Source: an uncultured Gammaproteobacteria bacterium
GTDB taxonomy: Bacteria > Patescibacteriota > Microgenomatia > Daviesbacterales > UBA10151
DNA length: 64,000 nucleotides
Assembly: GCA_964504985.1 (NCBI GenBank)
Contig: CAZDFU010000001.1
Location: 21,752-85,751 of the forward strand
Direction: 5' to 3'
Shown here one piece after another: positions 1 to 64,000 of the stretch. The number at the start of each line of letters is the position of its first letter. Position 1 is the stretch's first letter. The notes under the pieces were generated by a model. The model was not told the origin of the DNA, made no database searches, and saw only the letters and a program-made list of their open reading frames with translations. Both the position numbers and the translations under genes were made by a program.

Positions 1-572
1 ATTACAGCTTCTTTGCCTATTTTTTTCAGTTTATCCAAAATTCTAATTGCCTCAATAGGTATTCCCTCAAAAACTTTTCTGTCATTTATTAAAACTTTAA
101 AGTCCTTAAAACCTAAGGATTCTAAAGATTTAACAACACAATTAATAATTTCTGCATCAGCCAAAGGGGTATTAAGGCCAACAGTATCAATATCACACTG
201 CAAAAACTCTCTAAATCTCCCTTTTTGGGTGTTCTCAGCCCTCCAAACAGGCTGTATCTGGTATCTTTTAAAAGGGGTGGGGAGCTGGTTTAAATGTTGA
301 GCTGCAACACGCGCTAAAGGTACAGTCTGGTCATACCTTAAAGCAACCCTTCTTTTCCCGTTATCTTCAAACCTATACATTAATTTATCACCTTCTTCAC
401 CATATTTACCCAGAAGTATTTCTTCATACTCCAAAGCAGGAGTTTCCAGGGGTTCAAAACCAAATGATTCAAACACCTTTTTCAAGGCATTTATGACATA
501 TTGTCTTTTCATTGCTTCAGAAGGCAAAAAATCCCTAAATCCTTTTAATGTTTGTATTTTTGATTTATCCAT
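1..572 (-). CDS. hisS: histidyl-tRNA synthetase, N-terminal part (continues beyond window start)
   Basis: Minus-strand translation from ATG at 572-570: MDKSKIQTLKGFRDFLPSEA...RYDQTVPLARV...FKRYQIQPVWRAENTQKGRFREFLQCDID, the HisRS class II motifs. It follows a long-form hisG, so a HisZ paralog is less likely but not excluded. Confidence 0.6.
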   Translation of the reverse strand, partial: MDKSKIQTLKGFRDFLPSEAMKRQYVINALKKVFESFGFEPLETPALEYEEILLGKYGEEGDKLMYRFEDNGKRRVALRYDQTVPLARVAAQHLNQLPTPFKRYQIQPVWRAENTQKGRFREFLQCDIDTVGLNTPLADAEIINCVVKSLESLGFKDFKVLINDRKVFEGIPIEAIRILDKLKKIGKEAV

Positions 573-577
573 ATATT

Positions 578-922
578 TTAGTCAAAACAACTCCATTTTC
601 CTGGTATGTGACATGTTTCACCAACAGGATTAGCTTCGATTAGTAGTGTATCATTATCACAGTCTAGCTGCATAGATAGAACCCTTAAGAAATTTCCTGA
701 GGTTTCTCCCTTTGTCCAAAGCTTTCTTCTTGTTCTTGACCAAAAGGTAACTTTACCAATTTCTAAAGTTTTAGCAAACGCTTCTTCATTCATAAAACCA
801 AGCATAAGCACTTTTCCTGTTATTGTTTCCTGAACAATTGCAGGAAGTAGATTTATCCCAGTTTCAGGATCTGCTATTTTTAAAAAATCTGGTTTTAGTT
901 CACTTTCTCTCATATTAATCAC
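578..922 (-). CDS. hisI: phosphoribosyl-AMP cyclohydrolase
   Basis: 114 aa with a [40 protein letters not shown] core typical of HisI. Confidence 0.8.
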
Positions 923-938
923 CCCCTTCCTTTAAACC

Positions 939-1934
939 TTAACTAATTGCAAACGGTGGAATTGGTAATCTCCAGCTCTCTCCATAAATTATTTTCATCA
1001 TTCTGGTTGTTTCAGGATCATCAAGATCTGGGATTAGACGTTCAATTGGATTTATAAAAATAGCACGGGCTCCTAGAAGTAACAATCTTTCAATAGTTTC
1101 ATTTTCAGAAGCTTTAGGGATAAGCGTTTCTGCAGCTGACCAGCCTTCTTTTTCCAAAGGCATTTTAGTAGGTGATTCCCGGGTGGGTATATCATTCATA
1201 ATTTCCCGTTCCTGATTTTCGGGGAAATCAAATTTAAGAACTCTATATTGAGTATTCCAAACACCTGTCATAACAGCTCTTAATGTTCTCCATACTATTG
1301 CTTGTGAACCTCTTATATTAGGTAAATCAGGATTAGCAATTAAAACAGCTTGTGAACTTAAAACATCAGCAACTGGTCTAATATTATTAACAATCATGGA
1401 CATACCTGTATCAGATGCTTCTATACAAGCTTGAGCCCAGCCTCTCTTTACTGCTGTTTCTGCGCCCCCATCATATTTTCTAATATTTACATCTATCCCA
1501 AAGCTTCCGAAAAACCTCCTTGTTCCAATTGGGTAACTTGTAGCTATTGTTAACCCTGCTAAACTTTCAGGTTGTAAGTAAGGAATATCATTGCGGACTC
1601 CAAGTTTTAAACTACAGAAACTAAAACCAAGTTCTTTTAGAACAAGGGGAGGAGTTCCATATGAATATTCACCGTATTTATCTAATCCCACTACTCCTAA
1701 ATCAGCTTCCCCCTCAGCAACTGCGCGGGTAATATCCCCATTTCTCATTAAAATGATGTCTAAGCCTTCTATATTAGTTGGACCATCATCCACTCTGTTT
1801 GGTAATTTCCATTTCAAGCTTCCTGCTTGTAATAAAGCAGCAGTTTCATCCCCCAGGTTGGTTTTACCCGTTGGTTTTTGTATTGCTATTGCTAATTTTT
1901 TTTCTAAATTGCTCATAAAAAAACTCCCGTTCAT
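939..1934 (-). CDS. hisG: ATP phosphoribosyltransferase, long form with C-terminal regulatory domain
   Basis: LAIAIQKPTGK...IATSYPIGTRRFF...DTGMSM... plus a C-terminal HisG_C-like region; 331 aa. Confidence 0.8.
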   Translation of the reverse strand: MNGSFFMSNLEKKLAIAIQKPTGKTNLGDETAALLQAGSLKWKLPNRVDDGPTNIEGLDIILMRNGDITRAVAEGEADLGVVGLDKYGEYSYGTPPLVLKELGFSFCSLKLGVRNDIPYLQPESLAGLTIATSYPIGTRRFFGSFGIDVNIRKYDGGAETAVKRGWAQACIEASDTGMSMIVNNIRPVADVLSSQAVLIANPDLPNIRGSQAIVWRTLRAVMTGVWNTQYRVLKFDFPENQEREIMNDIPTRESPTKMPLEKEGWSAAETLIPKASENETIERLLLLGARAIFINPIERLIPDLDDPETTRMMKIIYGESWRLPIPPFAIS

Positions 1935-1937
1935 TAT

Positions 1938-2172
1938 TCACCACCCAAATAGGGTAATGAACAAGGAACGAGAGGTTAATCCATTAAAAAAGGACCTCCC
2001 GCGGTCCCATCCTGTTTCCCTGTACCATTACTGGTACGGGGCTCTTAGTGGCGACTCTACGGTTATCGTGACATCGTCTGTTGTATTTTACAGTTCAACT
2101 TCTGGAATACATTTTTGTATTCAGCTGGTGGATCGTGACTCCACTCATAACGCTTTTTAGATATTTAATTGT
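1938..2172 (-). promoter_or_regulatory. T-box riboswitch leader, probably tRNA-His responsive, upstream of hisG-hisI-hisS
   Basis: ~235-nt leader between a sigma70-like promoter and hisG. The minus strand contains ...ACAGGAUGGGACCGCGGGAGGUCCUUUUUU, resembling the T-box consensus AAUUAGGGUGGNACCGCGG; the UGGG bulge would pair with an NCCA end carrying discriminator C (tRNA-His). A CAC triplet in the upstream stem region is a candidate specifier. A terminator/antiterminator arrangement is present. Confidence 0.5.
1986..2008 (-). terminator. intrinsic terminator (T-box terminator arm)
   Basis: Minus strand reads GGGACCGCGGGAGGUCC followed by UUUUUU: GGACC/GGUCC stem plus a U-tract, just upstream of the hisG start. 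Confidence 0.55.
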
Positions 2173-2178
2173 AAAAGC

Positions 2179-2206
2179 AGTATATCATATAAAAAGAATT
2201 TGTCAA
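2179..2206 (-). promoter_or_regulatory. sigma70-like promoter for the T-box/his leader
   Basis: Minus strand: TTGACA, a 16-nt spacer, then TGaTATACT (extended -10). Confidence 0.45.
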
Positions 2207-2230
2207 ATATACTATCGGCTACCTTAGGTG

Positions 2231-2749
2231 TTAACGTAATCCACCCCCCAGGTGAATGAATCTTCGGATTTTAACTCTGATTCTGGTTATCTTTTCCCAG
2301 CTTACAATCCTAAGGTCTGTGGCAACTCTGGTGAAGATATCTTTTATGGGGTCAACCCAGTAAATTTCTCCGTCCAGGGATTTGAAATTTTCAGGATGAA
2401 GTTCGCATTTGTCAGCCAAAAATTGAGAGCGGGCACAAAGTGTCTCCAAAGGATTAGCAATGCTTTGATCGTCCTTTATAAGATCTTGAATAATCACATA
2501 TGATTTACCCATGCCTTTCACTTTTGAATTTGGTAAATGAACCTTTTCCAAGTTTGAGGTTAGCTCTTGGGCAAATCTTAAATCACTTCTGATAACATTT
2601 GCAGGGGCTTGCCTGGTAAATGTTCCATAAGTAAGCAGCAATAAATGATGCCAAAACCTGGGTACTTTTAAAAGTTTGTCAGGATGGTTAGATGATGCCT
2701 TCCAAACAATATGCTCATGCCCCTTATCAAAAAATACTCTTTCTCCCAT
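2231..2749 (-). CDS. hypothetical protein
   Basis: 172-aa ORF with no recognisable motif; it fills the gap between the his leader and the downstream gene. Confidence 0.45.
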   Translation of the reverse strand: MGERVFFDKGHEHIVWKASSNHPDKLLKVPRFWHHLLLLTYGTFTRQAPANVIRSDLRFAQELTSNLEKVHLPNSKVKGMGKSYVIIQDLIKDDQSIANPLETLCARSQFLADKCELHPENFKSLDGEIYWVDPIKDIFTRVATDLRIVSWEKITRIRVKIRRFIHLGGGLR

Positions 2750-2814
2750 ACTTAAGTATGGAATTTTAGCAAATATTGACAGTTTTGTGGAAAGTTTAGT
2801 AAGGTAGTAGCGGT

Positions 2815-3522
2815 ATGGTTAAATCAGCAATAATTTTGGCAGGAGGTAAGGGTGAAAGGCTAAGGCCTTATACTAATGACCGTCCTAAGGTAATGGTGGA
2901 GCTGGATGGTAAGCCCATTCTAGCTTGGCAGATAGAATGGTTAAAATCCCATGGCATCAAAAAATTTGTTTTAACAGTTAGTTATAAATATGAGGTAGTA
3001 CAAAAGTATTTTGGAGACGGGTCTAAATTTGGAATAGAGGTAGATTATTCAATTGAAGACACCCCCTTAGGCAGGGGAGGAGGCATTAAAAAAGCCTTCA
3101 AAAGCTCTTTAATTGCTGATGAGCAAGATGTGGTGGTTTGTAACGGGGATATTATTACCAAACTCAATTTGGATGAGATGATAAGCGGGCATTTAAAGGA
3201 GCAATCCTTAATAACCCTTTTACTGGTGCCCTATCTATCCAGATGGGGGGTGGTTAAGATAGATGAACAAAATCATGTGATAGGGTTTGAGGAAAAACCA
3301 AAATTGCCTTATTGGATCAATGGGGGGATCTATATTTTTAATAAAAAAGTTGAGCCTTTTTTACCAGAGATTGGAGATCATGAAAAAGAAACTTTCCCCA
3401 AAATCACCAGGGAAAAATTTTTAGGATTTAAAGATGAAGGGTTCTGGAGGGCTGTAGATGTGGTAAAGGATAAGTCAGAAGCAGAAGAGTTTTTAAGCAA
3501 TGGCAAGGAAGATTTCAGCTGA
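2815..3522 (+). CDS. sugar-phosphate nucleotidyltransferase (NTP_transferase family)
   Basis: N-terminal AIILAGGKGERLRPYTNDRPKVMVELDGKPIL matches the G-x-G-x-R-L signature of sugar-1-P nucleotidyltransferases. Confidence 0.7.
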   Translation: MVKSAIILAGGKGERLRPYTNDRPKVMVELDGKPILAWQIEWLKSHGIKKFVLTVSYKYEVVQKYFGDGSKFGIEVDYSIEDTPLGRGGGIKKAFKSSLIADEQDVVVCNGDIITKLNLDEMISGHLKEQSLITLLLVPYLSRWGVVKIDEQNHVIGFEEKPKLPYWINGGIYIFNKKVEPFLPEIGDHEKETFPKITREKFLGFKDEGFWRAVDVVKDKSEAEEFLSNGKEDFS

Positions 3523-4239
3523 TTATTTCTTCTTGGGAGAGTTAATTTTGGCTGAAGGTGTAGCTAACTTGGCAGATGGTGCGGCAGTCTTTTTAGTTTT
3601 TAGAAATCCTCCTTGCGGAATAATGTAGGTATATTCTGCTTCAAAAATATCATTTTTGCCTAAACTGCCTGTTAAAATAACAAAATTACCAATTTTTAGC
3701 TTAGGTGAATCAGAAACTGAGAAAGCAATACTTTTTAAGTTTTTGTCTTTTAAAGTAAGCAGTTCATCAGAGATTGAAATGATTTGACCCCAAAGAAAAG
3801 TTTTTTTCACACCTTTAGGTTTAGTAAGTAATATAATCTTTTTGGCAGTTAATACTCCTTGCTCGTCTATATCTCCTAAAGCAACCAAATAATCTTCCTC
3901 AGAAATACTTTTTTGGGAAAATTTTGTTTTTGATTTAATATTACTCTCAAATACAGTGTCCTGATTTAAGTTGACTATTTTTGGGCCTGTTTTGGTAGTT
4001 AGGGTTAGAGAGGAGTCCAGTTTTGTTTTAACCTCTCCAGCATAGGCCCTGTTTTTTAATTTATTATTGACTTCTTGTTTTAACTTAGCAGCTTTTGAAG
4101 CAATTTGTTTTTTTAGCTCTTCCAGTTTGACTTTGATATCAGCAGAAGGGCTGCCTTCAAGAGCTTGTGCTTTTGGGGTTGAGAAAAAGAGGATAAGAAT
4201 TAATATTATAATTTTCAATTTTCCATTATCCATTTTCAA
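3523..4239 (-). CDS. secreted hypothetical protein (signal peptide)
   Basis: N-terminal KLKIIILILILFFSTPKAQA signal-like segment; Lys-rich. Confidence 0.45.
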   Translation of the reverse strand: MKMDNGKLKIIILILILFFSTPKAQALEGSPSADIKVKLEELKKQIASKAAKLKQEVNNKLKNRAYAGEVKTKLDSSLTLTTKTGPKIVNLNQDTVFESNIKSKTKFSQKSISEEDYLVALGDIDEQGVLTAKKIILLTKPKGVKKTFLWGQIISISDELLTLKDKNLKSIAFSVSDSPKLKIGNFVILTGSLGKNDIFEAEYTYIIPQGGFLKTKKTAAPSAKLATPSAKINSPKKK

Positions 4240-4244
4240 TTTCC

Positions 4245-4679
4245 TCAGATTGTTTCCTTTGAATAGTAAACTGTCCTTTCGATACTTCTTGTATCTCCAT
4301 CAGTACCAAAAACAGCAGTTGTTATTGTATTTACTCCTTCTTTTAAATTTAAAACTGTTGAAAATGAGCCATCCTGCTTTGACTTAATAACTAAATCCTG
4401 TGAATCTGAAAAAATCAAAACGTCTTTTACAGATGAGGTTTGTCCGGATATTACGATGGAGCTTTGGGAAGTTAAACTGTCATCTGCAGGTTGGTCTAAA
4501 TCCAATCTTAAAGTTTTTGGAGCACTGGTAACAGGCCCTCTTAGAAAGGGTTTTAAAGGTTGTTGATATTGGATATTTAAAATATAGTAAAGTCCTGATA
4601 AGAAAACTAAACCAAAGATAAGAATAAGGAAATGAAAGAAAATAAAATATTTAGTGGAAATTTTCTGGGTCAGCTTCAC
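4245..4679 (-). CDS. membrane-anchored hypothetical protein
   Basis: N-terminal TM helix followed by a Ser/Thr-rich segment. Confidence 0.4.
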   Translation of the reverse strand: MKLTQKISTKYFIFFHFLILIFGLVFLSGLYYILNIQYQQPLKPFLRGPVTSAPKTLRLDLDQPADDSLTSQSSIVISGQTSSVKDVLIFSDSQDLVIKSKQDGSFSTVLNLKEGVNTITTAVFGTDGDTRSIERTVYYSKETI

Positions 4680-4752
4680 AAAAACATTTTAGCACACTTT
4701 TCTTCTTTTGAGGGATTGTTTGAGCAGTAACTTTTTGCTACTATCGTTTCCT

Positions 4753-5409
4753 ATGGATATTTATTGGTTGGGGCAAGCATGTTTTAAGCTAAAAGGAAAA
4801 AAAGCTTCTGTAATTATAGATCCATACAAAAGTGAATTTACAGGATTAAAACTTCCCAAAGACCTGTCTTGTGATGTAGGTTTATCCACTCATGACCATG
4901 ATGATCACAATAACACTGCTATATTAATTTCTCCCTCAGGCGGAAAGCCTATGGTATTTAAAGATCCTGGTGAATATGAGGTAGCAGGAGTGGTAATAGC
5001 GGGTATAAATTCATCCCATGATGATAAAGGCGGTGCGGAAAGAGGAAAAAATACCATTTACCATCTGATGTTTGATGGCTTAAATATTGTTCATTTGGGG
5101 GATTTGGGCCAGCCGGAATTAACAGAAGATCAACTTGCTCAAATTGGAGAAGTTGATATTTTACTAATTCCTGTAGGGTCAGTTTATACTATTGATGGTA
5201 AAAGAGCCTCTTCGATTGTTTCGCAAATTGAGCCTAAAATTATTATACCAATGCATTATAAAACAGAGGAGCTTAAGTTTGAACTGGAAGGGGTTGAAGG
5301 TTTTTTGAAAGAGATGGGGGTTGAGAATATTACCCCTCAGCCAAAATTGTCCATTACCAAAGACAAGCTGCCCGAAGAACCGATGGTAGTTTTGCTTAGC
5401 AAAACTTAA
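4753..5409 (+). CDS. MBL-fold metal-dependent hydrolase (UPF0173-like)
   Basis: MDIYWLGQACFKLKG...STHDHDDH motif; start taken at the internal Met. Confidence 0.7.
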   Translation: MDIYWLGQACFKLKGKKASVIIDPYKSEFTGLKLPKDLSCDVGLSTHDHDDHNNTAILISPSGGKPMVFKDPGEYEVAGVVIAGINSSHDDKGGAERGKNTIYHLMFDGLNIVHLGDLGQPELTEDQLAQIGEVDILLIPVGSVYTIDGKRASSIVSQIEPKIIIPMHYKTEELKFELEGVEGFLKEMGVENITPQPKLSITKDKLPEEPMVVLLSKT

Positions 5410-5414
5410 ATTTT

Positions 5415-6782
5415 ATGCCTCAGGTAACTAAACTTCCGCCTCAGAATATAGAAGCAGAACAATCTTTATTGGGGAGCTTGCTTATTGATAAAGATTCAAT
5501 TGTACGGATTTCAGAAATAATACACCCTTCTCATTTCTACAGAATAGACCAACATGGACCAATTTTTGAAGCAGTCCAATCTTTGTTTGAGAAAAGAGAG
5601 CCTGTTGATCTGGTGACAGTTACAGAGGAGCTAAAAAGAAAAGGCCATTATGATAAGATTGGCGGGTCAGCTTATCTTACAACCCTTGTTAATACTGTTC
5701 CAACCTCAGCCCATATTGAACATTACGCTAGGATTATAAAAGCCCATGCAGTCAGAAGGAACTTGATTGTCCAGGCCACTAAATTAATTGAAAGGGCATA
5801 TAACGAATCTGAGGATGTTGATCAGCTTTTGGAGGCTGCTGAAGCAGGTATTTTTGCGATATCCCAGGAACATGTCAGCCGTGACTTTTTGCCTATCAGA
5901 GAGGCTTTAACTCAATCTTTTGACCGCTTGGATGAATTGCAAAAATCTTCTGGAAAACTCCGCGGGGTTCCAACAGGCTTTAGGGATTTGGATAGTAAAC
6001 TGGCAGGCATGCAAAATTCAAATCTGATAATTTTGGCTTCAAGGCCCGGTCAGGGAAAAACTTCCATGGCTTTAAATATTGCCCAATATGTGGCAGTTGT
6101 GGCTGGGCTGCCTGTTGGAATTTTTTCTTTGGAAATGAGCCAGGAAGAACTGGTTGATAGATTATTGATAGCCCAGGCTGATATTGATGCCTGGAAACTT
6201 AAAACAGGCAGATTAGATGAGAGGGATTTCGATAAACTTTCTTTGGCAATGGGTGAATTGGCTGAGGCACCTGTTTTTATTGATGATACCCCAGGGATTA
6301 CCATTTCTGAGATGAGGACAAAGGCCAGAAGGCTGCAGATTGAACATGGATTAAGATTCTTGATTGTGGATTATCTGCAGCTTGTTAAGGGAAGAAATTT
6401 GGAAAACAGGGTGCAGGAAGTTTCTGAAATTTCCCAAAACCTTAAAAATTTGGCCAGGGAGTTGAAGATTCCAGTTTTAGCGATAAGTCAATTATCAAGA
6501 GCTGTTGAACAAAGAGGTACCAGAAAGCCTCAGCTGGCAGACCTTAGGGAGTCTGGAGCTATAGAGCAGGATGCAGACGTGGTGATGTTTATTTATAGGG
6601 AAGATCCAGAAAGGATGGAGTTGGTTACCCTGGATATTCAAAAACATAGGAATGGGCCTGTTGGAGAGGTTTCATTAATGTTTAGGGCTGATAGGACTAA
6701 GTTTTATGGTTTGGAAAAGGCCAGGAGTATAACTAAGCCTGCCTCAGAGAAAGAATCTAAAGAAACTCCAGTTGCTGCTTAA
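5415..6782 (+). CDS. dnaB: replicative DNA helicase DnaB
   Basis: N-terminal LPPQNIEAEQSLLGSLL, Walker A GQGKTS and the RecA-like C-terminal domain; 455 aa with no intein. Confidence 0.9.
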   Translation: MPQVTKLPPQNIEAEQSLLGSLLIDKDSIVRISEIIHPSHFYRIDQHGPIFEAVQSLFEKREPVDLVTVTEELKRKGHYDKIGGSAYLTTLVNTVPTSAHIEHYARIIKAHAVRRNLIVQATKLIERAYNESEDVDQLLEAAEAGIFAISQEHVSRDFLPIREALTQSFDRLDELQKSSGKLRGVPTGFRDLDSKLAGMQNSNLIILASRPGQGKTSMALNIAQYVAVVAGLPVGIFSLEMSQEELVDRLLIAQADIDAWKLKTGRLDERDFDKLSLAMGELAEAPVFIDDTPGITISEMRTKARRLQIEHGLRFLIVDYLQLVKGRNLENRVQEVSEISQNLKNLARELKIPVLAISQLSRAVEQRGTRKPQLADLRESGAIEQDADVVMFIYREDPERMELVTLDIQKHRNGPVGEVSLMFRADRTKFYGLEKARSITKPASEKESKETPVAA

Positions 6783-6805
6783 TTATTTAATACAGGAACA
6801 GTTTG

Positions 6806-6889
6806 TGCCGGAGGAGGGAGTCGAACCCACATGAGCTTTTGGCTCAAAGGTTTTTGAGACCTTCGCGTCTGCCATTCCGCCACTCCGGC
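6806..6889 (-). tRNA. tRNA-Leu (anticodon CAA)
   Basis: Reverse complement GCCGGAGTGGCGGAATGGCAGACGCGAAGGTCTCAAAAACCTTTGAGCCAAAAGCTCATGTGGGTTCGACTCCCTCCTCCGGCA: 7-bp acceptor stem, anticodon loop CUCAAAA, long variable arm (type II), T-arm GGTTCGACTCC. Confidence 0.8.
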
Positions 6890-6933
6890 TCAGAATTGAA
6901 TTATACCAATATTTAAGCTAAACTCACAGCTAT

Positions 6934-9498
6934 ATGAGCAAACACAGATTACCCGTGCATATTAAACCCGAAAGATATAAAATCATGCTCAAACCTGACT
7001 TGGAGCAATTCAGCTTTGAGGGTGAGGAAACAATTTATCTGATTTTAGAAAAATCCACCAAACAAATTACCCTGCATAGTGTTGATTTGGAAATTTTATC
7101 AGCTGACTGGATTCATAAATCTAAAGAGGTTTGGGCTGGGAAAATTTCTTATGATCAAAAAGCAGAAACAGCAACCCTAACTTTTCCTAAAAATTTGGAA
7201 AAAGGAAAAGGGGAATTAATACTTAAATTCAAAGGGATTTTAAATGATAAAATGAGGGGTTTTTATAGAAGTAGATTTGAGCACAGTGGGGAAGTAAAAC
7301 ACCTGGCTGCCACTCAGTTTGAATCAACTGATGCAAGAAGGGCATTCCCAAGTTTTGATGAGCCATCTCAAAAAGCTATTTTTGATGTGACATTAATGAT
7401 TCCTGCTCACACCATAGCCATTTCCAATACCTTAGAATCTGCTGTTTCTGAGCATGAAAGCGGGTTAAAAATTGTCGAGTTTGAACCCACCCCAAAGATG
7501 AGTACCTATCTTTTAGCATTTATTGTAGGTGAGTTTGAATATATTGAAGGAAAAACAAAGGATAATGTTGTAGTAAGAGTTTTTACCACCCCTGGTAAAA
7601 AAGAGCAGGTTAAATTTGCTTTGGAGGTAGCTATAAAATGTTTAGAATTTTATAACAACTATTTCAGGATTGATTACCCTCTTCCAGTTTTAGATATGAT
7701 TGCTATCCCTGATTTTGCAGCAGGGGCTATGGAGAATTGGGGGGCAGTAACTTACAGGGAATCTACCCTCTTGGTTGATGAAGCACAAACCTCCACAGCC
7801 AATAAGCAATGGGTAGCTATGGTAATTGCCCATGAGTTAGCACACCAGTGGTTTGGGAATTTAGTAACAATGGAATGGTGGACCCATCTTTGGTTAAATG
7901 AAGGTTTTGCCTCATTTATTGAGTATTTGGCTATTGATCATATTTTTCCCCAGTGGGATATCTGGACTCAATTTGTGGCTCAGGAAACAGGCAGTGCTTA
8001 CCAACTGGATGCTTTAAATAACACTCATCCAATAGAAATTAGTGTTGGACATCCAGCAGAGATTTCAGAGATTTTTGATAAGGTTTCCTATTCCAAAGGG
8101 GCCTCAATTTTAAGGATGCTTCATGAATATTTAGGGGCTAAAGATTTTCAAAAAGGATTGCAACATTATCTTAAACGGCATGCGTATTCTAATGCTCGAA
8201 CAGAAGATTTATGGAGGGCGTTAGAAGAAAAGAGTGGTAAACCGGTGAGAAAAGTGATGGCAAATTGGACATCAAAAGCAGGGCACCCATTAATAAGTGT
8301 AAAGTGCAAAGTGAAAAGTGAAAAGTTAGAATTAAGACAAAGCAGATTTTTCTCCAGTCCCATTTCCAGAGAAGAAAGCAAAGATAAAACAGTTTGGAAT
8401 ATTCCACTAAAAGTAGGAGGTAAACAATTATTAATGGATAAAAAATCCCTAGGTGTCAAGCTAGTCCACCTCCCAGGTGGGATAAAGGTGAATGCAGGGG
8501 AAGCTAGTTTTGTCAGGGTAGATTATCCTCATGAATTATTAAAAAAACTTGAAGGGACTATTAAGGAGGGTGGTCTGACTGCACCTGATAGATTAGGTTT
8601 GATAAGAGATACTTTTGGGTTGGCTCAATCCGGCCAGACCCCTACAACTTCAGCTTTAGAATTGGCTTTGGCTTATAAATATGAGGAAGATTATACTGTC
8701 TGGGCAGAGCTCACAGGACATTTGTCCCAGCTTGACAGCTTGTTAGCTTATGAAGTTTTCTACAACCAATTTAGAATTTATGGACAAAAAATATATAAAG
8801 ATATTGCAGATAAAATGGGATGGGAAAAAAGAAGAGAAGATAAGCATACAGATTCCTTGCTCCGGGGGATGGTTTTAAACATGCTGGGTAAATTTGGTGA
8901 TGAAGAAGTTATAAAAAAGGCTCAGGATTTATATGGATCCCTGATCAAGTCAGGGATGACAAATAGTATTGATCCTGATTTAAAAGGAGTTGTATATAAC
9001 CTGGTGGCTGAAAATGGTAATAAATCTGAATGGAATAGCTTGGTTAAGATGTATAAAGAAGAAGAAAACCAGCAGGAAAAAGACAGGATTGGCAGAAGTT
9101 TAGGGCATTTTAAAAGTAAATCTTATCTTTTGAAAAGTTTGGAGTTTTCCATATCAAAACATGTTAGGTTCCAAAATAGTTTGGGGATTATTGCTTCTGT
9201 TTGGGGAAATCCCCACGGAAGGTATTTAGCATGGGAATTTGTTAAAAGTAACTGGAAACTTTTAAAGGAAAGGTATGCAGGCGGTCATTATTTTACCAGG
9301 GTATTTGCTTCTGCAGGAGAGTTTACTAAAGTTTCTGATGCCAAAGATATTGAAAAGTTTGCAAGGATTAATCCTGTGCCTGAAGCCAAAAGAACTATTG
9401 CCCAGGTTTTAGAACAAATTTATTCAAATGTGGAATGGCTAAAAAGGGATAAACAAAAAATCAAAAAAATTCTGCAAAATCCCCAGGTGTCAAGCTAG
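6934..9498 (+). CDS. pepN: M1-family aminopeptidase (aminopeptidase N-like)
   Basis: GAMENWG exopeptidase motif and HELAHQWFGNLVTMEWW...LWLNEGFA zinc-binding HEXXH-(18)-E signature. Confidence 0.85.
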   Translation: MSKHRLPVHIKPERYKIMLKPDLEQFSFEGEETIYLILEKSTKQITLHSVDLEILSADWIHKSKEVWAGKISYDQKAETATLTFPKNLEKGKGELILKFKGILNDKMRGFYRSRFEHSGEVKHLAATQFESTDARRAFPSFDEPSQKAIFDVTLMIPAHTIAISNTLESAVSEHESGLKIVEFEPTPKMSTYLLAFIVGEFEYIEGKTKDNVVVRVFTTPGKKEQVKFALEVAIKCLEFYNNYFRIDYPLPVLDMIAIPDFAAGAMENWGAVTYRESTLLVDEAQTSTANKQWVAMVIAHELAHQWFGNLVTMEWWTHLWLNEGFASFIEYLAIDHIFPQWDIWTQFVAQETGSAYQLDALNNTHPIEISVGHPAEISEIFDKVSYSKGASILRMLHEYLGAKDFQKGLQHYLKRHAYSNARTEDLWRALEEKSGKPVRKVMANWTSKAGHPLISVKCKVKSEKLELRQSRFFSSPISREESKDKTVWNIPLKVGGKQLLMDKKSLGVKLVHLPGGIKVNAGEASFVRVDYPHELLKKLEGTIKEGGLTAPDRLGLIRDTFGLAQSGQTPTTSALELALAYKYEEDYTVWAELTGHLSQLDSLLAYEVFYNQFRIYGQKIYKDIADKMGWEKRREDKHTDSLLRGMVLNMLGKFGDEEVIKKAQDLYGSLIKSGMTNSIDPDLKGVVYNLVAENGNKSEWNSLVKMYKEEENQQEKDRIGRSLGHFKSKSYLLKSLEFSISKHVRFQNSLGIIASVWGNPHGRYLAWEFVKSNWKLLKERYAGGHYFTRVFASAGEFTKVSDAKDIEKFARINPVPEAKRTIAQVLEQIYSNVEWLKRDKQKIKKILQNPQVSS
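8447..8482. repeat. dispersed hairpin repeat, copy A (in-frame inside pepN)
   Basis: CCCTAGGTGTCAAGCTAGTCCACCTCCCAGGTGGGA; contains a CCACCT/AGGTGG inverted repeat; 35/36 identical to copy B. Confidence 0.7.
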
Positions 9499-9516
9499 TC
9501 CACCTCCCAGGTGGGA
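9481..9516. repeat. dispersed hairpin repeat, copy B (supplies the pepN stop codon)
   Basis: CCCCAGGTGTCAAGCTAGTCCACCTCCCAGGTGGGA; one frame-step relative to copy A, so TAG within the repeat terminates pepN. Confidence 0.7.
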
Positions 9517-9564
9517 AAACTAGAACTTAAGTTTGTCATATATTTTATGATAAAATACAAAGTT

Positions 9565-10128
9565 ATGGCATTAAATGTTAATGAACTTAGAAATGGGACT
9601 TTTTTCAAGGAAGGAAAAGAAATTTTCTTAGTTGTAACTTATGAGCATGTTAAAACCGGCAGGGGTTCAGGTAATATTAAACTTAAAGTAAGAAACCTAA
9701 GATCAGGGGCTGTGGTGGAAAAATCTTTTATAACTGGTGCAAGAGTTGATGAGGCAAATGTTGAAAAGAAAAAAGCTCAATTTTTATACAGAGATGGAGA
9801 TAGTTTTAACTTCATGGATCCCGCTTCCTTTGAACAATTTTTAATTTCCTCTTCAGTTATTGGTGAGCAGGCAAAATATTTAAAAGAAGGCCTGGAAGTA
9901 CTTTTAATAGTTTCAGAAAATGAGGCATTGGGTTTAGAATTACCTTTAAGTTTAGTTTACGCAATCTCTGAAACTGGGCCAGGAGAAAAAGGGAACACTG
10001 TTTCTAATGTTTTCAAAGAAGCTATATTAGATAATGGATTGGTTGTTAAAGTCCCTATGTTTATGAGGGTTGGAGAAAAAGTAAAAGTTGATACAAAAAC
10101 CGGACAGTATGTGGAAAGGGTAAAATAG
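9565..10128 (+). CDS. efp: elongation factor P
   Basis: MALNVNELRNGTFFKEGKEIFLVVTYEHVKTGRGSGNIKLKVRNLRSG, classic EF-P N-terminal KOW-like domain. Confidence 0.85.
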   Translation: MALNVNELRNGTFFKEGKEIFLVVTYEHVKTGRGSGNIKLKVRNLRSGAVVEKSFITGARVDEANVEKKKAQFLYRDGDSFNFMDPASFEQFLISSSVIGEQAKYLKEGLEVLLIVSENEALGLELPLSLVYAISETGPGEKGNTVSNVFKEAILDNGLVVKVPMFMRVGEKVKVDTKTGQYVERVK

Positions 10129-10166
10129 TATAGTGTATTATGTATAGAGTATAAAGAAATGCCCCT

Positions 10167-10180
10167 CTATACACTATACT
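10167..10180 (+). promoter_or_regulatory. CTATACACTATACT motif (candidate -10 region / leaderless start) upstream of galU
   Basis: Identical 14-mer also at 23375-23388, 8 nt before the yebC ATG; a second TATACT lies 6 nt before the galU ATG; no SD sequence. Confidence 0.35.
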
Positions 10181-10200
10181 CAATACTTTATACTTAAACT

Positions 10201-11094
10201 ATGGCTAAAAAGATAACCAAGGCTTTAATACCTGCTGCTGGTTTTGGGACAAGATTTTTACCTCAGACCAAGGCCATGCCTAAAGAGATGCTTCCTATAG
10301 TTGATAAGCCTGTTATCCAATATGTGGTGGAAGAAGTTGTGGCCTCAGGGGTTAATAATGTAATCATAGTAACAGGTGCTACCAAAAGAGCAATTGAAGA
10401 TCATTTTGACAGTCCTTCTGAAGGTTTGATCCAAAACCTAAAAAATGGTAATAAGAGTGAGCTGCTGGAACAAATAGAACATATTTCCAACATGGCAAAT
10501 TTTATCTATGTCAGACAAAAAGGCCTTTATGGAAATGGTACTCCTGTATTGGCAGGGGAATCAGTAATAGAGGACGAACCTTTTGCAGTGCTTTGGGGAG
10601 ATGAATTTATTGCTGCAAACCCTCCCAGATTAAAACAGATGATTGAGGTTCATGAGAAATATGGGGGTATGGTTATTTCTGGCGTAAAAATTGAAAAGAA
10701 AGAAGATTTAAAAAGGTATGGAATAGCAGATTTAGAATTGGTGGAGGGGAATGTTTTTAAGATAAAAAAGATTGTGGAAAAACCAGACCCGGAGGCTGCC
10801 CCCTCAAACATAGCTACTCATGGGGCATATATCCTGCCTCCTGAAATTTTTGGAGCTTTAAAAAGTCTAAATCCAGGTCAGGGTGGGGAGATATGGTTAG
10901 TTGATGCTATAAATAAACTGAAAGATGAGGGGGTTCCTTTATACGCTGTAGTAGTAAAAAATGGTAAATATTATGATACTGGTAATAAATTAGAATATAT
11001 GAAAACAGTGGCGGAGTTGGCAATTGATCATCCGGAAGTAGGAAAAGAATTTAAAAAACATCTGCAAACCTTAGTGGAGAGTTCTAAGAACTAA
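10201..11094 (+). CDS. galU: UTP--glucose-1-phosphate uridylyltransferase
   Basis: KALIPAAGFGTRFLPQTKAMPKEMLPIVDKPVIQYVVEE GalU signature. Confidence 0.85.
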   Translation: MAKKITKALIPAAGFGTRFLPQTKAMPKEMLPIVDKPVIQYVVEEVVASGVNNVIIVTGATKRAIEDHFDSPSEGLIQNLKNGNKSELLEQIEHISNMANFIYVRQKGLYGNGTPVLAGESVIEDEPFAVLWGDEFIAANPPRLKQMIEVHEKYGGMVISGVKIEKKEDLKRYGIADLELVEGNVFKIKKIVEKPDPEAAPSNIATHGAYILPPEIFGALKSLNPGQGGEIWLVDAINKLKDEGVPLYAVVVKNGKYYDTGNKLEYMKTVAELAIDHPEVGKEFKKHLQTLVESSKN

Positions 11095-11514
11095 TACTAT
11101 CCCCCCAACTGTGACTGCTTGGGTTAAAATCCCCCAAGGGAGTTTAACATTAGATTGTATTTTATGCTGCCATTTGTAAGCTGTGGAAAAAGGAGGGAAG
11201 TTCCAGCTAAATAGCAAGTAGGGCATCATCAAAATATCCCACATTTCAGAGAATAAAATACAAGTTAGTAAATAAATTGGGTTAGTGAGGTTGCCAAATA
11301 TCAAAAAGGCTAAGGCTATTCCTAGGATTAAATCAAAAACAGATTCTAAAAATAAAGTGAACTTATTTTTTTTCCTCCAACCCAGACCTAAGTCCCAGTG
11401 AGGGATCATATCTAAAATAGGGTGGGAAAGGGAAGCAAGGGGTAAGGCTATAGCAGGGTTGGGGACATATGCTGCGATTGCCCCTCCAACTAATGCATGC
11501 GCGGTTGCTGTCAT
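11071..11514 (-). CDS. integral membrane protein (possibly membrane-bound metal-dependent hydrolase-like)
   Basis: Hydrophobic, 4 TM helices, with H...D..PH.D-like residues near the N-terminus. Confidence 0.35.
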   Translation of the reverse strand: MTATAHALVGGAIAAYVPNPAIALPLASLSHPILDMIPHWDLGLGWRKKNKFTLFLESVFDLILGIALAFLIFGNLTNPIYLLTCILFSEMWDILMMPYLLFSWNFPPFSTAYKWQHKIQSNVKLPWGILTQAVTVGGIVLVLRTLH

Positions 11515-11687
11515 ATTTTCGTTCTATCAGTGTATCACGTTTTGTCAATGAATTCGACTTCCCGCTCATCATTGATCCTGAGCGTAAGCCGAAGGATCAA
11601 TTTGATTCAAATGCATCTTCGTGGTACTCTTCTCTTGCAGTTTGTGGTTAGTAGTTATTTGTGTGAGTATATGAACTCCTAGCTCCT

Positions 11688-11723
11688 AACTCTGAACTCT
11701 GAACTAATAACTAATAACTAATT
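11688..11723. repeat. AACTCTGAACTAATAACTAATAACTAATT repeat element, copy a
   Basis: Tandem CTGAACT and TAATAAC sub-repeats immediately 5' of the lgt ATG; 28-nt identity to copy c. Confidence 0.6.
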
Positions 11724-12638
11724 ATGTTTCCTGTGCTATTTTCAATAAATAAGATATCTGTTTCCTCCTTTGGAGTATTTTTAGCCCTGGGGCTTATTTT
11801 TGGACTTTTTTTAATTTGGCGCTTAAGCAGGGCCTGGGAGTTGGACGAAGAGAAGATTTTAGATTTAACACTGATTGCTTTCCTGGGAGGATTATTAGGC
11901 TCAAGGATTTACTTTGTGATAGAAAAATTGCAATATTTTATTCAAAATCCACAATATATTTTGCTTTTTAACCAAACCCCAGGATTTTCATTTTGGGGGG
12001 CTTTTATAGGCGGTTGGTTAACGCTTTACTATTTTGCCAGGAAGAAAAAGATAGATTTTTGGCAGGCAGGGGATATTGCAGTGGTAGGGCTTTTAGGAGG
12101 CTTAATTTTTTCCTCCTTAGGCTGTTTTTTAGGAGGTTGTAATATAGGCATACAAAGCAACTGGTTTTTTGCAACCTCTGTGGCAGGCAGTTTGGGAAAA
12201 AGATTCCCCGTTCAAGCGCTGGAAGCTGTCTTGTTTTTTCTAGCGTTTTTAAACCTTTGGGGTAAAAGCACCCGCTTTCATCACCGGGGCAAAATATTAA
12301 GTTTAGGCTTAATTTATATTGGAATAATTAAACTCCTGACTGAACCGTTTAGAGCATCCTATGATGAAGATCTATTTTTATCATTTATCCTGATAATTTT
12401 AGGGATAAATATTTTATATAGGGTAACAAACAGAAAGTTAACAAATGATTTAAGGGAATTTTTTATTTTTGTGCGTAAATTATTTACTGACTCCTTGACC
12501 AGGAAGCAGACTTTAGCTAAACTTAGGAAAAGTTGGTATAATCGCAGAACGTCAATTTCCTGGAATGTGCGGAGTTTAAAGAAAAAATTAGGGAGGATAA
12601 ATGTTGGAATTTCCTACAAAAACAATAAATTACATTAA
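11724..12638 (+). CDS. lgt: prolipoprotein diacylglyceryl transferase
   Basis: Multi-TM protein with Lgt-like N-terminus (FGVFLALGLIFGLFLIWRL...GGLLGSRIYFVIE) and conserved YF/GxRxG-type segments; unusual Lys/Arg-rich C-terminal tail. Confidence 0.6.
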   Translation: MFPVLFSINKISVSSFGVFLALGLIFGLFLIWRLSRAWELDEEKILDLTLIAFLGGLLGSRIYFVIEKLQYFIQNPQYILLFNQTPGFSFWGAFIGGWLTLYYFARKKKIDFWQAGDIAVVGLLGGLIFSSLGCFLGGCNIGIQSNWFFATSVAGSLGKRFPVQALEAVLFFLAFLNLWGKSTRFHHRGKILSLGLIYIGIIKLLTEPFRASYDEDLFLSFILIILGINILYRVTNRKLTNDLREFFIFVRKLFTDSLTRKQTLAKLRKSWYNRRTSISWNVRSLKKKLGRINVGISYKNNKLH

Positions 12639-12960
12639 GAAATTATTGCTTAACCAGCAAAAAGTGGTTGAGAAAAACCTGAAAGGGGTTGAGGAAGATG
12701 ATCCTGCAAAAAGTGATGGTCTGGCTGAAAGCTCAGAACCAGGTACAGACTCATACATTGCAGATACCCATACCAAAGCTATAGTTTTGGAAGCCCAACT
12801 TAAAAGAACCAATAGTTCCATAAAAGAAGCTCTTATGAAAATAAAAAATGGCACTTACGGTAAGTGTGAAAAGTGCGGCCAGGGGATTGAACTGGGAAGG
12901 CTTCTAGCCATGCCAACAGCTTCCCTTTGTTTATCTTGCTCAAATAAAACTACAAAATAA
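12601..12960 (+). CDS. DksA/TraR-family C4 zinc-finger protein
   Basis: C-terminal CEKCGQGIELGRLLAMPTASLCLSC zinc finger characteristic of DksA/TraR; overlaps the lgt 3' end by 38 nt. Confidence 0.6.
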   Translation: MLEFPTKTINYIKKLLLNQQKVVEKNLKGVEEDDPAKSDGLAESSEPGTDSYIADTHTKAIVLEAQLKRTNSSIKEALMKIKNGTYGKCEKCGQGIELGRLLAMPTASLCLSCSNKTTK

Positions 12961-13013
12961 ACCAAAACTGCTATCTTTACAATTATATTTACTTCAAGTT
13001 ATTATGCCAACAT

Positions 13014-14057
13014 ATGGTGACCAAAGCAAAAGAGAGATATAACCCTGATCATGACCTTAGTTTTATACGGAGAACTAATGATACAAGGGGAGGTATAGTC
13101 CTTCCAGCTGATGGTAATCTGGAGGCAGTTTATCCTTGGGGGGCTAATGGAGCGATGGCAGAGGCAGAAAGAAGAAGATTAAGTTTACAGGCAGGAATAA
13201 GTTGGGCTAGAGATTATGAAGAATGGCATGAAGACGTCCTAAAATCTGGGTATGCTCCACACAGAATGGCTTTGGTTGGTGTTTCACCAGGAGCAGAGCA
13301 GCTTCAGTTTGTATTAAGAAAGTATCCGCAAGCTGAAGTTGTAGTTATTGAGGTAGACCCTAAAAAAGTTGAAGGAGCCAAAGCTACAATCAGCCGTACA
13401 AACAGGCAGGCTGCTAAACGAGGCAGGATTTCTTTTGTAATTGCAAATGCTATTGAATATCTTGCGGATCAGCCAAATAAATTTGATTTTGTGGAAGCTG
13501 ACAAGGTGGCAATACATTTACCAAGTCAACCGAGAGGGCAGCTTTATCAAACAGCAGGAACGGCTTTGGAAAGAGGTGGTGTATTTCATCTGAGTGATGT
13601 GCTTGCTAAAACTTGGAGCGTCCGTGCTGCACCTGGATCTGAAAAAAATCCACCCACTACGGCAGCAATAGAAGTTTTAACGGAAAAACTTATGCCGGCT
13701 ATTCTGCATGCTTCTTGGACAAACCGGGGAGCACGGTTATGGGATAATGCAGAAGATATGGCTTCAGAAGTATTATCTTTTGTCCCCAGTCTATGGCGGG
13801 GAAGGCTTAGGATATGTAAGGCGCCATTTACCGGAGTAGATGATCCGGAAGGGATGATTTCTAACTTAATTGCTATTTCACCTAGTCTAGGTATTGAAGC
13901 AAAGAGAAGACAGCAGCCTGATAATGAGGAATTGGCAAAGATTGCAGATATAATGTGGAGTGTATCAAGGCAGTTTTTTGAGGCAGCTCATACGCCAGGC
14001 GTACTGATTGGTTTACCAGACTATACCCATATAAATTTTGTAAAACTTGCTGCTTAA
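13014..14057 (+). CDS. hypothetical protein with class I methyltransferase-like Rossmann segment; atypical (higher) GC
   Basis: LVGVSPGAEQLQFV...VVVIEVDPKKV...FDFVEAD resembles MTase motifs I and post-I; by eye its GC is about 10 points above neighbouring genes. Confidence 0.4.
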   Translation: MVTKAKERYNPDHDLSFIRRTNDTRGGIVLPADGNLEAVYPWGANGAMAEAERRRLSLQAGISWARDYEEWHEDVLKSGYAPHRMALVGVSPGAEQLQFVLRKYPQAEVVVIEVDPKKVEGAKATISRTNRQAAKRGRISFVIANAIEYLADQPNKFDFVEADKVAIHLPSQPRGQLYQTAGTALERGGVFHLSDVLAKTWSVRAAPGSEKNPPTTAAIEVLTEKLMPAILHASWTNRGARLWDNAEDMASEVLSFVPSLWRGRLRICKAPFTGVDDPEGMISNLIAISPSLGIEAKRRQQPDNEELAKIADIMWSVSRQFFEAAHTPGVLIGLPDYTHINFVKLAA

Positions 14058-14123
14058 CTTGTAATGTTTTTGAATCCTTTTCCTCTTTGACAAAGTTTGG
14101 ATTTCTTGTAATTATGAAGTTAG

Positions 14124-16361
14124 ATGATAAACATCATATCTAACTCTTTGATTATTTTTAGTGCACTTGCTAATTTTTTAATTGGATTGGTAGTTTTAAA
14201 TAATAATATTAAGGGTAAGGTAAACATAGCCTTTTCTGTAATTTGTTTTATGCTTTCAATCTGGGGGATCTTTTTATTCCTTTACGGAGTTCCATTTTTT
14301 TTAAGTTCTTTTTTTTGGATTAAAGCTGCTTATGCCTTAGTTACTATTCAAATATCTTTTATATTAGGTTTTTCATTCATTTTCCCAAAACCAATATTTA
14401 AGAATTGGCGTTTGCCAGCTATTCTTTTTAGTTTATTTTTTATAGGAATATCTTACTGGTGGCTTTTTTTTACCAATGATTGGATAATAAATGTAACTTT
14501 AGATCCCCAGAAAGGACTCCACGTAGCTTTAGGAGACATTTATAAGGTTTGGTCAGTTTTAGTTTGGATAGCTTTTGGGTGGGCCCTTTTTAATTTCATT
14601 AGAAACAGCAAGAAGTGTGCTTTAAGGGAGAGGATTCAACTACAATATCTTTTTTTTGGATTTGGATTGTGGGGGGTATTTGTTAGTATTCCTGATATAA
14701 TCTTACCAATATTTTTTGCAGAGACACGTTTTTTTCCTCTAAGTGTTGTTACCAGTTTGTTTTTCTCAATAGCTGTTTCATATGCCATTATTAAGCATCA
14801 TTTTATGGATATACGTATGGTTGTGGCTAGAACAGTTGCCTATACGTTATTGTTAGCTATAATAGGTATTTTTTATGTAGTATCTTTTTACTCTCTTAGT
14901 TATTTATTTTTAGGTACTGTAAGCTCAGGCACTCAGGTAATATTGAATGTTGGACTTGCGCTAGTAGTTGCTTTTACTTTTGATAGATTAAAGGTCTTTT
15001 TAGAAAAACTTACTGATAAAATTTTCTATCAGGGGCATTATGACACTCAATCTTTGCTTTCATCTGTAAGTACTATTTTAAGTACGAATATTGATTTAAC
15101 TTCTTTAGTTAATCAAATTCTTGGCCTTTTAATTAAGCAAATAAAGGTTAGTAAAGGAGCTTTAGTATTACCTTCAGATTCATCAATATATGAAACAATT
15201 TCAGTTGGATTTGATGGAAATTTAAACTTAACTTATCAACATATTTCTCCTTTTTTATCTCAAGGAGAAACAATAGTTTTTGATGAATTAGAAGAAGGGG
15301 ATATTAAACAATTAATGCGTTTGTTAAATGCATCTATAGTTAGATTACTCAAAATAGAAAATAAAGTAATTGGACTTTTGATTTTAGGGGAAAAATCATC
15401 AGGAGATGTTTATTCCCAACAAGATTTAAAAATACTAAATATTATTTCACCTGAGATGGCGGTGGCTGTACAAAACTCTTTATCTTATGAAAAGATTAAA
15501 AAGTTTAATGAGGTTTTATCTGAGGAAGTTAAAAATGCCACTTTAGATTTACAAAGGGCAAATGAAAGATTAAAAAATCTGGATAGATTAAAAGATGATT
15601 TTGTATCCATTGCTTCACATGAATTAAGGACTCCAATGACAGCCATCCGCTCCTATGCCTGGATGGCTTTGAACCGCTCAGATGTAAAATTATCTGAAAA
15701 ACTTCAGAAATATTTAGTAAGAGTACTGATTTCTGCAGAAAGGTTAATTAATTTAGTTAATGACCTTCTTAATATCTCCAGAATTGAGGCAGGAAGAATA
15801 GAAATAAGTCCTGAGCCAGTTGATCTTATATCACTTTGTAAAGATATTACTGATGAAGTTTATTTCTCAAAATCAACTGAAAAAGACATTAAGTTTGAAT
15901 TATCTGATAAGTATCCTGTTCCCAGGGCTTTTGCTGACCCAGAAAAATTAAGACAGGTTCTTTTAAACCTGGTAGGAAATTCTTTAAAATTTACACCAAA
16001 TGGCGGGAAAATTGGCTTTAGATTTTTTAGTGACGGTAAAACAGTGGAGATTTCGGTTTCAGATACAGGGGTAGGGATATCCAAAGAAGATATGAGCAAA
16101 TTATTCCAAAAATTCTCCAGGTTAGATAGTTCATATACAGCAGCAGCTACTTCTGGAGGAACAGGCTTAGGTTTATTTATCTCCAAAAGTTTGGTAAATC
16201 TTATGCATGGAAAAATTTGGGCAACCTCTGAAGGCTTGGGAAAAGGAGCTGCCTTTACTATTTCTTTGCCAGTTGCTACACAAGAAGTATTGCAGAATGC
16301 AGATGAATTTAAAATAAAATCCCAGGGAGAAGCTAAGGGGTTGGAACCTGTTGCAATTTAG
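14124..16361 (+). CDS. sensor histidine kinase (multi-TM N-terminus, GAF-like domain, HisKA, HATPase_c)
   Basis: About 7 N-terminal TM helices, H-box SHELRTPMTAI, N/G-boxes LNLVGNSLKF...DTGVGI...GTGLGL. Confidence 0.8.
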   Translation: MINIISNSLIIFSALANFLIGLVVLNNNIKGKVNIAFSVICFMLSIWGIFLFLYGVPFFLSSFFWIKAAYALVTIQISFILGFSFIFPKPIFKNWRLPAILFSLFFIGISYWWLFFTNDWIINVTLDPQKGLHVALGDIYKVWSVLVWIAFGWALFNFIRNSKKCALRERIQLQYLFFGFGLWGVFVSIPDIILPIFFAETRFFPLSVVTSLFFSIAVSYAIIKHHFMDIRMVVARTVAYTLLLAIIGIFYVVSFYSLSYLFLGTVSSGTQVILNVGLALVVAFTFDRLKVFLEKLTDKIFYQGHYDTQSLLSSVSTILSTNIDLTSLVNQILGLLIKQIKVSKGALVLPSDSSIYETISVGFDGNLNLTYQHISPFLSQGETIVFDELEEGDIKQLMRLLNASIVRLLKIENKVIGLLILGEKSSGDVYSQQDLKILNIISPEMAVAVQNSLSYEKIKKFNEVLSEEVKNATLDLQRANERLKNLDRLKDDFVSIASHELRTPMTAIRSYAWMALNRSDVKLSEKLQKYLVRVLISAERLINLVNDLLNISRIEAGRIEISPEPVDLISLCKDITDEVYFSKSTEKDIKFELSDKYPVPRAFADPEKLRQVLLNLVGNSLKFTPNGGKIGFRFFSDGKTVEISVSDTGVGISKEDMSKLFQKFSRLDSSYTAAATSGGTGLGLFISKSLVNLMHGKIWATSEGLGKGAAFTISLPVATQEVLQNADEFKIKSQGEAKGLEPVAI

Positions 16362-16401
16362 GACTCTTGACTCTGAAGCCTTATCACTATAAGGTAATCA
16401 T

Positions 16402-16791
16402 ATGGACAACCAAAGCAAAAAAATACTTGTTGTTGAGGATGATCAATTTTTAAGGGAGTTTTATCAGGAACTTTTGGAAGGGGAAGGATATACGGTGGAT
16501 ACTGCAATGGATGGAGAAACGGCAGCCAATAAAATTAACCAGGGGGGTTATAATCTGGTTCTTTTGGATATTATGCTGCCCAAAAAAGACGGAACCCAAA
16601 TTTTAAGGGAAACAACGATGCGTCCCCCGAAAAATGCCAACGGCCCCATAGTTTGTTTGACTAATTTAGGCCAGGATTCAGTAATAAAAGAGTGTTTTGA
16701 ACTGGGAGCTGCAGGATATTTAATTAAATCAGCCTTGAACCCTGACCAGGTTTTAACAGAAATAAAAAGCTATTTAACAAAATCCTCATAA
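16402..16791 (+). CDS. single-domain response regulator (CheY-like receiver)
   Basis: KILVVEDDQFLRE...LVLLDIMLPKKDG receiver motifs; no output domain. Confidence 0.8.
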   Translation: MDNQSKKILVVEDDQFLREFYQELLEGEGYTVDTAMDGETAANKINQGGYNLVLLDIMLPKKDGTQILRETTMRPPKNANGPIVCLTNLGQDSVIKECFELGAAGYLIKSALNPDQVLTEIKSYLTKSS

Positions 16792-17589
16792 ATGGCTGAT
16801 ATTAAGGTAATCTACCAGGATCAGGATTTATTAGTGGTGGATAAGCCTGCAGGTTTGGTGGTTGACGCCTCTGAAACACAAAAAGATCATGTTTTAGCAG
16901 ATATCCTGCAAAAGGAGTTTAAAATAACTCTTGAAAGAGGGGGGATAGTCCACAGACTGGATAAAGATACATCTGGTGTTTTGCTGGTTGCTAAAAACCA
17001 GCAAGCCCTGGAGCATTTGCAGGCTCAATTTAAAGAAAGAAAAACAAAGAAAGAATATTTGGCTTTGGTTCATGGGTTGGTGGAAAAGGGTGGAGTAATA
17101 GATGCTGCAATTTTAAGAAATCCTGAGAATAGAGAAAAATTCATAGCTATTTCCGATCAATCCACCTCGAAGGTGAGCTTTGGCTCCTTCGAGGTGTCTT
17201 CTGCCAGGGAAGCTGTGACAGAATATGAGCCAATAAAGTCATTAGTTATGGGTCCAGAGTTCATAGAAAAGATCTTTGAGGGTTTTAACAAGATTCAGTT
17301 ACGCAAACTACGAACTATGAACTACCAACTCTACACTCTTTTGGCCGTAAGGCCAAAAACTGGACGGACGCATCAAATTAGGGTACATTTAAAACACATA
17401 GGGTATCCTATTGTTTGTGATGAAAAGTATGGAGGCAGGAAAGTGGTAAGGCTGGATAAAAGATGGTGTCCCAGGATGTTTTTGCATGCCAAGAAGATTG
17501 GATTCTATCATCCAAAGTCCGGGGAGTGGATAGAGATGGAAAGCGGGTTGGCAGAAGATTTGAGGGAGGCACTAAGTAAATTAACCTAA
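16792..17589 (+). CDS. RluA-family pseudouridine synthase
   Basis: LLVVDKPAGLVV...HRLDKDTSGVLLVAK catalytic Asp motif; carries an internal hairpin-encoded insert (see findings). Confidence 0.75.
   Translation: MADIKVIYQDQDLLVVDKPAGLVVDASETQKDHVLADILQKEFKITLERGGIVHRLDKDTSGVLLVAKNQQALEHLQAQFKERKTKKEYLALVHGLVEKGGVIDAAILRNPENREKFIAISDQSTSKVSFGSFEVSSAREAVTEYEPIKSLVMGPEFIEKIFEGFNKIQLRKLRTMNYQLYTLLAVRPKTGRTHQIRVHLKHIGYPIVCDEKYGGRKVVRLDKRWCPRMFLHAKKIGFYHPKSGEWIEMESGLAEDLREALSKLT
17162..17196. repeat. TCGA-centred hairpin pair inside the rluA-like CDS
   Basis: CCACCTCGAAGGTG...CTCCTTCGAGGTG: two mutually inverted CACC-TCGAA-GGTG mini-hairpins encoding STSKVSFGSFEV. Confidence 0.6.
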
Positions 17590-17594
17590 TTTAT

Positions 17595-19301
17595 ATGGAT
17601 AATATTTTCATACAACTTGCCATAATTTTGGGTATCTCTTCTTTGCTTGGGTACTTAGTAGTTAAATTTAAGCTGCCCCTTTTAATTGCTTATTTGGTAG
17701 GAGGTTTATTAATTGCTTCAACCTCTGTTTTTGATCCCACAACTTCAGAAGTATTGCATTTTTTACCAGAGATTGGCATTGCTTTTGTATTATTCCTGAT
17801 TGGCATGGAGCTTGATTTAAGGGAGATAAAAAATTTGGGGATCCCGATAATTATAGCAGGATTTTTGCAAATTATTATTACCACGCTTTGTGGTTTTATA
17901 CTGGCTCAGGCCTTTAATTTTGGCATTGCAGAATCAATTTATCTGGGAGTAGGATTATCTTTTTCCTCAACAATTGTGGTAATTAAATTACTTTTGGAGA
18001 AGAAAAACATAACTTCTTTATATGGCAAGCTGTCAATTGGGATACTTCTTTTAGAGGACTTACTGGCAGTTTTAATTTTGCTTGGACTGACAGTTTCTCC
18101 GTCTATGTTTCATCTGGGATTACAACAAACCCTGCCTCTTTTTACCTTTGTTTTAAAAGTTTTCCTGCTTTTTGGAGTGGCTTTAATCTTAAACAGATTC
18201 GCTTTACCAATTATATTCCGCTCAGTTTCTAAATCTTCTGAACTGTTGTTTTTAACAGCCCTGTCATTTTTATTTATTTTTGTTTCTTTTGCCTTGCTTT
18301 TAGGTTTTTCTGTAGTAATTGGGGCATTTTTGGCAGGGGTTGCCCTGGCTTCTTCTCCTTATCATTATCATATCCAGGGCAGGGTTAAACCTTTAAGAGA
18401 CTTTTTTGTGGCTTTGTTTTTTGTTTACCTGGGGACTCAGGCAAACTTTAACGAATTAGGTTCAGTTTATCCTTTGGTAATTATTTTTACCCTCTATGCC
18501 TTAATTGTTAAACCTTTAATTTTCCTTTTGGTTTTGGGAGGGTTTGGTTTTAGAAAGCATACCATGTTTCAAACAGCAGTTAATTTATCTCAAATTTCAG
18601 AATTCTCATTAATAATTTTACTTGTTGGACTGCAGTCTGGTTTGGTTTCATCCCAGGCTTTGACAATAATCACTTTGTCTTTGATAACCTCCATGCTTTT
18701 TTCATCAGTAATGGTTACTCACTCAAATGCTATTTATAAAATTTTAAAACATTTTGTGGCATTTTTTGAAAGAAAAAATATTAAGCATAATTTGGAAATA
18801 GATGATGGCCGTGATTTAAAAAATCATGTGGTGGTTATTGGTGGTCATAGAGTAGGGGGAGAGATAGTTGAGTTTTTAAAAAAAGAGGAAATACCTTTGA
18901 TAGTATTGGATTTTGACCCCAGCCAGGTTGAAAAATTAGTTAAAGAAGGGGTGAAGGTCATTTATGGAGATATATCTGATCCGGAGGTTTTAGAGATGCT
19001 TCAATTGGAATTTTCCAAAATGATCATTTCCACATCTTCTGATGTAGAAGACAATAAGGTGCTTTTGGAAGAGTTAAGGCAAAGGAAGATTGATGCTCCA
19101 GTTGTTGTCAGGGCCTCTACTTTAGAAGATGCTAAGGTTTTATATAAAAAAGGTGCCAGTTATGTGATTATCCCCACGCTTTTGGCAGGTGAATACCTGG
19201 TGGAGAAGTTAAAGAATCATTTAACTGATAAGGAATACTTTGTAAAGAGACCTAAGATTGAGCTTGAGAAACTCCACAGAAAAACTCTGGCCTGGGAATA
19301 A
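17595..19301 (+). CDS. monovalent cation:proton antiporter (CPA2/Kef-type) with C-terminal RCK/TrkA-N domain
   Basis: 12-13 TM helices followed by VVVIGGHRVGGEIVEFL Rossmann-type NAD-binding motif. Confidence 0.75.
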   Translation: MDNIFIQLAIILGISSLLGYLVVKFKLPLLIAYLVGGLLIASTSVFDPTTSEVLHFLPEIGIAFVLFLIGMELDLREIKNLGIPIIIAGFLQIIITTLCGFILAQAFNFGIAESIYLGVGLSFSSTIVVIKLLLEKKNITSLYGKLSIGILLLEDLLAVLILLGLTVSPSMFHLGLQQTLPLFTFVLKVFLLFGVALILNRFALPIIFRSVSKSSELLFLTALSFLFIFVSFALLLGFSVVIGAFLAGVALASSPYHYHIQGRVKPLRDFFVALFFVYLGTQANFNELGSVYPLVIIFTLYALIVKPLIFLLVLGGFGFRKHTMFQTAVNLSQISEFSLIILLVGLQSGLVSSQALTIITLSLITSMLFSSVMVTHSNAIYKILKHFVAFFERKNIKHNLEIDDGRDLKNHVVVIGGHRVGGEIVEFLKKEEIPLIVLDFDPSQVEKLVKEGVKVIYGDISDPEVLEMLQLEFSKMIISTSSDVEDNKVLLEELRQRKIDAPVVVRASTLEDAKVLYKKGASYVIIPTLLAGEYLVEKLKNHLTDKEYFVKRPKIELEKLHRKTLAWE

Positions 19302-19312
19302 TTTTTATCTGA

Positions 19313-20488
19313 ATGCAAAATAAGTTTAAGATTTTACACCAAGACGGTAAGGCAAGATCCGGAATACTGGAAACTGCTCATGGTGCAGTTGAAACCCCAA
19401 ACTTTATTCCAGTTGGCACTAAAGCTTCTGTTAAGGCGCTCTCAAACAGGGATTTAGAAGAGATTGGGGTTCAGATTATCCTTTCTAACACCTATCATTT
19501 AATGCTCAGGCCAGGAGATGAGGTAGTTAAAAAATTAGGGGGTTTACATAAATTTATGAACTGGGATAAGCCCATGATGACTGATTCAGGGGGTTATCAG
19601 GTATTTTCTTTAGGGGTAGGGTTGCAGCATGGGGGCAGTAAAGTATTAAGAAAAGTAGCAAATGGAAAACAGGGAAGCGGGAATTTAAGAAGCAGGCCAA
19701 GATTAAACAAAATATCAGAAGAAGGGGTAACTTTTCAGTCTCATCTGGATGGTAAAAAGTATATGCTTACTCCTGAGTCCTCAATTCAAATACAGGTAAA
19801 TTTAGGGGCAGATCTGATTGTGGCTTTTGATGACCATGAATCAGGCCATTATAATCATGAAGAAACATTAACCTCAGTAGAGTTAACTGAAAGATGGGCT
19901 GAAAGGTCTCTTAATGCCTTAAAAAAGCTCAAAACAGGACAATTGATGTATGGAGTTGTACATGGAGGGGAATTTAAAGACTTAAGAATTAGAAGTGCCA
20001 AATTTACAGATAAATATTTTGATGCTATAGCAATAGGTGGAATCTACCATGATAAAAAAACTTTAAATGATATCTTAGAATGGACAGTTAAATCTGTGTC
20101 AGAAGAAAAAGTAAAACACCTCTTGGGTATTGGAGAAATAGAAAATTTATTTGATGCAGTTGATAGGGGGATAGATCTTTTTGATTGTGTTGCCCCCACG
20201 CGTCTTGCCAGGCATGGTTTTTTATATCCAGGAATTAATATCAGGCTGGCAAAATATAAAGAAGATAAAAACCCAATTAAAAAAGACTGCAGTTGTTTTA
20301 CCTGCCAAAACCATACCAGGGCCTATTTGCATTACCTGCTTGCTGCCGGTGAGTTGCTTTATTACCGGTTAGCCGCTTATCATAATGTTTTCTTTATATC
20401 TAACTTAATGAGGAAAATAAGAGAGGCTATTAAAGAGGGCAGCTTTAAGAAGCTGAAAGCAAAAACGCTCCGATTAAAGGGGAGCTAG
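19313..20488 (+). CDS. tgt: queuine tRNA-ribosyltransferase
   Basis: TPNFIPVGT...DSGGYQVFSL and zinc site CSCFTCQNHTRAYLHYL. Confidence 0.85.
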   Translation: MQNKFKILHQDGKARSGILETAHGAVETPNFIPVGTKASVKALSNRDLEEIGVQIILSNTYHLMLRPGDEVVKKLGGLHKFMNWDKPMMTDSGGYQVFSLGVGLQHGGSKVLRKVANGKQGSGNLRSRPRLNKISEEGVTFQSHLDGKKYMLTPESSIQIQVNLGADLIVAFDDHESGHYNHEETLTSVELTERWAERSLNALKKLKTGQLMYGVVHGGEFKDLRIRSAKFTDKYFDAIAIGGIYHDKKTLNDILEWTVKSVSEEKVKHLLGIGEIENLFDAVDRGIDLFDCVAPTRLARHGFLYPGINIRLAKYKEDKNPIKKDCSCFTCQNHTRAYLHYLLAAGELLYYRLAAYHNVFFISNLMRKIREAIKEGSFKKLKAKTLRLKGS

Positions 20489-20527
20489 TTAAGCCCCCCT
20501 TTACCTTCAAATTCTTTGCAAAGAATT

Positions 20528-20749
20528 TTAAACTACTGGTGTGCCACCAGCGGGATTTTGGTCAGTGCCTGTTTCGCTTTCACCCTCACCGCCTTCTTCA
20601 GTTGGTGTTTCTACAGGTGTTTCTCCTGCTGGAGTTTCTGTAGGAGTTTCTGGTTCCTGAGATGGTTGAGGTGTATCACCTATTCCACCTTGACCCTGGT
20701 CGTCTGCTGGTACATTTGTGCCCATTCCGCCTTGATTTGAATCGTCCAT
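20528..20749 (-). CDS. small acidic low-complexity protein (Pro/Glu/Thr/Gly-rich)
   Basis: Strong RBS AAGGGGGTGA 7 nt upstream of the ATG on the minus strand; the overlapping + ORF (Cys/Trp-rich) looks spurious. Confidence 0.45.
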   Translation of the reverse strand: MDDSNQGGMGTNVPADDQGQGGIGDTPQPSQEPETPTETPAGETPVETPTEEGGEGESETGTDQNPAGGTPVV

Positions 20750-20830
20750 TAAAATATCACCCCCTTCCGTCCACTTAGTTTATCTTTAAAGTAGTTGTCA
20801 GGTCAATACCTTTTTAGGTACACTAAAAAT

Positions 20831-21811
20831 ATGCCTTCATGGAGAACTGTCCAATCCAAAAGACAACTGACACAAAAAACTAAATTAGCAGTTTTTGTTT
20901 TGGCTCTAGTATTGGGGTTATTGCTTTTATCCCAGATTGTTAAAGTTACCCAAATAATATTTAGCCCCTGGAAGTTGCAGACAGATAATCAAAAAAAGTT
21001 TTCATGGAATGGGGATTTTAATATAAATTTATTAGTCCGTTCTGGAAAAACTTCACTGGTATCTTTTAGTCCTCAGAATGAGGAAATTACTATTATTAAT
21101 ATTCCTGATTCATTGTTTTTTGAAACAGCATACGGTTTTGGTAAATGGCAGTTCCGTTCTATTTATGATCTGGGTGAAGGAGAAAAAGGTTTAGGAGGAA
21201 ATAAACTAATAAAAAGCAGCCTCTCTTCATTATTTGCTTTACCAATTGATGGGGTAGTGGAGGGTGATTTAGTAAACCTTATCAAAGAAGATAAGTTCTC
21301 AATGCTGAGTGTTTTATTTGACCTTAAATCAGAACTTACACTTATGGAACTAATAAGATTCCAGATTGATGTATCAAGAGTACGGTTTGATAAAGTTAGC
21401 CAGATTGATTTGGAAGAGCAAGGTGTTTTGGAAAAAAGCAATCTTCCTGATGGGAGCGGGGTTTTAACTGCTGATACTGTAAAGCTAGACTCAGTTTTAT
21501 CAAATATGATTGATCCTCTGCTTTCCAAAGAGCATAAAACTATTGCTGTTTTTAATTCAACTGAACACCCCCTGCTTGCCCAAAAAGCAGCCAGGTTAAT
21601 CACTAATATAGGAGGTGATGTTATTATAGTCTCAAACGGCAAAAATAAGCTAAAAACAACTGCAATTTCAGGTGATCAATCAAAGACTTTGGAGCGTCTT
21701 AAGCAAATTTTTGAAGCAAGTGGTACAATTGACCCCAATGATGAGGATTTAGCCTCATCCAGAGCCCAAATCACTTTATTTTTGGGTGAGGACTATTATT
21801 TAAAACAATAA
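20831..21811 (+). CDS. LytR/CpsA/Psr (LCP)-family cell-envelope protein
   Basis: N-terminal TM anchor then NINLLVRSGKTSLVSFSPQ...ITIINIPDSLF..., matching the LCP core pattern (RSDTIM...IPRDT). Confidence 0.5.
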   Translation: MPSWRTVQSKRQLTQKTKLAVFVLALVLGLLLLSQIVKVTQIIFSPWKLQTDNQKKFSWNGDFNINLLVRSGKTSLVSFSPQNEEITIINIPDSLFFETAYGFGKWQFRSIYDLGEGEKGLGGNKLIKSSLSSLFALPIDGVVEGDLVNLIKEDKFSMLSVLFDLKSELTLMELIRFQIDVSRVRFDKVSQIDLEEQGVLEKSNLPDGSGVLTADTVKLDSVLSNMIDPLLSKEHKTIAVFNSTEHPLLAQKAARLITNIGGDVIIVSNGKNKLKTTAISGDQSKTLERLKQIFEASGTIDPNDEDLASSRAQITLFLGEDYYLKQ

Positions 21812-21821
21812 GGGGTTAATT

Positions 21822-22490
21822 ATGATCTTATGGATATTGTTGTTTGGGCTGGTTGTAGCTATCTCTTTTGTGCTTGCATTTAAATCCATGCACGATTTTC
21901 AGGAGATCCCTGCTGAAGGAGGAGAAGAATATGGGTTATTCTTAATCCGCAGACTCAGCCAGCTAAACAAGCAACTCTTAACCTCTTTTCATAAAGAACT
22001 ATCAACCTCAACTCTTTTTATCAGTTTTGAGAGGCTTATAAAAGGGACAAAAGCTGCTTTGGTTGTATACGGCCCAAAAAAAATATTAGCCAAATATAAA
22101 CAACAACTTGATCTTTTAGAGCTTGAAGATTATACAAATGTAAGACCTGAACAATTTGCAGCCTGGGAGGTAGTTGTTAAACATGCTGGTAAACCTGGTT
22201 TTCCGCCTGTGCCTGCTGAGGATCAAATATGGTGGCAGCTGATATTATCTACCAAAGAGGGGAATTTTTTTCATCCCCATATAAGATTGGCAGTGGTATC
22301 TAACCATCCAAAAAGAAGGGATATTCTTAAGGCAAAACTTGCAGATTTGTCACCAGACAAATTTGTAAAATTACCCAACACCTTTTCTAATACCCAGTTG
22401 CTTGATTATTACAATAAAAGAGGTTTTAGGAAAGATGCGCACAATAAGAATCTGAATCCAGATGATGTTATCAGGTTACTTGATGTTTGA
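21822..22490 (+). CDS. membrane-anchored hypothetical protein
   Basis: N-terminal TM helix; no recognisable domain. Confidence 0.4.
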   Translation: MILWILLFGLVVAISFVLAFKSMHDFQEIPAEGGEEYGLFLIRRLSQLNKQLLTSFHKELSTSTLFISFERLIKGTKAALVVYGPKKILAKYKQQLDLLELEDYTNVRPEQFAAWEVVVKHAGKPGFPPVPAEDQIWWQLILSTKEGNFFHPHIRLAVVSNHPKRRDILKAKLADLSPDKFVKLPNTFSNTQLLDYYNKRGFRKDAHNKNLNPDDVIRLLDV

Positions 22491-22496
22491 AAGAAG

Positions 22497-23252
22497 TTAT
22501 ACTACCTGTTCTTCTTCAGCATTTTCCGCATCTTCTTCGTTTTCATTTTGATTATCTAAAGGGGTGAGGATTTCGTGAGTTAAAGTGGAGTCAGAATTTT
22601 CCAAAAATGAGGGTTGATTTTTAAACCTTTTACTTCTATAAATTTCCTTAACCAGCACTGCTAAAGCATTTACCTTAATGGATTTAATAAATAAATCATA
22701 TTTGTTCCCACCGCGGAGCAGTCTTATCAGATGATGACAAATATCATCTGGTAAAACTCCCAGGTAATTAGCATTACTATCTACTATGGTAATTTTCCTG
22801 TTTTTTATAATCATATTAACCTTCATACCGCAATATGCTCTTGATAATTTTTGTGGTTCTGCTACTTTTAAAAGATTGACAATTCTTGTTTTTCCAGGTT
22901 CTTGTAAAAAAAGGGAAGCTGATAGTTTTAGGGACGGAGAAAATTTTACTAGGCCGTTTGCCTGAATTTCTTCCTTTTTCCCATTAGGTTTAAAAGATTT
23001 AATGATTTTTAAATTTTTTATGGCAATTGGGTTATATGGATCAATTCTTACAACTTCAGAATAGTATTTCTTTGCCAAATTATACTTATCCATTTCCATA
23101 TAAACCCGGGCCTGGCGGTTTAGCGCATCAACATTTTGAGGGTCCAGTTTTAAGATTTGTTTGTTCAACTTTAAGGCATCATCCCAGCGGGAATCCAGTG
23201 CAGCCTCGATAGCGTTATGAGTTAAGTTTGAAGACAGGGGAGATTGATCCAT
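22497..23252 (-). CDS. TPR-repeat protein with acidic C-terminus
   Basis: N-terminal TPR-like repeats (ALKLNKQILKLDPQNVDALNRQARVYMEMDKYNLAKKYYSEVVRIDPYN). Confidence 0.5.
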   Translation of the reverse strand: MDQSPLSSNLTHNAIEAALDSRWDDALKLNKQILKLDPQNVDALNRQARVYMEMDKYNLAKKYYSEVVRIDPYNPIAIKNLKIIKSFKPNGKKEEIQANGLVKFSPSLKLSASLFLQEPGKTRIVNLLKVAEPQKLSRAYCGMKVNMIIKNRKITIVDSNANYLGVLPDDICHHLIRLLRGGNKYDLFIKSIKVNALAVLVKEIYRSKRFKNQPSFLENSDSTLTHEILTPLDNQNENEEDAENAEEEQVV

Positions 23253-23374
23253 CTAAGGGAAAAAGTATAGAAGAGAAAGAAAGGGTTGTCAATGGTTTCG
23301 CATAATATTTGCCTGGTTTAATTTGTTTCAGTTGTTAAAATAACCAATGCTGTCTTGAAAGTACATTCTAAACC

Positions 23375-23388
23375 CTATACACTATACT
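23375..23388 (+). promoter_or_regulatory. CTATACACTATACT motif upstream of yebC (candidate promoter for a leaderless mRNA)
   Basis: TATACT ends 8 nt before the ATG; no SD sequence. Confidence 0.35.
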
Positions 23389-23395
23389 GATTCTC

Positions 23396-24151
23396 ATGAG
23401 CGGTCATAGTAAATGGTCAACAATAAAAAGGCAAAAGGGTGTTGCTGATATTAAAAGGGGGCTAACTTTTACCAAGGTAGCTAATGCAATAACCATTGCT
23501 GCTAAACTGGGGGGCTCAGGTGATCCTGAATCTAATCCAAGATTAAGGATGGTTATTGAGGAGGCAAAAGCTGTTAATATGCCCAAGGAGAATGTTCAGA
23601 GGGCTATAGACCGTGGTTTAGGAAAACTTCCAGGACAAGTCATAGAAGAAGTAACTTACGAAGGGTTTGGTCCGGGAAAAGCAGCCTTTTATTTAGAAGC
23701 AGCTACAGACAATAAGTTAAGGACTTTGCAGGAAATGAAAAATTTCTTTGAAAGGTCAGGAGGATCCTTGGGATCACAAGGTAGTGTTTCTTATATGTTT
23801 GATAGGACTGGAGAAATTAGGGTGAAAAGTAAAGGTGCTTCTTTAGAAGAAGAATTACTGGATTTGATAGATTTAGGGGTAGAAGATGTTCAGGATGATA
23901 AAGAATTACAAGAATATTTAATATATGTACAAGGCTCGCAATTAAATACTATGGGTAATAAAATTACTCAGAGAGGTTATGTAGTGGAATCTCAGGAATT
24001 AATCTATAAGCCCAATATTTTAGTTGAGATAAAGGATCCTGAAATAGCAAAAAGGGTATTGGAGTTTACCCAAAAGTTGGAGGAGCATGATGATATACAA
24101 AAAGTTTATACAAATTTTGATATACCTGATGAATTAATAACACGTTCCTAA
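23396..24151 (+). CDS. yebC: YebC/PmpR-family transcriptional regulator
   Basis: MSGHSKWSTIKRQKG...NPRLR signature. Confidence 0.85.
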   Translation: MSGHSKWSTIKRQKGVADIKRGLTFTKVANAITIAAKLGGSGDPESNPRLRMVIEEAKAVNMPKENVQRAIDRGLGKLPGQVIEEVTYEGFGPGKAAFYLEAATDNKLRTLQEMKNFFERSGGSLGSQGSVSYMFDRTGEIRVKSKGASLEEELLDLIDLGVEDVQDDKELQEYLIYVQGSQLNTMGNKITQRGYVVESQELIYKPNILVEIKDPEIAKRVLEFTQKLEEHDDIQKVYTNFDIPDELITRS

Positions 24152-24204
24152 AGTAAAGCTTTATATTAATTAGAAAACTTAGGGTAAAAGATAAAGAAAA
24201 TTTT

Positions 24205-24735
24205 ATGATAATTTTAGGTATTGATCCCGGAACAGCAACAACAGGATATGGGATTATAAAAGTCCCTGATGATATTTTAGGTAGGGAATATGAATATGAT
24301 ATTGAGCTTATAACTTATGGTAATATCTCAACCCCTAAAGACAGGTTAATGCAGGATAGGCTGCAGATGATTTACTCAGAGTTGGATTATGTGATAAAAA
24401 AATATAAACCCGACCAGATGATTTGTGAAATGTTATTTTTTGGAGCAAATACCAGAACTGCTATTATGGTTGGGCAGGCCAGGGGAGTGATTATGTTAAC
24501 TGCTGCTCAAAACAGGCTGCCTTTTCAGGATTATACGGGATTACAGGTAAAATTAATGGTGGCAGGATCTGGCAGATCAGATAAAAAGCAGGTTCAGGAG
24601 GCTGTCAGAAAGTGGCTGGGGAAAAAAGGGAAGAAAAGGGCGCAATTTAGCAAACTCAAAGGCGGACATATTGATGATGCAATGGATGCAATAGCCATAG
24701 CTATTTGTCATGTGCTGAAATTGGCAGCAAAATAA
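24205..24735 (+). CDS. ruvC: crossover junction endodeoxyribonuclease RuvC
   Basis: MIILGIDPGTATTGYGII N-terminus with catalytic Asp. Confidence 0.85.
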   Translation: MIILGIDPGTATTGYGIIKVPDDILGREYEYDIELITYGNISTPKDRLMQDRLQMIYSELDYVIKKYKPDQMICEMLFFGANTRTAIMVGQARGVIMLTAAQNRLPFQDYTGLQVKLMVAGSGRSDKKQVQEAVRKWLGKKGKKRAQFSKLKGGHIDDAMDAIAIAICHVLKLAAK

Positions 24736-25518
24736 ATGAAAATTAATATTAACAAGCGCCAGAAAATTATTATAACATCAGTCATCCTAACTATAGGACT
24801 TTTATCAACACAATTGGTTGATTTTAATTTAAGGTTTAGATTTATTGCAGGGTTATCTGTCTTGGCATATTTGCTTTCCCTCTGGTCTCTTTGGGAAGGT
24901 TTAAGTTTAACTAAGGCTATTGTTCTTCTTATATTGCCCACATTTTATACTTTAGCTGTTGCAAGTTTCTATTTTTTGTTGCCTGTTAGGTGGTTAACCA
25001 GACTGCCTGTGGCTTTTGTATTTGGCTTAACTTTTTATCTTTTGCTTCTTTCTCAGAATGTTTTTAATGTAGCCTCAATTAGAACCATTCCTTTATACCG
25101 GGCTGCTTCCACTGCCAGTTTCTTGTTTACCCTTCTTTCTGCTTTTTTTATATTTAATGTTATATATGCTTTTAACTTATTGTTTTTATGGAATGGGGTA
25201 GCAGTATTTTTAATTACCTACCCATTAATATTACAGGTGCTTTGGTCAATCAACATGAAGGATAGGCTTTCAGCAGCTGAATTGATTCAAAGCCTGGTTT
25301 TAGCATTGGGGCTGGGGGAGCTGGCATTAAGTTTTTCCTTTTGGCCTATGCTTACAACCATTTGGTCCTTATCCTTATCCTCAGCAATGTATGTGCTTTT
25401 AGGTTTAACTACTCAGGTATTAAGAGGCAGGGCAAGCAGGAGAGTGGTGTGGGAGTATTTGGGGATAGGGGTGATAGTACTCATAGTGTCTTTTTTTACT
25501 ACTTCCTGGACAGGTTAA
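24736..25518 (+). CDS. polytopic membrane protein, unknown function
   Basis: 7-8 predicted TM helices. Confidence 0.4.
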   Translation: MKININKRQKIIITSVILTIGLLSTQLVDFNLRFRFIAGLSVLAYLLSLWSLWEGLSLTKAIVLLILPTFYTLAVASFYFLLPVRWLTRLPVAFVFGLTFYLLLLSQNVFNVASIRTIPLYRAASTASFLFTLLSAFFIFNVIYAFNLLFLWNGVAVFLITYPLILQVLWSINMKDRLSAAELIQSLVLALGLGELALSFSFWPMLTTIWSLSLSSAMYVLLGLTTQVLRGRASRRVVWEYLGIGVIVLIVSFFTTSWTG

Positions 25519-25519
25519 T

Positions 25520-26440
25520 TTGAAATATAATATCTGAGTTTAGGCTGATATAATAATCCAAACTAATTGAAGTAGAGGAGTGTGAAAAATACCTCAAGAT
25601 TCCGTGAAAAGAAAAAAGATACAGTTTGATATAGTTGCTACCCTCGATGTGGATAACTATAGGGTTATAATTGTAAGATTTTAGCTTCAGTTTTAGCAAG
25701 ATGCATATATATCTGCCAGTGAAGGATACCCGAACCTTCCGGAGAAGAGAACCCCACCCTCTGTGTGCCTTATAAGCACATTGAAACAAAGTAATAGTTA
25801 TTAATCCGCTGTTTTGGATGCAGATTTACAACTTTTCTGACCACTACACTATGGTAGGCAACCTACCCTATGTATTAATGTCGTACAATGTATCTTATGC
25901 GATGTCAAGGAAGGGTTTTCCGGAGGAGCCCGCTAAACGGGCCCATGCCAAAATTTAATAGAATTTAAAGGGATTTATTAACTATATTTATTTGTGCTTA
26001 ATTTCTTACTTTCCTATTAAAAAATTTTATAGTTTATGCGGGGTCAATTTTTAAAATATATCAATATTAGGTTTAGGTCTTCCTGACAGCCTAAACTACA
26101 GATGGTTCCATATAGCTCTCATCCCCTGATAAACCGTTTTTGGGGCATTACAGGGCCTCGTGCCTAGAGAGCGGATTGGGCCCCGCGCTAAAGGCTGCTT
26201 GGCTAAAGCGGTTTGATTTTTGTTCAGCTGTTTTAATGGTTTGATGTTTGCTGCCCACAAATACTAATGTTTATTTAATTGGTCCAGTAACCTTATATAT
26301 AATCTTTGGACTGATCATTAAACTAGGAAAGTTTTTTACAAACCACTTTATGTATGCATCTTTTGTTGTCGCACAATATCTAGGGGTTGACAAACCACAC
26401 TAAAAAATGTCAAGCTGAAGTTAGGTACTAAATTGAGTAT
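25520..26440. other. ~900-bp ORF-free region with GC-rich hairpins; candidate structured ncRNA(s), strand and identity unresolved
   Basis: No ORF >=60 aa in any frame from 25790 to 26440. Local GC reaches 55-60% within the 26131-26214 extended hairpin, against ~33% background, with many short complementary segments. Confidence 0.3.
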
Positions 26441-26443
26441 TTT

Positions 26444-27187
26444 ATGAAATTTCTTAGCCCGGTTTTATCCCTGTCTGTTATACTCACCCTATTCTTACTT
26501 AGCCCTGCCTATGCTTTGGCAGCTACTCTTTCCCTCTCCCCTTCTTCGGGCACCTTTAATAAAGGTTGTCCTTTTAGTTTGGATATTAATTTAGATACAC
26601 AAAATGCTGAAACAGACGGAACAGATGCAATCCTTCTTTATGATAATACCAGATTGACTGCTAACTCCATTGATACTGAACTGCCTCAAAAAATTTATAA
26701 TGACTTCCCAGGAAGTAATATAGATGAGGCTGCAGGCAGAATTACAGTTTCAGGATTAGCTTCAGTTTCAAGCGCTTTTAATGGCAGGGGTACAATGGCA
26801 AAAATATACTTTACAGTAAAAGATAGCGCTGCTACTGGATTAACCCAAGTTAAGTTTGACTTTACTTCTGGCGGTAAAACAACTGATTCTAATGTGGTTG
26901 AGAGAGGGTCGGTTCAGGATATATTAACATCTGTAACTAATGGCAACTACACAGTAGGAACTGGGGCCTGTGGAGCTGCTGCCGGGACGCCTTCTGTCCC
27001 TTCAACATCAGGCAACAACAATACAGTGTTTGTATCTACGCCTTCTGGTCAGGCACCCGCCACCATTGATCAGTTTGTGGACAGAGATGGAAATGGTCCA
27101 GGAGGTACGCCTCAATTAACTTTTACCTTGGCCATTGTAGGATCTGTATTGACTGTTCTGGGAATATTAGGTCTGGCGCTGCTTTAG
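26444..27187 (+). CDS. secreted cell-surface protein (signal peptide, cohesin-like beta domain, C-terminal hydrophobic anchor)
   Basis: Signal peptide ...LSPAYALA; Gly/Thr/Ser-rich linker; C-terminal LAIVGSVLTVLGILGLALL. Confidence 0.5.
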   Translation: MKFLSPVLSLSVILTLFLLSPAYALAATLSLSPSSGTFNKGCPFSLDINLDTQNAETDGTDAILLYDNTRLTANSIDTELPQKIYNDFPGSNIDEAAGRITVSGLASVSSAFNGRGTMAKIYFTVKDSAATGLTQVKFDFTSGGKTTDSNVVERGSVQDILTSVTNGNYTVGTGACGAAAGTPSVPSTSGNNNTVFVSTPSGQAPATIDQFVDRDGNGPGGTPQLTFTLAIVGSVLTVLGILGLALL

Positions 27188-27196
27188 GCTTTCTAA

Positions 27197-28126
27197 TTGT
27201 TTGAAAATATGACTCTTTCCGCTCTTATCACTGATTTTCTGGAATATTTGGAACTTGAGAGAAATGCTTCTCAGCTGACAATAAAAAATTATGATCATTA
27301 TTTAAAAAGGTTTCTGGAGTTTAGCAGTGATATTGATCCTAAAGATATTGACTTAAACTTAGTCAGAAAGTATAGACTCTATCTTTCCCGTTATACTGAT
27401 TCTAAGACAAATAAGCCCTTAAAAAGGGTAACCCAAAATTACTTTATGATTGCTTTAAGGGCCTTTTTAAGATATTTGGCCAGAATAGATATAACCGCTT
27501 TATCTCCTGAGAAAGTAGAGCTTGGGGAGAACGAGCCAAGTCCTTTAAAGATTTTGGATGAAACTTACCTTAAACAATTACTTGATGCCCCTGATATTTC
27601 TAAGAAAAGCGGTTTAAGGGATAAATCAATTTTAGAAATGCTTTTTTCAACAGGGCTTAGGGTTTCTGAATTGGCCTCTTTAAACCGCAGTACTATAAAT
27701 TTAAACAGACGGGAGTTTGGAATTATTGGTAAGGGAGGTAAAGAGCGGGTGGTATTTATATCAGATACTGCAGCAGACTGGCTGCAAAAATACCTTAATA
27801 TTAGAAAGGATACTTTTAAGCCTTTATTTATCCGTTTCCAGGGAAAGGTGAATCTTGAAAATCAGGGTGAAGCCATGAGGCTTACCACAAGGTCTATTGA
27901 AAGAATTGTAGAAAAATATGTAAAAGCCCTGGGTTTGCCTATAAAGGCCACACCTCATACCTTAAGGCATGTTTTTGCTACGGATTTATTAATAAATGGA
28001 GCTGATATCAGATCTGTTCAGGAAATGCTTGGGCATGCTAATATTTCTACCACTCAAATTTATACTCATGTCACCAATGCCCATTTAAAAGACGTCCACA
28101 AATCCTTTCATTCAGGAAATAAGTAA
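27197..28126 (+). CDS. xerD: tyrosine recombinase XerC/XerD
   Basis: C-terminal HTLRHVFATDLLINGADIRSVQEMLGHANISTTQIYTHV with the R..H..R..Y catalytic pattern. Confidence 0.8.
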   Translation: MFENMTLSALITDFLEYLELERNASQLTIKNYDHYLKRFLEFSSDIDPKDIDLNLVRKYRLYLSRYTDSKTNKPLKRVTQNYFMIALRAFLRYLARIDITALSPEKVELGENEPSPLKILDETYLKQLLDAPDISKKSGLRDKSILEMLFSTGLRVSELASLNRSTINLNRREFGIIGKGGKERVVFISDTAADWLQKYLNIRKDTFKPLFIRFQGKVNLENQGEAMRLTTRSIERIVEKYVKALGLPIKATPHTLRHVFATDLLINGADIRSVQEMLGHANISTTQIYTHVTNAHLKDVHKSFHSGNK

Positions 28127-28137
28127 TCCAGGGAAAG

Positions 28138-28923
28138 TTATTGATAAAGGCTTTTTCTGTCTGCCTCTGATAGTATTTCAACACCGCTTATAACATCAAT
28201 AGGCAGAGGCTTCTTGGATACAATCATTATTTCTCTTTCGGCTTCATATCCTGGTTTTGCGTGATCAAGTATTTTTGAACTATAATAAATCACAACGCCT
28301 CTTCTTTTGAAGCATTCAGAAATAACTTGTTGTAAATCTTTAACAGCCCGCTCTGAATTTTCAAATGCCCTTTGATGTGAAAAATCAAGCGGGTGATAAT
28401 CTGGTCCTGTTATTGCTAATAAACTTTCATCTTCATCCCACAACGCTGAATCAGATGGAAAAAGTATACTGGCTAGGATATATATTTGTCTGGCATGAAG
28501 TCTTACTTTAAATTTTTCATTGAAAGGATGTTCAATTGCATGCTTAAGTGCATAGTCTTTGGAAGATTTATGTTGACGCCTCCATGATAATTCTTCTTTA
28601 ATCTCTTCAGGAAAGTCCCCGTATTTTTCAATAATTCCCTCTAAAAGAACTTTAGCCCTTGGATTGCTATTTTCCTCCAATCTTTCATAGATAGGTAATG
28701 CATAATATAAATGCCCCCCATTTTCCATGACCTCTTTTTGGTAAGGAAGCATATCCTCTGCTGCAGGTGCATTATAGGGAACCTGGCCTGTTTGTAAGGC
28801 CTTTGTTAAAAACTCTGCTGAGGTACCGTAAAGAGCTATAGCATCCTTATGATAACCATGCTCAACCCACTGATCTAATTGCTCTAAATTAACAGGCATA
28901 ATAAGAGACCTATAGTTTATCAC
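28138..28923 (-). CDS. hypothetical protein
   Basis: 261-aa soluble ORF with no recognisable motif. Confidence 0.4.
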   Translation of the reverse strand: MINYRSLIMPVNLEQLDQWVEHGYHKDAIALYGTSAEFLTKALQTGQVPYNAPAAEDMLPYQKEVMENGGHLYYALPIYERLEENSNPRAKVLLEGIIEKYGDFPEEIKEELSWRRQHKSSKDYALKHAIEHPFNEKFKVRLHARQIYILASILFPSDSALWDEDESLLAITGPDYHPLDFSHQRAFENSERAVKDLQQVISECFKRRGVVIYYSSKILDHAKPGYEAEREIMIVSKKPLPIDVISGVEILSEADRKSLYQ

Positions 28924-28971
28924 TTAGGATCTTGAGAGCCAACTGACTTACCTTAGCGGTGGATGATTGGG

Positions 28972-29319
28972 TTATTTCTTTAGATTTTTTAATAGATGCG
29001 AGAGGATTGTTGAGGTCAAAGATATCACAAGCGATGCCAGGATGGCTGAAAGAAAACCTGATATTTTCATCCCAGGCACAATTGCTGCTGCCAGCCATAA
29101 GACAAGCGCATTAATAACAAAAGTAAAAAGCCCAAGTGTTAAAAAGTTTAAAGGCAGAGTTAATAAAAGTAGAATTGGTTTAATAACTGCATTTAAAAGC
29201 CCTAATACCACTGCTGCTAAAAGGGCTGTTGGGAAGCTTTCTATTTTAAATCCAGGAACTATATTTGCTGCTATAAGAAGAGAAAGTGCTGAAAAAAGCC
29301 AAGTAAGCAAAAGACCCAT
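28972..29319 (-). CDS. holin-like 4-TM membrane protein (Phage_holin_4_2/YvlD-like)
   Basis: AANIVPGFKIESFPTALLAAVVLGLLNAVIKPILLLLTLPLNFLTLGLFTFVINALVLWLAAAIVPGMKISGFLSAIL matches the duplicated LVPG...LN...P motif of that family; preferred over the antisense + ORF. Confidence 0.55.
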   Translation of the reverse strand: MGLLLTWLFSALSLLIAANIVPGFKIESFPTALLAAVVLGLLNAVIKPILLLLTLPLNFLTLGLFTFVINALVLWLAAAIVPGMKISGFLSAILASLVISLTSTILSHLLKNLKK

Positions 29320-29386
29320 TGATTCATTAATCTCATAAATATTTTAGATTGTCAATGATTGACAAGCCAAACATGCTTATGTAATA

Positions 29387-30430
29387 TTGTTTGGCTGCCC
29401 CTGCAAAATGGCAAGAACTGACTTTGTTATCCCTTCGCTTGGAAATAAATTTGTAGATTTAAGAGAGGTAATTCCTGGTGATTCTTTTAATTGGAGTTGG
29501 GTTAGGGCACTTTCCGGGGTTAATTATTTAGCAATTCATCATACAGCAGGCCCTGATACACAAACTCCCGCCCAGATTGCAAATTTCCATATTAACAGCA
29601 ATGGTTGGGGTGGCATTGGTTATCACTTTTTAATCTCCAAAGATGGGGTAGTTTATTATGTGGGTGATATTGCAACAGCCCGGGCTAATGTGGCTAATTT
29701 AAATGATGCTGTTATTGGTATTTGTTTAATTGGAAACTTTACAGCAGGCAAAGAGCCTACCTTAGCACAGATAGACTCTGCAAATAAACTTTGCGACTTT
29801 TTTATCAACAACTATCCTCCCCTTTCCAATGTAGATTCCTGGGATAAAGTGCGGGGCCATAAAGATTTACCTAACCAATCAACTGTTTGTCCGGGAGATG
29901 CTTGGCAAAGCTGGAGGGCCAGATTGGTATCAGCGCCACCTTCCCCTACCCCTGCTCCAGCTCCAACTCCTGCTCCAACTCCGGAGGACCGGGGGGCCCA
30001 GATTACAGAAAGTTATAGAACTGTTTTAGGAAGGGATCCTGATATGGGAGGATTACAAACTTATACCAACAGTCCCTTGAGTATAGACCAGATAATCCGT
30101 TCTATGGTGGAATCCCAGGAACATAAGGATCTTATAAGTTCAGCCAAAGAATCAGCTGGATTTAAATCTCAAATTGAAAATTTACAAACAACCCTTACCT
30201 CAGTTAACCAGCAATTAATAAGTCTGCAAGAAGCCTTACAAGACAGAGAGGCAGAAATTGCCCAGCTTAAAAAATCTTTGGCTGAAAAAGCAGTGGTTAC
30301 GCCTGGCGAAATACCTTCCCCTAAGTATGATGAGACTGTACAAAAACCAGACACTACCTTGACAATAGTAGGCGCTTTGATTAACTTATATAAGTTTATC
30401 TTCCCGCCCAGAAAGGAAGCTCCAATCTAA
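29387..30430 (+). CDS. N-acetylmuramoyl-L-alanine amidase (amidase_2/PGRP fold) with C-terminal DUF4214-like and coiled-coil region
   Basis: LAIHHTAG...NGWGGIGYHFLISKDGVVYYVGD...CPGDAWQ zinc-amidase residues; Pro/Ala linker; ITESYRTVLGRDPDMGGLQTY. Confidence 0.75.
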   Translation: MFGCPCKMARTDFVIPSLGNKFVDLREVIPGDSFNWSWVRALSGVNYLAIHHTAGPDTQTPAQIANFHINSNGWGGIGYHFLISKDGVVYYVGDIATARANVANLNDAVIGICLIGNFTAGKEPTLAQIDSANKLCDFFINNYPPLSNVDSWDKVRGHKDLPNQSTVCPGDAWQSWRARLVSAPPSPTPAPAPTPAPTPEDRGAQITESYRTVLGRDPDMGGLQTYTNSPLSIDQIIRSMVESQEHKDLISSAKESAGFKSQIENLQTTLTSVNQQLISLQEALQDREAEIAQLKKSLAEKAVVTPGEIPSPKYDETVQKPDTTLTIVGALINLYKFIFPPRKEAPI

Positions 30431-30448
30431 TCTGATTGGTAGTGTAAT

Positions 30449-30742
30449 TTGGATCAAATAAATTTATCTCCCCTGTCTATTATTTTTGCTTTTGCAACTT
30501 TAAATGAATCACTTATAGAATATTTATTTGGAAATGTTAAGCAGTTAAGGCCTTATTTGCCTCTTTTGGCGCTGGCAACATCAGTTTTTTTAACTTTTAC
30601 TTATCAGGTAAATATTTTATCTATGATTTTAGGTATTGAGAGTAACAACCCATTTTTGGATTTTCTTTTATCAGGTTTTATAGTTTCCAGAGGTTCAAAC
30701 TTTGTTAATGACATGGTGCAAAGATTTTTACGAAGTAAATAG
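30449..30742 (+). CDS. small membrane protein (possible second holin-like partner)
   Basis: 97 aa with 2-3 hydrophobic helices, immediately downstream of the amidase gene. Confidence 0.3.
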   Translation: MDQINLSPLSIIFAFATLNESLIEYLFGNVKQLRPYLPLLALATSVFLTFTYQVNILSMILGIESNNPFLDFLLSGFIVSRGSNFVNDMVQRFLRSK

Positions 30743-30755
30743 AGTCCAGAGTAAT

Positions 30756-30968
30756 TTAGGGGGTGGGTTTTCCGGCAAAGCCATATACCCAAAAGTCACC
30801 GGAAAAACCTATTACTTGATATGGCCAAGTTAAGATAACGCTATAAAATCCTGGAGAAAGAAAAGATAAAGCTGGCCACCTGTAATAGAGGGCAAATAGA
30901 ATTGCTGTAACAAAACCAACCATAAAGTACGCTGTTGCTATGGTAGAAATTAAAGAACTTCTCTTCAT
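30756..30968 (-). CDS. small membrane protein
   Basis: 70 aa, two TM helices, directly upstream of gyrA. Confidence 0.3.
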   Translation of the reverse strand: MKRSSLISTIATAYFMVGFVTAILFALYYRWPALSFLSPGFYSVILTWPYQVIGFSGDFWVYGFAGKPTP

Positions 30969-30969
30969 T

Positions 30970-33900
30970 TTATGATCCTATTTTTTCTTTAGAAGACACA
31001 ACTGTTGCTGCTGCTACCCTCTCTCCTGTCCTTACCCTCATTAATATTACTCCCTGGGTTTGTCTTTGCAGGGTTGGAACCTCTTTTAGATCCATTTTTA
31101 TAAGTTGTCCTTTGGTAGAAGTTAAAACTAATGTATCCATTAAGGGGTTTATGGCTTGGGCTGTCACAATAGGCCCTGTTTTGGTTGTAACCTGGGCAGC
31201 TTTAACGCCTTGTCCTCCCCTCCCCTGTTTGCTCCAGCTGGAAAACTTGGTTTTTTTACCCAATCCATTTTCCATTATAACCAAAAGTTCATCATCCTGG
31301 TTTTCTATAAAAGTCAGGGATACTACTTCGTCTGACCCACTAAGCCTTATTCCCCTAACCCCTGAGGTATCCCTATGAGTTGGTTTAACCTGTGATTCTG
31401 AGAAACGGATTGATTTTCCGCCTCTTGAGACTATAATCAAATCATCTTTCCCAGAGGTGGGACAAACCCAGCCCAACTCATCATCTTTATCAAGTTTAAT
31501 TGCTACCAGGCCGTTTTTGCGGATATTGGCATATTCAGTTATGGCAGTCTTTTTAACAGTGCCTTTTTTAGTGCACATGAAGAAAAATTTGGCTGCTTCC
31601 TCTTTTTGGCGGGTTGTTAAGACAGCGGTAACTTTTTCCCCCTGTTCAATATTGATTAAATTAACCACAGCCTGGCCTTTTGCAGCTCTTTGGGTTTCAG
31701 GAATCTCCCAGACTTTAATCTGAAAGACTCTGCCTTTGTCTGTGAAAAATAAAATACTGTCATGAGTTTGGGTATAAAAAATATGTGAAACAGCATCTGT
31801 GTCCTTGGTTGATATACCCATTACCCCTTTGCCACCGCGCTGCTGGGTTCTAAAAGAGTGTGGTGATTGTCTTTTGATATACCCGCCTTCTGTAATGGTT
31901 GCAATTGTTGTCTCATTTGCCACCAAATCTTCTTCTGAAAACTCCCCAACTTTTTGTTTATAAACCCTGGTTCTTCTATCATCTGCATATTTTTCCTTAA
32001 TTTTTATAAGTTCATCTTTAATTACTTTAAGGATCTTTTCTGGATGTGCTAATAAATCTTCCGGATAGGCAATGGTTTCCCTTACCATTTTTAACTCATC
32101 CTCAATTTTTTGTCTTTCCAAAGCAGCAAGACGCCTTAGCTGCATATCCAAAATGGCAACAGCCTGGATTTCTGTTAATTTGAATTTATCCATCAAATTC
32201 TGTCTTGCAGAATCAGCATCCTTGGATTTTTTAATAGTCTCAATAACTTCGTCGATATTATCAACTGCAATTTTTAGCCCTTCCAAAATATGTTCCCTGG
32301 CTTTGGCTTCTGCCAGTTCAAATTCAGATCTTTTGGTGACAACTACAATTCTATGATGGGTAAATTCTTCTAAGATTCTTTTTAAGGTTAAAAGATGAGG
32401 CACTCCATCTGAAAGGGCTACCAGATTAACATTAAAAACCGACTGCATGGACGTATATTTGTAAAGATTATTTAAAATAGACTGTGGCTTGGCATCCCTT
32501 TTTAGGTCAAAAACAATCCTGACCATTTGTTTTCTGTCTGATTCATCCCTTAGATCTGCAATGCCTTCTAATTTTTTATCTTTAACAAGGTCTGCAATTC
32601 TGGCAATTAAGGTTGCTTTATTTACCTGGTACGGCAGCTCGGAAACAATAATCTGCATTTTTCCCTGTGGTGTTTCATCTATTTCTGCTTTGGCTCTCAT
32701 AACTATTCTGCCCTTACCAGTAGCATAAGCTGATAAAATTTCTGTTTGATCATAAATAGATGCGCCTGTAGGAAAATCTGGGCCTTTAATAAATTGCATC
32801 AGGTCCTCAACATTTGCCTCAGAGCGGAAAACTTTATCAGAATGAGGTTGTTCACCTGAATTTTCAGGAGCTTGAGGTTTTAATTTAGCATCTGGTTTTT
32901 CTGGATGCTCTATTAGATAAATCAAAGCATCACATACCTCCCCCAGATTATGAGGCGGGATTTGAGTAGCCATACCAACAGCAATACCAGAGGCTCCATT
33001 TAAAAGTAAGTTTGGTATAACAGAAGGCAGGAGTATTGGTTCTTTGGTTGTTCCAGAATAATTATCAATAAAATCAACAGTTTTTTTATTTATATCCCTT
33101 AAAAGCTCATCAGCTATGGCAGATAATCTAGCTTCAGTATTATGGTTTATAAAACCATTTCCTACAAAAGAATGACATTTGCTGTCTACTTTTAAAGAAT
33201 ACACAGTTTGAATTCCACCGTCTTCTATTTGGGAGACAGAATCAAATAGGTAATTATTTGAAATTAAATGTTCAAATAATAATTGGGTATCGAGTTTTAA
33301 AGTTGGTATAACAGTTGGCACTATCTGGCTATAATTTGAGGTTAAATTAGCATAGCGGTCAAAATTATGTTTTATAGCAAATTCACGTTTGACATAGGAT
33401 AAATTATGGTCTAACTGGCCTAGAACATATTTTCTTAAGAAAGGGACATAATCCAAAAGTGATGAATCTTTATGTAAGGAAAATAATATTTTTTCTAATT
33501 TCCCATTTTTATGTTCAGATAAAAAACCAATTTCTCTTTGGAATAACCTGTAATTCCTAAGACCTCTTATATATAACTTATGAGTTGACCTAAATTTATC
33601 AAATCTTTTAGTTGAGGCAATACCAAATCTTAAAAGGATAATTTGTAATTGACTAATAAGCTTTTCACTTACAGATATAGCTGATAACTCAACCATTTTT
33701 ATACTGCTGCTTATACTTCCATCACCTTCAAAATAAGCCTGCAAAAATCTAGCAACTACTTCTTTAGAAGATTGTAGGATAACTTGAGGGATTTCTTTTT
33801 GTGCTGCTTTAAGAGGGTTTAAGCCTAGGTTTTTCAAAAACTCAATAATATATAAACTATGGATCTCTAATCTATAATATGGTTTCTTACCATAAGAGCT

Positions 33901-34842
33901 TGGTTGTTTTAAAAATTTATGTAAATGACAATCAGGGAAAACCTCTTTCCAAATCATCTCAAATTCATTTATCCAGTTTTCATCACTGTTGCAAAATTCA
34001 ATTTTTTTCTTTCCTACATATCCTTCTGAAATAAGTGCCCCCAGAATATATGCTAAATCAGAATTTAAAGTTTTTGGTAAAATTTTAACCTCAGTCCTAT
34101 AACTTGGATCTTTAGGAATGAATTCCTTTAGAGATATTTCCCCTGTTGGCCAGATGAGATCTGAGGTTCTATCGATAACAGTTATATCCCCTTTTCCGAT
34201 TTGACTAAGTAGTTTCCATTTATACTCAGGTTTACCGGTAATTGGATTTTTAACCCATGTTAACAAAGGATGATTATGAGATCCTTGAATGGTAAATCCC
34301 TGGTTTGTTGTAATCTTGATTGTTGGGTGATGGCCACTATCAAACCATTTTGAAGTTTTATTAATAGTGCGGTTTCTGGAAAGTATTGATGTTTTAAAAT
34401 CCTCTGATTGATTTGGTGAAATATCTTTAATTTGTTGAAGACCTTTTTCAGTAACTATTAAAGTATCACCAGTAATGCAATACCGCATGGCTGCTGGTGA
34501 ATCCCCGTCAATTGAACCAAAATTTCCCTGGCCATCAATTAGCATATACCTCATAGAAAAATTCTGAGCCATTCTAACCATAGCCTCATAAACAGGGGCA
34601 TCTCCGTGTGGATGAAGATTTTTCAAAACTTCTCCCACCACTGCTGCAGATTTTTGATACCTGGAGGTATGGTGCAGGCCTTGTTCAGACATGGCAAAGA
34701 TAATTCTTCTTTGAACAGGTTTAAGGCCATCTCTTACATCAGGCAAGGCACGGGACACTATAACGCTCATGGCGTAATCCAGATAGGATTTTTGCATTTC
34801 TTCAATAATAGGAGCTGGTTGAACTTTTCCGATATTTGCCAT
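30970..34842 (-). CDS. gyrA: DNA gyrase subunit A, interrupted in-frame by an intein
   Basis: 1290-aa ORF; exteins total 843 aa with GyrA motifs (active-site region ...[16 protein letters not shown]|TEARL...). An intein sits between AMRY and TEARL. Confidence 0.9.
33139..34479 (-). mobile_element. GyrA intein (447 aa) with LAGLIDADG homing-endonuclease domain
   Basis: Begins CITGDTLIV (block A) and ends VGNGFINHN followed by extein T (+1 nucleophile). Internal [14 protein letters not shown] and [20 protein letters not shown] motifs. Boundaries checked against codons at 34477-34479 (TGC) and 33139-33141 (AAT). Confidence 0.85.
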
Positions 34843-34927
34843 AAATTGAGGCCTGAAAAAAGAGCTTGCGCCCGGATTTGATTATACCTGTTTTAGCTTC
34901 TTATAAGCAAGACACAATATAGCTAAG

Positions 34928-35572
34928 CTAAGAAGATAAAGGGTGTTTTTTGGGCCAGGTTTTCCAGGCCATTTTATTTCCGGAGGAAAGAACTTGTCCA
35001 TCTCTGTATAAAGGAAATTCATCTTTTTCAACTTCATGAAGATGATCAGGATTTTTGATATGATCATAAAATAAAATTCCATTAAGGTGATCAATTTCAT
35101 GTTGGAAAATCCTGGCTATGTAACCGGTCCATTTTTCCTCTATAGAAGTCAACCTGGGAGGTTGTTTAGCTAGACGGCCTAGGGATTTTAAGACAATTGC
35201 CCTGATTTTAATGGCTTTCGGTCTGGAAACAATACCGCAGATTTTGCCGGTTGAGTAACAACCCTCATACCATTTTGCTTTTGTTTTAGAACTCCATATA
35301 ATTTCTGGATTAACATATATTCTTAAATCGCCTACTTTTCCTCTTCCATTAGCTTTTGTATCAACCAAAATAATTCTTTTTGAAATACCAATTTGAGGGG
35401 CAGCAAGTCCAACCATAATTGGTTTTTTACTATTTTTTTGTTCCCCATGAGCAATTTTAAGCATTTTTTCTATAATTTTTTTAGTTTGATTGGAAAGAAT
35501 TTCTTGCGCTGGTATTTTTGAAGATCTTTTTTTAAGAAGCAGATTATTAGGTTTTAGAAATAAATTTCTCAT
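34928..35572 (-). CDS. def: peptide deformylase
   Basis: GLAAPQIG, EGCYS and HEIDHLNG motifs; start assigned to the internal Met. Confidence 0.8.
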   Translation of the reverse strand: MRNLFLKPNNLLLKKRSSKIPAQEILSNQTKKIIEKMLKIAHGEQKNSKKPIMVGLAAPQIGISKRIILVDTKANGRGKVGDLRIYVNPEIIWSSKTKAKWYEGCYSTGKICGIVSRPKAIKIRAIVLKSLGRLAKQPPRLTSIEEKWTGYIARIFQHEIDHLNGILFYDHIKNPDHLHEVEKDEFPLYRDGQVLSSGNKMAWKTWPKKHPLSS

Positions 35573-35600
35573 TTTCCCGGGTTGAGTATATAATATTCCA

Positions 35601-36779
35601 ATGAGCAAGTTGAGAGTAGGTTGGTTTTTTGGTGGCAGGTCTACAGAACATGAAGTTTCTGTGATAACAGCCCTTCAGGCATACGGGAATCTAAATAAAG
35701 AAAAGTATGAAGTAATTCCTATATATATTAGTAAGCAGGGTGATTTTTATACCAACTCTAAATTTTTAGAACTTAAGAATTACAAAGATATTGATTTTCT
35801 GGTTTTATCCTCAACCAAAATTACCATGGGAAGAAAAGATGGAAAAGGTGGATTTTTCACACAAGGTTTTTTGGGAGGGTTTACTCCCCTGGATTTAGCT
35901 TTCCCTCTTTTTCATGGATCATTTGGGGAAGATGGCTCTTTTCAAGGTCTTATGGAAATGTGTCAAATTCCCTATTCAGGATTTAATGTTTTGGGAGGGG
36001 TAGTTTCCATGGATAAAGAAATTTCCAAAGCCTTCTTTCAATCTTTAGGATTTTTAACAGCAAAAGGAGTCAGTGTACAAAGAAATGATTGGAACCAAAA
36101 TTCTAAAAAAATATTAAAAGATATAACTTCCCAAATAAAATTTCCTGTATTTGTAAAACCTGCTGATATTGGTTCAACAATTGGAGTAAATAAAGCAAAT
36201 GACCTGCAACAGTTAGATTTTAATATAGAGGTAGCTTTTACATATTCAGATAAGGTGATTATTGAAGAGAGCTTAGAAGGATTAATGGAAGTTAATTGTG
36301 CAGCTTTGGGGTACAAAGAAGTGATTGCCTCAGTTTGTGAAATGCCTGTTAGATCTGGGGATAGTTTGTCATATGCGGATAAATATATGAAAGGCAGTAA
36401 GGGTTCAAAGGGAAGTAAGGGTGCTGGAATGGCTTCATTAACAAGACAAATCCCTGCTCCAATTTCTCAAAGTTTAACTAAAAAAATTCAGGATGCAACA
36501 GTTAAAATTTTTAAGGCCATGGAGGGTTGCGGGATTGCCAGAATTGATTATTTTGTAGATCGTAAAAAAGAAACTTTTTATGTTAATGAAGTGAATTCTC
36601 CTCCAGGGTCCTTGGCTTTTTATCTTTTTGATGTATTAGAAGTGGGAATAAAATATCCTGTTCTTTTGGATAGGATTATTGAAGATGGTTTGAAGCGTTT
36701 TGAAGATCAAAAAAAGACCCAATTTACTTTTAATTCACCCCTTCTTTCTCAACTGGCTCAAAAAGGTTCGCCTCGCTGA
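35601..36779 (+). CDS. ddl: D-alanine--D-alanine ligase
   Basis: VGWFFGGRSTEHEVSVITA N-terminus and ATP-grasp C-terminus; contains a (KGS)x3 insertion. Confidence 0.85.
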   Translation: MSKLRVGWFFGGRSTEHEVSVITALQAYGNLNKEKYEVIPIYISKQGDFYTNSKFLELKNYKDIDFLVLSSTKITMGRKDGKGGFFTQGFLGGFTPLDLAFPLFHGSFGEDGSFQGLMEMCQIPYSGFNVLGGVVSMDKEISKAFFQSLGFLTAKGVSVQRNDWNQNSKKILKDITSQIKFPVFVKPADIGSTIGVNKANDLQQLDFNIEVAFTYSDKVIIEESLEGLMEVNCAALGYKEVIASVCEMPVRSGDSLSYADKYMKGSKGSKGSKGAGMASLTRQIPAPISQSLTKKIQDATVKIFKAMEGCGIARIDYFVDRKKETFYVNEVNSPPGSLAFYLFDVLEVGIKYPVLLDRIIEDGLKRFEDQKKTQFTFNSPLLSQLAQKGSPR

Positions 36780-36831
36780 AGTTTCGGCGAGCGGGTGAAG
36801 CTACGCCAAAGGCGGGCGAAGCGGGCAATCT

Positions 36832-38280
36832 CTAATTATACTGATCCGGCAAGTCACCTTCTAAAAGTACGGTAACTTTTCCGTCTGTTCTAGCCAGTCT
36901 TTGGATATATTCTCCAGCAAGTTGTTCAGCTAGGGATATTCCCTCTTTTGTGGAGTTTGCAAAATAAACCCTGTCTTCTGATGTCACCATTTTTATCCCT
37001 GTGACTAAATCAGCTTTATTTTCTTCCCCCACTATAATAACCTCATCTGCAACAGTGGCAATTTCTTTTCCCAGCTTTTTATTTGCCCCAGCTGCCTCTT
37101 TTCCTAACTCCACAAATCCCGGGGTAATTATTATTTTTCGATAGTCTTTAAATTGTGAAAGCAATTTCAAAGAGCCTTCTGTTGATTTTGGATTTATATT
37201 GTAGGAATTATCAATCAAAGTAATTTGCCCCATTTTTTTAATTTCCAACCTGTGTGGAGTTGGCAGTAAAAGCTTTGCTCTTTCTTTAATTTCTTCTAAA
37301 GTTAAGCCAACCTCTATTGCAGCAATTGAGGCAGCTAAAAAATTAACAGCATGATGCTCTCCAATTAAAGGGATCTGAATGTCTGCTTTCCCCTTAGGGG
37401 TAATGAGTGTAAAAGCAGTTCCTTGTATTGTTGTTTTAATATTACTTATTCTGTATTGATCATCATCCCTTCCATAAAAATCCGTGCGGATACCTTCGAG
37501 GTTCACGCACAGATTGGTTAACATTTTATAGTTTCCGTTTAATAGAATAACTCCTTCACTTTTTACATTCTCTGCCAGTTCAAATTTGGCTCTGGCAATA
37601 TTTTCCAAAGAGCCAAATTTTTCCAGATGTTGTGGGGCTACTGCAGTGATTATCCCAATACTTGGTTTGATAAGTTTGGTAATTTTGGCAATCTCTCCTT
37701 TTTTATAAGCTCCAACTTCACAAATAAAAACATCAGTATTTTCTTTAACAAGTTCTAAAACAGTTTGAGTAATCCCTAAAGGAGTATTAAAACTTTTTGG
37801 GGTTTTTACAACGAAGTATTTCTTAAATAAAAGTGTATGTAAAATATCTTTGGTGGAAGTTTTCCCAAAAGAACCTGTGATAGCTATAACCTTTAAGTTA
37901 GAAAGCTTTTCTAATTTTTCTTTTGCTGCTGAGATAATTTTTCTTTTTTGATAATACTCAATTGGCCAGATTAAAATTTGAGAAGCAATTAAAAAAAGTG
38001 GAGAAAAAAATGCTTTTAATGGTAAGAAAAAAATAACTGTCCATACATTATTAAAAAAATAAAGTGAGTTAAATAGACTATCAATTATTATTAAAGAAAA
38101 AGAAACTAAAAATAAAAATTTTGCTTTTGATGTCCAAGTAAGTTTGTGCTTTTTTTGCAAGTTTCTTTTGAAAGGATTTTTTAAAAACCACTTCAAAAAA
38201 TCAAACCAGTTATATTCCAAAACCTGGAATATGTATAAGTGATCAATTAATGGGAATATTTTAAACATAATCTTCAACAT
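36832..38280 (-). CDS. murF: UDP-N-acetylmuramoyl-tripeptide--D-alanyl-D-alanine ligase, with N-terminal TM extension
   Basis: AITGSFGKTSTKD P-loop and Mur ligase middle/C domains. Confidence 0.8.
   Translation of the reverse strand: MLKIMFKIFPLIDHLYIFQVLEYNWFDFLKWFLKNPFKRNLQKKHKLTWTSKAKFLFLVSFSLIIIDSLFNSLYFFNNVWTVIFFLPLKAFFSPLFLIASQILIWPIEYYQKRKIISAAKEKLEKLSNLKVIAITGSFGKTSTKDILHTLLFKKYFVVKTPKSFNTPLGITQTVLELVKENTDVFICEVGAYKKGEIAKITKLIKPSIGIITAVAPQHLEKFGSLENIARAKFELAENVKSEGVILLNGNYKMLTNLCVNLEGIRTDFYGRDDDQYRISNIKTTIQGTAFTLITPKGKADIQIPLIGEHHAVNFLAASIAAIEVGLTLEEIKERAKLLLPTPHRLEIKKMGQITLIDNSYNINPKSTEGSLKLLSQFKDYRKIIITPGFVELGKEAAGANKKLGKEIATVADEVIIVGEENKADLVTGIKMVTSEDRVYFANSTKEGISLAEQLAGEYIQRLARTDGKVTVLLEGDLPDQYN
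37483..37510. repeat. imperfect TCGA-centred palindrome inside murF
   Basis: CCGTGCGGATACCTTCGAGGTTCACGCAC; encodes CVNLEGIRT on the minus strand. Confidence 0.5.
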
Positions 38281-39004
38281 AGGTTATAAATAATTTGGGG
38301 TTATGGGTATGCAAAAAATGCCCCATTCCCTCTACTATCACAATCTTAGAATTTTTTATTTTCTGATACATCCTTATCCCGTATTTTAATGGTACAGCCC
38401 TGTCTTCTTCTCCCCAAATAATCAATGTTTCATTTTTTATTTTTTCTAAATCAGATGATAAATCCTCTTTTAAAGTTTTTACTAAAGCGTCTTTCATTAC
38501 ACCTGCATCATAATAATCTGACTCGAGTCTTATGTAAAACTTTTTCCTGATAAGGGATTTAAGATTAAAAACATCCGGTACTAAAAAATGTCCAATTCTT
38601 GCCAGTGAATAAATGATTGACCTTTTTAAATTCATATCTGTTTTCATACCTGATGCTCCTGCAATAACTAACTTATCAATTAGGTCTCCATTTTCAGCTG
38701 CCAGTCTTAACGAAACTTTCCCTCCAAAAGAATGTCCTAAAAGTGAGGGTTTTTTGATTCTCATTTTATTAATAAATTTTTCAATAATTTTGGCATAGTT
38801 ATTTGAATTAAATACTTGTTTTGGAACATCACTTCTGCCAAAGCCGGGCAGATCAATTAACCAAAGCGTGTAATTTTGCGATAAAGATTCTATTAAGCCC
38901 CAAAATGTTGAAACATCCTGTCCCCAGCCATGAAGCATTATTAAGTCAGGTCCTTTACCAACTTTTTGGTAATAAATATTTAAACCATTAATAGCCGTGT
39001 ACAT
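38261..39004 (-). CDS. alpha/beta-fold hydrolase
   Basis: GHSFGG nucleophile elbow; HG..Q oxyanion region. Confidence 0.65.
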   Translation of the reverse strand: MYTAINGLNIYYQKVGKGPDLIMLHGWGQDVSTFWGLIESLSQNYTLWLIDLPGFGRSDVPKQVFNSNNYAKIIEKFINKMRIKKPSLLGHSFGGKVSLRLAAENGDLIDKLVIAGASGMKTDMNLKRSIIYSLARIGHFLVPDVFNLKSLIRKKFYIRLESDYYDAGVMKDALVKTLKEDLSSDLEKIKNETLIIWGEEDRAVPLKYGIRMYQKIKNSKIVIVEGMGHFLHTHNPKLFITYVEDYV

Positions 39005-40122
39005 TAGATGATTACCCTTTTTATTGATGATGCTAAATTGACTAAAATTTCATAAGGAATTTTTCCACAAAGTTTGGCTGTATTTATAATAGAATTTTTA
39101 TCTTTTGGATTACCTGAATAAATTATTACCTCCTGACCCACTTTTGGATTTTTTATATTAGTTAAATCAATTGCACAAATATTCATACTAATTCTGCCGA
39201 CATATTTACAGTATTTATCATTAACCTGAACAAAGCCTATATTTGATAAATTCCTATCAACTCCATCATAGTAACCAATTGGCAAGATTCCAAGAGTCAT
39301 TTGTTTTTCGGCTCTAAATATTCCGTTATACCCTACTCTATCCTGGGTATTTATTTTCTTAATCTGAATGATTTTGCTTTTTAATGAGAGAACGGGTTTT
39401 AATTTATGTTTTTTAGAAATGCCATACAGAGCAATACCTGTCCTTGCTAAATTTACGTTTACACCTTTAAGGTGTAAAGCTAAACCATCTGAGTTTTGCA
39501 GGTGGATCCATTTAGGATTAAAACCACTTTTTCTTATTATCTCCAATGCTTTTTTAAAGTTTTTAATTTGCATTTTATTTAAAGGATCTTTTTTATCATC
39601 AGATGAAGCAAAGTGTGACATTAAACCATCAATTGTTAAATTTTTAAATTGTTTTAATGCTTTCAGCAGTTCAGGTAAATCTTCTAATTTTACCCCTTCC
39701 CTATTCATGCCAGTATCTACAAAAATATGTACCTTACATCCTGGTTGGTATTTATTCAAAACCTGAGTAGTTTCTAAATCAAATAAAGCATACGAAAACG
39801 GGAGTTGTTTTACTTTTAAATTTCCAGGATCTGTATAGCCCATTATTAAAATAGGGGTTTTTATTCCTAATTTTAAAAGCTCATATGCCTCATACAATGA
39901 ATCAACACAAAAATATGGGGCATTAACTGGATCCAAGATTTTGGCAACAATATTTATCCCATGTCCATAAGCATTGCTTTTTAGAACTAGCGCTACTCTC
40001 ACCTTTTTATCAATCAAGGATAGGTATCTATAATTTGAGAGCAGATTATTTTTTGAAATCTCTATCAAATTTAAAACCCGATAATCTCTTTTAAATTTTC
40101 CTAGTAAATTATTAATCATCAA
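39004..40122 (-). CDS. alr: alanine racemase
   Basis: VALVLKSNAYGHGI PLP-lysine motif. Confidence 0.8.
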   Translation of the reverse strand: MMINNLLGKFKRDYRVLNLIEISKNNLLSNYRYLSLIDKKVRVALVLKSNAYGHGINIVAKILDPVNAPYFCVDSLYEAYELLKLGIKTPILIMGYTDPGNLKVKQLPFSYALFDLETTQVLNKYQPGCKVHIFVDTGMNREGVKLEDLPELLKALKQFKNLTIDGLMSHFASSDDKKDPLNKMQIKNFKKALEIIRKSGFNPKWIHLQNSDGLALHLKGVNVNLARTGIALYGISKKHKLKPVLSLKSKIIQIKKINTQDRVGYNGIFRAEKQMTLGILPIGYYDGVDRNLSNIGFVQVNDKYCKYVGRISMNICAIDLTNIKNPKVGQEVIIYSGNPKDKNSIINTAKLCGKIPYEILVNLASSIKRVII

Positions 40123-40219
40123 ACGGCAGATTAATAATTATACTGCAATGAAATATTTATTTCCTTTATCCAATATATTGTGGATTGACTAAAGTTTATG
40201 TCTGATTTATTGTGGTAAT

Positions 40220-40747
40220 ATGAATTTCAAACTACTTGCATTTATCTTAATACTGCTTGGAATATTTTCCAGAATCATTCCTCATGCTCCAAATATTGCT
40301 GCAATCACTGCCCTAATGATTTTTAGCGGTAGCAACTTACCAAAAAGATTTTTATGGGTGTCTTTTGCAGCTCTTTTCATCAGTGATTATTTCATTGGAT
40401 TCTATGGAACTGATATGCTTTGGGTGTATGGAAGTTATGCCTTAATTGGCCTTTTAGGATTTTGGCTAAGGAGTCACAAAAAACCTACCAATGTTTTATT
40501 TACAGCTTTTAGCTCATCTGTTTTATTTTTCCTGATTACTAATTTTGGTGTCTGGGCCCCGCCAAATAATTGGTATCCTCATACTCTTGAAGGTTTAATT
40601 CAAAGCTATGCATTAGCACTTCCCTTTTTCAGAAATAGCTTAATTTCTGATATAGCTTACACAGTGATTTTATTTGGGGGTTATGAATTGATTAAAAGAT
40701 TTTCTAAGAATTACCTGCCCCAAAAACTTTTTCAACTGCTGTATTAA
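40220..40747 (+). CDS. integral membrane protein, unknown function
   Basis: 5-6 TM helices. Confidence 0.4.
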   Translation: MNFKLLAFILILLGIFSRIIPHAPNIAAITALMIFSGSNLPKRFLWVSFAALFISDYFIGFYGTDMLWVYGSYALIGLLGFWLRSHKKPTNVLFTAFSSSVLFFLITNFGVWAPPNNWYPHTLEGLIQSYALALPFFRNSLISDIAYTVILFGGYELIKRFSKNYLPQKLFQLLY

Positions 40748-42056
40748 ATTTTCTTCCCCTATCAAATTCATTCTGGAAAAGATTAAATGAGGTTGCTCCC
40801 GGAGAAAAAAGAATTATGTCCCCAGGTTCTGCTATTTTTTTTATGTCATTTAATAATTCATCCAAATTATTATATTGGCCTTTTCCTTTAACAATAAAAG
40901 GTTTTCTTAAATATTTTTTCAATTCATCTGTGGCATCACCTTCTATTAGAAATAACGCTTTAGCAGGATTATAAGTTTCAATTTCAGCTGCTAATTTATG
41001 ATATTCCATTCCTTTATTCATTCCTCCTGCAATTAAAATAACATTGGGATTTCCTAAAGAAGCAAGGGCATGAATAGTAGCAATAGGATTGGTAGAAGTA
41101 GAGTCATTAATGATCTTAATTCTCCTATATTCCCCTATCTCTTCCATTCTAAAAGGTTGACCCCTAAAATTTTGAAAAGCTTGAAGAATTATATTCTTAT
41201 CAATTCCTATAGTTTCACAAACACTTTCTGCTGCCGCATAATTTTCTAAATTGGCAGAACCCTTTAAGGGAAAATCTATATTTCTATTATCTTCTGAAAA
41301 ATCCTCCTCACAAAAAAATGATATTTGAGATTTGATTCCTTTTAAAAAGTCATCTCTATTTAAAATTTTATTACATGAAATAAATAAAAAATCATCTGCT
41401 GTTTGACCTTTTGCAACAATTTTTTTTGCTTCAATATATTCTTCCATTGATGAGTGCCAATTTAGGTGATCTGGATAAATATTAGTGATCAGTGCTATAT
41501 GAGGAGAAAAATTTTTGTACTTTAAACAATGTAGCTGAAAAGAGGAAATTTCTACAACAATCCATGGATCATTTTTTAAAAAAGGAATAACTTCCAAAAT
41601 ACTTTTACCAATATTTCCTGCAAAAATAACTTCTTTACCTGAAAGCTTCATTACTTCATAAATTAAAGAAGCAGTTGTTGATTTGCCTTTGGTTCCTGTA
41701 ACAGCAATAATTTTCTTCTGATTTGCAATTTGTAGAAAAATGGATAAATCTGTTTCTACTTGTTTTCCTATTTCCTGGGCACATTGAAGATAAGGATTAT
41801 TATCTCTTATTGCTGGGTTTCTGATAATAATATCTGCCCAGATAATATCTTCATTTTTATGTTCTCCCAGGGTATATTCAATATCAGGAAAATCTTTAAG
41901 TTGACTTAGTGAGTCTTTTAAGATCTCTTTAGATTTTAAATCAGTAACTTTAACTTTGGCTCCAAGTGAGGCAAAAAACCTAGCAGTACCTACACCGCCC
42001 TGATTCAAGCCCAAACCAAGTATTAATATTTTTTTGTCCTTGTAGATATTTTCCAT
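40704..42056 (-). CDS. murD: UDP-N-acetylmuramoylalanine--D-glutamate ligase
   Basis: IAVTGTKGKSTTASLI P-loop; N-terminal Rossmann GLGLNQGG. Confidence 0.8.
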   Translation of the reverse strand: MENIYKDKKILILGLGLNQGGVGTARFFASLGAKVKVTDLKSKEILKDSLSQLKDFPDIEYTLGEHKNEDIIWADIIIRNPAIRDNNPYLQCAQEIGKQVETDLSIFLQIANQKKIIAVTGTKGKSTTASLIYEVMKLSGKEVIFAGNIGKSILEVIPFLKNDPWIVVEISSFQLHCLKYKNFSPHIALITNIYPDHLNWHSSMEEYIEAKKIVAKGQTADDFLFISCNKILNRDDFLKGIKSQISFFCEEDFSEDNRNIDFPLKGSANLENYAAAESVCETIGIDKNIILQAFQNFRGQPFRMEEIGEYRRIKIINDSTSTNPIATIHALASLGNPNVILIAGGMNKGMEYHKLAAEIETYNPAKALFLIEGDATDELKKYLRKPFIVKGKGQYNNLDELLNDIKKIAEPGDIILFSPGATSFNLFQNEFDRGRKFNTAVEKVFGAGNS

Positions 42057-42068
42057 TTAAAGCTATTT

Positions 42069-42878
42069 TTGGTATTATATCGCTCTATGAACAGTAATCC
42101 AATTGGAGTTTTTGATTCAGGCATTGGCGGATTAACAGTTGTCAAAGAAATTATCCAACAGTTACCAAATGAAAATATTATTTATATAGGTGATACAGCC
42201 AGAGTTCCTTATGGCACTAGAGGCAAAGAAGTCATAGAAAAGTTCGCTTTGGAACTTGTTAACTTTCTTTTAAAAAAGAATGTCAAAGTTTTAATTGTTG
42301 CCTGTAATACCATCTCAGCTACTTGTTTAGATGAAATCAAAAAGATATCACCTGTTGCTGTAATAGGTGTTATTAATCCTGCCATAAATTCTGCAATTAA
42401 GACTACAAAAAATAACAGGATTGGTGTAATTGGTACAACTGCAACAATAAGCAGTAAAATTTATGAGAAGGGTTTAGGTAAAGAGATTAAAGTTACATCT
42501 AAAGCCTGTCCTTTATTTGTTCCTTTAACTGAAGAAGGTTTAAAAAATCATCCTGCAGCTAAATTAATAGCTAAAGATTATTTGAAAAAAATTTCTAAAT
42601 CTTCAATAGATACTCTTATACTAGGATGTACCCACTACCCAATTTTAAAAGAAGTTATCCAAAATGTTGTAGGTAAAAAAGTGAAATTAGTTGATTCTGC
42701 CAAGCCAACTGCAAAAGAATTAAAAGCCCTCTTAGAAGAAAAAGGATTGAGGAATGGTAAAAAAAACCCTAAGTATGATTTTTATGTGACTGATATAACT
42801 AACAGGACTCAGGAGATTGCGGAAAAGTTTTTTGGTAATAATTTTTCAATAAAATTAATTAAAACTCTCTTAACTTGA
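42069..42878 (+). CDS. murI: glutamate racemase
   Basis: IGVFDSGIGGLTV and ACNT...GCTHYP motifs. Confidence 0.85.
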   Translation: MVLYRSMNSNPIGVFDSGIGGLTVVKEIIQQLPNENIIYIGDTARVPYGTRGKEVIEKFALELVNFLLKKNVKVLIVACNTISATCLDEIKKISPVAVIGVINPAINSAIKTTKNNRIGVIGTTATISSKIYEKGLGKEIKVTSKACPLFVPLTEEGLKNHPAAKLIAKDYLKKISKSSIDTLILGCTHYPILKEVIQNVVGKKVKLVDSAKPTAKELKALLEEKGLRNGKKNPKYDFYVTDITNRTQEIAEKFFGNNFSIKLIKTLLT

Positions 42879-44207
42879 CACTAATTCTTTAGCTAATTTG
42901 TCAGTATCCCCAGCGCTCATGAAAAAAACAATATCCCCTTCCTTTATTTCTGGTCTTAATTTATCCAGGACTCCATTGGTAGAACCAATATATTTAACAA
43001 AGTCTTTATCTACTGATTCAACCAATTGTTTACTGGTAACAAGGTCAGTATCCAGCTCTCTTGATGGGTAAATATCCATGATAAATACTTTATCAGCAGG
43101 TAATTCTTTAAATACCTTAATAAAATCTTCAAATAGTGCTTTGGTTCTGGAAAACATATGGGGTTGATAGATCATTAATATCCTATTATTTGGAAATTTT
43201 TCCCTGGCTGCTTTGATAGTTTCTTTTATTTCAGTTGGATGATGGCCAAAATCAGAATAAACTTTTGCTCCATTATATTCCCCAATATACTCAAACCTTC
43301 TTCCTACTCCTGAATAATTTTGTAGGCTTTTTAAAATTGTTGCAGGTTTAATATTTAAAAGCAGCCCAACCTGAAAAGCAGCTAAGGCATTTGATTTATT
43401 AAAATCCCCGGGAATTTTTAAACTTAAATTAATTTCATTTTTAGAATAATCCACTGCGGGAGTTGGTATTTCTTTCATAACAACTTTTAAAACATCAGCA
43501 ACTTCTTTATTTTCTAAATTAGCAACAATTGTTCCTTTGGTTTGAAGAAGAAATTTTTTGAAACTCTCTTTATATGTTTCAAGATCTTTAAAATATTCCG
43601 GGTGGTCCATCTCAATATTTGTGACAATAGAGATATTTGGTTTTAATGATAAAAAATTGTCATTAAATTCATCTGCCTCAACAACAAAATACCCCTTATC
43701 GCTCAGGGTAAGTTTCCCTTTTCCATTTCTAAAATTTGCTTTCCATCTTGGGACAATTGCTCCAAGTAAAACAGTTGGGTCTAGATCAGCGTCTTCTAAT
43801 ACCTGGGCAATCATTGCTGTGGTTGTTGATTTGCCGTGAGTACCGCTGACTGCAATTACAAATTTATCTTTTGTTAAATATTTCCCTACAAATTGCTGCC
43901 AGGTCATGATTTGAATCCCACTCTTTTTAGCAGCAACAAGTTCTGGATTATCCGGATCGAGTGAAAATATGGCGGGAGTAACAGCCAAAATATCTACGCT
44001 GCAACCTTCGAGGTTGCAGCGTAGATGGTTTATATGATGGCCTTGAAAAAGTTGGGATTTTTTGAATGGTTTGGTGAATTCATTATCAATATCTAAATCA
44101 CAACCAGTTATTTCATATCCTTGGGCCTGGGCAATAACAGCAGCAGCAGATGTCCCTGACCCACCTATTCCCAAAAAATGTACCTTCATGAAGTGATTAT
44201 ATATCAA
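42870..44207 (-). CDS. murC: UDP-N-acetylmuramate--L-alanine ligase
   Basis: VHFLGIGGSGTSAAAVIA and IAVSGTHGKSTTTAMIA. Confidence 0.85.
   Translation of the reverse strand: MIYNHFMKVHFLGIGGSGTSAAAVIAQAQGYEITGCDLDIDNEFTKPFKKSQLFQGHHINHLRCNLEGCSVDILAVTPAIFSLDPDNPELVAAKKSGIQIMTWQQFVGKYLTKDKFVIAVSGTHGKSTTTAMIAQVLEDADLDPTVLLGAIVPRWKANFRNGKGKLTLSDKGYFVVEADEFNDNFLSLKPNISIVTNIEMDHPEYFKDLETYKESFKKFLLQTKGTIVANLENKEVADVLKVVMKEIPTPAVDYSKNEINLSLKIPGDFNKSNALAAFQVGLLLNIKPATILKSLQNYSGVGRRFEYIGEYNGAKVYSDFGHHPTEIKETIKAAREKFPNNRILMIYQPHMFSRTKALFEDFIKVFKELPADKVFIMDIYPSRELDTDLVTSKQLVESVDKDFVKYIGSTNGVLDKLRPEIKEGDIVFFMSAGDTDKLAKELVSS
43994..44024. repeat. perfect 31-nt palindrome (13-bp arms around TTCGA) inside murC
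   Basis: CTACGCTGCAACC-TTCGA-GGTTGCAGCGTAG; encodes LRCNLEGCSVD in a variable loop of MurC. Confidence 0.65.
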
Positions 44208-44250
44208 GAGTGGCTAGTTTCGTCTCTAAAGGGACTAGTTAGCTAATATA

Positions 44251-47536
<3,286 letters not shown>

Positions 47537-47561
47537 AGCCGAATTTTAACATAATGATTAT

Positions 47562-49274
47562 ATGCCAAGTCCTGCTGCCCAAGCACAAGGAAATACCATT
47601 GAAGAAATCCTTTTTAAACAGGGATTGTTAACCTCAGACCAGCTGTCTGCTGTAAAACTGGAAAGCATCAATTCAGGCCAGAGCATTGATAAAATAATCC
47701 TGCAGCATAACCTTGTTCCTTTGGATAAAATTACCCAGGCAAAAGCCCAGATTCTAAGTGTCCCTTTTATTAAACTGGAAGGAAAGGCAATTTCTGCTGA
47801 AGTTTTAAACCTTGTTCCTGAACCAGCTGCCAGACGTTATCAACTTATTCCTTTTGAAAAAACAAATGATGAACTTTGGGTGGCTATGGAAGATCCTTTA
47901 GACATTCAAATTATCCAGTTCGTAGAAAAACGCAGCGGAATGAGAGTCAAAGCGTTTTTGGCTTTGAAGGAAGATATCACTAAGGCTATTGGCGAGCAAT
48001 ATTCTCAAAATTTAACTTCAGATGTAACTTCTGCTTTAAAAGAAGTCCAGTCAGTCAGGCCTGAAGAACAGGTTGCCCATGAGACAGGGATTATTAGCGA
48101 TGCCCCTGTCTCCAATATTATTAACCAGCTGCTTGAGTATGCTATTAAAGTCCGCGCCTCAGATATTCATATTGAGCCTCAGGATGACAGAACCAGGGTC
48201 AGGTATAGGATTGACGGGATTTTACGGGAAAAAATCCTCTTGCCAAAAGGGGTGCATGATGCCCTGGTTTCCAGAATAAAAATATTATCTGTTTTAAAAA
48301 TAGATGAAAAAAGGCTGCCTCAGGATGGACGTTTTTCCTTTTCTTTTGGGCCAAATGAGGTTGACCTGCGTATTTCTACAGTTCCCACAGTATTTGGAGA
48401 AAAGGTGGTGATGAGGCTTTTGCCTAAATCAACTGCTGCCCCTACCCTTTTGGAACTGGGTTTAAGAGGTGTATCTTTTAAGGCATTGGAGAGCCAGCTT
48501 CTTAGGACTCATGGGATTATTTTAATTTGTGGTCCAACAGGTTCAGGTAAGACTACTACTCTTTATTCAATTTTGACTAAAATTTCTACCACTAAGGTAA
48601 ATGTGGTTACAATCGAAGATCCAGTGGAATACCAGATTTCAGGGGTAAACCAGGTTCAGGTTAATCCTCAAATTGGTTTGACTTTTGCTTCAGCTTTAAG
48701 AAGTTTTTTAAGGCAGGACCCTAATATTATCATGGTTGGTGAGGTTAGGGATACTGAGACTGCTGATTTGGCAATCCAAGCTGCTTTAACCGGCCACCAG
48801 GTTTTTTCTACAGTTCACACTAATTCATCTGCAGGTGCTCCCCCCAGGCTTTTGGATATGGGGGTTGAGCCATTTCTTTTGACATCTGCTTTAAATGCAG
48901 TTGTTGGGCAAAGAGTAGTTAGAAAGATCTGCCCTCATTGTAAGACAGAAATTAATGTTCCACAAGAAGTAACAGAAAGCATCAAGAAAATCCTGGGAAA
49001 ATTTGCCTTAAATCAAAACAGCGGGATAAAACTTTATAAAGGCAGGGGTTGCCAGTATTGTTCAAATACAGGCTACCTTGGAAGAATAGGGATATTCGAG
49101 GTTTTAGTACTTACAGATAAGATTGCCAAGCTGGTATTAGAACATGCTTCAGCCAACACTATTGAAGAAGAATCAGTGGCAGAGGGCATGATTACCATGA
49201 AACAGGATGGGTATTTAAAAGCGGTGGAAGGGGTAACAACATTAGAAGAAGTCCTGCGCGTAGCACAGGACTAA
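47562..49274 (+). CDS. pilB: type IV pilus assembly ATPase PilB (GspE family)
   Basis: N-terminal GSPII-like domain, Walker A LICGPTGSGKTTT, tetracysteine CPHC...CQYC. Confidence 0.85.
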   Translation: MPSPAAQAQGNTIEEILFKQGLLTSDQLSAVKLESINSGQSIDKIILQHNLVPLDKITQAKAQILSVPFIKLEGKAISAEVLNLVPEPAARRYQLIPFEKTNDELWVAMEDPLDIQIIQFVEKRSGMRVKAFLALKEDITKAIGEQYSQNLTSDVTSALKEVQSVRPEEQVAHETGIISDAPVSNIINQLLEYAIKVRASDIHIEPQDDRTRVRYRIDGILREKILLPKGVHDALVSRIKILSVLKIDEKRLPQDGRFSFSFGPNEVDLRISTVPTVFGEKVVMRLLPKSTAAPTLLELGLRGVSFKALESQLLRTHGIILICGPTGSGKTTTLYSILTKISTTKVNVVTIEDPVEYQISGVNQVQVNPQIGLTFASALRSFLRQDPNIIMVGEVRDTETADLAIQAALTGHQVFSTVHTNSSAGAPPRLLDMGVEPFLLTSALNAVVGQRVVRKICPHCKTEINVPQEVTESIKKILGKFALNQNSGIKLYKGRGCQYCSNTGYLGRIGIFEVLVLTDKIAKLVLEHASANTIEEESVAEGMITMKQDGYLKAVEGVTTLEEVLRVAQD

Positions 49275-49277
49275 ATT

Positions 49278-50330
49278 ATGAATATACAGCAACTATTGGA
49301 ATTAACCATTCAAAGAAATGCCTCTGATTTACACCTTTCAGTTGGCTTTCCTCCTATGCTTAGAATTCATGGAGAATTAGTGACTGTGGTAGGCAGTGAG
49401 GCAGTTACTCCAGAGCAGATGGAGGGTGCTTTAAATACAGTTTTAAATAAAGTTCAAAAAGATTTATTTTTGGAGAATCTAGAATTGGATTTTTCCCTGG
49501 AATTACCAAACAAAGGCAGGTTTAGGGTTAACCTGTTCCGGCAGAAAGGCCATCCTGCTTTTTCATTCAGGTTGATTCCAGCCAAAATCCCCCTGCTTTC
49601 TAGCCTTGGTTTTCCTAAAGTTGTGGAGAAAATCCCAGAAGTAAAACAAGGTTTTGTTTTGGTGACAGGCCCGACAGGACATGGTAAATCAACCACCTTA
49701 GCCTCCTTTATAAACCAAATCAATCAAAGCCGTGCTGAACATATCTTAACTATTGAGGACCCTATTGAGTATGTTTATCCTCCAGGCAGGTCTCTTATTG
49801 ATCAAAGGGAAATGTTTTTGGATACAAAATCCTGGGATAATTCCTTAAAAGCTGCCCTTAGGGAAGACCCTAATGTAGTATTAATTGGTGAGATGAGGGA
49901 TCTTGAGACAATCTCATCTGCCATGACAATTGCTGAAACAGGACATTTAGTTTTTGCTACCTTACATACCAACTCAGCTTCACAGTCAATTGACAGGATT
50001 ATTGATGTTTTTCCAGAGATTCAGCAGCCTCAAATCAGGCTTCAGTTAGCTGCTACCTTAGAAGCAATATTATCTATCCGTTTAATACCTACTCTTCAGC
50101 CCGGCAGGATTTTGGCCACTGAGGTTTTATTTGCCACACCCCCAATCAGAAACATTATCCGCGAAGGAAAAACTTATTTAATTGATAATGTTATTGAAAC
50201 ATCTTCTGAGTCTGGAATGCAGGTTTTGGAAAAGTCACTGGCAGATTTGGTAAAAGCGGGCAAAATCTCTGAAGAAACAGCCTTAAGGTATGCCCTGCGC
50301 CCAAATTTGCTAATGAAATTACTTGGGTAA
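49278..50330 (+). CDS. pilT: twitching-motility retraction ATPase PilT
   Basis: VLVTGPTGHGKSTTLAS, AIREDPNVVLIGEMRD. Confidence 0.85.
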   Translation: MNIQQLLELTIQRNASDLHLSVGFPPMLRIHGELVTVVGSEAVTPEQMEGALNTVLNKVQKDLFLENLELDFSLELPNKGRFRVNLFRQKGHPAFSFRLIPAKIPLLSSLGFPKVVEKIPEVKQGFVLVTGPTGHGKSTTLASFINQINQSRAEHILTIEDPIEYVYPPGRSLIDQREMFLDTKSWDNSLKAALREDPNVVLIGEMRDLETISSAMTIAETGHLVFATLHTNSASQSIDRIIDVFPEIQQPQIRLQLAATLEAILSIRLIPTLQPGRILATEVLFATPPIRNIIREGKTYLIDNVIETSSESGMQVLEKSLADLVKAGKISEETALRYALRPNLLMKLLG

Positions 50331-50452
50331 CAATTAGCAATTAGAGACTAGCAAATAGCAATTAGTTATTTACAACTATTCTCTAATCACTAAAGTATGG
50401 CTGAATTTATCTATGAGCAAGCTCTAGATAAAAGAGATTATTAATATTATGT

Positions 50453-51655
50453 ATGGCTGAATTTATCTATAAGGCAAAAGATATTTATGGAGTTTCTCAT
50501 ACCGGGGATATCAAAACCTCTGATGAACACCTAGCTGCCTCTACCCTGCGTAAAAAAGGTTTAATTGTTATTTCCCTAAAACGCAAAAACTCAACAGGTA
50601 ATAAATTTCTCGATAAATTCTTAAACAGAGTAGGTTTTTCAGAGCTGGTTGTTATCACCAGGCAATTATCTACCATGGTTTCAAGCGGATTGGTTTTATC
50701 TGATGCCATAGATATTTTGCATGAGCAGCAAAACGAAGGGCCTTTAAAAAAAGTCCTGCAGGAAGTATCAGGGGATATTAAAGGAGGTTTTACTTTAGCT
50801 CAAGCCTTAGGTAAACATCCCGGTATTTTTCCCCATTTGTATGTTAATTTAGTTAAAGCCGGTGAGGCTTCGGGTAAACTTGACCAGGTTCTTTTGCAAA
50901 TGGCAGAAGGATTGGAGAAAGATAAAGAATTTAAGGCCAGGGTTAAGGGAGCAATGATTTATCCGGTTGTAGTTTTGGGAATGATGGTAGTAGTTATCAT
51001 AATTATGATGGTGTTTGTTATACCCAAACTTACTTCACTTTATCAACAATCTACCATGGATTTGCCTTTACCCACAAAAATATTAATTGGGACTTCAAAT
51101 CTTTTTATTAACTTTTGGTGGCTGGGGATAATTTTAATTGTTGTTTCAGCCTTAGCTTTTAACAGATGGAATAAAACGCAGTCAGGAAAGATTTTTATAA
51201 GTAGGATACTTTTAAAGATGCCTATTGTTGGAAAAATTATAACTAATGTTATTTTAACTAATTTTAACAGGACTTTTGGGCTTTTGGTATCTGCCGGTAT
51301 TCCCCTTTTGGAGGCAATAGGTATTGTTTCTGATTTAACAGAGAATGCTGTTTTTAAAAAATCCTTAAAAACAGCATATGAAGGGGTGGAGAGAGGCCTT
51401 CCTTTCTCCTCACTTTTAGGTTCTGATATTTTTCCCAAGATTGTGGGACAGATGGTTAAAGTTGGTGAGGAAACAGGAAAAACAGATGAGATATTTTTTA
51501 AGTTGGCGGAGTATTTTGAGTCTGAATCCGATCATTTAATTAAAAATTTGACTGTGGCTATTGAGCCGATAGTGCTTATTATTTTAGGTATTGGTGTTGG
51601 GTTTTTAGTCATTTCCATCATTTTGCCAATATACAAGTTAACTACTTCCTTCTAA
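50453..51655 (+). CDS. pilC: type IV pilus platform protein PilC (GspF family)
   Basis: Two GspF repeats, 3 TM helices, 400 aa. Confidence 0.85.
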   Translation: MAEFIYKAKDIYGVSHTGDIKTSDEHLAASTLRKKGLIVISLKRKNSTGNKFLDKFLNRVGFSELVVITRQLSTMVSSGLVLSDAIDILHEQQNEGPLKKVLQEVSGDIKGGFTLAQALGKHPGIFPHLYVNLVKAGEASGKLDQVLLQMAEGLEKDKEFKARVKGAMIYPVVVLGMMVVVIIIMMVFVIPKLTSLYQQSTMDLPLPTKILIGTSNLFINFWWLGIILIVVSALAFNRWNKTQSGKIFISRILLKMPIVGKIITNVILTNFNRTFGLLVSAGIPLLEAIGIVSDLTENAVFKKSLKTAYEGVERGLPFSSLLGSDIFPKIVGQMVKVGEETGKTDEIFFKLAEYFESESDHLIKNLTVAIEPIVLIILGIGVGFLVISIILPIYKLTTSF

Positions 51656-51733
51656 GGTATTGACTTATTAGATAAAGATATGAATACAATGAATTAAGAG
51701 AAAACTTTAAAATTATGAAAGGGGGTGAATAGT

Positions 51734-52327
51734 TTGAAAAAATCTGCTCAGGTCCAATTAAAACGGACTTACGGTTTCACGCTGGTGGAACTTTTGGTAG
51801 TTATCGCAATTATTGCCATTCTGGCAGCAGTTGTTGTTTTGATCATAAACCCCCTGGAATTAACAAGAAGAGGTAGGGATGCAGCCAGACTTTCTGATCT
51901 TGCAAATCTGCAAAATGCCATTAATGTAGCTGTACAAGAAGCAACAAATTCTGGGGCTGCAATTCTTTGTAATGGGGCAGCTTATCCTTGTGGCGGGAGC
52001 GGTACAGGCGCAGGAAGAAGCGGTGGAGCAGGTGCAGGAACAAGAGTGGTTGATGGAACAGGGTGGGTAAAAGTTAACCTGGGATCTTCACAAAGTGTTT
52101 CAGTGCCAACATTGCCTGTTGATCCAACCAACAATGAGACCTATCATTACACCTATTGTGCAGACAATGATGCTTGGGAAATTAACGCGGTTTTGGAATC
52201 AGAACAACAGAGGACTAAGATGGCCAATGATGGTGGAAATGAAAACGCAACTGATACAACCGGCCGTTATGAAGTAGGATCCAATTTGGGATTAATTGCT
52301 CTTTCGGGTGGGAGTTGTACTTACTAA
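51734..52327 (+). CDS. type IV prepilin (major pilin candidate)
   Basis: Leader ...QLKRTYG|FTLVELLVVIAIIAILAAVVV class III signal. TTG start 8 nt after AAGGGGG is preferred over the GTG at 51725 that overlaps the RBS; Gly-rich surface region. Confidence 0.65.
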   Translation: MKKSAQVQLKRTYGFTLVELLVVIAIIAILAAVVVLIINPLELTRRGRDAARLSDLANLQNAINVAVQEATNSGAAILCNGAAYPCGGSGTGAGRSGGAGAGTRVVDGTGWVKVNLGSSQSVSVPTLPVDPTNNETYHYTYCADNDAWEINAVLESEQQRTKMANDGGNENATDTTGRYEVGSNLGLIALSGGSCTY

Positions 52328-52399
52328 TAGCTATCAGATATCTGTCATCAGTCGTCAGATTGTTGCAATTAAAAGTCTGAAAGCTGAAGACTGAAAGCT

Positions 52400-53287
52400 A
52401 TGATTGTAATAGGATTTATTTTAGGTGCGATACTTGGCAGTTTTGTTAAAGCGTTGGCAGACCGCAGTTTAGCGGATAAGTCCTTTAGGGGAAGGTCGTA
52501 TTGCCCGGAGTGTAAACATACTCTGAGGTGGTATGACCTTCTGCCTATAATTTCATATTTAATTCTTTTAGGCAAATGCAGATACTGCAGGGAGAAAATA
52601 CCTATAGAGTATTTGCTGATGGAAGTGGCGATGGGGATATTGATAGGGTTTTTGTTTTTGTTAGAAATCCCAAACCCCTTTCCCCTTAACCCTTTCCCCT
52701 TAACCCTTTTGTTAGCTGATCTTTTGTTTAAAACATTCTTTATTACAATTTTAGCTGTACTTTTTTTAACAGATATAAAAAAGATGTTTATACCGGACAG
52801 GGTTGTAATCCCTGCAATTTGGATTAGTATTATGTTTATAACTGTTATAACTATTATAAAAATTATATTTCTTTACTATTCCCTGACACTAACTCCTATA
52901 GGAAGGAACTTACTCCCCCCCCATACTGACTATTTTCAAAGGCATGCTTTGATTACTGCTGAACCGCTGATTGGATCAATCCTAATGGGGCTTTTAATCG
53001 GGGGATTTTTTATGGCTTTAATTATTATAACCCGCGGTAAAGGTATGGGAGGAGGAGATGTAAAACTTGGGGCATTAATGGGGCTTAGCTTGGGGTTTCC
53101 AAATTCTTTAGTTGCTTTAATCTCAGCTTTTTTATCCGGTGCTATTTTTTCTTTAGTGCTTATTTTGGCAGGCAAAAAACATTTTGGGCAATCTATTGCT
53201 TTTGGCCCATTTTTAGTGACGGGAAGCCTGATTGCTTTATTTTGGGGCCAGCAAATTCTTGAATGGTATTTAAATTTATCAACTTGA
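52400..53287 (+). CDS. pilD: prepilin peptidase (A24 family) PilD
   Basis: Zinc tetracysteine CPECKH...CRYC and 8 TM helices with catalytic Asp region; contains an in-frame NPFPL x2 duplication. Confidence 0.8.
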   Translation: MIVIGFILGAILGSFVKALADRSLADKSFRGRSYCPECKHTLRWYDLLPIISYLILLGKCRYCREKIPIEYLLMEVAMGILIGFLFLLEIPNPFPLNPFPLTLLLADLLFKTFFITILAVLFLTDIKKMFIPDRVVIPAIWISIMFITVITIIKIIFLYYSLTLTPIGRNLLPPHTDYFQRHALITAEPLIGSILMGLLIGGFFMALIIITRGKGMGGGDVKLGALMGLSLGFPNSLVALISAFLSGAIFSLVLILAGKKHFGQSIAFGPFLVTGSLIALFWGQQILEWYLNLST

Positions 53288-53399
53288 AACAACTATGTTT
53301 CTCATTGATTAATACCCTCTGGAGTATCTGCAAAACAGTTACAGCATAGCTTTAAAAATGTATAAACGCGTTGATGCAATTTATCTCCACGCGTAGGGA

Positions 53400-54233
53400 C
53401 TATTTATCTAAAAGTCCTACGCCTTTGGCGTTTAATTTGGTTACTACTTTTTTCCCGGTTCTTCTTTCTAATGTCTTTCTTGCCAAACCGGCAATTGAGC
53501 CACCATCTTTGGCTACTTTTTTATTCTCTGCAAAGTTTTTTGGTTCGACCTTTTTTGAGATTTCTGTAGTGGAAGCTTCTGCCAACATATTGAGAACCAG
53601 TTCCAAATTGGTCATATTATCCCGTAAGTTTTCTTTCTTTAGTCCTTTTAGTTTTTTGTAGTCTTTTGTTCTCATTCCTGCCCAGGCAAAAGTGATTTCA
53701 TCAGTAAGGGTGGCAAATTGGCTGTTTTCTCTAACACCTCTTTGCTCCCATTCATCGGTTAGTTCTTTTCTAATCTCAATGCTTTTTAATCTTTGATTAA
53801 TCCAGTTTTGGGAATACCCACGCTTGAGATAAAAGTGCATTGCCCGCTGGATAGCTTTTTCTGGATCTTCTGATTCTTCAACCCGTTCGTAACCCACTCT
53901 GGCTAACCATAATTTAAATGGTTCGGCATTTGGAGACGGAATTGACTGGATAATCCGAAATACAGTCTCTGTATCAGCTACATCAGTCAATCTTAACTTA
54001 CCATCAGCTGCAAGCATTTTCAACCGGTGACATTTTGTCACCACTTCACTTCCTTCCTTTCGAAGTCTTTCTGCTAACTTATTCCAATATTTACGGGCTT
54101 TAATAAAATTAGCTTGATTCGATAATACTTGGACTACATCGACTACTGAGAAATACCATTTTTCTTTACTTTTATCCCAATGTCTGCGGATTTTTTTACC
54201 CTCAAAAACTGCGAGCTTAGTAGTTTTTACCAC
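53400..54233 (-). CDS. dinD: DinD-like DNA-damage-inducible protein with Bro-N domain
   Basis: N-terminal FEGKKIRRHWDKSKEKWYFSVVDVVQVL (Bro-N). C-terminal KKLKGLKKENLRDNMTNLELVLNMLAEASTTE parallels E. coli DinD RKGLKKNQKILDHMGSTELAANLFRATQTEE. Opposite strand to the surrounding pilus genes. Confidence 0.6.
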   Translation of the reverse strand: MVKTTKLAVFEGKKIRRHWDKSKEKWYFSVVDVVQVLSNQANFIKARKYWNKLAERLRKEGSEVVTKCHRLKMLAADGKLRLTDVADTETVFRIIQSIPSPNAEPFKLWLARVGYERVEESEDPEKAIQRAMHFYLKRGYSQNWINQRLKSIEIRKELTDEWEQRGVRENSQFATLTDEITFAWAGMRTKDYKKLKGLKKENLRDNMTNLELVLNMLAEASTTEISKKVEPKNFAENKKVAKDGGSIAGLARKTLERRTGKKVVTKLNAKGVGLLDK

Positions 54234-54348
54234 AAAGCTATTGTAGCAGATTTTTTTGTGTAAATTTTACCTGTTATTTACTAATAATCCCCTTTTTTCA
54301 TACTTGTTTCTTGACAATTCAGAAGATTTATTACACTATGATATTAAG

Positions 54349-54888
54349 GTGAAAAAATCTGCCCTGAGTGAACGGAGTAAATCAAAGGGTTTTACTTTAG
54401 TTGAATTACTTGTTGTTATTACGATTCTTGCTATTTTGATGACAATTGGCATTGCTGTTTATTCCGGTGTACAAAAAAATGCCAGGGATGTAAGAAGAAA
54501 AACCGATCTGCGTTCTATTAAAGTGGCTTTAGAGCTATACTACCAAACTAATGGTAAATATCCAAATAGAGATTGGGTTTATTCCACCACCGCACAACCC
54601 TGGATCCCGGAACTCACCTCTGATTATATGAGTCAAGGTGTGCCAACAGATCCTTTTAACAGCGGAAATGGAGGTCCATGGACTGGAACTACTAATTACA
54701 GGTATGCTTATTGGGCATTAGCTTGTGGTGGATTCCCTGCAGGCCAGTTTTATGTGCTGGTTGCACAGCTTGAAAATAAGACTGATGGAGATAATCTTGC
54801 GCACAAAAATAATAAATGGTGCGATGGTAATGGACTTTATTCTAGTAGTGGTTGGAGTGGTTCTGCTTATGTTATCACGAGTCTTTAA
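54349..54888 (+). CDS. type IV prepilin/pseudopilin paralog
   Basis: VKKSALSERSKSKG|FTLVELLVVITILAILMTIGIAVY; GTG start shortly after a TTGACA-containing promoter-like sequence; the ORF-track ATG start gives an implausibly long leader. Confidence 0.55.
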   Translation: MKKSALSERSKSKGFTLVELLVVITILAILMTIGIAVYSGVQKNARDVRRKTDLRSIKVALELYYQTNGKYPNRDWVYSTTAQPWIPELTSDYMSQGVPTDPFNSGNGGPWTGTTNYRYAYWALACGGFPAGQFYVLVAQLENKTDGDNLAHKNNKWCDGNGLYSSSGWSGSAYVITSL

Positions 54889-54890
54889 TG

Positions 54891-55394
54891 GAAAAGCTGA
54901 CAGCTTACTATAAACATTGGATTTCCTTAAAGGATAAAAAAAACGGTTTCACCTTAGTTGAGATATTGGTGGTGATTTCCATAATTGCAGTTTTGGCAGC
55001 TATCGGGCTTTCTATTTACCAGCCTGTTGTAAAACGCTCCAGGGATTCTAAAAGAATATCTGATTTAAAATTAATCCAATCCTCTTTAGAGGATTATCAT
55101 GCAGACCAGCTGTATTATCCAGCAATTGGCACAGGTTTTTGTCCTGCTGAATCTGATGGCAGATTCAGGGTTGGTTGTCCATTAACCAGCCCTGATAGGA
55201 CAAAAAAATATCTAAACCTTGTGCCTAAAGATCCTCTGGGGACAACAGAATATTTTTATATGCCAAGCGGTTGTTCTTCAAACGAATGCAGGAGTTATTG
55301 TTTGTTTGCCAATATGGAAGGTACTGCTCCTGTTTCTGAGCCTGGATGCAGATTCCCCAGTGATTTATATGATTTTGGCGTGAGCAGGCCGTAA
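54891..55394 (+). CDS. type IV prepilin paralog
   Basis: MEKLTAYYKHWISLKDKKNG|FTLVEILVVISIIAVLAAIGLSIY. Confidence 0.55.
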   Translation, partial: EKLTAYYKHWISLKDKKNGFTLVEILVVISIIAVLAAIGLSIYQPVVKRSRDSKRISDLKLIQSSLEDYHADQLYYPAIGTGFCPAESDGRFRVGCPLTSPDRTKKYLNLVPKDPLGTTEYFYMPSGCSSNECRSYCLFANMEGTAPVSEPGCRFPSDLYDFGVSRP

Positions 55395-55454
55395 AGCTAA
55401 CGGGACAAGAAAGCCCACCTGGAAGGTGTAGTGCTGATATGTTACTGTTATAGT

Positions 55455-55967
55455 ATGCCTGTTTCCAGAACTGGATATACTCTTATTGAGCTTTTAGTAG
55501 TAATATCCATACTTTCAGTAATGGCTGTGGTGGGGTTTATTAATTTTAACTTTTTTGCCAGTACTCAGATAATATCTAAGGCTGCAGGACAAATTCAAAC
55601 GCTTTTGAGGCTGGCTCAAAGTAATGCCACCTCATCCACGCTTTGTAATAACCAGGGGGCAACATCCTGGTCATTAAGGTTTGTAAATACTTCAACAATT
55701 GAACTCCGCTGCAATGGCGCTTCTGATACTTTGCAAAAAACCTATAATTTGGAAAATGCCAGAGTACAGATTCAGTGTTCAGGCATTGAATATGCTGTTT
55801 TAAGACTTCCTGCTGCTTTTACTTATTCAAGCGGGGCGGGTACGCTTACTACTGCTTGCCCCTCATCTTCCCAAACAATTATTTTTACTATTACCAATAG
55901 TTTAAATCCTAATACTGCCCCAAAAACTTTTAAGTTATCCAGAGGAGGAGCTATAGATGTACAGTGA
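55455..55967 (+). CDS. minor pilin-like protein
   Basis: MPVSRTG|YTLIELLVVISILSVMAVVG. Confidence 0.5.
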   Translation: MPVSRTGYTLIELLVVISILSVMAVVGFINFNFFASTQIISKAAGQIQTLLRLAQSNATSSTLCNNQGATSWSLRFVNTSTIELRCNGASDTLQKTYNLENARVQIQCSGIEYAVLRLPAAFTYSSGAGTLTTACPSSSQTIIFTITNSLNPNTAPKTFKLSRGGAIDVQ

Positions 55968-56463
55968 AAAAGGACAAACTTTGATGGAGCTTGTGGTAGT
56001 AGTTGGGGTTTCTGCAATTGTGGTTGGGGCATTGGTTTTTGCTACCATAGCCTCTCTTAGGAATGCCCAATTTTCCAAAAACCAAGCTCAGGCTACTAAG
56101 TTAGCCCAGGAAGGAATTGAGAGGGTTAGGGCAGGCAGGGATAGGAATAAAGCTATTTCCAATTTCACGACAGGGTCTGGGAATGCAGTAGCTAATTGGC
56201 AGGATGATGATTTGTGGGTTAACCTAGATAAAAACTACTATTTTAATGTTGCAGCAGATGGGGTTTTGACTTATTTGGTTCCTCAGCCTGCCCAGACAGG
56301 AATTGCTGCTTCAGGTGAGTCCATAGGGTCTTTTTACCGGATAGTGATTTTATCTGATGATGCAGCTTTTTCAGTCCAAAAAACTGTGACAGTGCAAGTT
56401 TCCTGGACTGATTTTTCTGGACCGCATCAATCAAAATTAACAACAATATTAAGAAAACTATGA
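55957..56463 (+). CDS. minor pilin-like protein
   Basis: MYSEKGQ|TLMELVVVVGVSAIVVGALVF. Confidence 0.45.
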   Translation: MYSEKGQTLMELVVVVGVSAIVVGALVFATIASLRNAQFSKNQAQATKLAQEGIERVRAGRDRNKAISNFTTGSGNAVANWQDDDLWVNLDKNYYFNVAADGVLTYLVPQPAQTGIAASGESIGSFYRIVILSDDAAFSVQKTVTVQVSWTDFSGPHQSKLTTILRKL

Positions 56464-57119
56464 ACCGGACTAATAACTCTGAACTAATAACTAAGAACTT
56501 ATTAGGTTTTACTTTGGTGGAGATTCTGGTAGTAATGGCAGTACTTTCTATCTTTGGGACGCTTGTGGTAACTATTTTTAGCCGTACTTTAACAGGCAGT
56601 AATAAATCGCAGCTGATTGGTGTGATAAAGCAAAACGGACAGGCTGTTTTGGATAAAATAGATAAAACTGCCAGGAATGCTGATTATGTTTGTGTAAGCA
56701 CTGATAATAAAACCCTGGTAACAGTTAAAGATGGTATTAATACCCGCTACAGGTTTATCCCTTCTGCCCCGCTTTCTAATCCTACTTCTTCTGGTTTGAT
56801 TCAACAGGACAATCCTACAAGCAATCAAGGAGAGACTACCCCGGATTTTATGGATAGAGTATGCGGGAATACGAGTGATATGATAAACCCTGTTGTATTA
56901 ACTGATACCAACGCTCAAACAGGGGTTTCTGTTGATTGTGTTGCTGTAAATGGCGCCCCCGATTGCGGAGCTAACCCTGTATTTTATAGAGAAAGTTCAG
57001 AAGGGTTTATGGATCAGGTGACTATTAAGTTTGATCTGCGCCCGGGGGTGCGTATACCTGATGCAGTATCAAGCCAGGTTGGTTCAATAACATTTCAGAC
57101 AACAATACAACTAAGATGA
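56460..57119 (+). CDS. type IV prepilin paralog
   Basis: MNRTNNSELITKNLLG|FTLVEILVVMAVLSIFG; the leader peptide is encoded by a copy of the AACTCTGAACTAATAACTAA repeat. Confidence 0.55.
   Translation: MNRTNNSELITKNLLGFTLVEILVVMAVLSIFGTLVVTIFSRTLTGSNKSQLIGVIKQNGQAVLDKIDKTARNADYVCVSTDNKTLVTVKDGINTRYRFIPSAPLSNPTSSGLIQQDNPTSNQGETTPDFMDRVCGNTSDMINPVVLTDTNAQTGVSVDCVAVNGAPDCGANPVFYRESSEGFMDQVTIKFDLRPGVRIPDAVSSQVGSITFQTTIQLR
56470..56497. repeat. AACTCTGAACTAATAACTAA repeat element, copy b (coding, pilin leader)
   Basis: ACTAATAACTCTGAACTAATAACTAAGAAC. Confidence 0.55.
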
Positions 57120-58027
57120 ACGAAAAAGGCCAGGTAGTACTGCTTTTAATTCTGGTGATGACTGTGGCTTTGGCTATTGGATTATCAATTGTCCAAAAAA
57201 GCCTGGTGGATGTTTCTACATCCTCTAAGGTGGAACAATCCTCCAGGGCTTTTTCAGCAGCTGAGGCAGGCATTGAGAAAGCCCTGCAAGGAAGCAGTGA
57301 GCCTGTTAACTTTTCTGACAGCGGTTCAAGTATTAAAGAGATTACAGGTACAGAAGAATTGCCTTGTGTGCCAGGACAGGCTGGATGTATCCAAACAGCG
57401 GGACGGCAAGTTGCGCTGGAATATCCTCCTTTGGCTAAAGAGGATGCGGTTCAGGTATGGCTGGCAAGCCCTAAGGCCAGTTTACCTAATTGTGCTGGTT
57501 TTATTTGTTACACTCAACCCACTCTTGATATCTATTGGGGGAATTCTCAGCAAGACAAAGCAGCTTTGGAATTAACTCTTGTTTACTTTGGAAAGGACCC
57601 TCAGGATCCGGTCCCTGCTGAAAGAAACAGGGATAAATATAGAAGTTATAAGTGGTACCTAGATAACCTTTCTGTTAGCCGGAATAATGGGTTTGAGAAG
57701 GTAAATTGTCAGGACAGGCAGATTGGGACAACTATCTATACCTGCAATAAAAGGCTGGATTTTGCACCGGTTTATCAAAAAGACGCTGCCAATAAGTTAA
57801 TGCTTATTAGGGCCAGGTTACTTTATAATAACACCTCTCAACCTTTTGCTGCGCAGGCAACAGGGACTTGCGGGGCAGCTTGTTCACTCCCCCCTCAGGC
57901 CAGATCAATTACTTCCACCGGCGTTTCAGGGGAGACTCAGCGGAAAGTCAGGCTATTTCAGCAATATAATGTAGTTCCTCCTTATTTTGATTATGCTATC
58001 TTTTCTGCAGCAGCTATAACGAAATAG
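57116..58027 (+). CDS. PilX-like minor pilin
   Basis: MNEKGQVVLLLILVMTVALAIGLSIV N-terminus typical of PilX. Confidence 0.45.
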   Translation: MNEKGQVVLLLILVMTVALAIGLSIVQKSLVDVSTSSKVEQSSRAFSAAEAGIEKALQGSSEPVNFSDSGSSIKEITGTEELPCVPGQAGCIQTAGRQVALEYPPLAKEDAVQVWLASPKASLPNCAGFICYTQPTLDIYWGNSQQDKAALELTLVYFGKDPQDPVPAERNRDKYRSYKWYLDNLSVSRNNGFEKVNCQDRQIGTTIYTCNKRLDFAPVYQKDAANKLMLIRARLLYNNTSQPFAAQATGTCGAACSLPPQARSITSTGVSGETQRKVRLFQQYNVVPPYFDYAIFSAAAITK

Positions 58028-58029
58028 TT

Positions 58030-58446
58030 ATGAAGGATAACCAAAAAGGCGTGTCTTTAATTGAATCTTTAATGGTGGTGGTGTTGGTGGGTGTGATGGT
58101 GTTTTTAATGGCAAATTTACCAAATGCCATGAATTTAATAACTAAAAGTAAAAATATGAGTTTAGCCAGGGAAATTGCTGCCAAAGAAATAGAAGATAAA
58201 AGAAATACCGCATATGCTAATTTAGCAGCAGATGATTCACTTATTGAAGACCCAAGGATTAGTTTGCTTCCTCAGGGTTCGGGAAAAGTTAAAGTGGAGT
58301 TTTGTGACCCTATAACTTTCCCCCAATTTTGTCCAAATGATGAGCAAATAAAGATTGTGACGGTTTTTATTTCCTGGAGAGAAAATAATAAAGATCAGAA
58401 AGTTGATATAAAAACCTTTATCGGGGAAGGAGGGCTCAATCAATGA
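58030..58446 (+). CDS. minor pilin (PilV-like)
   Basis: MKDNQKGVSLIESLMVVVLVGVM. Confidence 0.45.
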   Translation: MKDNQKGVSLIESLMVVVLVGVMVFLMANLPNAMNLITKSKNMSLAREIAAKEIEDKRNTAYANLAADDSLIEDPRISLLPQGSGKVKVEFCDPITFPQFCPNDEQIKIVTVFISWRENNKDQKVDIKTFIGEGGLNQ

Positions 58447-59000
58447 AATGGAAATCTAAAAGGGGTTTAACGCTTGTGGAAGTCTTAATTGCTATGGGGA
58501 TAGCGGTTGTGGTGGCAGGGCTGCTTTTGGTAATCATGCTTAATAGCGCAGGGCTTTATTATAAACAGTCTTCAAAGCTTCAGGGAGGGTTAAATAGCAA
58601 CGATGCGCTTTTTAAGATCAGACAGTCTGTTAAGGAAGCAGGCAGTATCAGCCCGTTATCTTCTTCAGAGCAGCTTATTTTAAAGATTTCCTCAATTGAT
58701 TCATCAGGCGGTATTATTGCCAATGCTTATGATGATTTTATTTTTTTGAAAGATCAGAAAAACCTGCGTTTTAGGATTATTCCGGCAGCAGGAGTAAGTT
58801 CCAGGTTTTCCCAGGATCAAATTTTTTCAACAAATGTGGAAAGTGTAACTTTTCAATATTTTAACTTGGCAAATCCCCCTTTGGAGGTAAGTCCTGAGCT
58901 TGCCAGCAAAGTCAGGGTTAGTTTAACTTTAAAGCAAAAATCAGGTGCAGATTATGAGGCAATTATTGCAACATCTGAGGCAAGTTTAAGAAATGACTGA
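58443..59000 (+). CDS. minor pilin (PilW-like)
   Basis: MKWKSKRG|LTLVEVLIAMGIAVVVAGLLLV. Confidence 0.5.
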   Translation: MKWKSKRGLTLVEVLIAMGIAVVVAGLLLVIMLNSAGLYYKQSSKLQGGLNSNDALFKIRQSVKEAGSISPLSSSEQLILKISSIDSSGGIIANAYDDFIFLKDQKNLRFRIIPAAGVSSRFSQDQIFSTNVESVTFQYFNLANPPLEVSPELASKVRVSLTLKQKSGADYEAIIATSEASLRND

Positions 59001-59028
59001 ATTAGTTATTAGTTATTAGTTCAGAGTT
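59001..59028. repeat. AACTCTGAACTAATAACTAATAACTAATT repeat element, copy c (reverse orientation)
   Basis: ATTAGTTATTAGTTATTAGTTCAGAGTT, the reverse complement of copy a, lying between two pilus genes. Confidence 0.6.
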
Positions 59029-59035
59029 ATGAGTT

Positions 59036-60883
59036 ATGAGTAAATACAAAAACAAAAAAACTAATAACCAGAATGGACAGATACTGGTTATTATCTTTGT
59101 GGCTTTGGGAGTGGTGTTATTTTCTGTACTATCAATTGTGGCAGGAGCACAGATTTATTTTCAGAATGCCCAGCATTCTATTGAAGCTGAAAAAGCAGTG
59201 GCTTTGGCTGAGGCTGCTTTGGATAAAGCCATAACCTCTTTAAATAAAACAGGAGGAAGTTATGATGGTGAGGAAGATATTGCTCTAGGTGAAGGCACAT
59301 ATTCTATTAACATTACCTCCCCTAACGCTGCCACTAAATTGATTGAAGCTACGGGTTTTATACCGGATAAAGATAATGCCAAAGTTAAAAGAACCATCAA
59401 AATTACTGCTTCAAGAGGCACAGGAGTGTCTTTTGTTTATGGGATGCAAGTTGGGGAAGGAGGGTTGGAGCTTGGGAATGGGAATTTAGTTAAGGGGTCA
59501 ATTTATTCTAATGGAAATATTGAGATGGGTGAAAATAATACTATTACAGGAGATGCCTGGGTGGCAGCAGGGGTTCCCCCAACAGCCAATCAGCAAACAG
59601 ATTGTCAAACATGTTCGGATTTCCATTTTGGGAAAAGTATTGAAGGGCAAAGCAGATTGGATATTACCCAAAGTTTCAAGCCTTCTGTTTCTGATAAAAT
59701 TAGAAAGATTTCCCTTAAGGTTAAAAAAATAGGCCCAGGTCCTCATTCAGATCTTAGTGTCAGGATAATAAAAGATAATGGCGGAAAGCCTGGAAAAAAT
59801 CCCAGTGATATTTTAGCAACAGGTACGCTAAGTAATATGCTTGTTACACAAGAGTATGGTTTTATAGATGTGACTTTTTCCAGCAACCCTGCCTTATCAG
59901 CAGAAGAAACTTACTGGATAATGGTAGATACTTCATCTAACGTGGTAAATTATTGGTCCTGGCAAAACGATAGTGCAGCAAGTTACAACCGGGGGCAACC
60001 CAAATGGTCTCCTGATTGGAGCGCCGGCAATCCTGTCTGGAATGATTTAACAGGAGGCCCTAACTTAAACGAGCTGAGTTTTAAAGTCTATATGGGCGGG
60101 ACTACAACTTCCCTTTCAGGAGGAAATAATACTACAGTTTTAGGTGATGTGCATGCAAACACAGTAGATGGGCTTATAGTAGGAAAAGATGCTTATTATC
60201 AGGCTATAACTGATTCAACTGTCAGCGGTAGTTCTTGCCCTAACGTGCATTGCCATCCAGGGTCTGAGGATCCCCCGCCTCAAAACTTTCCTATTTCTGA
60301 GGCAAATATAGCTGGATGGAAAACTGATGCAGAGGATTCAGGTTCTCTTTCCCAGCCAACTTGCGGCTCAGAGGCAGCCTGGGGACCTGGTAAATATACA
60401 GGAAACCTTACGCTGGGTAACTCATGTGTTATTAAAGTTAAAACCCCTATCTGGATAACAGGGGATCTAACCATGGGAAATGAGAATAGATTTATTCTTG
60501 ATTCTTCTTTTGGAACCTCCTCAGGTGTAATAATCCTAGGGACTAGTGGAACCAGCGGAAAAGCTACCATGGGTAACCAGAATAAACTAATTGGTACAGG
60601 AGAAGAAAATAGCATCTTAGTGCTTCTTTCAACTTATGATTCCAGAACGAATGATGAGAAAGCCATTAGTATGGGGAATATAGGCAACAGCGGGGTCTTT
60701 TATGCTGATAAAGGCATAATTGATCCTGGTAATAGAAATAATTTTAAAGAGATAACTGCCTGGAAAATAAAATTAACCAATGAATCTACTATAGATTATG
60801 AAACAGGCTTGGCTTCTATCCTTTTTTCTTCAGGACCCTCAGGATCTTATTCTTTGGTTAAAGGAACATACCAGGTTAAATAA
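59036..60883 (+). CDS. large pilus-associated protein with PilX-like N-terminal anchor (tip/adhesin candidate)
   Basis: N-terminal TM helix QILVIIFVALGVVLFSVLSIVAGAQIY followed by 580 aa of Gly/Asn/Thr-rich beta-type sequence; encoded at the end of the minor-pilin array. Confidence 0.4.
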   Translation: MSKYKNKKTNNQNGQILVIIFVALGVVLFSVLSIVAGAQIYFQNAQHSIEAEKAVALAEAALDKAITSLNKTGGSYDGEEDIALGEGTYSINITSPNAATKLIEATGFIPDKDNAKVKRTIKITASRGTGVSFVYGMQVGEGGLELGNGNLVKGSIYSNGNIEMGENNTITGDAWVAAGVPPTANQQTDCQTCSDFHFGKSIEGQSRLDITQSFKPSVSDKIRKISLKVKKIGPGPHSDLSVRIIKDNGGKPGKNPSDILATGTLSNMLVTQEYGFIDVTFSSNPALSAEETYWIMVDTSSNVVNYWSWQNDSAASYNRGQPKWSPDWSAGNPVWNDLTGGPNLNELSFKVYMGGTTTSLSGGNNTTVLGDVHANTVDGLIVGKDAYYQAITDSTVSGSSCPNVHCHPGSEDPPPQNFPISEANIAGWKTDAEDSGSLSQPTCGSEAAWGPGKYTGNLTLGNSCVIKVKTPIWITGDLTMGNENRFILDSSFGTSSGVIILGTSGTSGKATMGNQNKLIGTGEENSILVLLSTYDSRTNDEKAISMGNIGNSGVFYADKGIIDPGNRNNFKEITAWKIKLTNESTIDYETGLASILFSSGPSGSYSLVKGTYQVK

Positions 60884-60945
60884 AACCCGGATAACTTGTT
60901 ACTTGTCATGGGTTACAAGTTACCTGTAAAATGTAATTACTGCCT

Positions 60946-61983
60946 ATGGGAAAAATTTCCGTTGGTTTAGACATTGGTTTTTCATCAATTAAAGTTGTTG
61001 CCCTGTCAAAAGAAGATAAGGCTTTTAAGTTAATCTCCCTTGGCTCTGTAGCCACCCCTCAACCAGGTATGTTATCAGATGCAGATTCTGATTTAGAAAC
61101 TGTGGCTGTTGCTATTAGAAACCTTCTGGCTGCTACTCACCTTGAAGGTAAGGAGGTAATTACAGCTTTGCCTGAATCAAAAGTTTTTACAAGGGTTATT
61201 GATGATTTGCCTTATCTAACTGACAATGAACTTTCATCTGCCATCCGTTATGCAGCTGAGGAGTTTATCCCCATGCCTTTAGCAGATGTTAATTTAAATT
61301 GGCAGGTGCTGGCCCGGTCTGAGGAGAAAGGCAAACAAACAAAGACCATAGTTTTGGTGGTAGCCTCACCCAGAAATATAGTAGCAAAATATATTAAAAT
61401 TTTGGAATTGGCAGGGATTAAGCCAAAGGCTTTGGAAACTGAGATTATTGCTGTGACCAGGTCTTTGGTGGGAAATAACCCCTTCTCCCCTTCTACTTTA
61501 ATTGTGCATCTTGGTGCAACAACCACAGACTTTGCTGCAGTCTCCAAAGGATTGATCTGGTTAACACGTTCAATTTCATCTGGCGGTACCGCTTTAACAA
61601 GAGCTTTAGCCCAGCACTTTAATTTTGAAACCAGCCAGGCTGAGGAATATAAAAAGGTTTATGGGATGCTGGAAGATCAACTTGAAGGAAAGGTTTTTGA
61701 GGTTTTAAAGCCTGTTGAGGATATTATTGTTTCCGAGTCAAAAAGAGTGATACAAGCCTTTGAAGCAAAGTACTCTCAAAACTCCATCAAAAGAGTAGTG
61801 CTTTCCGGAGGCGGAGCAAAAATGCCGGGGGCAGTTTTATATTTTGCCAATAATTTAGGTCTTGAGGTTCAGGAAGCTGATCCCTGGTATTCAATAATTA
61901 AGGAAAAGTCTCTTTTGCCCAAATTGTCACAGGAGGCAACATTTTATTCTGTGGCGGTTGGGCTTGCATTAAGGGAGGATTAA
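60946..61983 (+). CDS. pilM: type IV pilus assembly protein PilM (actin-like ATPase fold)
   Basis: ISVGLDIGFSSIKVVAL...VLSGGGAKMPG. Confidence 0.8.
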   Translation: MGKISVGLDIGFSSIKVVALSKEDKAFKLISLGSVATPQPGMLSDADSDLETVAVAIRNLLAATHLEGKEVITALPESKVFTRVIDDLPYLTDNELSSAIRYAAEEFIPMPLADVNLNWQVLARSEEKGKQTKTIVLVVASPRNIVAKYIKILELAGIKPKALETEIIAVTRSLVGNNPFSPSTLIVHLGATTTDFAAVSKGLIWLTRSISSGGTALTRALAQHFNFETSQAEEYKKVYGMLEDQLEGKVFEVLKPVEDIIVSESKRVIQAFEAKYSQNSIKRVVLSGGGAKMPGAVLYFANNLGLEVQEADPWYSIIKEKSLLPKLSQEATFYSVAVGLALRED

Positions 61984-61984
61984 A

Positions 61985-62527
61985 ATGAAGATTGCTATAG
62001 ATTTACTTCCACAGGAATTTAGGATTGAGGAGATAAAAAGGGCAAGGTTTTATAAAATTCAAGCTGTTGGAGTGGTGGTTATAATCCTGGTGGTTTTTTT
62101 GACATCTATAACAATATCGCTCCGGTTCCTGCAAAGTCAAAATATAACTGCGGTTCAAACTAAACTGAGTGGAGTTGAAAAAAGAGTTCAGGAACTAAAT
62201 AACATTCAAGCCTCCCTGCTTTTATTAAAAGATAGATTAAAGGTTATAAATAAATATTTGGAGACTCCCTCAGAAGAGGTTCAAGCCTACCAATTAATAT
62301 CTCAACTGGTGCCTCCCTCTGTTTCTATCAATTCGGTTTCTATTGATAGGGGGAAAGAAATCTTTGTTTTGGCAACAGCTGCAAATGCAACCGCATTAGA
62401 TGAATTAACTGGCAGATTGATTTCCGGGAAAACCAGCCAGGATAAAGTTAAACAGGTTAGTATTGAGAGTTTATCGCGGAGTAAAGATGAATCTATCAGA
62501 TTGAATTTTAAAGTCAAGCTAAAATAA
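61985..62527 (+). CDS. pilN: PilN-like bitopic membrane protein
   Basis: Single N-terminal TM helix, coiled-coil; position after pilM. Confidence 0.5.
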   Translation: MKIAIDLLPQEFRIEEIKRARFYKIQAVGVVVIILVVFLTSITISLRFLQSQNITAVQTKLSGVEKRVQELNNIQASLLLLKDRLKVINKYLETPSEEVQAYQLISQLVPPSVSINSVSIDRGKEIFVLATAANATALDELTGRLISGKTSQDKVKQVSIESLSRSKDESIRLNFKVKLK

Positions 62528-62531
62528 ACCA

Positions 62532-63230
62532 ATGAAAAAAGAAGATATACTTAGATTTTATGGGAAATATAAATTATATATTTTTCCTGCAGTTGTAGGT
62601 TTGGTTTCCCTTTCCCTGGCGTTGCTTGTAATTTATCCTCAGACAGTTAAACTTTTAGTCAACCAACAAAAGATGGGTGAAATTAGCCAGAAAGCAAAAT
62701 TTTTGGAGGCTAAGGCTGATAAACTCGGAGAATATAACCCGGATGATTTAAAACTTAAAGTAGATTATGCAATGATTTCTTATCCTGCTGATAAAGATTT
62801 TGTAAGCACAATGAGTTTGCTTCAGAATATAATTGCACAATCAGGGTTCAGCATTGCCTCTTTGTCTTTGGGGTCTATTAGTGCAGCTAATGAGAAAGCA
62901 TCAAGTTATGGATTTGAGGTAGATGTGTTAGGCTCAGGGTCAAAACTTATTGATTTGCTTGCTAATATAGAAAATTCATACCGGTTGATGCGCGTAACTA
63001 AGGTGGAGACTAGTTTTGAACGCGACTCACAAATAGCAGCCTCTCTAAGCATAGAAGTTTTATATTCAGCTCCTCCCAGTAGTTTTGGCAGTGTTGACTC
63101 TCCTCTTGCAGAGTTATCTGAAAAAGAAGAAGAGGCCTTATCAAAACTGGCAACAGTAAGTAATATTATTTTAGAAGAACAGGAAATGTTTAAACAATCT
63201 CCAAGGGGAAAGCCTAACCCATTTGAATAA
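62532..63230 (+). CDS. pilO: PilO-like bitopic membrane protein
   Basis: Single TM helix plus coiled-coil; gene order pilM-N-O. Confidence 0.45.
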   Translation: MKKEDILRFYGKYKLYIFPAVVGLVSLSLALLVIYPQTVKLLVNQQKMGEISQKAKFLEAKADKLGEYNPDDLKLKVDYAMISYPADKDFVSTMSLLQNIIAQSGFSIASLSLGSISAANEKASSYGFEVDVLGSGSKLIDLLANIENSYRLMRVTKVETSFERDSQIAASLSIEVLYSAPPSSFGSVDSPLAELSEKEEEALSKLATVSNIILEEQEMFKQSPRGKPNPFE

Positions 63231-63235
63231 AATTG

Positions 63236-63970
63236 TTATTTAAGCATGTCTGGTCTTACCTTTTTAGTCTTTTCCAGGGATTTAAGGTTACGCCACTTTT
63301 TTATTTCAGCATGGTTGCCGGAAAGCAGTACTTCCGGAACTTTTTGCCCTTTAAATTCTACAGGACGGGTGTAATGAGGATATTCTAAAAGCTGTTGGCC
63401 GTTGTCAGTTAATTGTCTGCTGAAGGATTCCTCCTGGATGGCTTCATCTTTTTCTAAGACTTTGGGGATTAGTCTGGTAATTGAGTCAACAATAACCATA
63501 GCAGGTATTTCTCCTCCTGTTAAGACATAATCTCCTATAGAAATTTCTTCTGTAATATATTTATCAATAAACCTCTGGTCAACCCCTTCATAATGACCGC
63601 AAACAATAATGAGGTGGTCTAACTTAGAAAATTCTTGAGCTTTGGATTGTTTATACAAAGTCCCGGAAGCAGACATCAGGATAGTTGAGACTTGATATTT
63701 GGCAGTTGGCCCGTCTTGTCCGCTTCGCGGAGCGGGTAGTTTGGAAAGAACGGATTCCAGGGCTTGAGCCAGGATATCTGCCCTAAGTATCATCCCTGCT
63801 CCCCCGCCATATGGACGGCCATCCACTACCTGGTGTTTTCCTTCCCCAAAATTTCTAAGGTTTATAAGCTCAAAGGTGACCTTCCCTTTTGCCTGGGCTC
63901 TTTTTAGGATTGATGAATTTAGTATTGGTTCAAAGACTTGTGGGAAAAGAGTGATAATGGAAATGGTCAT
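63236..63970 (-). CDS. trmD: tRNA (guanine37-N1)-methyltransferase
   Basis: MTISIITLFPQVFEP...DGRPYGGGAGMIL SPOUT-knot motifs. Confidence 0.85.
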   Translation of the reverse strand: MTISIITLFPQVFEPILNSSILKRAQAKGKVTFELINLRNFGEGKHQVVDGRPYGGGAGMILRADILAQALESVLSKLPAPRSGQDGPTAKYQVSTILMSASGTLYKQSKAQEFSKLDHLIIVCGHYEGVDQRFIDKYITEEISIGDYVLTGGEIPAMVIVDSITRLIPKVLEKDEAIQEESFSRQLTDNGQQLLEYPHYTRPVEFKGQKVPEVLLSGNHAEIKKWRNLKSLEKTKKVRPDMLK

Positions 63971-64000
63971 GGTAAGAGGTAACTAGTCCAGTAAAGGTAA

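What the first reader, a model, noticed from the sequence alone, without database searches (positions are those of the whole stretch)
27197..30968. Holin-like (PF04020-type) protein and amidase_2 peptidoglycan amidase, divergently arranged with two extra small membrane proteins, beside xerC/D and gyrA
The 4-TM protein at 28972-29319 (minus) matches the YvlD/Phage_holin_4_2 pattern. The divergent gene encodes an amidase_2 (PGRP/T7-lysozyme-type) N-acetylmuramoyl-L-alanine amidase with a coiled-coil/DUF4214 tail. A 97-aa and a 70-aa membrane protein follow, and a tyrosine recombinase plus an orphan 261-aa protein precede. This looks like a lysis cassette, either a prophage remnant or a domesticated autolysin/holin module. 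It may be relevant to cell division or predation-like lifestyles in small-genome bacteria.
Basis: partly seen in the sequence, partly recalled or inferred. Interest (0 to 1): 0.5.

Follow-up and report, generated by a model that had tools for sequence, protein, structure and literature searches.

The report
Phage-type amidase plus small holin-like partner
The genes are all there as described, but the real unit is a cell-wall-cutting amidase and the 97-aa membrane protein just after it: a phage-style lysis pair held at one chromosomal spot across a lineage of tiny (Daviesbacteria-like) bacteria, while the gene labelled "holin" and the other neighbours are bystanders.

Summary
All ORFs exist as described. 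Pfam confirms PF04020 (E 2e-36) and Amidase_2 (E 5e-21).

The cassette reading is only partly right. About 18 related Daviesbacteria/Microgenomates genomes share the order cohesin x2 - Xer - [variable] - amidase - 97-aa gene - [variable] - 70-aa gene - gyrA.

- **Not a prophage remnant:** there are no att repeats, no GC anomaly and no phage structural genes.
- **The constant unit is amidase + 97-aa gene.** They are adjacent in 16 of 17 such loci and share their own conserved TTGACA-17-TAGTAT promoter.
- **PF04020 is loosely linked.** It is missing from this gap in six relatives. In four others a P-type ATPase operon separates it from the amidase. No phage relatives were detected. Its Firmicutes homologue YvlD sits in an envelope-stress operon.
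- **The 97-aa protein is phage-related.** It belongs to phrog_20258 (unknown function, not in Pfam). At least 142 viral stretches encode relatives, often directly beside endolysins, including phrog_1493, the amidase's own best PHROG.
- **The amidase** has no signal peptide, intact Zn ligands, a coiled coil and an invariant C-terminal hydrophobic helix. That helix co-occurs with the 97-aa gene.
- **Unrelated neighbours:** the 261-aa ORF is a strain-specific insertion, the 70-aa gene travels with gyrA, and Xer is housekeeping.

Most likely this is a fixed endolysin/holin-like autolysin module. The gating mechanism is inferred, not shown.

The parts
29349..29387 (+). Promoter of the amidase/97-aa operon: TTGACA (29359-29364), 17 nt, TAATAT (ends 29387). 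The -35 box lies inside a perfect palindrome, TTGTCAATGATTGACAA (29349-29365).
   Evidence: Consensus scan. TTGACAAG...17 nt...TAGTAT is conserved about 45 nt upstream of the amidase ATG in the Daviesbacteria-type relatives, whether or not PF04020 lies upstream.
29408..30430 (+). 340-aa N-acetylmuramoyl-L-alanine amidase (Amidase_2 / PGRP / T7-lysozyme type). No signal peptide. Pro-rich linker, DUF4214-like module, coiled coil, and an invariant C-terminal hydrophobic helix (TLTIVGALINLYKFIFP).
   Evidence: Pfam PF01510 E 4.5e-21. PHROG phrog_1493 endolysin E 6e-30. PDB profile hits to PGRPs, LysT endolysin and T7 lysozyme. More than 120 full-length homologues with invariant H44/H45, H151 and C161. 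No 19-residue window reaches KD 1.4. IMG/VR phage contigs encode 44-52% identical catalytic domains with a similar tail architecture.
30449..30742 (+). 97-aa small membrane protein ('sm97'), the proposed holin-like partner of the amidase. Three long helices plus one short helix, and a basic C-terminus.
   Evidence: Begins 18 nt after the amidase stop. Adjacent to the amidase in 16 of 17 relatives with this locus type. phrog_20258 E 1.6e-6, and 76 of 77 diverse relatives match it. 494 representative clusters. hhalign probability 95.7% to the Solobacterium phage SMO_1P gene directly upstream of its endolysin. At least 142 viral stretches encode relatives, often next to endolysins. AF2 pLDDT 91.8.
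28972..29319 (-). 115-aa PF04020 (YvlD/DUF360, 'Phage_holin_4_2') membrane protein. A neighbour, probably not a functional part of the module.
   Evidence: Pfam E 2.4e-36. Present between Xer and the amidase in 11 of 17 such relatives, and on the Xer side of the ATPase operon when that operon is present. No relatives detected in 50,697 phage genomes or in IMG/VR. YvlD is in the sigmaW/Psp-like yvlABCD operon (PMC12791056).
27197..28126 (+). 309-aa Xer-type tyrosine recombinase. A housekeeping neighbour, not a prophage integrase.
   Evidence: 78-85% identical orthologues at the same place, downstream of two cohesin-domain genes, in most relatives.
28138..28923 (-). 261-aa (probably 253-aa) ORFan. 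A strain-specific insertion in a variable gap. Function unknown.
   Evidence: Absent from all related loci. Only two other homologues among 5.8 billion clusters, both in unrelated contexts. AF2 pLDDT 44. No PDB or PADLOC hit.
30756..30968 (-). 70-aa membrane protein that belongs with gyrA, not with the amidase.
   Evidence: Starts 2 nt after the gyrA stop on the same strand. It stays next to gyrA in all relatives even when insertions separate it from sm97.

Best explanation
The functional unit is a two-gene operon (29408-30742, + strand) with its own sigma-70-type promoter. It encodes a Zn-dependent Amidase_2 peptidoglycan amidase made without a signal peptide, followed by a 97-aa membrane protein with three long helices.

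Both genes have phage counterparts that sit together in lysis cassettes (phrog_1493 endolysin and phrog_20258). So the pair is a phage-type endolysin/holin-like module that became fixed at one chromosomal locus in the Daviesbacteria-like lineage. It has been kept under selection there as a host autolysin system.

Proposed mechanism (inferred, not shown):
1. The amidase accumulates in the cytoplasm, or on the inner face of the membrane via its conserved C-terminal hydrophobic helix.
2. The 97-aa protein oligomerises in the membrane and gives the amidase access to the wall.
3. The amidase then cuts the MurNAc-L-Ala bond, serving daughter-cell separation, wall remodelling or programmed lysis.

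The PF04020 gene, Xer, the 261-aa ORF and the 70-aa ORF are syntenic or inserted neighbours with separate roles.
For: **Shown.**
- Domain identities and intact Zn ligands.
- No signal peptide or transmembrane segment in the amidase.
- Amidase and sm97 are adjacent, with gaps of 0-25 nt, in 16 of 17 related genomes with this locus type. The seventeenth (L038) is a deletion that fuses the two genes.
- The promoter is conserved independently of what lies upstream.
- The sm97 family equals phrog_20258.
- A homologue lies directly upstream of the endolysin in Solobacterium phage SMO_1P, with hhalign probability 95.7%.
- 142 viral stretches encode relatives. In at least 23 of 79 analysed viral loci an immediate neighbour falls in an Amidase_2/phrog_1493 cluster or in a cluster of which 11 of 15 members carry a PG_binding_1 domain. 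Further loci have SLT, GH25, CHAP or M15 neighbours.
- Phage amidases 44-52% identical share the linker, coiled coil and C-terminal helix architecture.
- The C-terminal helix and sm97 co-occur. Both are present in all loci checked that have sm97. Both are absent in L034, L036 and L040, where a different 2-TM protein precedes the amidase.
- Four of the top nine BFVD fold matches are annotated as holins, though all with weak E-values.
Against: - No experiment shows that any phrog_20258 member forms membrane lesions. The PHROG itself is annotated 'unknown function'.
- Pfam holin families are hit only marginally (Phage_holin_5_2, 4 of 77 members, best E 0.0013).
- The sm97 hydrophobic segments are only moderately hydrophobic (KD 1.4-1.6).
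- Fold matches are not significant.
- About two thirds of the viral loci show no recognisable hydrolase as an immediate neighbour.
- sm97 could instead be an anchor, an antiholin or an immunity factor.
- The biological role (separation, lysis or attack on another cell) is not addressed by any data here.
Confidence: 0.6

Rival explanations
1. One reading: the PF04020 protein is the holin that releases the divergently encoded amidase, and together they form a divergent lysis cassette.
For: Strong PF04020 match, a family that Pfam and TCDB label as a putative 4-TMS holin. The gene lies in the same neighbourhood in 11 of 17 relatives with this locus type. In this window the two genes share an 88-nt divergent intergenic region that contains a palindrome.
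Against: - PF04020 is absent from the gap in L024, L030, L031, L033, L039 and L042, where the amidase/sm97 pair is intact.
- In L025, L029, L035 and L037 a 184-aa + 770-aa P-type ATPase operon lies between the two genes, and PF04020 stays on the Xer side.
- The amidase promoter is conserved without PF04020 upstream.
- No PF04020 relatives were detected in 50,697 phage genomes or in IMG/VR with these queries.
- Its only PHROG hit is weak and of unknown function.
- Firmicutes YvlD belongs to a sigmaW/Psp-like envelope-stress operon (PMC12791056; PMC3498285).
Confidence: 0.1
2. The region is a decaying prophage remnant: integrase + lysis genes + cargo.
For: A tyrosine recombinase lies nearby. The amidase and sm97 have phage homologues. 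A strain-specific ORFan sits between them.
Against: - The same gene order is found in about 18 species-level genomes with 42-77% amidase identity, and the catalytic residues are invariant.
- GC content is flat.
- Only short imperfect repeats were found.
- There is no tRNA nearby and no structural or replication phage gene.
- The recombinase is Xer-like and highly conserved with its upstream cohesin genes.
Confidence: 0.04
3. The amidase/sm97 pair is an offensive or feeding tool of an episymbiotic small-genome bacterium. The amidase would be delivered to the wall of a host or prey cell, or used in fratricide for DNA uptake, rather than acting on the producer's own wall. This overlaps with the best explanation in its parts but differs in its target.
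For: The organism is Patescibacteria/Microgenomates-like by its homologue names. Conserved cohesin/dockerin surface proteins lie just upstream. The enzyme has no classical cell-wall-binding domain, only a coiled coil and a helix.
Against: No evidence bears on the target. The nearest relatives are endolysins of phages that presumably lyse the same kind of cell from within. No secretion or contact apparatus is linked to the pair.
Confidence: 0.12
4. The amidase is a cytoplasmic AmpD-like muropeptide-recycling enzyme, and sm97 is an unrelated small membrane protein or a membrane anchor or regulator. No translocation is involved.
For: There is no signal peptide. The Amidase_2 family includes cytoplasmic AmpD (general knowledge). 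The hole-forming activity of sm97 is untested.
Against: - The best matches are endolysin PHROGs and PGRP/LysT/T7-lysozyme structures, not AmpD.
- The long linker, coiled coil and C-terminal helix architecture is shared with phage enzymes located next to tail genes.
- sm97 relatives are enriched next to endolysins in phages.
Confidence: 0.1

Closest known systems
Canonical phage holin-endolysin lysis cassettes, specifically phrog_1493 Amidase_2 endolysins with a phrog_20258 small membrane protein (for example Solobacterium phage SMO_1P QYC52420 + LysA-like endolysin, and many IMG/VR contigs)
   Same: The same two protein families sit adjacent to each other. The order endolysin then small membrane protein is seen in many viral loci. 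The enzyme lacks a signal peptide. The partner is a small multi-helix membrane protein with a basic C-terminus.
   Different: Here the pair sits alone at a fixed chromosomal locus between Xer and gyrA in a whole lineage, with its own promoter and no other phage genes. phrog_20258 itself has never been shown to be a holin.
Streptococcus pneumoniae LytA (major autolysin)
   Same: A chromosomal Amidase_2 enzyme without a signal peptide, homologous to endolysins of the species' own phages and kept as a host autolysin (PMC3950521, PMC3322828).
   Different: LytA has choline-binding repeats and no dedicated adjacent holin-like gene. The enzyme here has a coiled coil and a C-terminal hydrophobic helix, plus a tightly linked membrane partner.
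Domesticated lysis cassettes / type 10 secretion systems (Serratia ChiWXYZ, Salmonella TtsA, C. difficile TcdE/TcdL, Yersinia entomophaga)
   Same: Phage-derived holin plus peptidoglycan hydrolase retained in the chromosome for a host function (PMC13284979, PMC9527704, PMC10847048).
   Different: Those systems export an identifiable cargo (a toxin or chitinase) and belong to other holin and hydrolase families. No cargo gene is linked here. The hydrolase itself may be the only client.
YvlD / PF04020 (DUF360) proteins of Firmicutes
   Same: The 115-aa neighbour is a full-length member by HMM.
   Different: YvlD is encoded in the sigmaW-controlled Psp-like yvlABCD operon with a PspC homologue (PMC12791056, PMC3498285). 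No PspC or toastrack gene lies next to it here, and no lysis function is documented for the family.

Membership tests
Pfam PF04020 Phage_holin_4_2 (YvlD/DUF360) - the 115-aa protein | Full-length HMM match above the gathering score | tested here: met
   125 bits against a cut-off of 28.8, profile positions 1-105 of 105.
Pfam PF04020 Phage_holin_4_2 (YvlD/DUF360) - the 115-aa protein | Acts as a holin: encoded in phage lysis cassettes or consistently next to an endolysin | tested here: not met
   No relatives in phage genomes or IMG/VR with these queries. Adjacency to the amidase is not conserved. These searches have limited sensitivity.
Functional class 'holin' - the 97-aa protein | Small (<150 aa) membrane protein with at least one transmembrane helix and a charged C-terminus | tested here: met
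   97 aa. Helices at 8-27, 31-51 and 68-95 (pLDDT 91.8). Hydrophobic windows at 9-27 and 39-63. The C-terminus is QRFLRSK.
Functional class 'holin' - the 97-aa protein | Encoded adjacent to an endolysin, with homologues in phage lysis cassettes | tested here: met
Functional class 'holin' - the 97-aa protein | Forms lethal or timed membrane lesions that release the endolysin | not testable with these tools
   Needs expression and lysis assays.
Functional class 'holin' - the 97-aa protein | Membership of a described holin family (Pfam, or a PHROG annotated as holin) | tested here: inconclusive
   The window protein has no Pfam hit. Among relatives, 4 of 77 touch PF16079 Phage_holin_5_2 at E >= 0.0013, and 4 of 77 touch holin PHROGs at E about 1e-4. 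The family's own PHROG is of unknown function.
Amidase_2 (PF01510; PGRP / T7 lysozyme type N-acetylmuramoyl-L-alanine amidase) | HMM match and conserved Zn ligands (His, His, Cys) | tested here: met
   E 4.5e-21. H44/H45, H151 and C161 are invariant in 17 homologues. PDB profile hits.
Amidase_2 (PF01510; PGRP / T7 lysozyme type N-acetylmuramoyl-L-alanine amidase) | Hydrolyses the MurNAc-L-Ala bond of peptidoglycan | not testable with these tools
   Needs an enzyme assay.
Prophage or prophage remnant | Flanking att repeats, an integrase specific to the element, phage structural or replication genes, and patchy presence among relatives | tested here: not met
XerC/XerD chromosome-dimer recombinase - the 309-aa protein | Score above the equivalog cut-off, and catalytic R-K-H-R-H-Y residues | tested here: inconclusive
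   Below the XerC cut-off (242 vs 335) and the XerD cut-off (239 vs 330), but passes XerA_Arch (221.2 vs 220). Arg, HxxR and His...Tyr motifs are visible in the sequence. A dif site was not searched for.
Type 10 secretion system (holin / PG-hydrolase-dependent secretion) | Holin + peptidoglycan hydrolase + a linked signal-less cargo protein | tested here: inconclusive
   A hydrolase and a holin-like gene are present. No linked cargo is conserved in the relatives.

The most novel reading that the evidence does not exclude
The amidase/sm97 pair is the core daughter-cell-separation autolysin of Daviesbacteria-like bacteria. On this reading, a vertically inherited phage-derived system uses an uncharacterised holin family (phrog_20258, about 500 clusters at 50% identity, absent from Pfam). 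That protein recognises the enzyme's conserved C-terminal hydrophobic helix and moves or activates the enzyme non-lytically. This would be a new Sec-independent route for exporting a wall hydrolase in small-genome bacteria.
Probability: 0.12. Interest if true: 0.6.

Novelty: new member of a known kind. Interest (0 to 1): 0.3.

Why it matters
- It corrects an annotation trap. The gene named "phage holin" (PF04020) is probably not the holin here, whereas an unannotated 97-aa ORF is the lysis-cassette partner.
- It puts a functional lead on phrog_20258, a widespread small-protein family with no Pfam model. The lead is lysis-associated and holin-like.
- It gives a lineage-wide example of a phage lysis pair retained in reduced Patescibacteria genomes. 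In these organisms, how wall hydrolases are exported and controlled is essentially unknown.
- It does not reveal a new kind of system.

Tried and rejected
- **Single-sequence scans of IMG/VR** with the amidase, sm97 or PF04020 found nothing. Alignments were needed.
- **PF04020 alignment scan of IMG/VR** (A7) found no relatives. tblastn against 50,697 phage genomes also found none. The alignment is narrow, so this is weak negative evidence.
- **My own Amidase_2 HMM**, built from close homologues, was too narrow to tally endolysin neighbours (5 loci). I used Pfam/PHROG counts and clustering instead.
- **Structure of the 261-aa ORFan** failed (pLDDT 44), so no fold search was run on it. PDB profile, PADLOC, Pfam, NCBIfam and PHROGs were all negative.
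- **Fold search of the sm97 model** gave only non-significant matches in BFVD and nothing in the PDB. The afdb50 library was unavailable.
- **Search for att-type repeats** found only 14-24-nt imperfect matches.
- **Rfam scan** found only the tRNA-Leu at 6806-6889.
- **Rejected: the Xer as a prophage integrase** (conserved synteny and high identity).
- **Rejected: the 70-aa gene as part of the module** (it always travels with gyrA).
- **Literature searches** found no paper on this pair in Patescibacteria.

Full report

- Pfam gives a full-length PF04020 (Phage_holin_4_2) match for 28972-29319(-), E 2.4e-36.
- It gives PF01510 Amidase_2 for the gene starting at 29387, E 4.5e-21. There is also a sub-threshold DUF4214 match and coiled-coil noise at aa 240-300.
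- The recombinase at 27197-28126 is Xer-like. It falls below the XerC and XerD equivalog cut-offs and just passes XerA.
- The 261-aa ORF has no hit in Pfam, NCBIfam, PHROGs, PADLOC or PDB sequences.
- The amidase really starts at ATG 29408 (340 aa). All homologues begin MA(K/R)xDL, and the promoter -10 box ends at 29387.

**Organism and conservation.** The amidase has more than 120 full-length homologues at 50-77% identity. The sources that name them call them Candidatus Daviesbacteria or Microgenomates.

I fetched loci through exact-protein look-ups and a scan of species-representative genomes. I then mapped the window's proteins onto them by tblastn.

About 18 genomes show the same order: cohesin-domain genes x2, Xer, a variable gap, amidase, the 97-aa gene (sm97), a second variable gap, the 70-aa gene (sm70), gyrA.

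GC content across 26-31 kb is flat. The only tRNA is 20 kb away. The only repeats are 14-24-nt imperfect matches. No phage structural gene is present. This is not a prophage remnant.

**What is constant and what is not.**

- **Amidase and sm97.** They are adjacent, with gaps of 0-25 nt, in 16 of 17 loci of this type. The exception, L038, carries a deletion that fuses the amidase coiled coil to the sm97 C-terminus.
- **sm70.** It starts 2 nt after the gyrA stop. It stays with gyrA even where transposase-like genes separate it from sm97.
- **PF04020.** It lies between Xer and the amidase in 11 loci. It is missing there in L024, L030, L031, L033, L039 and L042. In L025, L029, L035 and L037 a 184-aa membrane protein plus a 770-aa P-type ATPase operon separates it from the amidase, and PF04020 remains on the Xer side. 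The "divergent pair" seen in this window is therefore one of several local arrangements.
- **The 261-aa ORF.** It is absent from every related locus. It has only two other homologues among 5.8 billion protein clusters, both in unrelated contexts. It is a strain-specific insertion in a gap that is evidently an insertion hotspot.
- **The amidase promoter.** TTGACAAG, 17 nt, TAGTAT lies about 45 nt upstream of the ATG. It is conserved across the Daviesbacteria-type relatives whatever lies upstream.

**The amidase.** In the 17-sequence alignment the His-His...His...Cys residues of the Amidase_2 zinc site are invariant. The conserved N-terminus, MAKxDLxIPSLGNKF, has no hydrophobic signal sequence. 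No 19-residue window reaches KD 1.4.

After a Pro-rich linker comes a DUF4214-like module. This module is dispensable, being absent in L033, L035, L037, L041 and L042. It is followed by a conserved coiled coil and an invariant C-terminal hydrophobic helix, D-TLTIVGALINLYKFIFP.

Profile search of the PDB finds PGRPs, the LysT endolysin and T7 lysozyme. The best PHROG is phrog_1493, annotated endolysin (E 6e-30).

IMG/VR contigs with tail-fibre-like genes encode catalytic domains 44-52% identical from residue 1. They have the same linker, coiled coil and terminal-helix layout.

**The 97-aa protein.** It has no Pfam family. It matches phrog_20258 (unknown function) at E 1.6e-6.

- A profile of its 19 closest homologues finds 494 representative clusters of 80-150-aa proteins in 1.84 billion representatives. 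Of 77 diverse members, 76 match phrog_20258.
- The one hit in deposited phage genomes is Solobacterium phage SMO_1P QYC52420. It is a 97-aa protein placed between tail genes and the "LysA-like endolysin", which is the classical holin position. It matches phrog_20258 at 1.4e-10. It aligns to the sm97 profile with 95.7% probability through the shared motif PFL..L(S/T)G.I..RG(S/A)NFVND.
- An alignment-based scan of IMG/VR found 142 stretches encoding relatives.
- Among the immediate same-strand neighbours in 79 analysed loci, the upstream genes include phrog_1493 endolysin (10), Amidase_2 (8), PG_binding_1 (11), and CHAP, M15, VanY and Rv2525c-like hydrolases. The downstream genes include small SLT transglycosylases (6-7), GH25, Amidase_2, CHAP, XhlA and a Phage_holin_4_1 protein.
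- Clustering shows that at least 23 of the 79 loci have an immediate neighbour in one of two clusters. One is the Amidase_2/phrog_1493 cluster. The other is a cluster of which 11 of 15 members carry PG_binding_1. A phage genome normally has roughly one endolysin per several dozen genes (general knowledge). So this looks like strong enrichment, although I did not compute a formal null.
- The AlphaFold model built with 77 sequences is confident (pLDDT 91.8). It has helices at 8-27, 31-51, 56-61 and 68-95.
- Fold searches are not significant. Four of the nine best BFVD matches are annotated as holins, and nothing similar has been solved.

**PF04020.** The family label comes from a bioinformatic holin classification. 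I found no functional evidence for lysis.

In Firmicutes the homologue YvlD is part of the sigmaW-controlled, Psp-like yvlABCD envelope-stress operon (PMC12791056; PMC3498285). My searches found no relatives of the window's protein in 50,697 phage genomes or in IMG/VR. The alignment query was narrow, so this is only weak negative evidence. Its sole PHROG hit is weak and of unknown function.

Together with the loose linkage described above, PF04020 is most simply a housekeeping membrane protein that happens to lie here.

**Mechanism.**

- *Shown:* two co-oriented, tightly linked genes under one conserved promoter; an intact amidase without an export signal; a small multi-helix membrane protein whose relatives sit beside endolysins in phages.
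- *Inferred:* sm97 gates the amidase's access to peptidoglycan in a holin-like way. The conserved C-terminal hydrophobic helix may be the docking element.

One observation supports that link. The helix and sm97 are both present in every Daviesbacteria-type locus checked. Both are absent in the Gottesmanbacteria-type loci L034, L036 and L040. There the amidase is instead preceded by an RHH-like 70-aa protein and a different 2-TM 129-138-aa protein.

Whether the module serves cell separation, programmed lysis or attack on another cell cannot be decided here.

**Comparison with known systems.**

- In parts and order it is a phage holin/endolysin pair.
- In genomic status it resembles pneumococcal LytA, a signal-less Amidase_2 autolysin related to phage lysins (PMC3950521).
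- It also resembles domesticated lysis cassettes such as T10SS (PMC13284979, PMC9527704, PMC10847048), but without an identifiable cargo and with different families.

It is a new member of a known kind. The modest novelty lies in two points. The first is the unannotated putative holin family. The second is its fixation across a Patescibacteria lineage.

**Verdict.** Interest 0.3.

Noticed in passing
window 30970-34842 (-), intein about 33139-34476: gyrA (1290 aa) carries an intein of about 446 aa (residues about 123-568, with Cys...His-Asn/Thr junctions). Relatives have 822-853-aa GyrA without it, except L027, whose gyrA aligns contiguously over the whole 1287 residues.
   Followed up: partly
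window 30756-30968 (-): A 70-aa membrane-protein gene starts 2 nt after the gyrA stop. It is conserved directly downstream of gyrA in all relatives (60-76% identity). It looks like a gyrA-linked small protein of unknown function.
   Followed up: partly
window 29349-29365: A perfect 17-nt palindrome, TTGTCAATGATTGACAA, contains the -35 box of the amidase promoter and a mirror TTGACA on the other strand facing PF04020. Only the TTGACAA half is conserved in relatives. It could be an operator or simply two back-to-back -35 boxes.
   Followed up: partly
window about 29388-29407, and the equivalent region in L024-L041: The short 5' UTR of the amidase contains a conserved pyrimidine-rich CCTGCC-like motif in most relatives. 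Its function is unknown.
   Followed up: no
window 28127-28971; L025, L029, L030, L033, L035, L037, L039 between Xer/PF04020 and the amidase: The Xer-amidase gap is an insertion hotspot. This window has a 261-aa ORFan there. Seven relatives carry a 178-195-aa membrane protein plus a 770-aa P-type ATPase operon. The sm97-sm70 gap is a second hotspot, with transposase-like genes.
   Followed up: partly
L038 5995-6768: In one relative the amidase ORF (257 aa) ends with the C-terminal residues of sm97 (...LALATAIFIDFMLSGFIILLGSK). This looks like a deletion fusing the two genes, so the module may be decaying in that genome.
   Followed up: no
L045 5019-6896: In a phage-like contig the homologous endolysin amidase is interrupted after the NLNEQVIGIC motif by a long insert that looks like an intein/homing endonuclease. 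The catalytic domain resumes downstream.
   Followed up: no
L034, L036, L040, about 5330-6800: Gottesmanbacteria-type relatives have a shorter amidase (265-269 aa, with DUF4214 but no C-terminal hydrophobic helix) and no sm97. Their amidase is preceded by an RHH-like 68-73-aa protein and a 2-TM 129-138-aa protein (weak phrog_9646 hit). This is an alternative small-membrane-protein partner.
   Followed up: partly
L003 6843-7535; L005 6874-7590: In two relatives the Xer orthologue is truncated to 230-238 aa and lacks most of the catalytic domain. L003 has a second, 337-aa integrase-family gene 5 kb upstream.
   Followed up: no
window 26444-27187 (+); L003 5500-6839; L005 2477-6877: One or two cohesin-domain proteins (signal peptide plus C-terminal TM) are conserved just upstream of Xer. 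In L005 they follow a 991-aa dockerin-domain protein. This may be a cohesin-dockerin surface system in these small-genome bacteria.
   Followed up: no
window 25519-26443: A stretch of about 900 nt has no ORF of 90 aa or more and no Rfam match at gathering thresholds.
   Followed up: partly
L024, L025, L027-L029, L031, L033, L035-L039 (record titles): Many MAG records that carry this clearly Daviesbacteria/Microgenomates-like locus are titled 'uncultured Gammaproteobacteria bacterium'. These are probably placeholder or wrong taxonomic labels in the deposited records.
   Followed up: no
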